Shown: in pieces, positions 1 through 62,000 of the stretch | How the letters are laid out: each line of letters starts with the position of its first letter | How positions within the stretch are numbered: position 1 is the first letter of the stretch | Assembly (NCBI RefSeq): GCF_004010195.1 | Contig: NC_057718.1 | Coordinates: forward strand, 98,304,518-98,366,517 | Length of the DNA stretch: 62,000 bases | Source of the DNA: Chiloscyllium plagiosum | Taxonomy: Eukaryota | Direction of reading: 5' to 3' | Translations under genes and position numbers: made by a program | The notes under the pieces: generated by a model | Told to the model about the DNA's origin: nothing | Database searches by the model: none | What the model saw: only the letters and a program-made list of their open reading frames with translations

Positions 1-223
1 ATAGGGGCGATGTCAGGGGTGGGTTCTTTACCCAGAGAGTGGTGGGGGCATGGAATGCGCTGCCCGTGGGAGTGGTAGAGTCGGAATCATTGGCGACCTT
101 TAAGCGGCATTTGGATAGGTACATGGATGGGTACTTGATCTAGGTTAGAAGTTCGGCACAACATCGTGGGCCGAAGGGCCTGTTCTGTGCTGTATTGTTC
201 TATGTTCTATGTTCTATGTTCTA
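1..223 (+). mobile_element. CR1 LINE 3' end
   Basis: CR1 ORF2 terminal motif (FTQRVVGAWNALP), gggccgaagggcctgtt 3' UTR and (ttctatg)n tail. Confidence 0.85.
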
Positions 224-1272
224 GAAAAGCCACACGTTCTGGTTCAAAGACTGTGTTTTATTACCAGAGCTGTCCATGAGACTGCACATAACTACGAGAA
301 AACACAAGTGAGAAATCAGTCCGAGCTCCTCAGCCACCTCTGAACTCGTGACCCCAAAATATCTCCTGACCCCATGGAGGTTGTGGGAGGGGCAGGGTGC
401 ATTTCATGACCCCCAGTTCAGGAAGTACCGCTCCAGGCAGAAATCTTATACCCTGAAAAGAACAAGGAAAGGGAAGAAACAGCACACTGAGCTTTTGAGG
501 TTTCAGAGTCAGAGGGTCTGCTGTACAAAGATCTTAACTTAAACCTAACAGTGATTTTCCACATGCTTGATGTAACCACTGATAAAACTGGATGTGTGTT
601 CAATGCCTAGATGGAGATGACAGAGGACCACTTTTGGAGGGTGCATAGGTTAAGCCCATGTCAACAGCTTTCTAGCCATTGCTTTTAGATTTGAAGGTAC
701 AAACTTCACCACCACTATCCCTAACATTCAACATCTGAAGCCTTCACCTCCCAGGCATTAACTTAAGTATTTCGCCTCTACAGTGCATCTAGCAACCTCA
801 CCCTCCCCTGAGGTTTCACTCTGGGGCCACGTGAAATTTGAATTATTAAAATAGGTCACATTTGTCTGATGCAAACAACTCTCTAACCACTCTCACCACT
901 CTCAGTGCACTTAGCTGTGATCTGAGTAGCTTGAATCATAATAATATTCAAATGTACTGTCAGTGTGTGACTAACATGCCATAATGTCACAAGTGCATGG
1001 TCCTAGTACCATACTTACAAGTACAGAGTCAGCTCCGGAACCCGGATTATTTTTGTCCTTGGTGACAGGAGCTAGGATTTGATCCTGTGATTCCCAATGC
1101 AGAATTGTTAAGGTTAACAATCTCCCTTATCTGGACAAAGTAACTGTTTAGGAACAAGTGCATACTTTTGCTGTCTGCTCACCTGAGACAAACCAGTAAA
1201 TTGGTGACCAGCAACTGGGAGAAAGTGGACAGACAAGTTATTCTTGTTCATTTGATTTTCCTTATTTTCCAG

Positions 1273-1348
1273 AGAAAATAATTGTATTGACTTGAAGAAA
1301 GAAACAGAGGTCAAAATAGAAGCATTATCTTCAGACCACAAGCTAAAG
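1273..1348 (+). CDS. PLCB4: PLCB4 internal coding exon (xENNCIDLKKETEVKIEALSSDHKLK)
   Basis: Pyrimidine tract and acceptor ttattttccag|A; donor AAG|gtattg; 76 nt. Translation resembles recalled human PLCB4 [25 protein letters not shown] and ends in phase 0, joining the next exon (VKEIV). Too short for the ORF track. Confidence 0.93.
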
Positions 1349-1435
1349 GTATTGGAATGTTGAGTTTTAACCTTTCTGTGCAATCAAATTCTGTTCTACA
1401 TGATATGGTAGAATGGCCAGCAATGTGGCTTACAA

Positions 1436-1505
1436 AGGGCAAGAATACAATGGTGAACTTACATAGGGCAAGAATACAATGGTGAACTTACATAGGGCAA
1501 GAATA
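1436..1505 (+). repeat. 29-bp perfect tandem duplication (about 2.4 copies)
   Basis: Unit agggcaagaatacaatggtgaacttacat starts at 1436, 1465 and 1494 (last one partial). Confidence 0.92.
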
Positions 1506-3114
1506 GATACATCAGCAGTAACTCAGAAACAAATTTGTGCTCACTATGGAGTTCTGAAGAAAAGTCATATCAAACTCAAGGTGTTAATTCTTTTTCTGTC
1601 TCCACAGATGCTACCTGACCTGTTGAGTTTCTCCAGCACTATTTATATATCAGATATTTTGTTTTAATAAATGTGTTTGGTAAATGTTTATATCTAGAAC
1701 CTAATCTGCATATTAAAAGTATCCACCTGTTATTTTCACTAGTATTCAAAATGGAAAAGCTAATATTTTCCAAACATAGCAACCACAAGGGATTTCTCCC
1801 CAAGTAGATTTGTGTGCTAAGACTTGGTACAGTATTAAAATGAACAAAATCTCTTGGAAAGAAAATTACTGGCAGTCTAAGGTGCAATTCAATCAAACAT
1901 TAGTTAAAATAGTCTCACAATAGTTTACTAATAAGTGCTAGTTTTGCTATGTACAGAAAACACCCACCAAATGAAACTGAGTTCTTGACACTAGCACAAA
2001 CCCATTTATTGGCAAGTTGGATGAGATGCAATCATAATTTCCTTCAAATTCATTGAACATTACTTATTACGAACTAGGGACATTTTTCTCCTTTTGCCAT
2101 TTGTTTCTTCCCTGAAGGCAAAACTTATCATTTTTGAAGGACTTACAAGCTTAATGTGCTTGGCAAAGGAACTTCATACCAAGATGTTAATACCACAAAA
2201 CAGCAGCTTGCAAACTCCAATTAAAGCAAAATGCTGGAAATCTGAAATAAAATCAGATATTCCAGGAGAAATTCAGCAGGTCTGACAGTGTTTGTGGAGA
2301 GCGAAACAGAGTTAACATTTCAATTCTGCCAAGACACCCCACCCCACCAGTTTTGGCAAGCACTTTATCAAGCATTAGGAGGGAGAGCAGAAAGCAATGA
2401 AGGTGAAGAAGCTAAAAGATTAAAAACGGAAATCCTGTCAGAGAGAGGAGCAAAACTTGTTCAAGGTGGAAGGAAAGTGGCAGTGAATTAAACACTCAAC
2501 TAAAAGCGAAATACTGGAAATTTGCAAACACGAGATTGCACTTGACATCTTTCCAGGGAGAAATTGAGATTGGTAATCCACCACATAGTGTGTCCGATAG
2601 AGATCAGAATGCTACTGTTCAGATCTGTTGTGAGAAATGAGAGGGAGTGCATGAAATGTTTCGACTGATCCAAGATGTTTCAATATTTGGAGCCATCACA
2701 TTTGATGCTACTGTTGATATTTATCTGGAATAATTGTAAGCAGAAACTTCCAGAGGCTTGAATGAGTTTTAGCGATTCACATCACTCAGAAGAGGATTGG
2801 GAAATCACAAAAGTGAAGCGTCAGTTTCCATCACAGTGAGAAGCATTTTCATTTTGTCAATGGGTAGGACTGCTGGTAAAGGGAGATATGGAATCAAATC
2901 ACAGAGATGTAGTATTGCTATTGTACCTTGCTTGTTGTACAATGCAAATCTAAAACGTCCGCTTGCTGTTTATCAGCAAAACATTAAGTGCAAAATGTAA
3001 TTCATTCAACACAAGTGCTGCAGGAAGTTCCCATGAACCATTATAAGGCATTATGTTAGTGCAAGTTCATTTACTTTGTCTTTATGTTCTGAAAGAGGGT
3101 AATTAGAACCAAAG

Positions 3115-3940
3115 TGCTAACAGGAAAGGCCGTTCGGTCCGTCAGTCCTGCTCCACCATTCAATAGGATCATGGCAGATCTGACATTCCTTAAGGCCATT
3201 TTCCTGTATTTTCTCCATAACCCTTTGTTCCCCGACTGATCGAGAATCTATTTATCTCAGCCTTTAGTATACACAAGGACTCTGGTCCCCACAGCTGTCT
3301 GTGGCAAGGGGTTCCACGCACTATAAGACATCAGAGAAGAAATTCCTCCTCATTTCAGACTTAAATTGATGCCCCTTAATTCTGAGTTGAAAAGTGTGGG
3401 GCTGGAAAAGCACAGCAGGTCAGGCTGCATCCGAAGAGCAGGAGAGTCGTTGTTTTGGGCATAAGACCTTCATCAGAAATATGGAGGGGGGAGGGGCGGA
3501 GAGATAAATGTGGGGGGTGGGGCTGGAAAGAAGGTAGCAAACTCAGGTACCTGGATAGGGTGCTCTGATCTGGCAGTGGAGGAGGGTCAGGATTTGCATG
3601 TCATTGGGGAAGTGGGAGGGGGAGTTGAAGTGGTCAGCCACAGGGCAGTGGGGTTGTTGGGTGTGTACTGACCAGAGATGTTCTCGGAAGTGTTCCGCGA
3701 ATTGGCATCCTGTAGAGGAGACCACATTGAGAGCAACGGATGCAGTAAATGAGGTGGGAGGATGTGCAGGAAAATCTCTGCCAGATTTGAAATGATCCTT
3801 TGGGCCATGGATGGAGGTGGGGTAGGGGAGAGGTGTTGCCCCTTTATTCTGAGACCCCTTTATTCTGGTCCCAAGAGCGGAAACATCCTCTCAGCATTGA
3901 CCCTGTCAAGCCCCTTAAGAAGAGATATGTTTCAATCAAG
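3115..3940 (-). mobile_element. CR1 LINE 3' fragment interrupted by a Penelope-like fragment (about 3390-3830)
   Basis: Reverse CR1 3' UTR/ORF2 breaks at cccccttaattctgag (about 3385) and resumes at ccctttattctgagac (about 3840). The insert encodes a PLE GIY-YIG C-terminal peptide (FREHLWSV..PVADHFNSPSH) and has a degenerate hammerhead at 3447-3476. Confidence 0.75.
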
Positions 3941-4289
3941 TTTTGCTATGACACTGTTCAGCACCATTCTGTCCATCCAGTAATCTTCACTATATGTCTA
4001 GATCGATGCACAAAACATTCTGTAAAAAAGGTGAATGAAACAGGCAGCACCATATTCTTCTGCTGAAGAGTTCACTGGGTCTAAATTTGGTACATACGGT
4101 TGTATTATGAAATGTCTGATCTTAGTAGTTAGCAACAACTTTTGTACAGTCCCTTTAATGTAATAAGTCATCGTAAAAATGCTTCCCGAGAGCATTAGCA
4201 AACACAAACTGACACCAAGTTAAATAAGGAGAATTTGGACAGTTGACCTAGTGGTCAGTCAACGAAGAAGGTTTTAAGGGATGTCCATA

Positions 4290-5285
4290 AGACCACAGGA
4301 GCAGAAATTAGGCCATTCGACCATTGAGTCTGCTGCACCACTTGATCGTGGCTGATAGGATTCTCAACCCCATTCTCCCCGTAACCTTTAATCCCCCTGG
4401 CAATCAAGAACCTATCTATCTCTGTTCTAAATATACTCAATGACCTGGCCTCCACAGCATTCTGTGGCAATGAATTCCACAGACATACCACACTCTGGCT
4501 AAAGAAGTTTCTCCTTATCTCCATTCTAAGGGTCTTCCCTTTACTCTAAGGCTGTGCTCTCAGGTCTTCTTCTCTCCTGCCAATGGAAAGATCTTCCCAA
4601 CGTCCACTCTGTCCAGACGTCCAGTTTTTTGTAAGTTTCAATCAGATTCCCCCCTCATTCTTCTGAACTGCATCAAGTATAGTCCCAGAGTCCTCAAACG
4701 TTCCTCATATGTTCAGCTTGGGATCATATTCATGAACCTCCTCTGGACTCACTCTAGGGCCAGTTCATCCTTCCTGAGGCACAGGGCCCAAAATTGCTCA
4801 GAAAACTCTAAAAGTGGTCTGACCAGAGCCTGATAAAGCCTGAGAAATATATCCCTGCTTTTAAATTCTAGTCTTTTTGAGATGAATTACAACATTGAAT
4901 TTGCCTTCCAACTACCAAATCAACCTGCAAGTTTACCTTAAGAGAATCCTGGACTAGGACTCCGAAGTTCCTTTGCACTTCAGATTTCTGAATTTGCTCC
5001 CCATTTCGAAAATAGTCCATGTCTCTATCGTAAATGAGGAAAGAGAAGTGGAGGCAGGTTTTTCACACATACGGTTGTGAGTGCGTAGAAGGTGCTGCCA
5101 GAGGAGGTGGTGGAAGCAGATGCAATAGCAGCACTCAGGAAGCACCTGGATGAATACATGAATAGGAAAGGGAATAGAGGGATTTGGATCCTGTAACTGA
5201 AGACAATTTTAGTATGGACACACGAAATGCATCAGCGCGGGCTTGGAGGGCCGAAGGGCCTGTTACTGTGCTTATTGTTCTTTGC
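4290..5285. mobile_element. CR1 LINE fragments (minus 4290-5030; plus 3' end 5030-5285)
   Basis: Minus ORF RRNFFSQSVVCLWNSLPQNAVEARSLSIFRTEIDRFL is CR1 ORF2 C-terminus; the following plus segment has a CR1 3' UTR. Confidence 0.8.
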
Positions 5286-5577
5286 GATACCATGAGCTTT
5301 CAGGAGGAAATTTCAGAGCTTGGAAGCTAGATGGCACATGGCCACTAATTGCGAGATGTGGAATACAGACTGGGCTCGTATCAGAACAATTCCAAGTTCT
5401 CACATGGAGGAGCAACATATCAAAAATTGGAAATTTTCAAAGTGTGCATCCATTTTATCACCGTTTGAAATTATAGTGATTAAATATTGAAGCTTGAAGG
5501 TCTGATTTATTCGGAGACACGTAGCACTCCAACAAACACTGTAAATGGCTTTTCAAAGATTTTCGGAAACTTTATTT

Positions 5578-6202
5578 TATGATAATATGATGTACAAGCC
5601 CACTTCTGATGTATCAAGGAGATAGCATAGACCCTAACTTTTTCTTATTTAAAGGAAAGTGTAATTCAATTGGTTACACTATTCAGCTTTAAGCAAAATA
5701 CACTTTATTTCTATTCCACAGTTAAAACACAAAGAAAGAAGAATTGATCTAACTATTGGAAAACTCAACAGAATAATAAGATTATTTAACTGGTAAACAG
5801 CAATTGTTCCAATACAGTAACATCCCATAACCAACCCTTGGCAAAGGCAAATTCAGTAAAATAGATTGTCTCACATGCAATGTGTCTCCAGTCCAGGAGA
5901 AAAGTACATCAAGGAAAATTCTGGCGCAGAGAGAGTGAGAGAATTCATGTGTTTTGCTGTACCAGGGAGAGATCCATGGCAACTTCAAAACCCCAACAAC
6001 TACTGATAGCTATAGTAAAACCCTAGTTCTGTGGGAGCCTGACCCCACCCATTCAGGCTGCTTCTGTTGTTCTAACTTCCAAAAAAAAGACGTCACAAGC
6101 TGTTTACTTTATTGGTTTGGAACAGATCGCTGCATCTCTGTCTCAACCTCTCTTCATTAAAAAAAGACAAAATACACCTCCTAAAGCCATAGTATCATCA
6201 CA
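5578..6202 (-). mobile_element. Probable solo LTR
   Basis: About 625 bp with imperfect inverted termini (tatgataatatgatg ... catagtatcatcaca) and a minus-strand AATAAA near 5704; no TSD recognised. Confidence 0.4.
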
Positions 6203-6516
6203 ACAGTTTAGTCCATTCCAATAATTTCTGCCCTTGCACCATTTTTCACTCCCATTAATTGTGTGCAACCACAATGATGCCAATTCGCACCAGAAACTTT
6301 GTTTATTGAAATCTTCATATGAAACAACAAATTATAAACAAATTTCAGTTCATTTATAACCCTGCTAATATTCTTTAATTCTCGAACACATATCTCCAAC
6401 ATCCAGTTAAAACGAGGTAATTTGAGTTCAAATATCTATATTAACTGGCATAACCACCACCCAATAAATCTAATTGCAGGTTCTGTGTGATGCGCATTAT
6501 GTTTTTCTTTTGACAG

Positions 6517-6692
6517 GTGAAGGAGATTGTTACTCAGCAAACTAAGGAATGGTCAGAAATGATAAACATACATTGTGCAGAAGAGCAGGAACTGAAGGAT
6601 CTTCATTTAAGCCAGCAGTGCGATTTGTTGAAGAAACTGCTCATCAGTATGCATGAGCAACAAAGCCAGCACCTGAAACTTATTCATGATAG
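6517..6692 (+). CDS. PLCB4: PLCB4 internal coding exon ([59 protein letters not shown])
   Basis: Acceptor tttttcttttgacag|GTG; donor AG|gtgtgt; 176 nt, ends phase 2. Strong similarity to recalled human [42 protein letters not shown]. Confidence 0.96.
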
Positions 6693-7183
6693 GTGTGTAA
6701 AACAATTGTTTGATATTAAGAAAACTTATTTTTTCTTTAGGTCAAAGTTCCTGACTTCCCCTCTTTTCAGCTATGTTTGCACGTGGGTATCCTTGGAGAG
6801 GGAGCATCCGGTATCCACCAATACCTTTCGAGAGGGATGTGCACCACAAGAGGTGGAGAACCTTATCTCCCCTTCCAATTCCCTTTTGATTCAGCTCCCT
6901 GCCTCTCTCCCTACCTTTGGTGGTCTGCACTGCTCTTAACAGACTTTGCGCGGAAACTAATCAATAGAATACCATGGGTGATTTAATGGTGGTGATTTAC
7001 ATGTGACAAATAACACAGGTGGTTTGGTGTTGGAGAAAAAAGCCATTCCGTTTTGTGTGATAACACTTTCGAATATGAAATTAGAAAGGCTAACTTTTCC
7101 TGGCCCTCTTCCACAGCTATGTCTGACCCCAGATGTCAATAGCAAGGGAGCACACTGTATGCACTAACACCCTTGAGTTATTT

Positions 7184-7385
7184 AGATTTGATTTGATTTG
7201 ATTTATCGTAGTCATGTGTACATAAGTACAGTGAAAGGCTTTGTGTGTAAACAGTACAGGCAGATCATAGTAAGCAAGGACACATAGATCATAGATTGCT
7301 GAGATGGAGTGAGGCATATAGGTTACACTGCACAGGGGATGTGTGAAGCAAAATCAACATTAACAAGATCAACATTATTTGAAAG
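7184..7385 (-). mobile_element. Rex1/Babar LINE 3' UTR fragment
   Basis: (gattt)n tail and UTR similar to those attached to the Rex1-type ORF fragments at 29784-30545 and 42966-44673. Confidence 0.6.
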
Positions 7386-7819
7386 GAACATTATTAGTAA
7401 TTTTTACAAACTTAGAATTTAGGTTTAAAAGTGTGCATCGGTTAAAAGAAATGTTAGAATAAAATCTGCTATAGGGGGATGGCAAGGAGTCGCCCAGTGT
7501 CAGTGCCATCTTGAACAAGAGGGGCGCACCTTGGCTGTTGGAATGCATTATTTCCACCTCCAACTCCGTTTTAGTTTAGTCCTCTCCCTTCTTCCTTTAC
7601 TTGCTTCACTGTTGCACTGCCCTCGCTAGCTGTTTGCTTTAATTTGTTAGTGGGGTGATTTGGTGGTGGGTTATTTGACACAAGATGGGTTTTCCTCTGT
7701 TGTAATCAATTTGTTGACAATTCTGGGTGATTTGGTGGGGGCTTTCCCCCACTAAGTAGATTTAATCAAGAAGGGGAGAGGGCAGACTGGAATTTATACT
7801 GAACTATGAAATGCAAACA

Positions 7820-8577
7820 GGAAAGCAAATCTTAGCAGGACTTATACACTTAATGGTAAGGTCCTAGGGAGTGTTGCTGAACAAAGAGACCTTGGAGTGC
7901 AGGTTCATAGCTCCTTGAAAGTGGAGTCGCAGGTAGTTGGATAGTGAACAAGGTGTTTGGTATGTTTTCCTTTATTGGTCAGAGTATTGAATTGGGAGGT
8001 CATGTTGCAGCTGTACAGGACATTGGTTAAGCCACTATTGGAATATTGTGTGCAATTCTGGTCTCCTTCCCATCGGAAAGATGTTGTGAAACTGGAAAGG
8101 GTTCAGAAAAGATTTACAAGGATGTTGCCAGAGTTGGAGGATTTGAGCTATAGGGAGAGGATGAACAGGCTAGGGATGTTTTCCCTTGAGCTTCGGAGGC
8201 TGAGGGGTGACCTTATAGAGGTTTACAAAATTATGAGGGGCATGGATAGGGTAAATAGGCAAAGCCTTTTCCCTGGGGTCGGGGAGTCCAGAACTAGAGG
8301 GCATAGGTTTAGGGTGAGAGGAGAAAGATATAAAAGCGACCTACAGGGCAACTTTTTCAAGGGTGGTACGTGTATGGAATGAGCTGCCAGAGGAAGTGGT
8401 GGAGGCTGGTGCAATTGCAACATTTAAAGGGCATTTGGATTGGTATATGAATAAGAAGGGTTTGGAGGGATATGGGCTGGGTGCTGTCAGGTGGGACTAG
8501 ATTGGGTTGGGATATCTGGTCAGTATAGACGGGTTGGACCGAAGGGTCTGTTTCCATGCTGTACACCTCTATGACTG
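7820..8577 (+). mobile_element. CR1 LINE, 5'-truncated
   Basis: ORF LYRTLVKPLLEYCVQFWSP...LERVQKRFTRMLP...RLRGDLIEVYKIM; CR1 3' UTR ending ctctatgact. Confidence 0.92.
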
Positions 8578-9394
8578 ACTCCTTCTTCCTACTTTGGTAA
8601 ACGGATGATTAGTGATGTAACAAGTCTCAATTGAAATCCCGTTTATCCACAGAACCTTACTCATTGCTCCTTTTTCGTAATATGTGAATTTTGTTTGTCC
8701 ATCTCATATTTCGAGATTATTTTCCTTGACTGTGAACTTTAGGAATTTCTATATTGCCCATAATATAAACCATAAGATTTACATTTTTCAGAAATTGTTA
8801 AATCAAGCAGGATAAATTAAATATATTTCTCTGATTCTGTGAGGGAGTTAAGAAGAAATATTGATATCTGGAGTGTGTTGGGGATCTGGACCTCACTGAA
8901 TGGTTAGTAGAGGCAGAAATCCACAACGTGTTTAAGAAACACTTGGATATGCACTGTTTCTCATTCTACTTCATATACCCTCTTCCAGCCACTCAGCGTC
9001 CTAAGTTGGAAGTATGTTGTTGTGCTTTCAGTGTCACTGGATAAAACTTCATTCTGGAACTCACTCTCCAAGGCTCACGCCATCCTGACTATATCACCAT
9101 TCCTTCATTGTCACTGAGTCAAAATCCTGGAACTTATCTCCTGAAAAACACTGCGGGTGACCTTCATCCCAAGGACTGCAGTGGTTCAAGAAGGCCACTC
9201 AGCACCTCTTTCAGGACAATTAGGGATGAGCAACCAACACCAGTTCAGCCAGTAATGTCCACATTCCAAGAATGGATAAAATAAAAAATCAGCTTACAGT
9301 CACCGAGTTATTATAGTTGCCCTTGAAAGCAGTAGTCACTTAGCAACTAGGGATGTTCCAAAGTTCTGATAAGAGGAACAGCATGGTAATCCTG

Positions 9395-9907
9395 GCCAAC
9401 ATCTCTGTCTCAGGCTTGCTGCAGTGCTCCAGTGCAGCTTAGCACAAGATGGAAGAACAGCGCCTCATTTTCCACTTGGCGATTCTACAGCTTTCTGAAC
9501 TCAATATCGAGTTCAACAGTTTTAGAGCTTGAGGCACTTTTTCCTGACATCCCTCTAACACATTGTTATCACATGGCCTACTATTACATATAACACATTA
9601 TTAGCCACTAATAATCCCCACTAGTAGCTATTCACTTTCCCAGGCTGATCATTATCCCCTCCTTTGTCTGTCCAACTGCTCTTTCCTGACTTTGGTCTCT
9701 ATCTCCACCTATCGCACTCTCCTTACCCTCTACCCTGGTCCTACCTTCTGCATAAAACCCAATCTTTTCCTAGCTACCATCAGTTCTGAGGAAGAGACAC
9801 TGGAGCTGAAACTTTAACTCTGATTTCTCTTCACAGAAGCTGCCAGACCTGCTGAGCATTTCCAGCAACTTCTGTTTTTGTTTCTGATTTCCAGCATCCA
9901 CAGATCT
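9395..9907 (+). mobile_element. Penelope-like element 3' fragment
   Basis: Decayed GLLQCSS..KMEEQRLIFHL peptide, followed by a terminal region with a degenerate hammerhead core (ctgagga...gaaac, 9786-9815) and ccagacctgctgagcatttccagca. Confidence 0.7.
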
Positions 9908-10755
9908 TTCAGTTTGTAACAAGGTAATCCCATCGTGTTGATGAGGTTTAAAAGCACCACCAGACCACCACAACCAGACCAATCTTTTACACCCATTTTA
10001 ACAAACAGAAAACCCTCATTTAATCACACATTCAAAGGCCACCTTACTGAGAAATTGTACTCCCTCTTGAGTTCCCACTGTCTGGAGTTAATCCAATGAC
10101 ACTGGAATTCGTCAGCAAAATTTTGTTTTATTAACATGTGGGATGTGGATGTTGCTGGCTGACCAGCATTGATTGCCCATCCCTAGTTGGCCTTGAAGAG
10201 GCTTTGAAATTGAATAGTTTGCTTGGCCATTTCAGAGGGCAATTGAGAGTCAACCACATTGCTATGGGTCTAGAATCACATGTAGGCCAGACCAGCTGAG
10301 GATTGCAGATTTCCTTCTCTGAAGAACATTAGTGAACCGGATGTTTTTTTTCTGACAACAGCTTCATGGTCATCAGTAGATTCTTAATTCCAGATTTTTT
10401 TTTAAATTGAATTGTCTGCCATGGTGGGATTTGATCCCAGGACTCCAGAACATTAGCTGAGTTTTTTGATTAATAAATCTAGCAATAATACCACTAAACC
10501 ATTGCCTCCTCTATCCACATCCCACATGTTAATAAAACAAAATTTTGCTGACAAATTCCATTGTCATTGGATTAACTCCAGACAGTGGGAACTCAAGAGG
10601 GAGTACAATTTCTCAGTAAGGTGGCCTTTGAATGTGTGATTAAATGAGGGTTTTCTGTTTGTTAAAATGGGTGTAAAAGGTTGGTCTGGTTGTGGTGGTC
10701 TGGTGATGCTTTTAAACCTCATCAACACGATGGGATTACCATGTTACAAACTGAA
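9908..10755. repeat. 243-bp inverted repeat (9908-10150 / 10513-10755) around a 362-bp SINE spacer
   Basis: Arms are reverse complements with about 5 substitutions and no indels by manual comparison. Confidence 0.95.
10131..10512 (-). mobile_element. tRNA-derived SINE (family 2; other copies at about 23220-24290 and 49775-50097)
   Basis: Minus-strand A/B-box-like head (tggtttagtgg ... gatcaaatccc), body shared with the other two copies, and a LINE-like 3' tail (gggcaatcaatgctgg...ccacatccc). Confidence 0.7.
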
Positions 10756-10867
10756 GGGAAATGCTAGCACACATCCACACCAATGATCCAAGGATCAAAT
10801 ATGGGTCCAGATGAAGTTTTGCCAAAAAAACAAAGAGTACAGGAGCTTGAGATCATTCTGCGCTCAG

Positions 10868-11690
10868 TTTTATGATTCCAGTTGTTGTTCCTTCTGGACA
10901 AGTCAGCTGCCAGAATTAAATCTGGCTTGATAGATTCCTTGTTTTGCAATCTAATCTGGTGGTCTTTCTCTGACACGTAAACACTCCAGACTGCAGTTTG
11001 TCTTCAACAATAAAACAGAAGTTTTACTTTAAAAAAAAACAGACAAAGCTATTTAAACCAAAAACTGTTGGAAAGGTTTCAAAACACACGGCAAAACAAA
11101 ATCCTGGCTACTTCCCAACCCTATCGCTTTACAGTTACTCAAAAACCAGAGGAATTTCCCAAATCTATTAAATCTGTAGGCTTGACCGAACTGCATCTTT
11201 TCAGTTTTGCTGGAATATTTACACAACTGAGATCTTAGACTTACTCAGCTTTGAAGAACAAATGCAGGTTTCTAACTGAATATTCCTGGTCTGGAAATTT
11301 CACCAACTAAGCTCCTTCACTGAAATAACTTATTCTTATCTGCTCTGAATAATCCCTTTTTTCCAGGAGAAACTATTGTTGCAGCTGATTGTCATCAGGG
11401 CTTTTTCAAACTTCACCATCTCTAGGTTTTTCTGAGCTGAAATCAATCCTTAAATATGCTAAACCTCAAAGCAAGCTAACATCTCTCAATGTCTTATCTC
11501 TTCTGGGGCAAAATTCCACAATTTACACAAACGTTCACTAACACTCCAGGAGACACAAACTGGCTTGACATGGTTCTCGAAAGACCGACCGATTTAGTTA
11601 TTAAACCACTGCACAATAGAAAATAAGTCAACACACATATGCCACTGTTTTAAATCCAAACTACAAGAAAAGATATTAATTTAGCGTGTA
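10868..11690 (-). mobile_element. Probable solo LTR (same family as 60800-62000)
   Basis: Reverse complement of 10870-10935 (atctatcaagccagatttaattctgg..tgacttgtcca) matches the interrupted sequence atctatcaag/ccagatttcattctgg..tgacatgtcca at the window end. Far boundary is uncertain. Confidence 0.45.
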
Positions 11691-12286
11691 CAGAGCGTTT
11701 AGGTATTGGACAAAGAAAAGAAGAGTTGAGGACGTAGATGCTGTGGTTGAGGAGGCAAGAGACAAAAGGCTAAGCAACTGTTTGTGAATAGTCTTGTTCA
11801 GTTGCAAGGTTATTAAAGTGACAGTGCTTTAGAATTAGTTATCTTGAGTTTCCACAGCTTTGGTACAATCAGAATAATGGATAATAAATATTTGGAAGGC
11901 TGTAATACAATGAAAGCATCAAAACTGCATCTCCAATTAGAGTGCAAAGCTCAAGTGTTTGATGCATGTGCTGCTGGAATATCAATTAGGGTGGAGAACC
12001 TTGAAAACATTTGATTGTAAGTACTTAACATTTATATATGCACTGGTCATTGTGTTTACGTTGCCACATTCTTCAGCCTTACTATTGTTGATCATGGTGC
12101 TACAGTCGATAAAGTGTGGCGCTGCAGAAAACACAACAGGTCAGAGAGCATCCAAGGAGGAGGAAAGTCAATGTTTCGGGCAGGATCATGAATCAAGACA
12201 TCAGATCATTAATCAAGCTATGCCTGGAGATTGATTGACTCCTATGTTCCTCCTTATTATTGAGGTATGGACTGTCATGGGAGAGT

Positions 12287-13120
12287 AGCAATAGACAATA
12301 GGTGCAGGAGTAGGCCATTCTGCCCTTCGAGCCTGCACCACCATTCAATATGATCATGGCTGATCATCCTTAATCAGTACCTGTTCCTGCCTTATCTCCA
12401 TAACTCATGATTCCACTATCCTTGAGAGCTCTATCCAACTCTTTCTTAAATGAATCCAGAGACTGGGCCTCCATTGCGTCTGGGGCAGAGCATTCTACAC
12501 AGCCACCACTCTCTGGGTGAAGAAGATTCTCCTCATCTCTGTCCTAAATGGTCTACCCCGTATTTTTAAGCTGTGTCCTCTGGTTTGGCACTCACCCATC
12601 AGCGGAAACATGTTTCCTGCCTTCAGAGTGTCCAATCCTTTAATAATCTTATATCTCTTTGCTTTTATACTCAATCCCTCTTGTTATGAAGGCCAGCAAT
12701 GTATTAGCCTTCTTCACTACCTGCTGTACCTGCATGCTTACCTTCATTGACTGGTATACAAGAACACTCAGATCTCTTTGTACTGCCCCTTTACCTAAAT
12801 TGATTCCGTTTAGGTAGTAATCTGCCTTCCTGTTCTTGCCTCCAAAGTGGATAACCATACATTTATCCACATTAAACTACATCTGCCATGCATCTGACCA
12901 CTCATCCAACCTGTCCAGGTCACCCTGTAATCTCCTAACATCCTCCTCACATTTCACCCTGCCACCCAGCTTAGTATCATCAGCAAATTTGCTAATGTTA
13001 TTACTAATACCATCTTCTATTTCATTAATATATATTGTAAAAATCTGCGGTCCCAGCACTGATCCCTGCGGTACCCCACTGGTCACTGCCTGCCATTCTG
13101 AAATGGAGCCGTTTATCACT
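12287..13120 (-). mobile_element. CR1 LINE, truncated with internal deletion
   Basis: RT motifs VTSGVPQGSVLGPQIFTIYIN and KFADDTKLGG; CR1 3' UTR. Confidence 0.92.
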
Positions 13121-16100
13121 ACACAGTCAGTATTTTGATGTCATTAAGAATGAACTCTAAAGTGAACATATTTAACGTCTCTAATTTCCAAATTTGCGGA
13201 TGATATGAAAGCATTGTAAATTGGCGGAAAACATTGTAGATATCCCATATCTAAGGAAGAATGTGCTGGAGTTGGAGGCGATCTGGAAAAAAGTTTACAA
13301 GAACAATCCCGGAGATGAAGGCTTTGTCATATGAGGAGTGGTTGAGGAGTCAGGTTCTGTGTCGTTGGAATTTAGAAAGATGAGGGAGGATCTGATTGAA
13401 ACGTATTGAATACTGAGAGGCCTGGAAAGAGTGAATATGGAGAAGAGGTTTCCACTAGGACTCAGGACCCAAGGGCACATCCTCAGAGTGAAGGGACGAC
13501 CCTTTTGAACTGAGATGAGTAATTTCTTCAGTCAGAGGCTGGTTAATCTGTATCTCAGCACATATGACAATAATAAAACAAATCAAATCAATGGGAGTTC
13601 CTCTCAGCTGCTCTCTCAAATGGTTGAACAAGCCACTCAGATGAAGGCAGCTAGTGATAAGCAATAAATGCTGGCCAGCCATTGACACTCACTTCCCATG
13701 AGTAAACTTTTTCAAAATTTCCCTTTGCTGTTAAGCGACAAATTACAAGACTTGGTTTTCAAAACTTGTCATAATTTTGGGAGTATGGAGTAAAACCTCA
13801 AACTAAACAATGTAATTGGCAACACAAATTTTGGATATTCTATCTTCGATCTTGGGAATATTAGTTGACCGGAGTTCCAAACTTGCAAAAATTGGAGGTC
13901 TCTGTAATTAAGTCACCATTGACAAGAATCCCTAGAAAAAGTATTCAATTTGTAAGAATAGAATCATTTTGCAAAATAATTTTCCTTTAAATCACTGCAG
14001 ATTCTCTTGAAACTTGACTAAAATAAACCATTCTAGACACAACTTTGCTTCTTTTTAAAATTGATGATGAGTGCATTTTCATAAACGTGATAATTTAGAT
14101 ACAAGTGAAGCAGGGTTCTAACCAGCTGTTTGGACCCACAGTAAACCGATGTTTTTTTCTAAAACATGTTTCTCTGTGAGTTTATCTCACTAGAATTATA
14201 ATATTCACTACAGAAGAAAAGGTATCATTATGTGCCCAATTAAACAAAAGTGTCTTTGATCTGTGTTATGAACTTATTTTAATCAGTGGTGGTGAACTTG
14301 GATTTACATGCAGGAACTGTCAGGTAGCATGTATTTGTTAAGGAGCACTTAAAATTCTGAATATTAATACCTTTGTTGTTGAATATGCTTTAGTTTGGTG
14401 CTGCTAGGATACCAGATCTCTTTTTTTTTAAATAGACCCTCTTATAATTGACCAAGCAATGTAGCTGATTACTATGCCGCAATCCACCTTCACAAGACAC
14501 CATAAACTCAATGTCATACAAAACAGCTTTACAACAGATTGTAACAGAATATGCTATCAGATGTTGGCAATATAAAATTGAACATAGAGTGCTAGAATTA
14601 AGATTTGCACTTACCAGTGTTCTGCAGTGTTCTCCACTAAGCTTATTAAAGCACGGTTCAAATCTCAGGGGGACTAGGTGGTAATGCTGTCCTAAAATTA
14701 GATGGCATTTTGGTCTCTTAAATATATCCAGTATAATATCCACATAATTTTATATTAATTAAATGACTTTCCTTCAAAGAAAAGGCAGTTTCTACTGCTA
14801 ATTTTTTCCCTGTGATTTATGTAACATTCAATTTGTGATCGGCAGTGAGATGCATACATTTGAGGAACATTCTCTGTTAAATGTGCTGCTACAGAAGTGA
14901 TAGTGATATCTTTGCAGAGTACTGAGAATTTCACAGGGCAATTTAAAGCAGATATGGGCATTTTAAATTTAAATAGCTCTTCATGGTTTTATTATCCAAA
15001 AAGGTTTTGAGACGAAAGTTGAGTTGGTAAAGATTGATGCAAATTTTAATATAGAATGTCACATGTACTAAAAGAAAATAGTTCCAATACTGTCACAGTC
15101 AACTGTCCAAAGATAAGTAACAATTTTAATTTCCCTTTTAAAACAAAAGCAAAATTGCCTGCTTAAGAATGATGTAATTCATATCACTTTGAGGATACCA
15201 TTTTAATTTTGGAAAAAAATATTAAATATCAATAACATAGGCATAACAGAAAATGCATTTGTGCATTGAATCTATGAATCTGGCTAGAAAGTTACAAAAT
15301 CTCTCATGGCCTTGTCTGCAAAATAACATTGGATGAAGCATTATAAATTTAGATTAGATGGAGTTCAGAAATTCTGTCAGTTCTCATGTCTCCTTGAGAC
15401 TTCTCCTAATGAGATAGTCAATGGGCTTCATAATAATTCAATAGGTTTTCTACCAGGTAGGATCATCTTTAAACACATTGGCAACAACAAAAGTTTGTAC
15501 TCATAAAACACCTTTCATGTAACAGAATTTGCCAAGCTAAGTATGAGGGTTAGTGGCCAAAAAAGAGAGAGTGCAAAGCCTTATTGAATATTGCTACAAA
15601 GAGAGGCATGATGCTAAAGATTGCACCCATTAGGACACATGCAAGAATACTAATTTCAAGCAATCACAATAATTGGAACTACATGAGAAAATACTGATGA
15701 TTGGTTGACTAATCAACTCTGATTGGCTGAGGTCTCACCATGAAGAAAGCAATTTGAAAGCATAAGCTTCCCAAGCTCTCTGGTACTTAAGGAAGATGCA
15801 ACACTTCATCTTAATCCTTCTTGTCAAGACCATGCATTTGAAAGTATGAAACTCCCAGCAAATGGGAATGAGCCGTGTTCCAAACTTGACTGAAGCAGTT
15901 AGCACCTTGAAGATTGTTCAGCAAGTGCAGCCCAACCACAGAATTCTATTTAATAGTAGGAGTTCTATTTTAACTTTTCCAGACGTGCACTAATTGAGCG
16001 TGGTCTGTACTCTTAATATCAACAAGCTAAGAAACATGCTACAATATCAGCTACAAATACATGGACCACATATCTGGCATCACACCGGCAAATGGAAGTC

Positions 16101-16829
16101 TTACATTACATTGACTAATTGTGGGGTAAGCAGGATATCTTCAGCAACATGTTTCTTTTCAGCAATATTGAAGTTTCATATCATGAATGCCCTAATCCTC
16201 TTCTTTGTCTACACCCTGGACAGGATGCCCCTCTCGAGTGTCCGAATGGAGGAGGGCATAAGGGAAAGACTATTATTATTATTTTTTGCAGGAGGTCTTG
16301 ACATACAGTGGTAGTCAGTGGCAAGAAGTCTCAAGGTTCAAGTCCCCCCTCAGGATATGATGTCCGTGGTGGTGTGTCACAATGTGCCCAACAGTTTGAT
16401 CGACTTCTTACTTAGTGCACCGCCTGCCCCCACCCTCCATGCTCCAGGATGGTCTTTCTGTTGTGCCTTCCTGCATTCAGAGACTCGAGAGATGTAACCA
16501 ATCCATGGGGGTAGATCAATACCAACATGATGGTGATAATGGAACTATAGCACTATCAACTAGATTCTACACTCTCAACCCAGACCCTGATATGGACACA
16601 GTGTGTACAGCTCAGAGCTGAACATGGGCAAGTTGACAACCTTAAGTGCACTATAGTTAGAGCAGGCAGGAGGAATGGCACCAATACCAGCTCAGCTCAG
16701 GGCAAGTTGACTCCCAGGCTCTGGTGCAAAGGACTCGTGTGAGTATTTTCAGAAAGGGCGGGTTTTAATTCATACATTTGGTTCAGTGTGTCTATTTTGC
16801 AGTGGCCTTTATTTTCTCATTGTGGTCCC

Positions 16830-18065
16830 CAGTGAATGAACAGGGATGTCTTGCTGCAATTATGCAGTGCCTTGGTGACACCACACCTGGAATATTGTGT
16901 ATCATTTTGACCTCCTTTATCTGAGGAAGGATGTTCTAGCTATGGAGGGATTGCAGCGAACGTTTACCAGACAGAATCTTGGTATGGCAGGACTGATGGG
17001 TGATGAGATACTGCATTGGTTCTGACTATATTCACTGGAGTCTAGACAAATGAGGACGGAGATCATAGAAACCTATAGAATTTGAACAGGACTATTTAGA
17101 GTGAATGCAGGAAGTTTATTCCCAGTGACCAAGGAATCTAGAGTCAGGGATCACAATCTTACAATATGCGATAGACCATTTAGGGCTGAGATGAGCAGAA
17201 ATTTCTCCACCCAAAGACTGGTGATCCTGTGGAATTCTCTACCATAGAAAGTGATTGAGGCTAAAACACTGAATGTTCTCAAGAAGGAGTTGGATGCAGT
17301 TCATGGCCTGAAGGGATCAAAGGGTATAGGGAACAGGGAAACTGAGCCCTGATCATAATGAATGACAGAGCAGACCCGAAGGGCCGAATGGCCTACTTGT
17401 GCTCCTACTTTTTAATGTTTCTGCGATGGACAATGACAAAGGGAAGCTGTGAATTGCTTTAATTTGCTTTTTGAGCTTTCATTTAGCCTCATTGGAAGGT
17501 GTGGGAGAATGAGGCAGAATTCTCCAGAATTTAGAAGGTTAAGGGGTTTTCAAGATGTTAACAGGGAAAGACAGGGTAGATAAAGCTTAATTATTTCCAC
17601 TGAATGGGTTTATAGAACTAAGGGCGTAGTCTAAAAATTATGTTAAAAATCACACAACACCAGGTTGTATGATGAAGGAGCAGCGCTCCAAAAGCTCGTA
17701 CTTCCAAATAAACCTGATGGACTATAGCCTGGTGTTGTGTGATTTTTAACTTTGTCCACCCCAGTCCAACACTGGCGCCTCCACATCATGTCTAAGAATT
17801 ATGGCCAGGCCATTCAGGAGAAATGTCAGAAAGCGCTTCCACACAAAAGAGTAGTGGGGGTTTAGAATTCTCATCCTCAAACAGCGGTTGATGCTAATTC
17901 AGTTGTGAAATTTAAATTTGAGATAGACATGTTTTTATTAATCAAGGGTATTAAGGGATTTTGCCCCAAGGCATGTATTTAGAGTCAGCCCACACATCAG
18001 CCATGATCTTATTGAATGGCAGGAACAGGCTCAAAGGGCTGAATGGCCTACTGCTGTTCCTAGAA
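16830..18065 (+). mobile_element. Two decayed CR1 3' fragments; the second is interrupted by a PLE fold-back (17642-17789)
   Basis: ccacacctggaatattgtgt (PHLEYC) and two gaatggcctact 3' UTR ends at about 17390 and 18045. Confidence 0.7.
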
Positions 18066-18229
18066 AATATAAATGGGAAGTGAGTGAAAGCTCAGGGAAC
18101 ATGCTTATAGACTGAGCAGAGGCGTTCAGAGAGTGGTCTTGTATTTTGGGTTTGGAATCCCTGGTGTAGAGGAGACTGCGTCCTGTACTGTGAACATCAT
18201 TGACCTGGCTTCTTGTGTTCATGTTACAG

Positions 18230-18331
18230 ACTGAGCAAAGAGATGCGGGCTAACCAGGCAAAGAGCTCCATGGAGAACAGTAAAGCCATAAGCCAGGATA
18301 AAAGCATCAAAAACAAAGCTGAAAGGGAAAG
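18230..18331 (+). CDS. PLCB4: PLCB4 internal coding exon ([34 protein letters not shown]), GC donor
   Basis: Acceptor ttcatgttacag|A; 102 nt, phase 2 to phase 2; donor AG|gcaagt. Near-identical to recalled human [33 protein letters not shown]. Confidence 0.95.
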
Positions 18332-18619
18332 GCAAGTTGTCTTCTTCGTAAACAAAATCAGAAAAAAAAATATTGATTCATGTTTTTATAAATGCGTGAT
18401 GCTCACCCTTTTTCAGGATGGTGTCCTTCTATCTATCCTTACACAGTTGCTGAATTAACAAAATTCCCTTGTGTTCTTTCAGGTTTATAAGAATACAATA
18501 ATTCTGATCATTGTTCTGTACTCTTAAATTTAATGTGAGATTTCAAATTAATGATGCTTCACAGTACAGTACCATCTATTACTATGCTGGTTTCTGAATG
18601 TCGTCATCTTGTACTTGTT

Positions 18620-18870
18620 ATCTCTCAAGTTGATTATTGCAGTGTTTCCCTGACCAGCCTCCCCGCCTTACACCGTCCATAAACATCCATTTGAGACTCT
18701 ACTGTCCATGCCCTGTTCTGACTTGAACCAACTCTGGTCACTCATTGTCCATGTCCGTTGGCCAACACTGGCCCCTCACTCCAGCAATGCCAAAAATTTA
18801 GAATTCTCATCCCTTTGTTCAAACCCATAAGTGGTATCACCACTCCCTACTTCTGTAACCTTCTCCATCT
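18620..18870 (+). mobile_element. L2 LINE C-terminal ORF2 fragment
   Basis: QQCQKFRILIPLFKPISGITTPYFCNLL resembles the L2 motif RI.FKIL.LVFK.LHGLAPPYL..LL. Confidence 0.65.
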
Positions 18871-19930
18871 GTCCACCACTCCCTACATCTGGAACCTTCT
18901 CCATCTGTCACCACTCCCTACATCTGGAACCTCCTCCATCTGTCCACCACTCCCTACATCTGTAACCTTCTCCATCTGTCCACCACTCCCTATGTCTGTA
19001 ACCTTCTCTATCTGTCCACCACTCCCTACTTCTGTAATCTTCTCCATCTGTCCACCAATCCCTGCATCTGTAACCTTCTCCATCTGTCCACCACTCCCTA
19101 CTTCTGTAACCTTCTCCATCTGTCCACCATTCCCTATGTCTGGAACCTTCTCCATCTGTCCACCATTCCCTACGTCTGGAACCTTCTCTATCTGTCCACC
19201 ACTCCCTACATCTGGAACCTTCTCCATCTGTCCACCATTCCCTACGTCTGGAACCTTCTCCATCTGTCCACCATTCCCTACGTGTGGGACCTTCTCCATC
19301 TGTCCATCACTCCCTATGTCTGGAACCTTCTCTATCTGTCCACCAATCTCTACGTCAGGAACCTTCTCCAACTGTCCACCATTCCCTACGTGTGGAACCT
19401 TCTCCATCTGTCCATCACTCCCTATGTCTGGAACCTTCTCTATCTGTCCACCATTCCCTACGTGTGGAACCTTCTCCATCTGTCCACCACTCCCTACGTC
19501 TGGAACCTTCTCCATCTGTCCACCAATCCCTACGTCTGTAATCTTCTCCACCTGTCCACCAATCCCTGCATCTGTAACCTTTTCCATCTGTCCACCACTC
19601 CCTACGTCTGTAACCTTCCTCATCTGTCCACCACTCCCTACATTTGGAATCTTCTCCATCTGTCCACCACTCCCTACATCTGGAATCTTCTCCATCTGTC
19701 CACCACTCCCTACATCTGGAATCTTCTCCATCTGTCCATCGCTCCCTACATCTGGAATCTTCTCCATCTGTCCACCATTCCCTACGTCTGGAACCTTCTC
19801 CATCTGTCCATCGCTCCCTACATCTGGAACCTTCTCCATCTGTCCACCATTCCCTACATCTGGAACCTTCTCCATCTGTCCATCACTCCCTATGTCTAGA
19901 ACCTTCTCTATCTGTCCACCACTCCCTACA
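18838..19930 (+). repeat. 36-bp minisatellite, about 30 copies
   Basis: Consensus tccatctgtccacca(c/t)tccctac(a/g)tctggaaccttc; gives 12-aa periodic ORFs in several frames. Confidence 0.97.
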
Positions 19931-20034
19931 TAACTGTAGGGAATAGTAACTGTATATTATTATTTCGCACAAGACGTTTTAAAATATTTGCTTTGTTCGA
20001 TTACCTTTTGCCTTTGTTAATTGATTTGTAATCA

Positions 20035-20331
20035 TAGGATCCCTACAGTGCAGAAAGAGATCCCTGAAAAGCTTCCCATCCAGATCCACCCCATCCCCGT
20101 AAACGCCGTTTAAAATGGCTGGCCCATCTAACCTCCCTGAATATTATGGGGCAGGATTTTTTAAGCATGGCCAATCCACCCTAACCTGCAAAGCTTTAGG
20201 GCTGGAAGATAAAGCCTTCACAGACACGGGGACAATTTGTGATCTCCACATAGTCACCCAAGACTGGAATTGAACCCAGGTCCCTGGTGCTGTGAGGCAG
20301 AAATGCTAACCACTGAGCCCACCATGCTGCC
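20035..20331 (-). mobile_element. HE1-type V-SINE, decayed
   Basis: Reverse tRNA head (gaattgaacccaggtccctggtgctgtgaggcag..gctaaccactgagc) and remnant V-domain. Confidence 0.75.
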
Positions 20332-20672
20332 TGTAAAGAAAATAAAAGCAGAAAACTGCGGATCTCAAACAAATAAGATCAGAGAGTTTGGAGAAGCTCT
20401 GCAGATCTGGAAGCAATTGGAGAGAGAGGAGCACTAACGTTTTGATTTTTGTGGAGAATTTTAGGATTTGCATTTTGCTTCCTGAATTCTACAGGCTGAT
20501 ATTGATAATAAGATAATTTAATTAAATTTAATTCAGAGGAAATTTTAGTTTCAGTGCATTATAGCCTAGATGACGCTGTTGAGACAACTGATCAGAACCT
20601 GAATGTATTTCAGTGGCACGTTTCAAAGATGTCAAAAGCCTCGGCAAATGTTTTAATGTTTTTGATTTCCAG

Positions 20673-20730
20673 GCGAGTCCGGGAGCTGAACAGCAGCAAC
20701 ACTAAAAAATTCCTGGAGGAAAGGAAACGG
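20673..20730 (+). CDS. PLCB4: PLCB4 internal coding exon (RVRELNSSNTKKFLEERKR)
   Basis: Acceptor tttttgatttccag|G; donor CGG|gtatgt; 58 nt. Peptide matches recalled human sequence and phases fit both neighbours. Confidence 0.96.
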
Positions 20731-20819
20731 GTATGTCACTGCATATTTCCGCACATACGTAATACAATTGATTCTGTGTTATAGCAATAATTTGGCAGTG
20801 ATTTTTATGCGGATCATTG

Positions 20820-21010
20820 GAAGAAGTGGATGATCGACCTATCACATTCCCAGCTACCTTCCCCACAGCCCCCCCCCCTTCCATTTATCTCTCAGCCCCC
20901 TTGGCCAACAAGCCTCATTCCTGATGATGGGCTTATGCCCGAAACGTTGATTCTCCTGCTCCTCGGATGCTGCCTGACCTGCTGTGCTTTTCCAGCACCA
21001 CCCACTCGAC
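20820..21010 (+). mobile_element. Penelope-like terminal repeat fragment with hammerhead core
   Basis: Same sequence family as the PLE end at 42238-42555; lies 90 bp downstream of the exon 20673-20730 donor. Confidence 0.75.
20921..20948 (+). ncRNA. Minimal hammerhead ribozyme core
   Basis: CTGATGA-T-GGGC(TTAT)GCCC-GAAA-CG-TT; palindromic ACGT stem III; stem I only partly paired. Confidence 0.65.
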
Positions 21011-21514
21011 TATAAGTTAGCCAGTCCCCGGTCATGAGCTTCCTTATACACTATAGCAACTGAAAGTGCTGGAAAAACTCAAATTCACCACAAAAAGCAA
21101 ATGATCTGTTCAAAGCCCCTGATTTGCATGTCGGTTTTTGGTTAAGGACAAGGTTTTTGGAGGGATTCCCGTCACAAGGTCCAGGGAGATTTCTTGTCAT
21201 ATCTTACCAGCCACACACCATCCTGGCTTGGATATGTATTGCCAGTTCCATCAAGTCCTAAAACACCAGAATGCTACCTTGATCAACTGGGCTGCAATGG
21301 TTCAATATAGTAGCTCACCTCCACTCTTTAGGAAGAATGGTGTGGATATTTTCTATTCAACCTGTTCAGACATTCCTCTGGAGCGGTGGGGGCAAGCCTT
21401 GAACCCTGCTTTCTTTGTCCAGAAGTAGGGGCATTAATACTGTGCTGACCTGGCCAGCAATTCTCACATTCCGATGAATTTAAAGAAAGACCACACAGTT
21501 TTCTATTTCTGGTA

Positions 21515-21990
21515 TTTCGTGCAATTCCGGTCTCCCTCCTATTGGAACTTGAAAGGGTTCAGGAAAGATTTGCAAGGATGTTGCCGGAGTTGGAGGGTTT
21601 GAGCTATAGGGAGAGGCTGAACAGGCTGGGGCTGTTTTCCCTGGAGCGTCGAAGGCTGAGGGGTGACCTCTTAGAGGTTTATAAAATCATGAGGGGCATG
21701 GATAGGGTAAATAGGTAAGAAAAATTTAAAAGAGACCGATGGGGAAACTTTTTCATGCAGAGGATGGTGTGTATATGGAATGAGCGGCTAGAGAAAATGA
21801 TGGAGGCTAGTACAATTACATAAATTAAAAGGCATCTGGATGGGTATATGAATAGGAGGGGTTGAGAGGGATATGGGCCAAGTACTGGCAAATAGGACTA
21901 GATTAAATTAGGACATCTGGTTGGAATGGATAAGTTGGGCCAAAGAGTGTGTTTCCTGCTGTACATCCCTATAACGCTATGACTCTATGA
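21515..21990 (+). mobile_element. CR1 LINE 3' fragment
   Basis: Clear similarity to the CR1 copy at 7820-8577; tail ctatgactctatga. Confidence 0.88.
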
Positions 21991-23369
21991 TATCTCACAC
22001 ATCCCAATTCTCTTTTGTATCCAGCTGTCCAGCTGTCTATCCCTCAGGAGTCCCTTTCTAAACCTCATTAACTCCCTCCTCCTTTCAGTCATTCCTTAAA
22101 ATACACCTCTTTCACCCGGCATTTGGTCACCTGTTCAAATACCTCCTTATGCAACTCAAGGTCACATGTTGTCTAAAAAAGCTCCTGTGAAGCATCTGGG
22201 GCATATTACTAGATTTGAAGTACAACGAGATTAGGAATTGTCGTTGGTTTTTGATGTAGGAGGATCTTCCTCCAGTTTGTGTTGACTTTAATTGGAATGT
22301 TATAGAAGCTCAAAGAGGAAGAACATGGAATGGGACAGATTAGGACATTGGGTAGTGAAGATAGTACCTTCCAACAGAACAGAGATGCTCAGAAAGCAAT
22401 CGGTAAATCCACCTTTGCATCATGTGCACTGAAGGCAGCATACTAGATTGAAACAAGTATAAGTGAATTTATAAATGATGGGAACAGATGGATAAGTTGA
22501 GAGAAACTACTCCTGCTTGAGGAAAATCTAGGACATGAAGATGAAAGTCAAGAAGTTAGTGCCAGGAGTGAGTAATAAAATCAAATGGAGATCTCAAATA
22601 GAAACAAAAGTGCTGGAAAACTTTTAACAGACCTGACAGCTTCTGTGGAGAAAGAAAACGATAAGGTTTTGAGTTCTATGTGTTCCTTCATCAGATCCAC
22701 TCTGGAGAAGTCATGTTGGACTCAAAAAGGTCCTCTTTCTCTTTCCACAGCCAGTTCTGCTGAGCTTTTTCAGCATTTCTGTTTCGTTTCTAAACTGACA
22801 TCAAAAACTAAAGACAAAGTTAGAAACCCCTTTTTCGCACTAAAGGTGGTAGCAATTTCTTCTGCAAGTATCAGTTGATGTTCGACCCATTGTTATTATT
22901 AAGACAGCGCACACTAGGGTTTTTGTCAGCCAGAGATATCAAGGGATATAGTGCAAAAGTGGTTTGGTCACAGGATCAGCCATTGTCTCATTGAATGGCA
23001 GACCAGGCTCTGAGGGGCTAAATAGCTTCCTCCAGTTCTTATCTACCTGAATACGGAATGTGTGAGGTCTCAGTGTGGCAGACAGCATTATCAAAATATT
23101 TTCTGCTTATAGTTCAGCAGAACCTCTGGTATACCATGCCTGGCTAGTGTCCAGCAGATAGCCCTAAAGAAAGTTAACCTTTGCATTTCTCTCAATTGCC
23201 TTCAAGACTATGAAGCTTGCTTTTTTTCATTCAGGGGATGAGGGCATGCTAGTCCAGCATTTATTGCCCATCCCTCCTTGCCCAAAGGGCAGTTAAGTGT
23301 CAACCATGTTGCAGTGGGTCTGGAGTCATGTACAGAACAGACCAGGGAAGGATGGCAGATTTCCTTCCC

Positions 23370-24090
23370 TGACACCAAAATTGGAGGTGTAGTGGACAGC
23401 GAAGAGGGATACCTCAGATTACAACAGGATCTTGACCAGATGGGCCAATAGACTGAGAAGTGGCAGATGCAGTCTAATTCAGATAAATGCAAGGTGCTGC
23501 ATTTTGGGAAAGCAAATCTTAGCAAGACTTATACACTTAATGATGAGGTCCTAGGGAGTGTTGCTGAACAAAGAGACCTTGGAGTGCAGGTTCATAGCTC
23601 CTTGAAAGTGGAGTTGCAGGCAGACAGGATAGTGAAGAAGGTGTTTGGTTTGAGCTATAGGGAGAGGCTAAACAGGCTGGGTCTGTTTTCCCTGGAGTGT
23701 TGGAGGCTGAGGGGTGACCTTATAGAGGTTTACAAAATTATGAGGGGCATGGATAAGGTAAATAGGCAAAGCCTTTTCCCTTGGGTTGGGGAGTCCAGAA
23801 TAGAGGGCATAGGTTTATGGTGAGAAGGGAAAGATATAAAAGAGACCTAAGGGGCAACTGTTTCACACAGAGGGTGGTACAGGTATGGAATGAGCTGCCA
23901 AAGGAAGTGGTGGAGGCTGGTACAATTGCAACACTTATGAGGCATTTGGATGGGTATATGAATAGGAATGATTTGGAGGCATATAGGCCGGGTGCTGGCA
24001 GGTGGGACTAGATTGGGTTGGGATATCTGGTCAGCATGGACGGGTTGGACCGAAGGGTCTGTTTCCATGCTGTACATCTCTATGACTCTA
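23370..24090 (+). mobile_element. CR1 LINE nested in a family-2 SINE
   Basis: DTKIGG...KCKVLHFG...RGDLIEVYKIM. The host SINE breaks at gatttccttccctga (23371) and resumes at acattagtgaaccagatg (24096). Confidence 0.9.
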
Positions 24091-24667
24091 TAAGTACATT
24101 AGTGAACCAGATGTGATTTACCAACAATTGGCAATGGATTCATGGTCATCATCAGACTCATAATTCCAGATTTTTATTGAATTCATTTTCCACCATCTGA
24201 CATGGAGGGATTTGAATCCAGGTCCTCAGATGATGAAGTAGGTCTCTGGATTAATAGTCCAATGATAATACCAGTAGACCATCCCCCTACTTTAATGCTT
24301 GAATCAAGCTGTGGCTTTAGGTATTCAGCAGGATCAGAACTACTATAAGCTTAGTCTTATTTTAACAAAATTATTTGTGGTTAATTTTGTGGTGATGTAT
24401 TAATTAAGTAAATAATTATGTATTAATTACAGAAGTCACTGCCAGTTATTTTTACATAATGGGCTATATATTTTGCTTTTCCCGTTCACTAATTTTATTG
24501 GAAAGTCAATCATGAGTGTGATGCAAAAACAAATTTTGGGCGTTATAGTGCAGACGGTCTGTCCGATAAATGTGCAAAAACTGTTTATAGATGACGGAAA
24601 AAAATTTAAATCCTGCAATAAATACTTCTTGTGCAACATAACTGCAATGTTTGCTTTTCTTTCATAG

Positions 24668-24754
24668 CTTGCAATGAAGCAATCCAAGGAAATGGACCAA
24701 TTAAAGAAAGCTCAGCTTGAACAGCTGGAAGGCTTGGAGAGACAGAATGATCAG
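24668..24754 (+). CDS. PLCB4: PLCB4 internal coding exon ([29 protein letters not shown])
   Basis: Acceptor gcttttctttcatag|CTT; donor CAG|gtagta; 87 nt, phase 0 to phase 0. Matches recalled human [29 protein letters not shown]. Confidence 0.96.
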
Positions 24755-27700
24755 GTAGTAGTTTCAGACATTCTGCGTCTATAGCATTAAATTGGACCGT
24801 GTTGATGAGGTGGAAAGCAAAAGGATTATTTACTTTCTTAACTAGCCCTCAAGTTTTCCCTTCTGTTACACTCGAGGACTTAATGAACGGAAGGGCATCT
24901 TTATCATAGTTACTGATGCTTAGAGAGTCTAAAACAATGAGTTGTTCACAGATGAAAATATCGCACATGCCAGGCTACCATGCAGAGCATCAGACAAGGG
25001 GAATTGCTACACAAAGAATTTTATTTTATTCCACAAGTCTTTTTTCGTTTGTTCATCTGTCAAAAAACACAAAACCTGAACAAACACATGGAATAGAATT
25101 GTGATTTAATTACTAGTTAATTGTAAAACCCATGTATTGAACCATTTGAGTCCTTTATTCGTTGATGCAGAGAACAAAAGGATTCGCCGCAAGAGAGCAG
25201 CATGAATACTGATGCGTGATGTTGTCCCTAGCATTGTATAGTGAATCAGTGCAAATTATCATTTAAGGTTGACGTGACATTAAGTTCTAATAGCTACTGC
25301 CTTTAAAAAACTGAGTACAGACCAGCTCGGTAACCATCATGATGTTCCCGAACAGTTCCGCTAATCTTTATAATTAGCATTTAAACAATTTGACTACTTT
25401 TGAAAGCTGCCTATCAAGCATTAGCCACAATGATCTGTGTTAAAAAGAATATGTAATGGTGCTCAGCACAATACCGATTCTGCCTGAAAAATATAAACTC
25501 TCAGCCGTTCACAAACGAGATATTAGATGCAAGAATTATTAGTATTTTAGTTTTAAGAAGGATTTTAATCTTTCTTTTTTAAAAAGTTTCTTAATTCAAA
25601 TAATAAGTTGAATGTTTTAGCCATTTTCAAAATGTAAGACTTTTAGTCAAACGCGTGTTCTTATTTCATAGACCATGCCTTTAGAAAATTGACGCTATAT
25701 TAACCGTTCTTTTCAAAAAAATCATCTTAAGCTAATTAACTTTATGGGTCCAAAGAAGCGTTTGCTTCAGTAATTATGTAATGCTGTTCATCAATCCGGC
25801 TGAATTGAAAATAATTTCCACTTACAGAGCGCAACTGAGAGGCTTAGAGCGTTGCTTAATGGTTTTGTCAGGTCATCTCACACAGGCATACAGAAGTACA
25901 TGTCTACTCTTACCTCAATAGATTGTAGATTCCATTGGTTTCAGTGGGATGACTGTTTTGGCCAGTTTGGCTGCAATGGCCTCACTGTCTAATCTCCCAA
26001 CTCCCAATGAGTGGGAGAAGGCATCAGCTTATATGATTAAGTTTGCAGCTTTTTTCTGCAGTATGTTTTACTTGCTAAACTTTCTGTCAACCATAAAGAG
26101 ATGTATTTAACCAATAAATCAGAGATGAGGCCTTAAAGTGAATACTCACTCAAATTGGCAGGATCATAAAATCTAGCTCCTGGTTAGTTTGATGGATCAC
26201 TACATAAAGACAATCATTAGTTGACTGTTGGGGATGTGTTAGAGGACACCCAATGTGTCTGAGTTGCCATATGACATGCACTTTTACACACATATTGTAG
26301 TTTGGGAATGTGATTCATGGTGAAAAGAACATTGATTCCTAATCTCTTGGTCTCGCAACCTTGCTTTAGTAGGCTTTTCAGATTGATAGTTTGGCCATGC
26401 TATGAACTCACCTCCCTTGGGCTTCAAGTCCTGGTCAGGGACTTGAACCTGGCACAGAGGCAGGACATTACCCACAGGAACTCCAAGGTAAATTGAAATA
26501 TCCCAGGGGTCACCTCCAGTCTGAGCTGAGTTAACTGATCTCATTGTAACTATGATTTATTTTTTTCCCCAGTAAATAGGAATGATGTTAAATGATGTCT
26601 CTGCCTCAGTATGGGCCAGCTTTTCATTCCTGAGGCAATGAAGTCGAGTTAAGAGATTTATTGACTCAACGTACGTGCCTCAGGCGACCGCACTTTTCAT
26701 TCTGGGGTGGGAGCAGAGTGTGGTCATTCCCGCTGCCCCCAGAGGTCAGTCAGAGCTGGACACAGAGACTGTTGAATGCAGACCACTCTCGGTACTCCAG
26801 GACTCCACGCTCGTTATTTTGTTAAATATTAAGTCATCTCGCCATATTTATTCAACCCCATCACCTTCCGCCACCCATTTCACATGCCCCGTCTATACCA
26901 ACTCATGTCCCCACCCAACCTGCTCCCATGGTGTAAAGAAGTCCTCCATGCCAGCTCATATTCCCTAACCACCCATCAACATTACCCCTTGTAGTCTCCA
27001 TGCCAATGTAATATCAACTCAAGCATAATCCTGCCCCATGGCATTTTGTAAAGCCCTGTTCTACATCCGTCACCAAATATTTTTGACACTGAGTACCTTG
27101 CCTACAGCCTAGCCTCACCCACCAGCCTTCGACCCCATCATGATTAATGTCATTACTTGCCCAACAAATCTCGCCAGAGCAGGCTTGGTTGCAGTCATTC
27201 ATAAATTTCTTTGAAGAGGCCACTGACAGAAGTGGGGATGGGGGTCTAGGAATGAGGTTGGGGTTTTTAAGGAGAGCGTTACGTTCTTTTCAACTCCATG
27301 ATTTACAATAATCAAGATTGTTGGTATACTATCAGAAAGCTTTGCATCTCTTCCTACGCTTTTTGTAACATCTGCCAGCCAAAATTCTCCATCAGCACTG
27401 CTCTTTGTATGGTGTGAACTTTTGCAAATCTGTTTGAGTACCTTCATCAAAATCTCAGGAGTATTTTCTGCTGAAGATGTTTTGAAGGTGCAATCTTTTA
27501 TGCCTCCAGCCAGCTTGGTGGTGGGCTGTATGTACCTTGCTACTGCAGTCTAATTGTTAAATAGAGGTATGTTGCTTAATAATCATCAACATAACTCATT
27601 TGTGCACTCCAGCTGATCTCGATATTTTTAGCATCTCCTCTTTCCCTCCATCTCTGTCATTGTTTTCGCCTGATTCTTCCATTCATTTTTCTGCAATCCC

Positions 27701-27951
27701 CTATTCACAGTCCTTCTGAAAAATGAGCATGAATGAACAGACATTTTATGTTATTTTGTTACTTACACTAGTAATCATCCAGTGAGAAAATGCAATAATC
27801 CAAAATATCATGTTGAATCTGTTGCTTCATTTTTCCCTTGTCCATTAGAATTCAGATGTAAAGCACATTTTTAAAATGTTTTAAGGACTGGCATTTCATT
27901 TTATTTACATTTTTCGTTTGTAATCACTGACTATTATTTTTGTACAAACAG

Positions 27952-27988
27952 CTGCTGAAATCATGTCATGCAGGGTCTGCCATTCAAG
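27952..27988 (+). CDS. PLCB4: PLCB4 37-nt alternative cassette exon (LLKSCHAGSAIQG)
   Basis: Acceptor tatttttgtacaaacag|CTG; donor AAG|gtagga; exactly 37 nt. Matches recalled human LLKSCHAVSQTQG, the frameshifting exon that distinguishes mammalian PLC-beta4 C-terminal isoforms. Confidence 0.92.
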
Positions 27989-29369
27989 GTAGGACTGTTC
28001 TTAATTACCAACCAACAATCAAATCTGTTGTTCCATTTTGACAGTACTTCATATTCAAATAACAATGAGCTTACAGTGATTAATATTAGTTGTTACATTA
28101 TTGATGTGAAAACTGAAACTTTTTGTGCATCGAATGAATTGTGGAACTTTGCTTGCCTAGCCTTGAGATGCTAGCAATGACTCCTAGGGGCAGAATCCAA
28201 AAGTAATTGGGTTTCAAAGGTAGCCAAATGGGTAGGGATCACAGATCTGTTAGTTGTGTGCACATGAGCATTGGAAGGGTGGTAAAAATGGAGGATGGCT
28301 TGCCGAAGTTGGGTTTTGGATAGAATCAACAGGAGGTGAGAGGAGTGGAGTGGTATTTGCGGCACCTTTCACAACAGTCATCAACTCTGTCCTTTCTCAT
28401 GGATTGCCAACACTGGGTACACATCTCCCATTACAACAGGTCGACCTGCTTTATGTGCCTCTCAAGTTCTAAACCTCCGCCCAACTGAAACTTGGCTACA
28501 TCCAACGCACAGATGTATAAAAAGAAAAGTGCCTCTTCTTGTTAAGACTCATGGTATTTATGAAACGTGAATGTTACCAGTCACTTATCACCCACCACTG
28601 TGAATCAAGCAGGCCCTTCGACTCCCTATCGAAAGGGGGATTGGCAGCATATTTGACGATTGTAAAATCAAAGTATTTTGGATGCTAGAGATCTGAAATA
28701 GAAAGTGAAGTTGCTGGAGAAACTCAGCAGGTCTGGCACTTGATAGTAGGTGGTAGAATATATAACAGATACTAAAATGATCTGCTGGCTCTCTCTGTAG
28801 AGATTCCTTGAACAGGGCCAACTATGAGAGGACTGGGGAGAAACTCATTGAACTAGAACCCAGCTTGAGTCAGCACTTTTGAGAGATGAGAGAGAATGAA
28901 ACTAAGGTCAATGCCCTGCCCCTTATAAGAACCCAAGGCAGTACACAGTTGTGGAATTTAGGTGGGATTATAGTCACCTCTGTCAAAATATTTGTACCAG
29001 TGTGACCATTTAAACTGTTCATTGAGTAAACTGTTGGATATGGAAGGTAACTACTTCAATGTCACACAAGTTTGAAGCAAACGAAATATATTCACTGATC
29101 AGGCCCTTGCTGCATAGTGTCAGTACCCAGGGCACACAATGGGACTTTGCAAATATGGCAGAATGTATTGTCAACAGGTTTCATCTGTGCCATACTTCCT
29201 GTGACTTAAAATAAGGCTAAGGAATATTCAGCGTACTAAGATAAATTCCAGTTCACTGTCAGAGTGTGTTTTAATTGATGAGTTTATGCCATGGCTCACA
29301 ACCTTTATACATTGAGCTCATTCTAAGCTGCTGCAGGAGGCACCATTAGTCCTTTGTTTCGAAAAAGAG

Positions 29370-29770
29370 ATGACTGCAAATGCTGCGAACCTGAAATAAA
29401 AGCAAAAACAATGCTGGAAATATACTCAGCAGGTGTGGCAGCATCTGTGGAGGGAGGGAAACAGAATTCGCTCTGTGACCAGTTGGAAATGGAATAGGAT
29501 TTCAGCAAGAGGAGAGCAGGAACAAGGTTGGAAGGAAAGTCTATAGCAGAGTGCAAGGCATTGAACAACAGAAGGGTTAATCCTCCAGGGTACAAGGGAA
29601 TGGAGATGAGGTGCAAAAGAAACAAACGATGTGGTGAGAGTGAGCTGCTGGCTGAGAGAGAACAAAAACTGAAAGCAGGAAAGAACGGGGAACAAAATGA
29701 GGAGGTTACATTCCGAAATTATTGAACTAATATTGAATTCGGAAGAGTGTAAGGTGTCAGTGAAGGATCA
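29370..29770 (-). mobile_element. Penelope-like 3' fragment, decayed
   Basis: Reverse terminal motif (tgctggaaatatactcagcaggtgtggcagcatctgtggag) and purine-rich UTR. Confidence 0.55.
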
Positions 29771-29783
29771 GATACTGGACTGA

Positions 29784-30545
29784 TTGACTGATTGATTGAT
29801 TGTTGTCACATGTACCAAGGTACAGAGAAAAGTGTTGTTTTGCATGCTATGCAGGCAGATTGTACCATACAAAGTGCATCAGTGTAGCACAAACAGAGTG
29901 TAGAATAGTGTTACAGCTGCAGAGAGAGGGATCAGAATGAATATTTGAGAGGTCCATTCAAAAGTCTGATAGCAGCAGGGAAGAAGCTGTTCTTTAATCT
30001 ATGTGTATGTGTATTCCATCTTTGATATTTTCTGCCCAACGGAATTGGGTGAAGTAGAGTATAACTGAGGTGTTGTTGATCATGTTGGTTACTTCCCAAA
30101 GCAGTGGGAAGTATAGATGGAGCCAATGGATGGAAGATTGGTTTATGTGTTCACAACTCTCTGCTGTTTCCTGTGGTCTTGAGAAGAGCTTGCCATACCA
30201 AGCTGTGATGTATCCAGATGGGAAGCTTTCTGTGCTGCATCTATAATAATTAATAAGAGTCCTTGTGGACATGTCAGATTTCCTTAGCCTTCTGAGGAAA
30301 TAGAGATGTTGATGTGCGTTCTTGACTGTCAACATGGGTGGACCAGGGCAAAATGTTGGTGATTGTCACTCCCAGGAATCAGACGCACTCAACCATCTCC
30401 ACTTCGGCTCCATTGATAGACAAGGGCATGCCCTCCACTCCGATTCCTGAAGTCAATGACCAGCTCCTTCATTTTGCTGACATTGTTGGAGAAATTGTTG
30501 TCTTTATACCATTCTGCTAAGTACTTGATCTTTTTTCTGTTATTC
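29784..30545 (-). mobile_element. Rex1/Babar-clade LINE 3' portion
   Basis: ORF fragments AHQHLYFLRRLRK...LINYYRCSTES..SGYITAWYG and RLKNSFFPAAIRLLN; (tgat)n tail. Confidence 0.85.
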
Positions 30546-30559
30546 ATAAACAAATGCTA

Positions 30560-30755
30560 TTCATCAAGCTTGCTTTAAGCAGCATTGGAATGGTGTAATT
30601 GGCTGAGGACAGAAATGTCAGTGTGAGAGCAAGGCAGAGAATCAAATTGACATGATACCAGAAGCTTAGAGTCAGGCTTGCAGGTAGAATGGTGGTGTTC
30701 TGCAAAGTGGTCACCCAATCTGCACTTAGTCTCCCCAATGTTGAGGTGACTGGCT
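30560..30755 (-). mobile_element. Penelope-like GIY-YIG fragment
   Basis: Peptide IGETKCRLGDHFAEH. Confidence 0.7.
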
Positions 30756-32414
30756 TTTAAGGTAAAACCTATCATGTCAAGAGTATTCAGTAAAGTGGAT
30801 TTTATTGACAACTTTAGAGATTTGACTTTCCCTTCCTCAGACATGGTTTCTTGCCATCCCCAACACAGCTATGAGTACCAGTGCAGATACCACCATTGTA
30901 TTATCAGTTGAGGAGTAGGGACTGGATTCGGTGCAGCCCATCGCAGTAGGAAACACAACGGCTGAACCACCCTCACAACAGGAGACACCCCGTTGTCAGT
31001 CTTCTGTGGTGGGAAAGCCTCTCATGATAAAGTTGGGGATGGGTAAGAGTGGGCCCGTTGGGTGGACTTGCCCACCCGCAGTTGGCAGTCATTTAAGCTC
31101 ATCGATTGTGCCAGTCGATTCCGATTATCCGTGACACGTTGGGATTTAGTTGGTGGCCCAGGGATTGCAAGGCAGCATCATGATGTCCCGTACCTCTGGA
31201 TAGCCACAGGAAAGCCCAACAGGCATTTAGCGCCTGATCGAGGGGCTCAGCAAAGAGCAGAGAGGGTCACCTATAAGTCCCATCTCTAGCCCTCCAACAT
31301 CTGTGGCCTGGTTCCCTCTCTTGGCATGTCACTGGCAGCACACACCACTTCTGGGCTGGGGTTACCGCCTGCAAAGCCCAGCCTGTGACCGACCCATGGC
31401 TTCCGGGGGGAGGGACTTCAGAATTTCCTTCCTGCACGTTGTTGAATCTCAAGGAAGGCCCAATGCTAGCCTGATAGGCACTTAATCCCGTCGCTCCCGC
31501 ACACCCCTAAAGAATGACACAGCTCTCCGTCTTAGAATGGAATCTCACCTCTGTGTCTCTGGGAGGGACATTCCAGATGCCAGGCAGGTCACATGATGCG
31601 ATGTTCTGGAGCTACTCCTGGATATGAAACGTGTGTTGAGCCACAGAGTCATCAGGATAAAATGAGAGGATGATCTCTTGAAGCCAAGGGTAAATCAAGA
31701 TGAGGAGACAGAAGGCATTCCCTGCTGAGCCAATATGGCTGGTAGTAAAAGGTGTACAACAACCCCCCCACCCCATCACTATGCAAAGGAATCCCACCCA
31801 GCCAATGCATTGACAATCCTCATTAGCTACACCCAGTGCACTTACCACATACATTCTCATCAAAATGGCCTTCTTGCTAACTTCATTAACATGCATCCCA
31901 TTTCTTGCATCCGCTGTTACTTTATTCATCAAACAATTGTGCTCAGAAACAGGCTTTTCCTAACCTTCTGAAGAAAATTCTTGACGCAGCTGAGTATGAG
32001 GAATACCAAATGCCATGCCTTGCTGGTGAGTTTTGTTTCCCTTGCTTCTGAATGTCGCTTCCTCTCCGTGATCACTGAGTTTGCTCCACACAAATCCCCG
32101 AAATACAGTGAAAGGAAATTATTGAGTATGGCATTCTGCTTCATGCCTGTCCTTATTTCCAGCAACCTGGAGTCCTTTAGACAGGTTTATACCCCAGTCT
32201 TTGTCTCAGGGCCCAGTCATAGGTATGAAGTCTGACCAATGGAAATGCAGTGCGATTATAAAACATTTGCACTTTGTCTCCTAGGAGGAATATGGCATGC
32301 CATCACAGGTGAATTGTCGGTGCTAATTTACAAGAAGGTTTTGCCACTTTTAAACTTGGATGTGAAATCAGGAGTCACGCACCAATAGAATATGTCATTT
32401 TCAGTCTAACACAA

Positions 32415-32574
32415 TGAGGAGGTGATGGTTTTGGACTAGGATGGACAAGGTCAGAAGTCACACGACACCAGGTTATCGTCCAACGGCTCCTGACGAAGGA
32501 GCAGTGCTCTGAAAGCTTGTGATTCCAAATAAACCTGTTTTACTGTCACCTGGTGTCGTGTGACTTCTGACCTT
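32415..32574. mobile_element. PLE-derived fold-back with hammerhead core (32490-32518)
   Basis: Arms aaggtcagaagtcacacgacaccaggt / acctggtgtcgtgtgacttctgacctt flank CTGACGA-A-GGAGC(AGT)GCTCT-GAAA-GC-TT. Confidence 0.8.
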
Positions 32575-33069
32575 AATTTAACAAATTCTCATTTTTACAC
32601 AGAATTGCTTTTTGCTGTTCCTCTCCTCATGTGACCCCACCAACATTTCTGCAGCAATTTTTATTCACACAGAATGAAAGTAGGATTGTATTTCTCATTT
32701 CTTTTGAACAATTTAATCGAATCACAGTTGCCATGGTACCATAATTATCACCAGCACTTTCATCAGAGTCATTGGGTTTTCAGCTTTGCTTCGGTTTCTT
32801 GGTTTTTGATAATATTTATAAAATTGTTGCGTAGTTTCAAGCTTGTGTTGTTTCCAACATCTTTTTCTTTCAAGTGATTTTCACATCAAAATATTTTTTC
32901 TTTTGTTTGCAATGAAACTAGTAAAAATGAGATTACTTTCACCCAAGGTGCATTTTAGTCCTTCATTAACAGACTTGACAGGAAAAATTAAAATCTCGAA
33001 TGGATCACCATTTAAATGTCTTTTTATTCCAGGCTAAGAAAACATAAGACACTCCAACTTTTATCATAA

Positions 33070-33670
33070 ATCATAGGAACACAAGACTGAGGAACACATA
33101 AGACCATTCAGCCCTTCGAGCATGCTGTACTATTCAATCAGATCATGGTTGATCTGGTCCACTGCCACCCATAACCCCTTAGCTCCCTTGTCTATCCAAG
33201 ATGTGGAGGTGTCAGTGTTGAACTGGGGTGGCAAGGTCAAAAATCACGTGACACCAGGTTATAGTCCAACGGGTTTATTTGAACTGCAAGCTTTCGGAGC
33301 ACTGTTCCTTCCTGAGGAAGAGGCAGGGTCTCAGAAAGCTTGTGGTAAAAACAAAACTATAACCTAGTGTCATGTGATTTTTGACTTTGTCTATCCAAAG
33401 CCTTTCTAACTCTGCCTTGAATAAATTCATTGACCCAGCCTTCACCGCTCTCGGGGAAAAGAATTCCACAGACATAGCCAACTTCTGAGAGGAAAGGAAA
33501 ATTCTCCTCATCTTCCTTTGGAAAGGGAGACCTCTTATTTTTAACCCGTGTCCCATTGTTCTAATGACCCTCACAACAGGAAATATCCTGTCAGCGTCCA
33601 CACTTGCAGCTCCTTTCAGGATCACATCTGTTTCAATACAATCACCTCTCAATCTTCTAAACTCCAAACT
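33070..33670 (-). mobile_element. CR1 3' fragment interrupted by a PLE fold-back (about 33200-33390)
   Basis: ORF SLEFRRLRGDCIET...; insert has inverted arms and ttgtctatccaa occurs on both sides (33188 and 33387). Confidence 0.75.
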
Positions 33671-33673
33671 TGT

Positions 33674-33979
33674 GGGTGGCACGGTGGCACAGTGGGTAGC
33701 ACTGCTGCCTCACAGTGCCAGAGACCCGGGTTCAATTCCCGCCTCAGGCGACTGTCTGTGTGGAGTTTGCACATTCTCCCCGTGTCTTAGTGGGTTTCGT
33801 CCGGGTGCTCCGGTTTCCTCCCACAGTCCAAAAATGTGCAGGTTCGGTGAATTGGCCATGCTAAATTGCCCATAGTGTTAGGCGAAGGGGTAAATGTAGG
33901 AGAATGGGTTGCGCTTTGGCGGGTCGGTGTGGACTTGTTGGGTTGAAGGGCCTGTTTCCACACTGTAAGTAATCTAATC
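33674..33979 (+). mobile_element. HE1-type V-SINE, full length
   Basis: tRNA head (tggcacagtgg; ggttcaattcc), V-domain (ggagtttgcacattctccccgtg...ggtttcctcccacagtccaaa), CR1-like tail and aatctaatc repeat. Confidence 0.92.
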
Positions 33980-34038
33980 ATTGGATCAACCCATCATGTG
34001 TCAAATGAGCCATCTCTGAACGGTTTCTAACTTAACTA

Positions 34039-34260
34039 AAAACCAGAAGAACTGCAGATGCTGTGAATCAGAAACAAAAACAGAAGTCGCGGGAGAAGCT
34101 CAGCAGGTCTGGCAACATCCGTGAAGAGAAATCAGAGTTAACGGTTCGGGTCCCTCAAAACAGGAGGGAAGGGTCACAGAACCGAAACGTTAACTTTGAT
34201 TTCTCTTCACCGATGCTGTCAGACTTGCTCAGCTTTTCCAGCAATTTCTGTTTTTGTTTT
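34039..34260. mobile_element. PLE-derived fold-back element
   Basis: Arms aaacaaaaacagaag..ctcagcaggtctggcaacatc..gaagagaaatcagagttaacg / cgttaactttgatttctcttc..gatgctgtcagacttgctcag..ttctgtttttgttt; remnant gaagggtc..ccgaaacgtt in the loop. Confidence 0.78.
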
Positions 34261-34832
34261 CGACTTGACTGTATCGTCTTTTTCTCAAATAAAGTGACCA
34301 AAATTGCATACTGCACTCCCCCAACATTAAAAATCAGCCTGATCGCACCCCAGTGTACTGATTCTAAAAGTTGGAATGTTGGGATAGTAAAGTTTAAAAG
34401 CTTTCAGCAGAAATAATCAGAGCCAGGATGAGAAATCGTGGATCTTGATGCTTCTTCTGCTGCTGATATGGGTCCTACTGCTCCCCAATACCTCCTTCCA
34501 ACCTTAAACCTTACATCTTCACATTTTTCAGATCCCCAGAATTGGAAACCATCGTCACATTGATGTTGAACAGTTCTATGTAAGATCCAAAACACTTCCC
34601 AGGCTTTTGTACCCAGTGACTCTATTGACCGAGCCAGTGGAAATTTCAGGTTTCCGTATGATACATATTACAGCTTAGTCAGACAATTACACACCACCTA
34701 GTCATTCATACTATGCAGCCAGCTCTGCTTCTTTGAAACGGGCCCTATGCAGTATTCAGACCTCAACATCCGAAAGACCATGCACACAAACAATAATCTT
34801 ATAGACAAACGAGACTATCTTGAACTAACAGT

Positions 34833-35040
34833 TAAAAATTACACAACACCAGGTTATAGTCCAACAGGTTTAATTGGAAGCACACTAGTTTTCGGAGCGC
34901 CGCTCCTTCATCCACAACCACCTGATGAAGGAGCAGTGCTCTGAAAGCTAGTGTGCTTCCAATTAAACCTGTTGGACTATAACCTGGTGTGTGATTTTTA
35001 ACTTTGTACACCCCAGTCCAACACCAGCATCTCCAAATCA
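34833..35040. mobile_element. PLE-derived fold-back with 13-bp TSD and hammerhead core (34922-34950)
   Basis: TSD ttgaactaacagt at 34820-34832 and 35041-35053; arms of about 80 bp; CTGATGA-A-GGAGC(AGT)GCTCT-GAAA-GC-TA. Confidence 0.88.
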
Positions 35041-35905
35041 TTGAACTAACAGTGGCATTCCATGGGTACATGACTCCAGGTTTCACTTTCAAGTTAAAAA
35101 ATGGCAAAACCATTCAATAAATTAGCATCAACTAACCTGGCTGCAATATTGTGCTCTCTCTATCCACACAAGTGGGCTTTCTCAACAGAAAAATCACATG
35201 TTTCATTGATGAGTATCTTCTAATGTTAGATTGAATCTAGCCATGCTTACAGATACAGCATGAAGCAGATAAAAGGAGAATAAAATACTGCAGATGCTGG
35301 AAATCTGTGTTATAAACCAAAAATGCTGGAAATGTACAGTCAGCTGGGCAGCATCTATGGAGACAGAAGGAGAGTCAACACTTCAGGTCTACAACTTGCA
35401 CTAGAACTTGAGGAAGAGTCACTGCCCTCTGTCCCTGTCTCCACAGATACCACCAAACATGCTGAACATTTCTAATGCTTCATGTTTCTTTTGGAACAGA
35501 AATAACCCCTTTGGTCACCCTTCAACATAAGGATCGGACTTTTCTCATTTCCCTTCAACAAGAAACCCATCGACAAGCTGCCTGAGCTCTGGTTCTGCAA
35601 GTTGTGAGGGGAACATATATCACTTACTGAACGCAACTAAAATCAATGTCAAAGCAAAAAAAAATTGGTAGACTCATTTTAAAAAATTACAAAACAGCGG
35701 AGCATTTTTGTTTTGCTTTTTCGCCGAAGGAGTCAAGCTTGAAAGAGACAGGCTCAGCCCCAGACCAGGGGCAAGCTAAGGAATTGAGTTTAATCAGCGC
35801 CTCTGGTGATGCTGACTCTGAGCTCAGCTCATTGGAATTCTTATGGAAGTGGGTTTTAGAGCAAGTTGTACTTTACCCTGGGTTTTCCTCTACTTTGTGC
35901 CTAAT

Positions 35906-36182
35906 TTAGATTACCTACAGTGTGGAAACAAGCCATTTGGCCCAATAAGTCCCACACTGACCCATTCCCCTACCCTATATTTACCCCTGATTAAGGTGTC
36001 TATCACTATGGGCAATTTAGCATGGCCTAACCTGTACACCCTTGGATTGTAGGAGAAAATCAGAGCACCCGGAGGAAACCCATGCAGACACGGGGACAAT
36101 GTGCAGTTGCTCGAGGCGGAAATCGAACCCAGGTCCCTGGTGCTGTGAGGCAACAATGGTAATCACTGAGCCACCATGTCCC
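35906..36182 (-). mobile_element. HE1-type V-SINE with internal deletions
   Basis: Reverse-complement similarity to 33674-33979. Confidence 0.88.
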
Positions 36183-36576
36183 CTTACTTCACTCTTGTGA
36201 AGAGCTGTTTAGAAAGAGAGGAGGTCCAGGACAATGTGTACACCCGTCCCCTCCACAGAACTTATTGTTTCTGTACCGTTCATTTCTACCCTCAGGGTAC
36301 AGTCGCATTCATGCTCTCAGTAACCCTCTCTCACACACACTCTCTCTGTCAGTCACACACACACACACATCTTTGAGGGAGGATGTGAGGGAACATAAGA
36401 ACACTGGACCAGAGTAAGACCACGTTCAGAATCAGACCCAAAGTGACCCATGGCAAAATAACATCACAGCCTCTCCTGCAGGACATGATGTGGAGGTGAC
36501 AGTGTTGGACTGGGGTGGACAAAGTTAAAAATCACACAACACCAGGTTATTGTCCAATATGTTTTTTTGGAAGCAC

Positions 36577-36605
36577 TAGATTTCGGAGCGCTGCTCCTTC
36601 ATCAG
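36577..36605 (-). ncRNA. Minimal hammerhead core (stem III palindrome mutated)
   Basis: Reverse complement reads CTGATGA-A-GGAGC(AGC)GCTCC-GAAA-TC-TA. Confidence 0.5.
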
Positions 36606-37064
36606 GTTGCTGTGGAACAGGATCATAAGACACAGAATTTATAGCAAAAGATCACAGTGTCATGCAGCTGAAATGATATATTGAATAAACCTAGATTTCT
36701 GTTAAGTCTTTCATCTTTTAGAATGGGTTGCAGGTTTCAGTTCATGAATATGTAAATTCCAGAACTCCCAGAGGTAGGAATTTATAAAATATTACATGGA
36801 TTGACTGCCTGCAGATTGAGTACTTTTTGAGCAAAATAGGATCTATCTGCAAATATAATTCTGCAAATGTAAATTCACCCCATAGACTTATGTGTGTGTG
36901 CACGCATGAGAGAGAGTGTGAATGTGTGTTTGTGAGTGCGTGTAAGAGAGTGTGTGTTTGCATGTGTGCACGCTTGGTAAAGTGTGTGTGTGTGAGTGTG
37001 ATGAAGTATAAGCCTGTGAGAGTATGTGTGAGTGTGGGGGGTGTATGTTTGTGTATAAGAGAGA

Positions 37065-37096
<32 letters not shown>

Positions 37097-39433
37097 GTGT
37101 GTATAGTGCAGTGGGGTCACCTGTAGTGTGACATAAGCCCAAGTTCTGGTTGAGGCCATCCCCATGGGTACCAGACTTGGCTATCAACCTCTGCTCGGCC
37201 ACTCTGCGTTATTGTGTATCCCGTAGTCCACCTTGGAGGATAGTCACCCGAATATCCAAGACCAAATATCCCTGACCTCTGTCTGGAAATTATTGTGCGA
37301 TGTCCATTCATATGCTGGCGTAGCGTCTGCTGTGTCTCGCCAATGTACCTTGCCTGCAGAATATGAGATAGACAATGTTGGCCAAGTCACATGAGTACCT
37401 GCCACGTACACGGTGGGTGATGTCCCCACGTGTAATGGTGGTATCCGTGTCGACACTCTGACACGTCTTGCAGTGGTTGCCATGACAGGGTCGTACGGTG
37501 TTATGGTCGATGTTGTCCTGAAGGCTGGACAGTTTGCTGTGAATAATGATCTGTTTAAGGTTTGGTGGTTATGTAAAGGTGAGAAGTGGAGGCATAGGGA
37601 AGGTCTTGGTGAAGTGCTCATCCTCATCAATAATGGGTTGCAGGCTATGAAGACCATGACGCAGTTTCTCCTCTCCTAAGAAGTGCTGGACAACAAAGGG
37701 TACCCTATCGGTTGCATCCAGTGTCTATCTCCTGAGGACGTCATTATGGTTTCTCGCTGTGAACATGTCGAAACTAGCAGTCAATGAGTTCAGCATCATA
37801 CCCTGTTCTTATGAAGGCATCCTTGAGCACCTTCAGGTGTCCATTGCATTCCTCCTCATCTGAACACGCCTCCTGTGTATGTGTAGGGCTTGTCCATGGG
37901 GGAATGGCTGTTTTAATATGTTTAGGGTGGATGCTGGATCATGAGGTACTGAGTGCCCGTCCTTGATGGAGATGCGTGTGACCAAGAATGAGACTGATAC
38001 TAAAGAGTAGTCCATGATAAGTCTGATGGTGGGACAAAACTTGTTGATATCACCGTGCAGTTGTTTTAGTGACTCCTTACCATTGGTCCAGAGGAAGAAA
38101 ATGTTGTCCATATACCTGGTGTATAGTGTTGGTTGAAGTCCTGTGCAGCAATGAAGTCTTGTTCGAACTTGTGCATGAAAATGTTGGCATATTGGGGTGC
38201 AACTTTGGTCCCCATGGCTGTTCTGTGTGTCTGGATGAAGAACTGGTTGTCAAATGTGAAAGCGTTGTGATCGAGGATGAAGTGGATGAGTTGTAGGATG
38301 GTACTTGGAGATTGGCATTTTTTGGTATTTAGTACTGAGGCTGTTGTAGTGATGCTGTCATCATCGGGGATGCTGGTGTAGAGTGCTGAGATGTCCATTG
38401 TGATGAGGAATGTTCCCAGTTTGACTCCACCCACCATGTACATGACAGGTACTCCTGTGACTCAGCCAACATTGTCTATCTCATACGCTTCAGGCAAGGA
38501 TGCCCTGAGGCATGGTACATTGGCAAGACCAAGCAGATGCTACGACAATGAACGAATCAACACCGCGCAACAGTCGCCAGACAGGGGTGTTCCCTCCCAG
38601 TCAGGAAACACATCAGTGGTCAGGGACATTCGCCTCGGTTCTTTGGGTGGCAATCCTCCAAGGTTGACTTTGGGATATGCAATAACGCAGAGTGGTCGAG
38701 CAGAGGCTGAGAGCAAAGTTCGGCTTCAACTGGGACCTTGTGTTCATGTCATACTACAGGTGACCCTACTACACTGTACACTCTCTCATACACACGCACT
38801 CACACATACTCACACACTCACACAGACCCTCTGTCATATACACGGTCTCTTTCATACACACACACATATACCTCCCACACACTCACCCACCCATACACCC
38901 TCTCATAGGCTTATACTCCATTACACTCACACACTTTGTCAAACATGCACACATGCAAAACGTACACTCTTTTACTCACACTCATATGCACATACTCACT
39001 CTCCTCTCTCATGCACGCATACACACAGATAAGTCTATGGGATGAATTTGCATTTGCAGAATTATATTTGCGAATACATTCTATTTTTGCTCAAAAAGCG
39101 CACAATCTGCAGGCAGTCAATCCATGTAATATTTTATAAATTCCTACTTTGGAAATAGAACCAGTCTCCCTCAAGATTGGGATACAGACTCTAACTTCAC
39201 ACCTTTAATACACTGTCTGAACTGAGATGTCATCTTTTCTATAAGACCTTGAGTTATCTCAAGAATGTGACTTGAAAGAAGTTCTGGGATTTATATATCA
39301 GTGAACCAAAACCTGCAACTCATTCTAAAAGTGAAAGACTTAACAGCAATCTAGGTTTGCTCAATATATCATTTCAGCTGCATCACAGTGTGATCTTTTG
39401 CTATAAATTCTGTGTCTTATGATCCTGCTCCCC

Positions 39434-39473
39434 AGCTACCTGATGAAGGAGCAGCGCTCCGAAAGCTAGTGCT
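39434..39473 (+). ncRNA. Minimal hammerhead ribozyme
   Basis: agctac-CTGATGA-A-GGAGC(AGC)GCTCC-GAAA-GC-TA-gtgct; AGCT palindromic stem III; bulged 5-bp stem I possible. Confidence 0.72.
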
Positions 39474-40104
39474 TCCAAACAAACCTGTTGGACTATAACC
39501 TGGTGTTGTGTGATTTTTAACTTTCCCCTAGAGGAGGAATTGCTGAGGGGCCTGTGGTCGAAATTTTCAGCCACTTCCAGCTGCCAATCCAGCACCCATT
39601 CTGGCTGAGAATTCCAGAAACTTCTCCTGGGCTTGAGCAACACATTTGAATTTGCCCCTTAGTGGTCTAATCCCCGCCTCTAGAATTCGACTTCATGTTA
39701 TCCAATTCCCAACTTCAGAGTTGCAATTGGAGTAAAATACAGAAAAACAAATCTTCGTGATCAGTGAATCGGCTAATGAGTGGTTATGTCACCATAGGAT
39801 GCGGTCACAGTGAAAATTAATTGAGAGATAGAGATGAAAACCACACAATCTGACACCCAGGCTCTCATCAGTTATCAAGTGGGAATCTGCCTGATGATAT
39901 CAAAGTGGTGGAACTGGAAGTATTTTACAGGGTCATGGTGATGTGGTTGTTAACGCCAAGAGTAGGTGCCAGAGGATTTCAGGAAAGGCCCGGCCCAGAC
40001 ACCCACACATGACTCAGGCAGAAAGATGCTCCTCAAATCTCTTAACAAAACCTTGATCCACCTGCAATGTGTTCACTACACTGCAATAGTAAAGGTCAAG
40101 TCAC

Positions 40105-40285
40105 CATAGACTTGGTTGGACCATATGGCTGCTGTCTCATCAGTGAGACAGACAACTCACGGTGGTTTAACCTGGGAGTCAACACACCTCAGGCAAGGAA
40201 ATGTAACCTGGCTCATGGTGACCTCAATCAATGCAGGAATTGAACCCACACTGTTGGCATCACACACCATCCATCAGAGCTAATT
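40105..40285 (-). mobile_element. tRNA-derived SINE (family 3; other copies at about 55590-55790 + and 61425-61770 -)
   Basis: Shared motif ggtggtttaacctg..gtcaccacacctcagg and a reverse B-box (gaattgaaccc). Confidence 0.65.
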
Positions 40286-41832
40286 ACAACGGTTACTACA
40301 CTTCAATCAGTAACTAACTGTCCTGGACCTCCCACATAGATGCAACGTCAAGAAGGCATAACAATGTCTCTTCTTCCTCGGACAGCTCAGGAAATTCAGC
40401 ATGTCCACATTGACCCTCACCAACTTCTACGGATGCGTCATAGAAAGCATTCTATCTGGGTGTCATGGTTTGGTACAGCAACATGACTTTTTGCGTGGGA
40501 AATTATGTCTCACAAACTTGATTGAGTTTTTTGAAGAAGTAACAAAGAGGATTGATGAGGGCAGAGTGGTAGATGTGATCTATATGGACTTCAGTAAGGC
40601 ATTTGACAAGGTTCCCCATGGGAGATAGGTTAGATCTCAAGGAATACAGGAAGAACTAGCCATTTGGATACAAAGAAGTAACAAAGAGGATTGATGAGGG
40701 CAGAGTGGTAGATGTGATCTATATGGACTTCAGTAAGGCATTTGACAAGGTTCCCCATGGGAGATAGGTTAGCAAGGTTAGATCTCAAGGAATACAGGAA
40801 GAACTAGCCATTTGGATACAGAACTGGCTCCAAGGAGACAGAGAGTGGTGGTGGAGGGTTGTTTTTCCCTGTGACCAGTGGAGTGCCACAAGGAACAGTG
40901 TGGGATCCACTACTTTTCATCATTTATATAAATGATTTGGATGTGAGCATAAGAGGTATAGTTAGTAAGTTTGCAGATGACACCAAAATTGGAGGTGTAG
41001 TGGACAGCGAAGAAGGTTATCTCAGATTACAACAGGATCAGGATCAGATGGGCTAATGGGCTGAGAAGTAGCAGATGGAATTTAATTTAGATAAATGTGA
41101 GGTGTTGCATATTGGGAAAGCAAATCTTAACAGGACTTAAATACTGAATGGTAAGGTACTAGAGAGTGTTGCTGAACAAAGAGACCTTGGAGTGCAGGTT
41201 CATAGCTCCTAGAAAGTAGAGTTGCAGGTAGATAGGATAGTGAAGAAGGTGTTTGGTATGCTTTCCTTCATTGGTCAGAGTCTTGAGTACAGGAGTTGGA
41301 AGGTCATGTTGCGGCTGTACAGAACATGGTTAGGCCACTTTTGGAATATTGCGTGCATTTCTGGTCTCCTTTCTATCGGAAGGATGTTGTGAAACTTGAA
41401 AGGGTTCAGAAAAGATTGACAAGGACGTTTCAGGGTTGGAAGATATGAGCCATAGGGAGAGGTTGAATAGGCTGGGGCTGTTTTTTCTCCCGCGAGGAGG
41501 TTGAGCAATTCATCAACTTCACCAACACATTCCACCCTGACCTTAAATTTAACTGGACCATCTCTGACACCTCCCTCCCCTTCCTGGACCTCTCCATCTC
41601 TATTAATGACGACCGACTTGACACCGACATTTTTTACAAACCCACCGAATCCCACAGCTACGTGGATTACACCTCTTCCCACCCTACCTCCTGCAAAAAT
41701 GCCATCCCGTATTCCCAATTCCTCCGCCTCCGCCGTATCTGCTCCGAGGAGGACCAGTTCCACCACAGAACACACCAGATGTCCTCCTTCTTTAGAGACT
41801 GCAATTTCTCTTCCCACGTGGTTAAAGATGCC

Positions 41833-42237
41833 NNNNNNNNNNNNNNNNNNNNNNNNNNNNNNNNNNNNNNNNNNNNNNNNNNNNNNNNNNNNNNNNNNNN
41901 NNNNNNNNNNNNNNNNNNNNNNNNNNNNNNNNNNNNNNNNNNNNNNNNNNNNNNNNNNNNNNNNNNNNNNNNNNNNNNNNNNNNNNNNNNNNNNNNNNNN
42001 NNNNNNNNNNNNNNNNNNNNNNNNNNNNNNNNNNNNNNNNNNNNNNNNNNNNNNNNNNNNNNNNNNNNNNNNNNNNNNNNNNNNNNNNNNNNNNNNNNNN
42101 NNNNNNNNNNNNNNNNNNNNNNNNNNNNNNNNNNNNNNNNNNNNNNNNNNNNNNNNNNNNNNNNNNNNNNNNNNNNNNNNNNNNNNNNNNNNNNNNNNNN
42201 NNNNNNNNNNNNNNNNNNNNNNNNNNNNNNNNNNNNN
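41833..42237. other. Assembly gap (405 N)
   Basis: Run of n characters. Confidence 1.
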
Positions 42238-42429
42238 CCAGCTCAGCACTGTCCCCATGACTTGTCCTACCTGCCTATCTTCCTTTCCATCTATCCACTC
42301 CACACTCCTCCCTGACCCATCATCTTCATCCCCACCCCCCACTCACCTATTGTACTCTATGCTACTTTCTCCCCACCCCCACCCTCCTCTCATTTATCTC
42401 TCCACCCTTCAGGCACTCTGCCTGTATTC

Positions 42430-42457
42430 CTGACGAAGGGCTTTTGCCCGAAACGTC
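42430..42457 (+). ncRNA. Minimal hammerhead core
   Basis: CTGACGA-A-GGGC(TTTT)GCCC-GAAA-CG-TC; stem I weakened. Confidence 0.68.
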
Positions 42458-43388
42458 AATTTTACTGCTCCTCAGATACTGCCTGAACTGCTGTGTTTTT
42501 CCAGCACCGTTAATCCAGAATCTGGTTTCCAGCATCTGCAGTCATTGTTTTTACCCTGTTTTCCCCGGAGCAATGGAGGCTGAGGGGATGACCTTATAGA
42601 GGCTTATAAAATCATGAGGGGCTTGTATAGGATAAATATACAAAGTCTCTTCCCTGGGGTGGGGGAGATCAGAACTAGAGGGCATAGATTTAGAGTGAGA
42701 ACGGAAAAGTATAAAAGAGACCTAAGGGGAAATGTTTTCATGCAGAGAGTGGTATGTGTATGGAATGAGCTGCCAGAGGAAGTGGTGGAGGCTAGTACAA
42801 TTGCAACATTTAAAAGACATTTCAATGGGTATATGAATAGGAAGGGTTGGAGGGATATGGGCTGGGTGCTGGCAGGTGGGATTAGACTGGGTTGAGATAT
42901 CTGGTCAGCATGGACGAGTCAGACCGAACGGTCTGTTTCTGTGCTGTACATCTCTATGATTCTATAACTGCTCTGTCCAGGATCGTAAGATTCTACAAAA
43001 AGTTGTGTGCGCAGCCGCGACCAACTTGGAAGCCAACCTCTCAACCTGGGACTCCATTTACACTTCACGTTGCCATGGAAAGGCTGCCAATATCGTCAAA
43101 GACCCTTCCCACCCCAGTAATGCTCTGTTCCAACCTCTTTCATCAGGCAGATGATACAGAAGCTTGAACATATGCACCAACAGATTCAAGAACAGCTTCT
43201 TCCCTGCTGTTATTAGACTGATGAATGGACCTCCCTAAGTCCAAATAATGTTGACCTTGCTTTGTGGACCTCCTGTGCAGTTGCAACCTTATACACCTTG
43301 TGCTGTCTGAGCACTCTATGATCTGTATGTCCTTGTTTGCTACGAACTGCCTACACTGCTCACAAAACAAAACTTCTCACTGTACACG

Positions 43389-44645
43389 ATAGTCAACATG
43401 GCTCTGTGCGTGGGAAATCATGTCTCACAAACTTGATTGAGTTTTTTGAAGAAGTAACTAAGAAGATTGATGAGGTCAGAGCAGTAGATGTGACTTCAGT
43501 AAGGCGTTCGACAAGGTTCCCCATGGGAGACTGATTAGCAAGGTTAGATCTCGTGGAATACAGGGAGAACTAGCCATTTGGATACAGAACTGGCTCAAAG
43601 GTAGAAGATAGAGGGTGGTGGTGGAGGGTCAATTTTCAGACTGGAGGCCTCTGACCAGTGGAGTGCCACAAGGATCAGTGCTGGGCCCTCTACTTTTTGT
43701 CATTTACATAAATGAGAGCATAAGAGGTACAGTTAATAAGTTTGCAGATGACATCAACATTGGAGGTGTAGTGGACAGCGAAGAGGGTTACCTCAGATTA
43801 CAACAGGATCTGGACCAGTTGGGCTAATGGGCTGAGAAATGGCAGATGGAGTTTAATTCAGATAAATGCGAAGTGCTGCATTTTGGGAAAGCAAATCTTA
43901 GCAGGACTTATACACTTAATGGTGAGGTCCTAGGGAGTGTTGCTGAACAAAGAGACCTTGGAGTGCAGGTTCATAGCTCCTTGAAAGTGGAGTCACAGGT
44001 AAATAGGATAGTGAAGAAGGCATTTGGTATGCTTTCCTTTATTGGTCAGAGTATTGAGTACAGTAGTTGGGAGGTCATGTTGTGGCTGTACAGGACATTG
44101 GTTAGGCCACTGTTGGAATATTGTGTGCAATTCTGGTCTCATTCGTATCGGAAAGATGTTGTGAAACTTGAAAGGGTTCAGAAAAGATTTACAAGAATGT
44201 TGCCGGGTTGGAGGATCTGAGCTACAGGGAGAGACTAAACAGGCTGGGTCTGTTTTCCCTGGAGCATTGGAGGCTGAGGGGTGACCTTATAGAGGTTTAC
44301 AAAATTATGAGGGGCATGGATAGGATAAATGGACAAAGTCTTTTGCCTGGGGTCGGGGAGTCCAGAACTAGAGGGCATTGGTTTAGGGTGAGAGGGGAAA
44401 GATATAAAAGAGACCTCAGGGGCAACCTTTTCACACAGAGGGTGGTATGTGTATGGAATGAGCTGCCAGAGGATGTGGTGGAGGCTGGTACAATTGCAAC
44501 ATTTAAGAGGCATTTGGATGGGTATATCAATAGGAAGGGTTTGGAGGGATATGGGCCAGGTGCTGTCAGGTGGGACTAGGTGGAATATCTCGTCGGCATG
44601 GACAGGTTGGACCGAAGGGTCTGTTTCCATGCTGTACATCTCTAT
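43389..44645 (+). mobile_element. CR1 LINE nested in the Rex1 3' UTR
   Basis: Colinear RT C-terminal half (SQHG..GKSCLTNL to RVVCVWNELP) and 3' UTR. Confidence 0.93.
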
Positions 44646-45931
44646 GTGACGATAATAAATCAAATCAAATCAAAACAAACTCATTGACTGGTAAAGCACT
44701 TTGAGGCTGTGATAAATGGTAAATAAATGAAAGCTTTCCTTTTCATTCTATCCTGTTACACTCAGCATGAGTCTCTTTCTCAGTAACTCTTTGGACAGTA
44801 ATATAGACTTGCAGCAAACAGTAAGTTTACCCATGCAAATGTGATTGTGAACTAAGGGTGACACTGTCCATTTGCAAGAACTAATTCTGTTTTGCACCTC
44901 CTTGATGATGTTGTTCATGAATACCAGGAGAGAACAGACGTGAAGCATCCTGCATACTTCAGGAGTAGTGAGTGAAGGCAGAAGAAGAGATTTGGCAGCT
45001 CAGTGACGGTGTGGGTCTGACATGATAAACTGGGGAGCCATCCACCTGGTAAAGGCTTAACATGTAGATTTCCTCTTCCCACACGGAGATTGAGAAGCAT
45101 CTTGAAACGAAGTCCTCTCCATTGAGTTGATTATCCACCCTCTGAATCTGGTTTGGCTTGAGTCGGCATCACAACCTAACATTTGGATTCCACCAACTTT
45201 TAGGAATGATGATGACCAGATAATCCGGGATAAGTTCTGTCCAGGACATAGAGGATAAATCTCTGCGAAATAGGGAATTTTGACGTCCTACCAAACAAGC
45301 AGTTGCTGCCTTGCACTTAACGTCTCATTCAAAGGATGTTACCTCCAAAAGCGCCCATCATAGAAGTGTCGCCCTGCACTCAAGTCAGGCTTTCACGCAG
45401 CATTTTCTAATGTGTGTGTTCCCAACTGAGCCACACCTGGCACTACCTGCCTATTTGGCCTAGATCACTAGCGGGGTATAAATGTTTAATGCAGTGGTGA
45501 CTTTCAAAGCCAAGCTCCTGGCCCTTACCATTGGTATTTGGAAGGATAGCTTGTATTGAAACATACAAGATTCTGAGGGGTCACGATTAAGTTGGATACA
45601 AGGAGAATGCTTCCTCTTTCAGGGAGACTTGAACAAGGGGACACAGATTAAGAATACGTGGTCTCCCTTTTAAAATGTGGGTCAGAAGTATTTTTTTTTC
45701 TCTTGAATGTCGTTAGTCTGTGGAATTCTTATTCCTAAAAGGCAGAAGAGGCTGGTCATCGTTTTTATTCAAGGCTGAGTTAGATTTTTGATAGAGAAAG
45801 AAGTCGAGGGTTACTTAGGGGATTGGAGGGGCATGCGTATTGGATTGATATCAGATCAGCTATGATTTCATTGAATGGCAGGGTCAAATAACCTAATGCT
45901 TCTTCATCCTATATTCCTCTATAAGGAAACA

Positions 45932-46238
45932 GGTGTGGCATGGTGGCTCACAGTGCCATGGACCTGGGTTCGATTCCAGCCTTGAGTGACTGTCTGTATG
46001 GAGTCTGCATATTCTCTCCGTGTCTGCATGGGTTTCCTTCACGTGTTCCGGTTTCTTCCCACAATCCAAAGATGTACAGATTAGGTGAATTCATCATGCT
46101 AAATTGCCCATAGTGTTCATGGATGTGCATTAATCAGGGGTAAATGTAGAAAAGTGGATCTGGGTGAGATACTCTTCAGAGGGTTGGTGTGGATTTGTTG
46201 GGCAAAATGGCCTGTTTCCATACTGTAGGAGTTCTAAT
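45932..46238 (+). mobile_element. HE1-type V-SINE
   Basis: tRNA head, V-domain and tail as in 33674-33979. Confidence 0.88.
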
Positions 46239-46324
46239 TCAGTTATTCAAGAGTGATCAAGAAGGCTAATGGTTTAGCATCCTTTATTACGAGAAGAATT
46301 GAATAAAAAAGGGAATATGCAGAA

Positions 46325-46478
46325 GTGGGTACTGCAGATGCTAGAGATCAGAGTCAAGATTCGAATAGTCCTGGAAAAGCACAGCAGGTCAGGCAGCATC
46401 CAATGAAGGGAAATGTCGATTTTCCTGCTCCTCAGATGCTGCCTGACCTGCTGTTCTTTTCCAGCACCACTCTTGACT
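46325..46478. mobile_element. PLE-derived fold-back inside a decayed CR1
   Basis: ctggaaaagcacagcaggtcaggcagcatc / gatgctgcctgacctgctgttcttttccag. Confidence 0.75.
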
Positions 46479-47874
46479 ATAAAGTGAGTATGTTATGCAT
46501 CTGTTGTATAGGACGTTGGACATCTCAAATACTTTGTGCAGTTTTCCTCCCCTTATTTAAGAAACAATGTCAATACAATGAAGGTGGTTTACTGGATAGA
46601 AACCTGGAATAAGTGGGTTCTCTTTTGAAAATAGTTTGAAATAGTCTTCACTGGTATTTAGAAAAATGAAGAATGACTTGGTTAAAGTATCCTGAATTAC
46701 TAGCTGGACATGGAAAGGATGTTTTGTCTTGCGGGTCAGTCCAGAACTAGTAGATACTGTTTTAAAAGGGATCGCCCTTTTTAGGATAGAAATGAGGGGA
46801 ACCTTCTACTTTTACATGACTTGTGACCTGTGAACTCTCCGCTTTAGAAAGCCATGGAGACAAGGAAACTATGTATTTTTGAAGTGGAGGGAGATAGATT
46901 CCTGTGATCATCACTTTTCGCAGGACCCACTTCCAATAATTTTTGTTTGTCATTTGGGAACGCAAGTAGAGTCTTTCCAAAATTCTCCACTTTATTTCCT
47001 AGGGCTCTCCTAATGCCAGATCAGCTATGATTTCATTGAATGGTGGGGTCAAATGGACTAATGCTTCTCCTGTTAGTGTTAGTTTCCACTTCGTCAGTAG
47101 ATGCCCTGAGGGTCAGCCTTGAACGCCATAGTTAAGCCGGGCTTCCAGGGGCTCATTGAAAATATGAGGGGGGCGGGGGAATGCCATGGGGGAGATTTGT
47201 AAACAACAATGAGAGCTTTAAAAGCAATTCCATCTGGCATTACACAGCCCTCTGATCCTGCATTCAGTATCGGTGAACCGTGAACAATGGTCATAACTAA
47301 TGCTGCATCTACAGGGAGTAAAGGCTGAGTCGATCGCTGCACAGCATGCTTGCAACACCTGATCATGGAGACCTCCAAACATGGCTTGGGTCCCCTCTGC
47401 TCCTGCAAGGGCAACGTTTATCCCTTTGGGAGGCTAGATTTTTAGGACCTTTGGGTGAATAATTTGGGTAAATGGAAAGTAAATCACTCCAGGGTATAAG
47501 TGTCTTAAGTTTATTTCTGGGAACACTTCCAATTTTGGGCAGTAGGGTGGTAACGGGACCTCTGGACTTCAGTCCAATGAATGAACAATCGGCAGGTCAG
47601 TGAGGGAGTTGGTTTGTGTTTGAACAGCCATGCACCCAGACACGTGGGCAAGATTTCCAAGGAGTCAGGAAGACTCTGTGAAGATGGCAAAATGGTGGCC
47701 TGGACCCAATTCTGGGATTCCCAAACCCACTCCCAGAACCCTCTGTTTTCAGCAGGATGGGTCGAGAGTGCGGGCTGCTGCAAATTGTAAACACACATTC
47801 AGCATTCCCGACCTGACCAGCTGCATAGCGGACAGAGGCGACTAGTCCCCTGACATTGTCAGGGAGTTAGGCCA

Positions 47875-48920
47875 TATGTTAAAGGTAAAAGAGTAGGAAT
47901 AAATGGGTCATTTTCAGAGAAGCAGCCTTGACTAGTAGGCTACTGCCAGATCAGTGTTTAAACCCCAGCTATTCTCAACATATTTTAAGGGTATAGATGA
48001 GAGAACTAAACGTAATATCTCCAGGTTTGCACATGATACAAAGCTGGGTGGGAGGGTGAACTGTGAGGAGGATACAGAGATGCTTCATTGTGATTTGGAC
48101 AAGTTGAGTGAGTAGGCAAATGTGTGGAGCCTAATGTGGATAAACGTGAGGTTGAAAACAGGAAGGCAGATTGTTTTCTGAATGCCATAGATTGGAACAG
48201 ACAAGGTGCAACAAGACGTGGATGTTCTGGTATATCAGTCGCTGAAAATAAACATGCAGGTGCAGCAGGCAGTGAAGAAATCAAATAGTATGTTGGCTTT
48301 CATAGAGAGAGGGTTCGAGTACAGGAGCAGGGATACTTGCTGCAGTTGTACAGGACCCTGGTGAAACCAAACCTGGAGTATTGTGTGCACTTCTGGTCTC
48401 TTTATCTGAGGAAGGATATTCTGTCCATGGAAGGAGTTCAACAAGAGTTTACCAGACTGATCCTTGCGATGGCAGGACAGGTATGAAGAGATACTTGGTC
48501 AGTTAGGATTATATTCACTGGAGTTTAGAAGAATGAGGGGGAATCTCATAGAAGCCTATAACATTCTAACAGGACCAGACAAGTTGAATGTAAGAAGGAT
48601 GCTCCCATTGACCAGGGAGTTCCGAACCAGGGGTCACAGTCTAGGAATATGGGGTGGGCCGTTTAGGACTGAGATGAGGAGAAATTTCTTCATTTGTAAG
48701 TGGCGAGCCTATGGAATTCTCTCACACAGAAAGTGGTTAAGGGCAAAACAATAAACTTTTCAGGAAGGAATTAGATATAGTTCTTCAGGCTAAAGGGATC
48801 AAAGGATATGGAGACAGTGCAGAAACAGGAGTTGGATGATCAGTCATGGTCATATTGAATGACGGAGCAGGCTCGAGGGGCTGAATGGCCTACTCTTGAT
48901 GCTATTTGCTGTGTTTCTGT
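47875..48920 (+). mobile_element. Older CR1 LINE fragment
   Basis: FAHDTKLGG, LYSLEFRRMRGNLIEAY, FRTEMRRNFF; CR1 3' UTR. Confidence 0.85.
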
Positions 48921-49355
48921 AACCGTGGTTCAGGGAACCCCAGAGGGACTAGATGGTTGACACTTTTATAGAGCAATATTTATCAAAAATCGAGGAAGTA
49001 GAAAGTTAATCATTAATTTCACATCTTAATGTTCCTTCAATGTTTATTGATTCTGCTGTGAAGTTGATGAATGGGCATTGAGAGGTGACAGCTTGAAATG
49101 AAGGTGTGAAGAAAGCTTAAGATATATATTTGTTACAACTTGGGTTCTAAAGCAGAGGTGAAAGGGTTTTTCTTTCATTCCTTTGCACCCACCTCACAGT
49201 ATTGAGATGAAGGCACTCTGCCAAATCCAAGTTTTCATCACCCACTCCCTTCAGCTTCAGGAAGCAGCAACTCTTTCATCACTGGATGTTGTACTGTAGG
49301 ATCTGACTCTGAAGGGTGTTACTACTTTTACTGTTATGTATAAAGGCAGCGATTA

Positions 49356-49750
49356 GAGAGTCATTGAGACTTATAGCAAGAAACAGACCCTTTGTCCCAA
49401 TACATCCACGCCAATCAGGTAGCCACACTTAATCTAGTCCCATTTGCCAGGATTTGGCCCATATTCCTCTGAACCCTTCCTATTCATATACCTTTTAAAT
49501 GTTGCAATTGTATCAGCTTCCACCACCACCTCTTGCAGCTCATTCCATACACAAACCACTCTCTGCGTGAAAAGGTTGCCCCTTAGGTCCCCTTTAAATC
49601 TTTCTCCTCTCACCTTAAACCTACGCCCTCTAGTTTTGAACAACCCCCCCCCCCCCCCCACCTTGGGGAGAAGACCTTGACTGTTCACCTTATCCATGCC
49701 CATCGTGATTTTATAAACCTCTGTAAGATCAGCCCTCAGCCTCCTCCAGC
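49356..49750 (-). mobile_element. CR1 LINE 3' end
   Basis: RRLRADLTEVYKI...FTQRVVCVWNEL. Confidence 0.88.
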
Positions 49751-52420
49751 AACTGAGCTGAACTTTTCTCTTAATCATTCATGGAACGAGGGCATTGTTG
49801 GCTCGGCCAGAATTGCCCACCCCATAGCTAGTTAACAGTTAGCCATAATGCTGTGAGTCTAGAGTCACATGTAGGCTAGACCAGGTAAGAATGGTAATTT
49901 CCTTCCTTAAAGGACATTAATTAATCAGATGGGCTTTTCCAAAAACAATGATTTCATGGTCATCATTAGACTCTTAATTCTGAACGTTTATTGAATTCAT
50001 GTTCCAGCATCTGCCATGGTAGGTTTTGAGCCCAGGTCCCCAGAACATTTCCTAGACCAACAGGTCCAGTGACAATATCACTAGGCCATCACTTCCCCAA
50101 TTTAAATAAAGTGGGTCAGAGACATGAGTCATGCCCACCTGAGTTCACTTAAATATGGCTGAACATGGACTTAATGGGCCTTAAAGAGCACTGGTGACCA
50201 TCTCACAGTTGTATAGTGCTGTCTTCACATCTCTTAAAAATGTACCTCAATGCATCTCTTACAATGAGTTACTTAGAAGTACAGTAATTGTTGTTATACA
50301 AACAAAAAAAGCAAGTTAAGGCCACTGTTCAGCGCTGCAAAGAGGGCGGTGATTGCTTTCCATTAGAAAGACGAAAATTAGACCTTGCAATTATACATTT
50401 GGATGCTACCACCCACTCCCTCCCTTCTGCACAGTCATCAGCTCATTATATCATCCTGTTGTTCACCCACATGATATCTGAAAATCACGAACAGTCAATT
50501 ATATGCCAGTTTATAGATTTACCTCTGGCAGTCAATCAAGTAGCACCTTACTCTCACACGTCAGTCTCAACATTTTTGACCATTGGCAAAATTCATCATA
50601 TTTAATAAAAACAGTGCAGAAAATAAATACTACTTAAAATCAGGATTTGCTACTAATTTCTTAAGTGCCTATGAGAGCATCTTCTTACTGTTTCTTTTTT
50701 GGCAGGATTAATTATATTGCAGTTTTGCAAGCAGATTAGCATGGATTAAAATTCACCAAACAGCACATATTTTTAAATACTATACACCGAAGCAATTTAT
50801 TACTGCTCTCAGATTATTACCTCTGTGACTTATAAACAGTGTGCATTGATTCCCTCAACACAACCGGATCCAATTTCCTCTTCACTGTACGCTCTTTGAG
50901 TAAGGGACTAGTGTTTATGTGTGATGAAGATAAAATAAATTGCCCAGAAGGAAAGGGCCCACATAGGGAAATATAGTGAGGTATAGTCTCGCTTGATCTT
51001 CCACTACAATTTGGCAACAGATTAGCAGAAATCCTGGAGAAGCATCCGTTGATTTATCTCACTAGGGGTTTCCAGTGAGTTTAAAAGAAAAGAATGGGAA
51101 AGCCCTTGTGGAAATTTCATCTCAAGCTGTCTCAGCGGTTGTCCTCATAATTGCCCAGCACGCTGAAATCATTTAGAAACTGGACTGTGTAGATATTCTT
51201 CACAGGCTTGCATTTTCTATTCTGGCGGATTTGTAAATCAGCTTGTAGAGAATGGACACTTTCGCAGTGATGTTTGCAGACCCATGCATGCAGAAAGATA
51301 AATGTCAAGTCCTTTTAACTTGCATCATTGCAGATGCAATGCAGGCAGCTATTTCTGTCCCTCCTAAAAAATGTTGAGTCCAGTCTTTCATTGCAATAAA
51401 GCATTCGGCTAGAAAATCTCCCTGCACTCTGTCCCCTTGTTACCTTAACCCGCATAAGCTTTTATTGCATTGTCCTCATCCCTTGCCTGCTAGGGCTGTC
51501 CACTGTTCAACACTTTACCGCAGGACTCTTGGTCAAGATCAAAAGCTCAACAGCACAAAGGTTTCAGGCCTCCTTATGCCAGTAGCACTACACTTTGGTT
51601 CCCCAACCTTCATGTCCGTCAACAACAGGAAACACTGGAGTCTCAGTTTTCAAGCTGCATTGTAGCAAGATACTCCATTGCAACATCAGATGCAAATAAT
51701 GGAATGCTTAAAATCAATAATAAACCGTGCTTTAAACTATAACCTGCAGAAGAATTTAAAGAATTTTCTGATCTACTGGAATCCCAGCAGATAGCCCGAA
51801 CAACATTAGCAGCATTTGTACGATTAGATTATTTTTCACACTTAAAAGACATACCTTAAACATAGTCGCTGTTGTCTGGTACCTCGTATTCAGAATAATT
51901 CAATTATGCCATGGTAACAGGGATATTTTCAAATGATTCTCAGGAAGGAAATGGGTAAAATGAATCATAGCATTATGGAAATAGGAATAATTTGAGTACC
52001 CAATAGATCTAATCCACATCATTGTCTTTTTATGTAATCTGTTCAAATAGCTGATTATGTAATTTACTTGTATACTGATTGATATGCCATTTCACATTTT
52101 TACAAATTATTTTCTGATCTAGATATGAATTTAGTTATATGATGGTAGCAACTGTAAGTGATGCCGCTGAGATGCATCGTGGAAGATTTTTTTTGAGGAA
52201 ATTTGTTCATGGTGGAACAGTCTGAAATGGCACAATATTTTCTGCAGGGACCTAAGGAGCAAGGGTATAGAGTAAGGTGGAAGAGATGGAGGTTACAAAT
52301 CTGCATGGAAATGATTCACTTTGCTGTGGATGGTAATATTTTGCTCTATAATCATTGCACATATGCTGAATATATCCCCACATTCTTGAATTTCCAGCCA
52401 GGATTTAGTGTAAAGGAGTT

Positions 52421-52739
52421 TTAGATTAGATTACTTACCGTGTGGAAACAGGCCCTTCGGCCCAACAAGTCCACACCGACCCTCCGAAGAGCAACCCACC
52501 CAGACCCATTCCCCTACATTTACCCCTTCACCTAACACTACAGGCAATTTAGCATGGCCAATTCACTTAACCTGCGCATCTTTGGACTGTGGGAGGAAAC
52601 CGGAGCACCCGGAGGAAACCCACGCAGACACAGGGAGAATGTGCAAACTCCACACAGACTGTTGCCTGAGGCAGGAATTGAACCTGGGTCTCTGGTGCTG
52701 TGAGGCAGCAGTACTAACCACTGTGCCACCATGCCGCCC
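52421..52739 (-). mobile_element. HE1-type V-SINE, full length
   Basis: Intact head, V-domain and (ttaga)n tail in reverse orientation. Confidence 0.93.
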
Positions 52740-53632
52740 ATAAATTTACATAAACCTACCTGTTCAGTCTAATTGCCCAAGTTTGGTCACCTGTATGAAA
52801 CTGGCTGCAAGACTAACTTTTGACTAAGCCAGGAACTGAACTCTGAAAATATATCTGATTATATATAATGGGACTTGAAACAATGAGACTTAAAAGGTTT
52901 TTGCACAGGGTTCTGGCAAATTGGTATTGCAAGATCATTTGCTGGTTAAGGCATTCCAGAAGCAGAGGACATAGGTAAAAAAGAGAGTAAGTTAAGCTGG
53001 AAGTTTGGACAGAAATTTATTTTGCAAAAGGTGGAATGAGTAGGAGAAACTGCAAGAAATTCTGGCTAAATGAGATTTTAAAAAAACAAGTAGACAGCCA
53101 ATACTTGTTTGCTGAAGTGCTTCAGTAAGTTATCTGACTTCCTCCTGGTTACCTGGAGAATGCATTTTGCTTGGCAGTATACTCTTGTATTTTCCTCTGT
53201 TCATCAGCTCTGCAGGTCATTTCATGTCAGCCTTTGGGAAGTGTGGATCAGTGTTGATTTTCCTGCTCCTCCATTGCTGCCTGACCTGCTGTGCTTTTCC
53301 AGCACCACTCTTACCTAGACTCAGAGTGATAACAGGCAAAGTTTGTATCGTCCTGTATCCATCAAAATATCGCAGAAGTTCTTTTGACTGTCTGGATGTG
53401 TCTTTCTGTCAGCATGTGTCACCAGGGGTAATGTGGGTGAGGCGATGATGTGGAATCCATAGTGTTCAGGAAACTGCTTAAATTCTCTGGATGTGAATTG
53501 GGTGCTGTTGTTACACAATGTTCTTTCAGAAATTCCTTGTTCACGCACAGAACTTGTGCTGCTGAGCTGATCGATGTAGCTCTCTAATCTTCCATCTTGA
53601 GGTTCAAAAGTACCTTCAAGTCATCTCTGACT

Positions 53633-54030
53633 GTAAGAACAAGGAGCAGGAGTAAGCAATTCAGCCCTTTGATTTGCTGTTCCACTCTACATAATAATGG
53701 CTAATTTCATTCTCGGCCTTAACTCCACTTTACTGCCCATTCTCTATAACCCTTTAACCCTCACCAATTAAAAAGCTGTCTATCTCCTCTTTAAATTTAT
53801 TCAACGTCCTGCCTTTCACAGATTCACAATCCTTCGAGAGAAGTAATTCTTTCTGTGATTTAAGTCTGACACTCCTTAGTCTAAAGCTATGGCCTCTCAT
53901 TCTAAATTGCCCCACATGGGAAAATTCACTCCATGTCTACTTTGTCAATTCCTTTCAGCAACTTATATACCTCAATTATAACTCCTCCCATTCTTCTAAA
54001 CTCAAGAGAGTATAGGCCTAAACTGCACAA
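53633..54030 (-). mobile_element. CR1 3' fragment inside the Gypsy integrase
   Basis: Reverse 3' UTR (aaggagcaggagtaagcaattcagccc) and cttctaaactc motif. Confidence 0.7.
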
Positions 54031-54914
54031 TCTATTAGTTGCTATTCTTGATTGTGTGTGAATAAATCAGCTCTCACCCGTTTGCTATGAACTGGGTTGT
54101 GCTTCAGTTGCTTTCATCAACTTTTCCACTGTAGGTTTCTGTATTTCTGGTGTACACTGCATGTAGAGACTATATCTTCAATGTGTTTGTATTTGCTTAT
54201 CCAGTACACTGCTGATCTGGTTTTGGGTTTGCACTTCACCATTTCGAGATTTATCTCTTGGCGAAATTTGTCCTTCATTTCTTTGGGATTGATTGTTCCG
54301 CATCTGACTAGCAGATCACCATCCCCCATTGAGATATTGTCTCTGATAGACCTGGCTGTGTACGCTTGATCTCCACAAGGCACCCGGCATCAGTTGCTGA
54401 GAGATCATTGTAGCATTGTGCTTACAATGCAGACCATTAAGGGTTAATTGTTAAGGATTAATCAGATATGAGAATAAGCAATTGAAGACAAATGGCAAGC
54501 TTTGTGCAAAAATAAAAGCCTGTTTTGAGTGGGAGATAACTGCATAACCATGGCTGGGTTGGAGATGGAAAATTGTGCAGTTAACACAGTGCTACCTGGA
54601 AGTGTTTTTCAACCTGTTTTCTGTACAGTGGAATACCTGGAAAATTGCTGAAAGCAGATCAAAATTGTGGTACAGCACATAACATTAAATTCAGAGTAGC
54701 GTTAACACTGGGGACTTGGCTCCATTCATTGGTATTTCATCATTGGACTGGGATTTGCAAGACCTGTGCTTTGGAATCTGAGATACACCTCCAAGCGCCA
54801 CTGTCACCAAAGTCCCTGATGAGCCAAAAGGCAATGTGAGACTCACTTCTTTAAATGTATCTGAGTAGTTGAACCTAGCCATCTTAATACATATAAATTG
54901 TATAAACCAACAAT

Positions 54915-55335
54915 TGATTTGATTTAATTTATTATTGTCACATGTACCTATGTACAGTGAAAAGTTTTGTTTTGCATACAGTACACTGAGATCATACCAC
55001 ACAAAGATCACAGGGTGATTGTACAGAGCGAGGAATACAATGTTACAGCTCCAAAGAAGGTAGACAAAAAGCAAGATTAACGTTAGGTTTGAAGTTTGAG
55101 AGGTGCACTCAGAAGTGTAATAACAGTTGGGAAGAAACTGTTCTTGAACCTGTTGGTACATGTGTTTAAGCTTCTGTATCTTCTGTCTGATGGAAGAGGT
55201 TGAAAGAGATTATAACTGGGGTGGGAGGGGTCTTTAATGATCCTGACTGCCTTTCTATGGCAACAAGAAGTGTAGGTGGAGTCTGTGGATAGAAGGTTGG
55301 CTTGCATGATGGATTGAGCTGTGTTCACAATTATT
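54915..55335 (-). mobile_element. Rex1/Babar LINE 3' end
   Basis: IIKDPSHPSYNLFQPLPSDRRYRSLNTCTNRFKNSFFP. Confidence 0.85.
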
Positions 55336-56347
55336 AATTCATGTATGTATTGAGTATTTTTAACCCAGCAAATTTGCTGTCTATTAAATGACCATTTAAA
55401 TGCCTTTAATGCAGAGAAATGCAGCACCATTTCTCTTCCTGGCTTGCATTTCAGGGTGAAAGCCTAACTCTGAAGCTTCGAGAGTAATCCCTGTAGTCTG
55501 ATCTGTTTCACATATGTCTCTGTCAGATCTGCTCCACTGCAGATCACTGCCTTCAATGGACTTCCTCCTATAGCTCATAAATATCTATCAGGAGGTCAGT
55601 TAGCTCAGTTGGTTGGTGATGCAGAGTACCGCCAATAGCACAGGTTCAATTTCCATCATGAAGGTCCCTCCTTCTCAACATCTCCCCTCGCCTGAGGTGT
55701 GGTGACCCTAAGATTAAACGATCAGTAGACATCTCTCTCTAATGAGACAGCAGCCCTGTGGTCGAGTAAAACACTGGTGATTTTACTTTAGACATGCATT
55801 GAACTTCTCACATTCAGATAGAACCACTCGAGGTGATCTTTCTTTAATGGCACGTCTGGTTCCGACTGGTGTTAGAATCTTGGATGCAAATGCTGCCACT
55901 TTTCCCCCCCTCTCAGACCAGTGCTGCTTCCAGTCTTTTTGGAGAAGCATCTACTCACAGAGTGACAGGTTTCTCTTTGTCAGCCTTGTCTCTGGGCATA
56001 TTTCTGTTTTGCGTCTATTAAAGATCCTGTTACGTGTGTCTAACCACTGGGACTCTCCTGTCTATGTCAGCTTCCACATGTTTGCTGTATGTGGGGGCTG
56101 TGAGTGCCCATGTATAGGGTCAAGACAAGAATCTGCTAATCTCTCTCTTACCTCTTGCATCTTGAATCCCAGAGGTGACCACAAATCTTTCAGAACCTGG
56201 CTTGCTTCTGTAAGTATTGGCATTCTTCTGTCACAATCACAATGCATCTGTCTGTGTTCAACTTTATCCATCTCTCCTGTCTCACTCCAGGTTGTCATGA
56301 TCTTTTCTCTTTTATTCATATCTCTGGATATCATCATATATCCCCAT

Positions 56348-56643
56348 GGGCGGCATGGTGGCTCATTGGTTAGCACTGCTGCCTCACGGGCCTCGGACAA
56401 CTGTCCGTGGGAAATTTGCACATTCTCCCCGTGTCTGCGTGGGTTTCCTCCGGGTGCTCCAGTTTCCTCCCACAGTCCAAAAGTGTGCAGGTCAGATGAA
56501 TTGGCCATGCTAAATTGCCCATAGTGTTAGGTGCATCAGTCAGAGGGAAATGGTCTAGGTGGGTTACTCTTCAGAGGATCAGTGTGGACTTGTTGGGCCG
56601 AAGGGCTTGTTTCCACACTGAAGGGAATCTAATCTAATCTAAT
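56348..56643 (+). mobile_element. HE1-type V-SINE (B-box deleted)
   Basis: Head, V-domain and (aatct)n tail. Confidence 0.9.
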
Positions 56644-56870
56644 GTATGTCTCACCAGGTTTCTGCTGGAGCACATTAAAGCTGGAAGGTAGACTCAGGGA
56701 CTTTGGACTGTCCTAAGTGGGGGGGTTGAATATTGTCAACAGTTGACACCCTGCCCTTTATGTTGCTGTAGCCATTTCTGGCATTGAGCTTGCTGCAAAC
56801 TTCCGCCTGCATCAGTGTGATCCCTTCCAGTGTTGGGATGGAGTAGCGATCCTATTTTATGACGTGATTA

Positions 56871-57182
56871 AGATTAGATTAGATTCCCTACAGTGTGGGG
56901 AAACAGGCCATTTGGCCCAACAAGTCCACCCAGACCCATTCTCCTACTCTATATTTGCCCCTGACTAACGCACCTAACGCTATGGACAATTTAGCATGGC
57001 CAATCCACCTGACCTGCACATCATTGGATTGTGGGAGAGAACCAGAGCACCTGGAGGAAACCCATGCAGACACGGGGAGATTGTGCAAACTCCACAGAGA
57101 CAGTCGCCTGAGGCTGGAATTGAACCCTGGTCCCTGGTGCTGTGAGGAAGCAGTGCTAACCACTGAGCCACCATGCCACCCC
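56871..57182 (-). mobile_element. HE1-type V-SINE
   Basis: Reverse full-length copy. Confidence 0.9.
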
Positions 57183-58712
57183 GGAAGATCCAGGAAGACT
57201 CTTAACTCTACATATGGTCTTTCTTACACTATGATGGAAATTATCCAAACTGCAAGTTCTGTCACTGTGCTTTAGCTTTTTTTCAAGTGTTCCTTTTCCA
57301 TTCTTTATAAGGGGCGTGGATCATTGATTTCATTGCTGGGTTAAAGGAGATGTGAAACACTAGACCTTTCAAATCATCTCACCAAAGTATCTGGGAGCAT
57401 TTGCACCATCTCTTCAAAGGGTGCTTTTTTAATGGGTTCACTGTCTTCAATGCTCAGCCTCCTTCACCTCATGGTTTACTAAGATCATCCACAGTACCTC
57501 ACAGCTGCTCAGCCCCCTGGTCTGTTTCAATGATGTAGAACATACAGTTAACATCTTTTCCTTTGTATAGCGGCCTGATTTAGATTACTCCTGGCTGTAG
57601 AAACTGATGCTTCCTTACGGTGTGATCATGACACCTTCCAAACGTTCAGTGAAGATATTGTAGTCCTGAGTGGGGCAGATAGAGGGTGGGTGTGATGTTA
57701 CTTAAGCTCCAGTGTCTATCTTCGCCTTCAGATTTATGGCTGTGAGCTCATTTCTCAGCCTCTTCCAGACCTGAATGGTTGTGGGAATTTACTTTCTCTG
57801 AACTTTCACATCTAGACAATTCATGTGGTTGTGTGGTTTCATGTATTTATCATATTCTCAAGCTCACTGGCATCTAGGTTATGGACATTTCAGTTTCTTT
57901 TCCAGTATATTCACCTTGGTTTCCTATCTCTGGTGACTCCCCTATCATCTTCTCCCTTTGGTTTGCACATCTTTTGCCAGAGATAGAGCTTTCCATAAGC
58001 TCTGCAGATTGATCCATATGCAGGACATTTCCTCTGTCTGTTAATTCACTTGGTCATCCACAGCCCCTGCATGTCTTTCTTCCCCAATTTGGTGTTTATT
58101 CTTTTGTTCAGGTTTCACTGTGTCAAGCCCTGCTATGTTTCTCTTGGCCTAACTGAGGGCTAGTGGTTTGGCTAGTTGGCACTTTCAGCTGTCTGCTCAT
58201 ACCCTCATATGCTCTGAGAATGTCTACAGCTTACAATATTGTGAGATTATGCTTTCCAATTGGCAGTTCTGGGATGTGAGGACCCCAAATTAGTTCATCT
58301 ATCAGTCTTTCATCGGTGTCCCCAAACCTGTGTTTTCTGACATTTTTCAGTCTTGTTACAAAATTGTCAGCAGGCTCACCCAACCCCCTGCCTGAACCCT
58401 TGAAATTCCTATCAGGAGATCTGGTAGTTGGATCTTGTTTGGAGGTGGATGTTGACTCTTTCAAAACTGTTATCCATGTTTCTGCTATCTTCTGCAGTAA
58501 GTTCCCAGCTGTTAAATGAATATAACGCTTGGTTTCCTGTCCAAGAGAGGTTTTGCCTGACAATTGTTAGTGCCTTTTAGGAAACTGGTGAATGTCAATC
58601 TGTGCTTTTGTTCAAACTTCTCAAATGTCTCCCTGACATCACGAGGTGTCAAGTTCATTCTGGCTGTGCATTCGTTCTGTTCAACACTATGTTTACTGTT
58701 TTATTTTCATGA

Positions 58713-58845
58713 ATTCCTGACGAAGGGGCTTTTGCCCGAAACGTCAATTTTCCTGCTCCTCGGATGCTGCCTGACCTGCTGTGCTTTTCCAGCACCACTC
58801 TAATCTTGACTCTGATCTCCAGCATCTGCAGTCCCCACTTTTGCC
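58713..58845 (+). mobile_element. Short PLE terminal element with hammerhead core (58717-58745) and probable TSD
   Basis: CTGACGA-AG-GGGC(TTTT)GCCC-GAAA-CG-TC; flanks tattttcatga (58702-58712) / tattttaatga (58846-58856). Confidence 0.8.
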
Positions 58846-59032
58846 TATTTTAATGATGGACCCAGTGTTTCTTTCCCTGGCTCTAATTTGGGTCAATTGC
58901 CCCAATCAACATTAAGTTAATTTAAATGTTTTAGGTTTGGTCACATCTGCCGCCATGTTGTCGTGTAAAACATAATGGTTCAGAACGGGCGAATGGTAGA
59001 GACTGTGTTAAGTTGTCCCTAATCTGACAATG

Positions 59033-59154
59033 ATAAAAACAAGGACTACAGATGCTGGAAACCAGAGTTTAGATTAGAGTGGTGCTGGAAAAGCACAGCA
59101 GGTCAGGCAGCATCTGAGGAGCAGGAAAATTAACGTTTTGGGCAAAAGCCCTTC
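59033..59154 (-). mobile_element. Short PLE terminal element with 11-bp TSD
   Basis: TSD atctgacaatg at 59022-59032 and 59155-59165; element is truncated inside a degenerate hammerhead core. Confidence 0.82.
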
Positions 59155-59344
59155 ATCTGACAATGTCGATAGCCTTGGATGGAGGATCTGAGAGTTCATT
59201 TCGACATCCAAATAGCATTGGACTCTGGCTTCTGAAAGCCATTGTGATTGTGCTAACTATCCAATGTAACTGTCCAATGTTAACTGAATTGAATAAGCTT
59301 TATTGTCACGTGAACTCGAATTAGTGCAGTGAAAAGTTTGCAAT

Positions 59345-59633
59345 TTAGATTAGATTCCCTACAGCGTGGAAACAGGCCCATTGGCCCAACCAATCCTCAC
59401 CAACCCTCCGAAGAGTAACCCACCCAGACCCATTTCCCTCTGATGAATGCGCCTAACGCTATGGGCAATTTAGCATGGCCAATTCACCTGGGACTGTGGG
59501 AGGAAACCGGAGCATCCGGAGGAAACCCACAGAATGTGCAAACTCCACACAGACAGTCGCCCAAGGCTGGAATCGAACCTGGGACCCTGGTGCTGTGAGG
59601 CAGCGATGCTAACCACTGAGCCACCGTGCCACC
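59345..59633 (-). mobile_element. HE1-type V-SINE
   Basis: Reverse copy with small deletions. Confidence 0.9.
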
Positions 59634-59896
59634 ACCAATGTTGCTCCTTATGGCACCATCTTAGATACAAGGTACCTTGGTACAAATACTTAAGTATTTG
59701 GTACAAAACTAAAAGAATAATAACTAGAAGTCCGGCATAAGAATAAAAAGGAAAAAAATGTACACAATTTACATTCTTTCTACCTCAGTCCATGCCAGCA
59801 CCTAGTCTGCAGACCACACCGGGTTTCAAAACTCAAGCTTCAAAACTCGAGGGATTGCCTCAAGACTGCAGGGGTCTCATCTCTGAGACTTGCATT

Positions 59897-60250
59897 CGGG
59901 ACTAACCTCCCAATGCAACCCTCCAGTCTGGAACTCACCTCCCTGCACCAGCCTCCAGTCTGGGACTCACCTCCCTGCACCAGCCTCCAGTCTGGGACTC
60001 ACCTCCCCCCACCAGCCTCCAGTCTGGGACTCACCTCCCCCTGCACCAGCCTCCAGTCTGGGACTCACCTCCCTGCACCAGCCTCCAGTCTGGGACTCAC
60101 CTCCCTGCACCAGCCTCCAGTCTGGGACTCACCTCCCCGCACCAGTCTCCAGTCTGGGACTCACCTCTAGTCTGTGATACGCCTCCTGTGCCTTCCTCCG
60201 GTCTGAGACTGACCTCCCGTGACAGTCTGCGGGTCTGGGACTCACCTCTC
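59897..60250 (+). repeat. 32-bp minisatellite, about 8 good copies plus degenerate flanks
   Basis: Unit cctccagtctgggactcacctccctgcaccag, e.g. starting at 59952 and 59984. Confidence 0.93.
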
Positions 60251-61605
60251 CGATTTCCCTCTGAGTAAGTTTAAAATGTTAACAGTTTTTAAAAAAAGCA
60301 CTCAAGAGAAGAGAAGAGAAATGGACAGAGCAAATGAGATCCGGCACGGGACACCCTCTCCACCCTCGTGTTGGGCAGAAGGTGGGGCAGAGAAGCCCCA
60401 GATGGCACATCCTACTTTAGCACCATCTCTGCAATAACGTACAAATTGGTGTTGGGACTGATGGCTCTTGTTGAAACTCAAAGGGGTTCATCGTCTACCA
60501 CTGTGAACCATCAGGCCTTTGGACTCAGCCATCTCTCTCCAATCCGAGAGCAGCCATATGGTCTTGTAGGACTAGGGTGTCTTTTCTGGGATTTTTTTAA
60601 TATCAGTTTTAGAGACAATATTTCAAAATAGTGGCATATAGCGTTGATTACGTTAATGACATTTTTTTAGGTCAGACAGTTCCTCAGTGACAGTTCTTCA
60701 GTGACATTGTAGTAACACTATAATAATTATAGTATTACTCCAATAATTATTCAAGTTAATACAGTATTTTTCAGACAGCAGGGGGACCCCTGCAGTGTTA
60801 ATAGGAAATTGTTTGTACTCTGGTGGTATGCAACAGGAAAATTAAACATTGCAGGCCATTTGCTTATTTTTGGTTCCAAATAAACTAGGACTGATTTTTA
60901 GCTTAGAAAGAGCAGAGTTTGAAAGTTTTGTTGGCGATCTGATTGGTGTCAGAAGTAAGTATAAATACCATGGTAGAAAAGAGCTTGTTAGAGCAGTTAA
61001 GGGAATAGATTACCCCTGCAGAAAAGATTAGATTTTGAAACTTCCAAACCAAGAGTGTTTGATTAGAAATCTGCTGATTATTTGAAGCTTTGAAAATCTA
61101 AGCTTATAGTTTTGTGAATCTTTGTGGGAAAATACTTCACAGCCTCGGGAAGAAATTATGAAAAATGTGCGAAGTCAAACTTAAAGATTTGATATGGAGT
61201 TTTAAGTTATGAATTTATGTCTTTGCACTGGATAGTGTCAGGAACTAGGATGATACTATTTTTGCTGTGTGTTTTAAGATCTTTCAGACTGTGTTCTACA
61301 TCTAGACAGCTTGGTTTGTTTTTTATTAGTTTTCATTTTTTGTGTCAGACTCTTCCATTATGAAAGAAATCCTGCAGCCTTTGCAACTATGTTTCACTAA
61401 CTGCGTTGTTGTGTTGCCATAGTCTTACCACACCATAGTCACTGCTCTCTCATTAGAGAGAAGTGACTGGTGGTGATTTAACCTGAGGGCCACCAGACCT
61501 CAGGTGAGGGAAGAGGTTGAGAAGGTGAGTCCTTCATGGTAACCTCATGGTCTTGGGAATTGAACCCATACTGTTTGGTATTACACTGCTCAGCACACCA
61601 ACAAT

Positions 61606-61737
61606 TGATTCCTGAAGAAGGGCCTGTGCCCGAAACGTCGAATCTCCTGTTCCCTGGATGCTGCCTGACCTGCTGTGCTGTTCCAGCAATAAAGTTTCAA
61701 CTTTGATCTCCAGCATCTGCAGACCTCACTTTCTCCT
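61606..61737 (+). mobile_element. 132-bp PLE terminal element with perfect 11-bp TSD
   Basis: TSD acaccaacaat at 61595-61605 and 61738-61748; inserted into a family-3 SINE. Confidence 0.9.
61607..61644 (+). ncRNA. Complete minimal type I hammerhead ribozyme
   Basis: Stem I GATTC (61607-61611) / GAATC (61640-61644); core CTGAAGA; extra A; stem II GGGC(CTGT)GCCC; GAAA; palindromic ACGT stem III; predicted cleavage after GTC (61639). Confidence 0.82.
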
Positions 61738-62000
61738 ACACCAACAATCCAGCCAGCTGAGCTAAACCAATTCCCTTCACTAACTAGCCACCACAGTAAC
61801 TGAAGAAAACATATGATCTATCAAGATTGAACACAAAAGGTGCTGGAGATTGGGTCACCTAGGCTCGAAATGTTTGCTTGCTTTCTCTCCATAGTTGCTG
61901 CCTGACCTGCTGTGATCTCCAGCATTTTTGTTTTCAGTTCAGATTCTAGCATCTGTCACACCAGATTTCATTCTGGGCTCTAACATGTTTGACATGTCCA

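What the first reader, a model, noticed from the sequence alone, without database searches (positions are those of the whole stretch)
61595..61748. 132-bp TSD-flanked mobile unit that begins exactly at a complete hammerhead ribozyme
Seen: a perfect 11-bp TSD brackets a 132-bp insert whose second base starts stem I of a fully paired minimal hammerhead (GATTC-CTGAAGA-A-GGGC ctgt GCCC-GAAA-CGTC-GAATC). Two further inserts of about 120-135 bp with their own TSDs (58713-58845, 59033-59154) also start at or inside the ribozyme. Established: Penelope-like elements carry minimal type I hammerheads with palindromic stem III that cleave as dimers. Inference: these are either a non-autonomous, retrozyme-like family mobilised by PLE enzymes, or the ribozyme fold sets a preferred 5' truncation point.
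Basis: partly seen in the sequence, partly recalled or inferred. Interest (0 to 1): 0.78.

Follow-up and report, generated by a model that had tools for sequence, protein, structure and literature searches.

The report
Run-off stubs of a Penelope retroelement
This 132-base insert is one of tens of thousands of stump-sized copies of a Penelope-type jumping gene, a known kind; the stumps mostly begin at the front edge of its small hammerhead motif, not at the motif's cut site, often behind an extra G, likely because the copied RNA starts there, which gives a testable clue to how these elements copy themselves.

Summary
Confirmed: an 11-bp TSD brackets a 132-bp insert carrying a minimal hammerhead. 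It is not a retrozyme but the terminal repeat (+1..+130; +1 = 61608) of a Penelope-like element (PLE): 130/130 identical to the 3' end of a ~4-kb ORF-bearing copy, with GIY-YIG upstream in long copies. Of 100 arms picked by a 3' motif (23,095 genomic matches), 57 begin at -3..+7, 14 run further upstream, none at the cleavage product (+33). 3' ends fall at +95 or +130, the spacing of the published PLE priming sites. +1 lies in an initiator-like TCATTCC; where the element's own C is absent, G precedes +1 in 57 of 100 junctions (3 of 28 at +2..+5), as cap copying would give. Best reading (0.7): reverse transcription primes internally on the first repeat of the RNA and runs off its 5' end, leaving likely dead stubs. 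All 26 head-to-head pairs have one tailed and one tail-less arm. Rare 224/~321-nt tandem units are retrozyme-like but do not appear to be the stubs' source. RT domain unread; RNA data uninformative. This scan noted the pile-up before, in this and other genomes.

The parts
61595..61605 (+). left copy of the 11-bp target-site duplication, inside an older host repeat
   Evidence: empty site in L204 and in a contig of run X1
61606..61607 (+). two junction bases TG not matching the element (which has TC); the G is the candidate cap-derived or untemplated base
   Evidence: long copies; G excess before +1
61608..61737 (+). +1..+130 of the PLE terminal repeat: from the inferred RNA 5' end to the distal priming site
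   Evidence: 130/130 identical to the 3' end of ORF-bearing copy L212; end distributions; loose ends at 61608 and 61737/8 in DNA runs of two organisms
61607..61644 (+). minimal type I hammerhead motif; predicted cut after C61639 (+32); activity untested
   Evidence: architecture as in PMC4209133
61703..61737 (+). optional 35-nt tail between the two 3' end positions (+95, +130)
   Evidence: 54 of 100 arms tailed, 46 tail-less; PMC11167929
61738..61748 (+). right copy of the target-site duplication
58713..58845 (+). 133-bp stub of a related, older subfamily, starting at +1, tailed; TSD 58702-58712 / 58846-58856 (10 of 11)
59033..59154 (-). 122-bp stub of a related subfamily, starting at about +7 to +10 inside the core, tailed; TSD 59022-59032 / 59155-59165

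Best explanation
The insert is a target-site-duplicated copy of the terminal repeat (+1..+130) of an endonuclease-bearing Penelope-like retroelement, likely made when the element's enzyme primed reverse transcription at an internal site of its RNA and ran off the RNA's 5' end, which likely is a capped transcription start at the first base of hammerhead stem I. Shown: identity to ORF-bearing copies, two fixed 3' ends (+95, +130), a sharp 5' edge at about +1, excess G before +1, no peak at the ribozyme cut site, one tailed and one tail-less arm in every head-to-head pair. Inferred: the endonuclease cuts both strands about 11-14 bp apart; either 3' end can prime; a transcript that starts in the repeat always offers the 5'-most priming site only 95-130 nt from its start, so most products are short run-off cDNAs (like retroviral strong-stop DNA) joined to the other end, often through 1-5 nt of microhomology; when both ends prime, one at +130 and one at +95, the two run-off cDNAs are joined head to head. 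The stubs lack the sequence past +130 that the anole enzyme needs, so they would be dead on arrival. The hammerhead rides along uncleaved.
For: Ends: 57 of 100 arms at -3..+7, 14 upstream of -8, 29 at +9..+64, 0 at +33; hazard 15-70 times background; a second subfamily shows the same edge, 35 of 74. G before +1: 57 G, 27 A, 16 T in the first 100 of 17,743 non-C matches (hand count; p=2e-10 against 27%); 3 of 28 at +2..+5; bases further upstream vary, so no shared G-bearing master; an extra G marks capped full-length L1 insertions (PMC11702581, passages). +1 fits the initiator consensus YYANWYY (recalled); the Drosophila and Chlamydomonas PLE start sites lie in the pLTR (PMC8557442, PMC2377424, passages). 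Stem II start to tail end is 118 nt, matching the anole PLE's internal RT start at 111-118; that RNA needs 172 nt past stem II and uncleaved RNA is the main substrate (PMC11167929, main text parts 1-2). In 4 of 25 partial-tandem insertions a downstream segment is joined to +1..+3, as a jump from an RNA end would give. 26 of 26 pairs asymmetric, TSD found in 22 of 24 pairs tested.
Against: No RNA 5' end was observed: the one usable RNA run only mirrors genomic copy depth. Among single-arm inserts the G excess is modest (9 of 18, two being copies of one insertion; p=0.03) and 5 of the 9 G lie inside the TSD; 11 of 20 G cases are inverted junctions where the partner arm can supply G. C at -1 is also frequent in short arms (26 of 53), so the edge is spread over a few bases. 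A third subfamily has a weak edge (5 of 28; 12 of 28 run far upstream). In D. virilis the start site lies 46 nt plus a 75-nt intron upstream of helix I, not at it. None of 9 ORF-start-bearing long copies with a readable 5' junction begins at +1; they begin at about +80 to +166, which needs an extra assumption (a block at the bound priming site). Samples are the first matches on one contig, not random.
Confidence: 0.7

Rival explanations
1. The RNA extends upstream, and the hammerhead fold (or protein on it) sets the edge: either the RT stalls just past it or a 5'-3' exonuclease trims the RNA back to the base of stem I before copying.
For: The edge coincides with the first base of stem I; C at -1 and short upstream matches are above chance; the anole hammerhead folds with protein help; trimming would also give a physical RNA end.
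Against: A stall should fall on the 3' side of the fold (inference), where ends are rare; stem I is only 4 bp, with a U-U mismatch in two subfamilies (references); 14 of 100 arms pass +1 and then end at background rate; a stall does not predict G before +1.
Confidence: 0.13
2. The stubs come from non-autonomous, retrozyme-like master loci (internally deleted 224- or ~321-nt tandem units holding hammerhead, tail and enzyme-binding region) mobilised in trans.
For: Such units exist with recurrent junctions (+208 to -14; +255 to -66) in several insertions and keep all cis parts; animal retrozymes are proposed PLE derivatives (bioRxiv 10.64898/2026.07.22.740005, abstract, first quarter and passages). 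No intact promoter-plus-ORF master was seen.
Against: Only 396 matches extend past the tail against 23,095 core matches. A marker base near +118 is in 9 of 25 past-tail insertions but 0 of 54 tailed arms; this excludes only the marker-bearing units. Both subfamily variants occur in long and short copies (10:4, 52:4, 22:7). This rival changes the source locus, not the run-off step.
Confidence: 0.12
3. Hammerhead self-cleavage (and circularisation) defines the unit.
For: Core is intact in 52,685 copies; 5 of 178 arms (4 events) start at +33, against about 1 expected (p about 0.02); a cleave-and-circularise role was proposed in PMC4209133.
Against: The unit begins 32 nt upstream of the cut; 0 of 100 at +33 in the cleaner sample; two of the five are one palindromic junction; internal and terminal tandem units differ at the marker base where both are readable (by eye), unlike rolling-circle copies of one circle.
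Confidence: 0.04

Closest known systems
EN+ Penelope-like elements, Penelope/Poseidon type (anole PAc, PMC11167929; Adineta Pen2a, PMC3846280; general structure, PMC8557442)
   Same: C-terminal GIY-YIG, hammerhead in the terminal repeat, optional 30-40 nt tail between two RT start sites, 5' truncation, adjacent inverted repeat, TSD; stem II to tail end 118 nt as in PAc.
   Different: Here most copies are only the +1..+95/+130 segment, with a sharp 5' edge and an extra G; I found no paper describing that edge in the passages and listings seen (searches; subscription papers and bioRxiv supplements not visible). The long ORF starts at about +167, not at stem II. The tail is called 'optional at one end' in print; here it is on exactly one arm in 26 of 26 pairs.
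Minimal type I hammerheads of metazoan PLEs (PMC4209133)
   Same: Core boxes, extra base 5' of stem II, G-C closing pair, 4-5 bp helix I, palindromic 15.2-16.2, mostly single genomic motifs 'probably related to truncated PLEs', some opposite-strand pairs.
   Different: Short 4-bp helix II; far higher copy number (over 50,000 exact matches to one motif versus about 4,000-9,000 motifs reported for coelacanth and frog); activity untested.
Non-LTR retrozymes (PMC7229834; bioRxiv 10.64898/2026.07.22.740005)
   Same: Short, non-coding, type I hammerhead, PLE-related; the rare 224/~321-nt tandem units here fit the size range.
   Different: The 132-bp unit is not tandem, does not run from cut site to cut site, has a minimal rather than canonical ribozyme, and shows no lineage of its own.
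L1 twin priming and cap-G junctions (PMC11702581); retroviral minus-strand strong-stop DNA (recalled)
   Same: Second target end primes a second cDNA; extra G at RNA 5' ends; short run-off cDNA from an internal primer near the RNA start.
   Different: In L1 inversions the two segments barely overlap; here both arms copy the same 95 nt from two fixed sites. Strong-stop DNA is tRNA-primed; this is target-primed.

Membership tests
EN+ Penelope-like element | C-terminal GIY-YIG endonuclease upstream of the 3' repeat | tested here: met
   Pfam PF01541 at E=1e-4, 22.8 bits vs cut-off 22.6, in L095
EN+ Penelope-like element | PLE-type RT domain in the same ORF; clade placement | not testable with these tools
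   the middle of every long copy fetched reads N; 'Poseidon type' rests on layout and spacing only
EN+ Penelope-like element | terminal repeat with hammerhead and optional 30-40 nt tail | tested here: met
   35-nt tail, 54 of 100 arms
EN+ Penelope-like element | 5' truncation, inverted or partial-tandem arrangement, TSD | tested here: met
   54 of 100 arms at inverted junctions, TSD in 20 of 46 other arms and 22 of 24 pairs; partial tandems
Minimal type I hammerhead | CUGANGA and GAAA boxes, NUH, helices I and II, palindromic helix III stub | tested here: met
   no Rfam hit at gathering score
Minimal type I hammerhead | self-cleavage as a dimer | not testable with these tools
   cofold of two copies pairs them through the ACGU palindrome but is not the active fold
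Non-LTR retrozyme | two or more consecutive tandem units, each with a hammerhead | tested here: not met
   focal and sampled stubs are single or head-to-head; met only by the rare 224/~321-nt units
Non-LTR retrozyme | unit bounded by ribozyme cut sites | tested here: not met
   0 of 100 at +33; 5 of 178
Non-LTR retrozyme | expressed as linear and circular monomer RNA | tested here: inconclusive
   poly(A) single-cell run laid, no joints or start peaks, repeats confound

The most novel reading that the evidence does not exclude
PLEs replicate by a target-primed version of retroviral strong-stop synthesis and strand transfer: the enzyme primes at +130 or +95 of the 5' repeat, runs off the capped start at +1, and the cDNA end then transfers to the matching 3' repeat of the RNA (possibly freed by hammerhead cleavage at +32, leaving a 32-nt overlap) to copy the ORF. 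The stubs are failed transfers, head-to-head pairs are two failed transfers joined, and partial tandems are mis-transfers. This would explain pseudo-LTRs, tails and inversions with one mechanism and give the ribozyme a role.
Probability: 0.2. Interest if true: 0.8.

Novelty: new member of a known kind. Interest (0 to 1): 0.45.

Why it matters
The element type, its ribozyme, tail and inverted repeats are all published. What matters is the footprint: tens of thousands of near-identical stubs record where PLE reverse transcription starts and stops in vivo. A fixed 5' edge with an extra G, no peak at the ribozyme cut, and a strict one-tail-per-pair rule turn two open questions, how PLEs make their pseudo-LTRs and inversions and what the hammerhead does, into direct tests in the existing anole in vitro system. 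It also warns that dispersed single-hammerhead repeats counted as retrozyme monomers may be dead run-off products.

Tried and rejected
DNA search of the genome with the insert returned nothing because common words are skipped: no evidence. Rfam: no hit. RNA: no RNA holder listed, and the query stretch was mostly flank; run X8 laid nothing, X7 laid 1,112 reads with no start peak or joint: uninformative. Splicing as the cause of the edge (the D. virilis intron ends at helix I): rejected, since no AG precedes +1 and no shared upstream exon is joined to it. A G-bearing master: rejected, upstream bases vary. Test of strand transfer by chimerism: 1 of 71 long arms switches family at about +1 (L184), which a nested insertion or conversion explains as well; variant phasing in 37 arms was mixed: inconclusive. 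Whole-insert folding is not unusual (z=-1.05). PMC7353768 held no relevant passage. Search for strong-stop or strand transfer with Penelope: 0 papers with 3 of 4 terms. Rows dropped: one search kept 178 of 309 hits (core at least 33/40, no N at the junction, hammerhead-selected targets removed); one search kept 53 short arms of 103 in two subfamilies; 5 arms reach the end of the reference and are counted as long.

Full report
Observation. The TSD (61595-61605, 61738-61748), the 132-bp insert and the hammerhead motif are as described. The insert sits in an older host repeat; a paralogue (L204) shows the unoccupied site and a contig of run X1 skips exactly insert plus one TSD. The two neighbouring inserts also have TSDs. 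I number from A61608 = +1; the predicted cut follows +32. No call names the organism; a shark is my recollection from the host repeats and is what earlier scan notes say.

Identity. A 34-nt hammerhead motif has 52,685 exact matches in the 3.56-Gb assembly, reversed control 0; a 23-nt motif specific to this subfamily (+70..+92) has 23,095. Long copies continue upstream into a pyrimidine-rich tract and a GIY-YIG domain. A roughly 4-kb copy with an ORF start (L212) ends in a 130/130 match to +1..+130. The RT region reads N in all long copies fetched, so it was not examined. The insert is thus the terminal repeat of an endonuclease-bearing PLE.

Ends. I took the first 100 matches of the 3' motif (contig C1, first 14.3 Mb) and aligned each to natural copies. 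3' ends are bimodal near +95 (46 arms) and +130 (54 arms). In the anole PLE, RT initiates internally at two sites that bound the tail, the distal one 111-118 nt from the start of stem II (PMC11167929, main text parts 1-2); here stem II (+13) to +130 is 118 nt. 5' ends: 57 at -3..+7, 29 at +9..+64, 14 upstream of -8, none at +33. Ends per nucleotide at risk are 0.127 at the edge and 0.002-0.009 elsewhere. In background copies a second subfamily has 35 of 74 at the edge, a third only 5 of 28. Loose ends at 61608 and 61737/8 recur in DNA runs of two organisms. Small peaks at +2 and +7 come largely from one microhomology-favoured inverted junction.

Why +1. The position lies in TCATTCC, an initiator-like sequence (consensus recalled). 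Where the element's own C at -1 is absent, the first 100 of 17,743 matches show 57 G, 27 A, 16 T (hand count; p=2e-10), against 3 G of 28 before starts at +2..+5. The focal copy has this G. An extra G marks cap copying in full-length L1 insertions (PMC11702581, passages). Caveats: of 20 G cases among 30 loci read, 11 are inverted junctions and 5 lie within the TSD; single arms alone give 9 of 18 (p=0.03). Either cap copying or untemplated addition points to a physical RNA end rather than a stall. Four of 25 partial-tandem insertions join a downstream segment to +1..+3. Against: no RNA start was seen, the D. virilis start is further upstream of helix I (PMC2377424 passages; PMC4209133 parts 1-2), and 9 long copies with readable 5' junctions start at about +80 to +166, none at +1.

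Head-to-head pairs. In 26 of 26 pairs one arm is tailed and the other is not (two pairs share a junction, so at least 25 are independent), and 22 of 24 tested carry a TSD, mostly 12-17 bp including chance overlap. Inverted repeats with a tail at one end are described (PMC3846280, PMC8557442, passages); the simplest reading of the strict rule is that both ends of a staggered cut prime, one at each start site (inference).

Retrozyme question. Only 396 matches extend past the tail. The 30 read (25 insertions) are mostly partial tandems of permuted mini-units, with recurrent 224-nt and ~321-nt units; these resemble non-LTR retrozymes (PMC7229834 passages; bioRxiv 10.64898/2026.07.22.740005). A marker base near +118 is in 9 of these 25 insertions but 0 of 54 tailed arms, and both subfamily variants occur among long and short copies. 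The stubs stop short of the region the anole enzyme needs (172 nt past stem II), so they likely cannot move again. A minor cleavage-derived class (4 events among 178 arms at +33, p about 0.02) is not excluded.

Verdict. A new member of a known kind. Best mechanism (0.7): internal priming on the 5' repeat and run-off at a capped start at +1. Rivals: fold-determined stall or trimming (0.13), non-autonomous tandem masters as source (0.12), cleavage-defined unit (0.04). Bold reading (0.2): strong-stop synthesis followed by strand transfer; the chimera test was inconclusive and a literature search found nothing on it. My reading was recorded before I opened the scan's notes; those notes reach the same view of the edge and the pairs in this and other genomes and are not independent support. 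The G excess, the marker test and the empty site are my own tests. Supplements of the cited papers were not read and may bear on novelty.

Noticed in passing
L124-L127, L139, L140, L142, L146, L149, L150: Recurrent tandem mini-units of 224 nt (+208 joined to -14) and about 321 nt (+255 joined to -66), each with a hammerhead: candidate true non-LTR retrozymes derived from this PLE.
   Followed up: partly
L044/L045 and L069: Two insertions 3.5 Mb apart share the same inverted junction and 136 bp beyond the tail-less arm, including about 125 bp of apparent host DNA: a composite re-copied with flanking sequence.
   Followed up: partly
L184:4440-4640: Upstream sequence of one subfamily joined at about +1 to +1..+95 of another, followed by the first family's tail end: chimera, nested insertion or conversion.
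   Followed up: partly
L095, L151-L158, L171, L214, L218: Long copies that reach the ORF start begin at about +80 to +166, never at +1; L095 is one permuted unit from about +121 round to +130.
   Followed up: partly
window:46323-46466: Head-to-head pair of older PLE stubs; further stubs at 3401-3480, 20917-20997, 42426-42541, 53275-53304 and decayed relatives.
   Followed up: no
window:32490, 34922, 36581, 39440: A second hammerhead-like repeat family with a longer stem II (CTGANGAAGGAGCAGYGCTCYGAAA), four copies.
   Followed up: no
window:59915-60170: Tandem array of about 32-35 bp units seen by eye.
   Followed up: no
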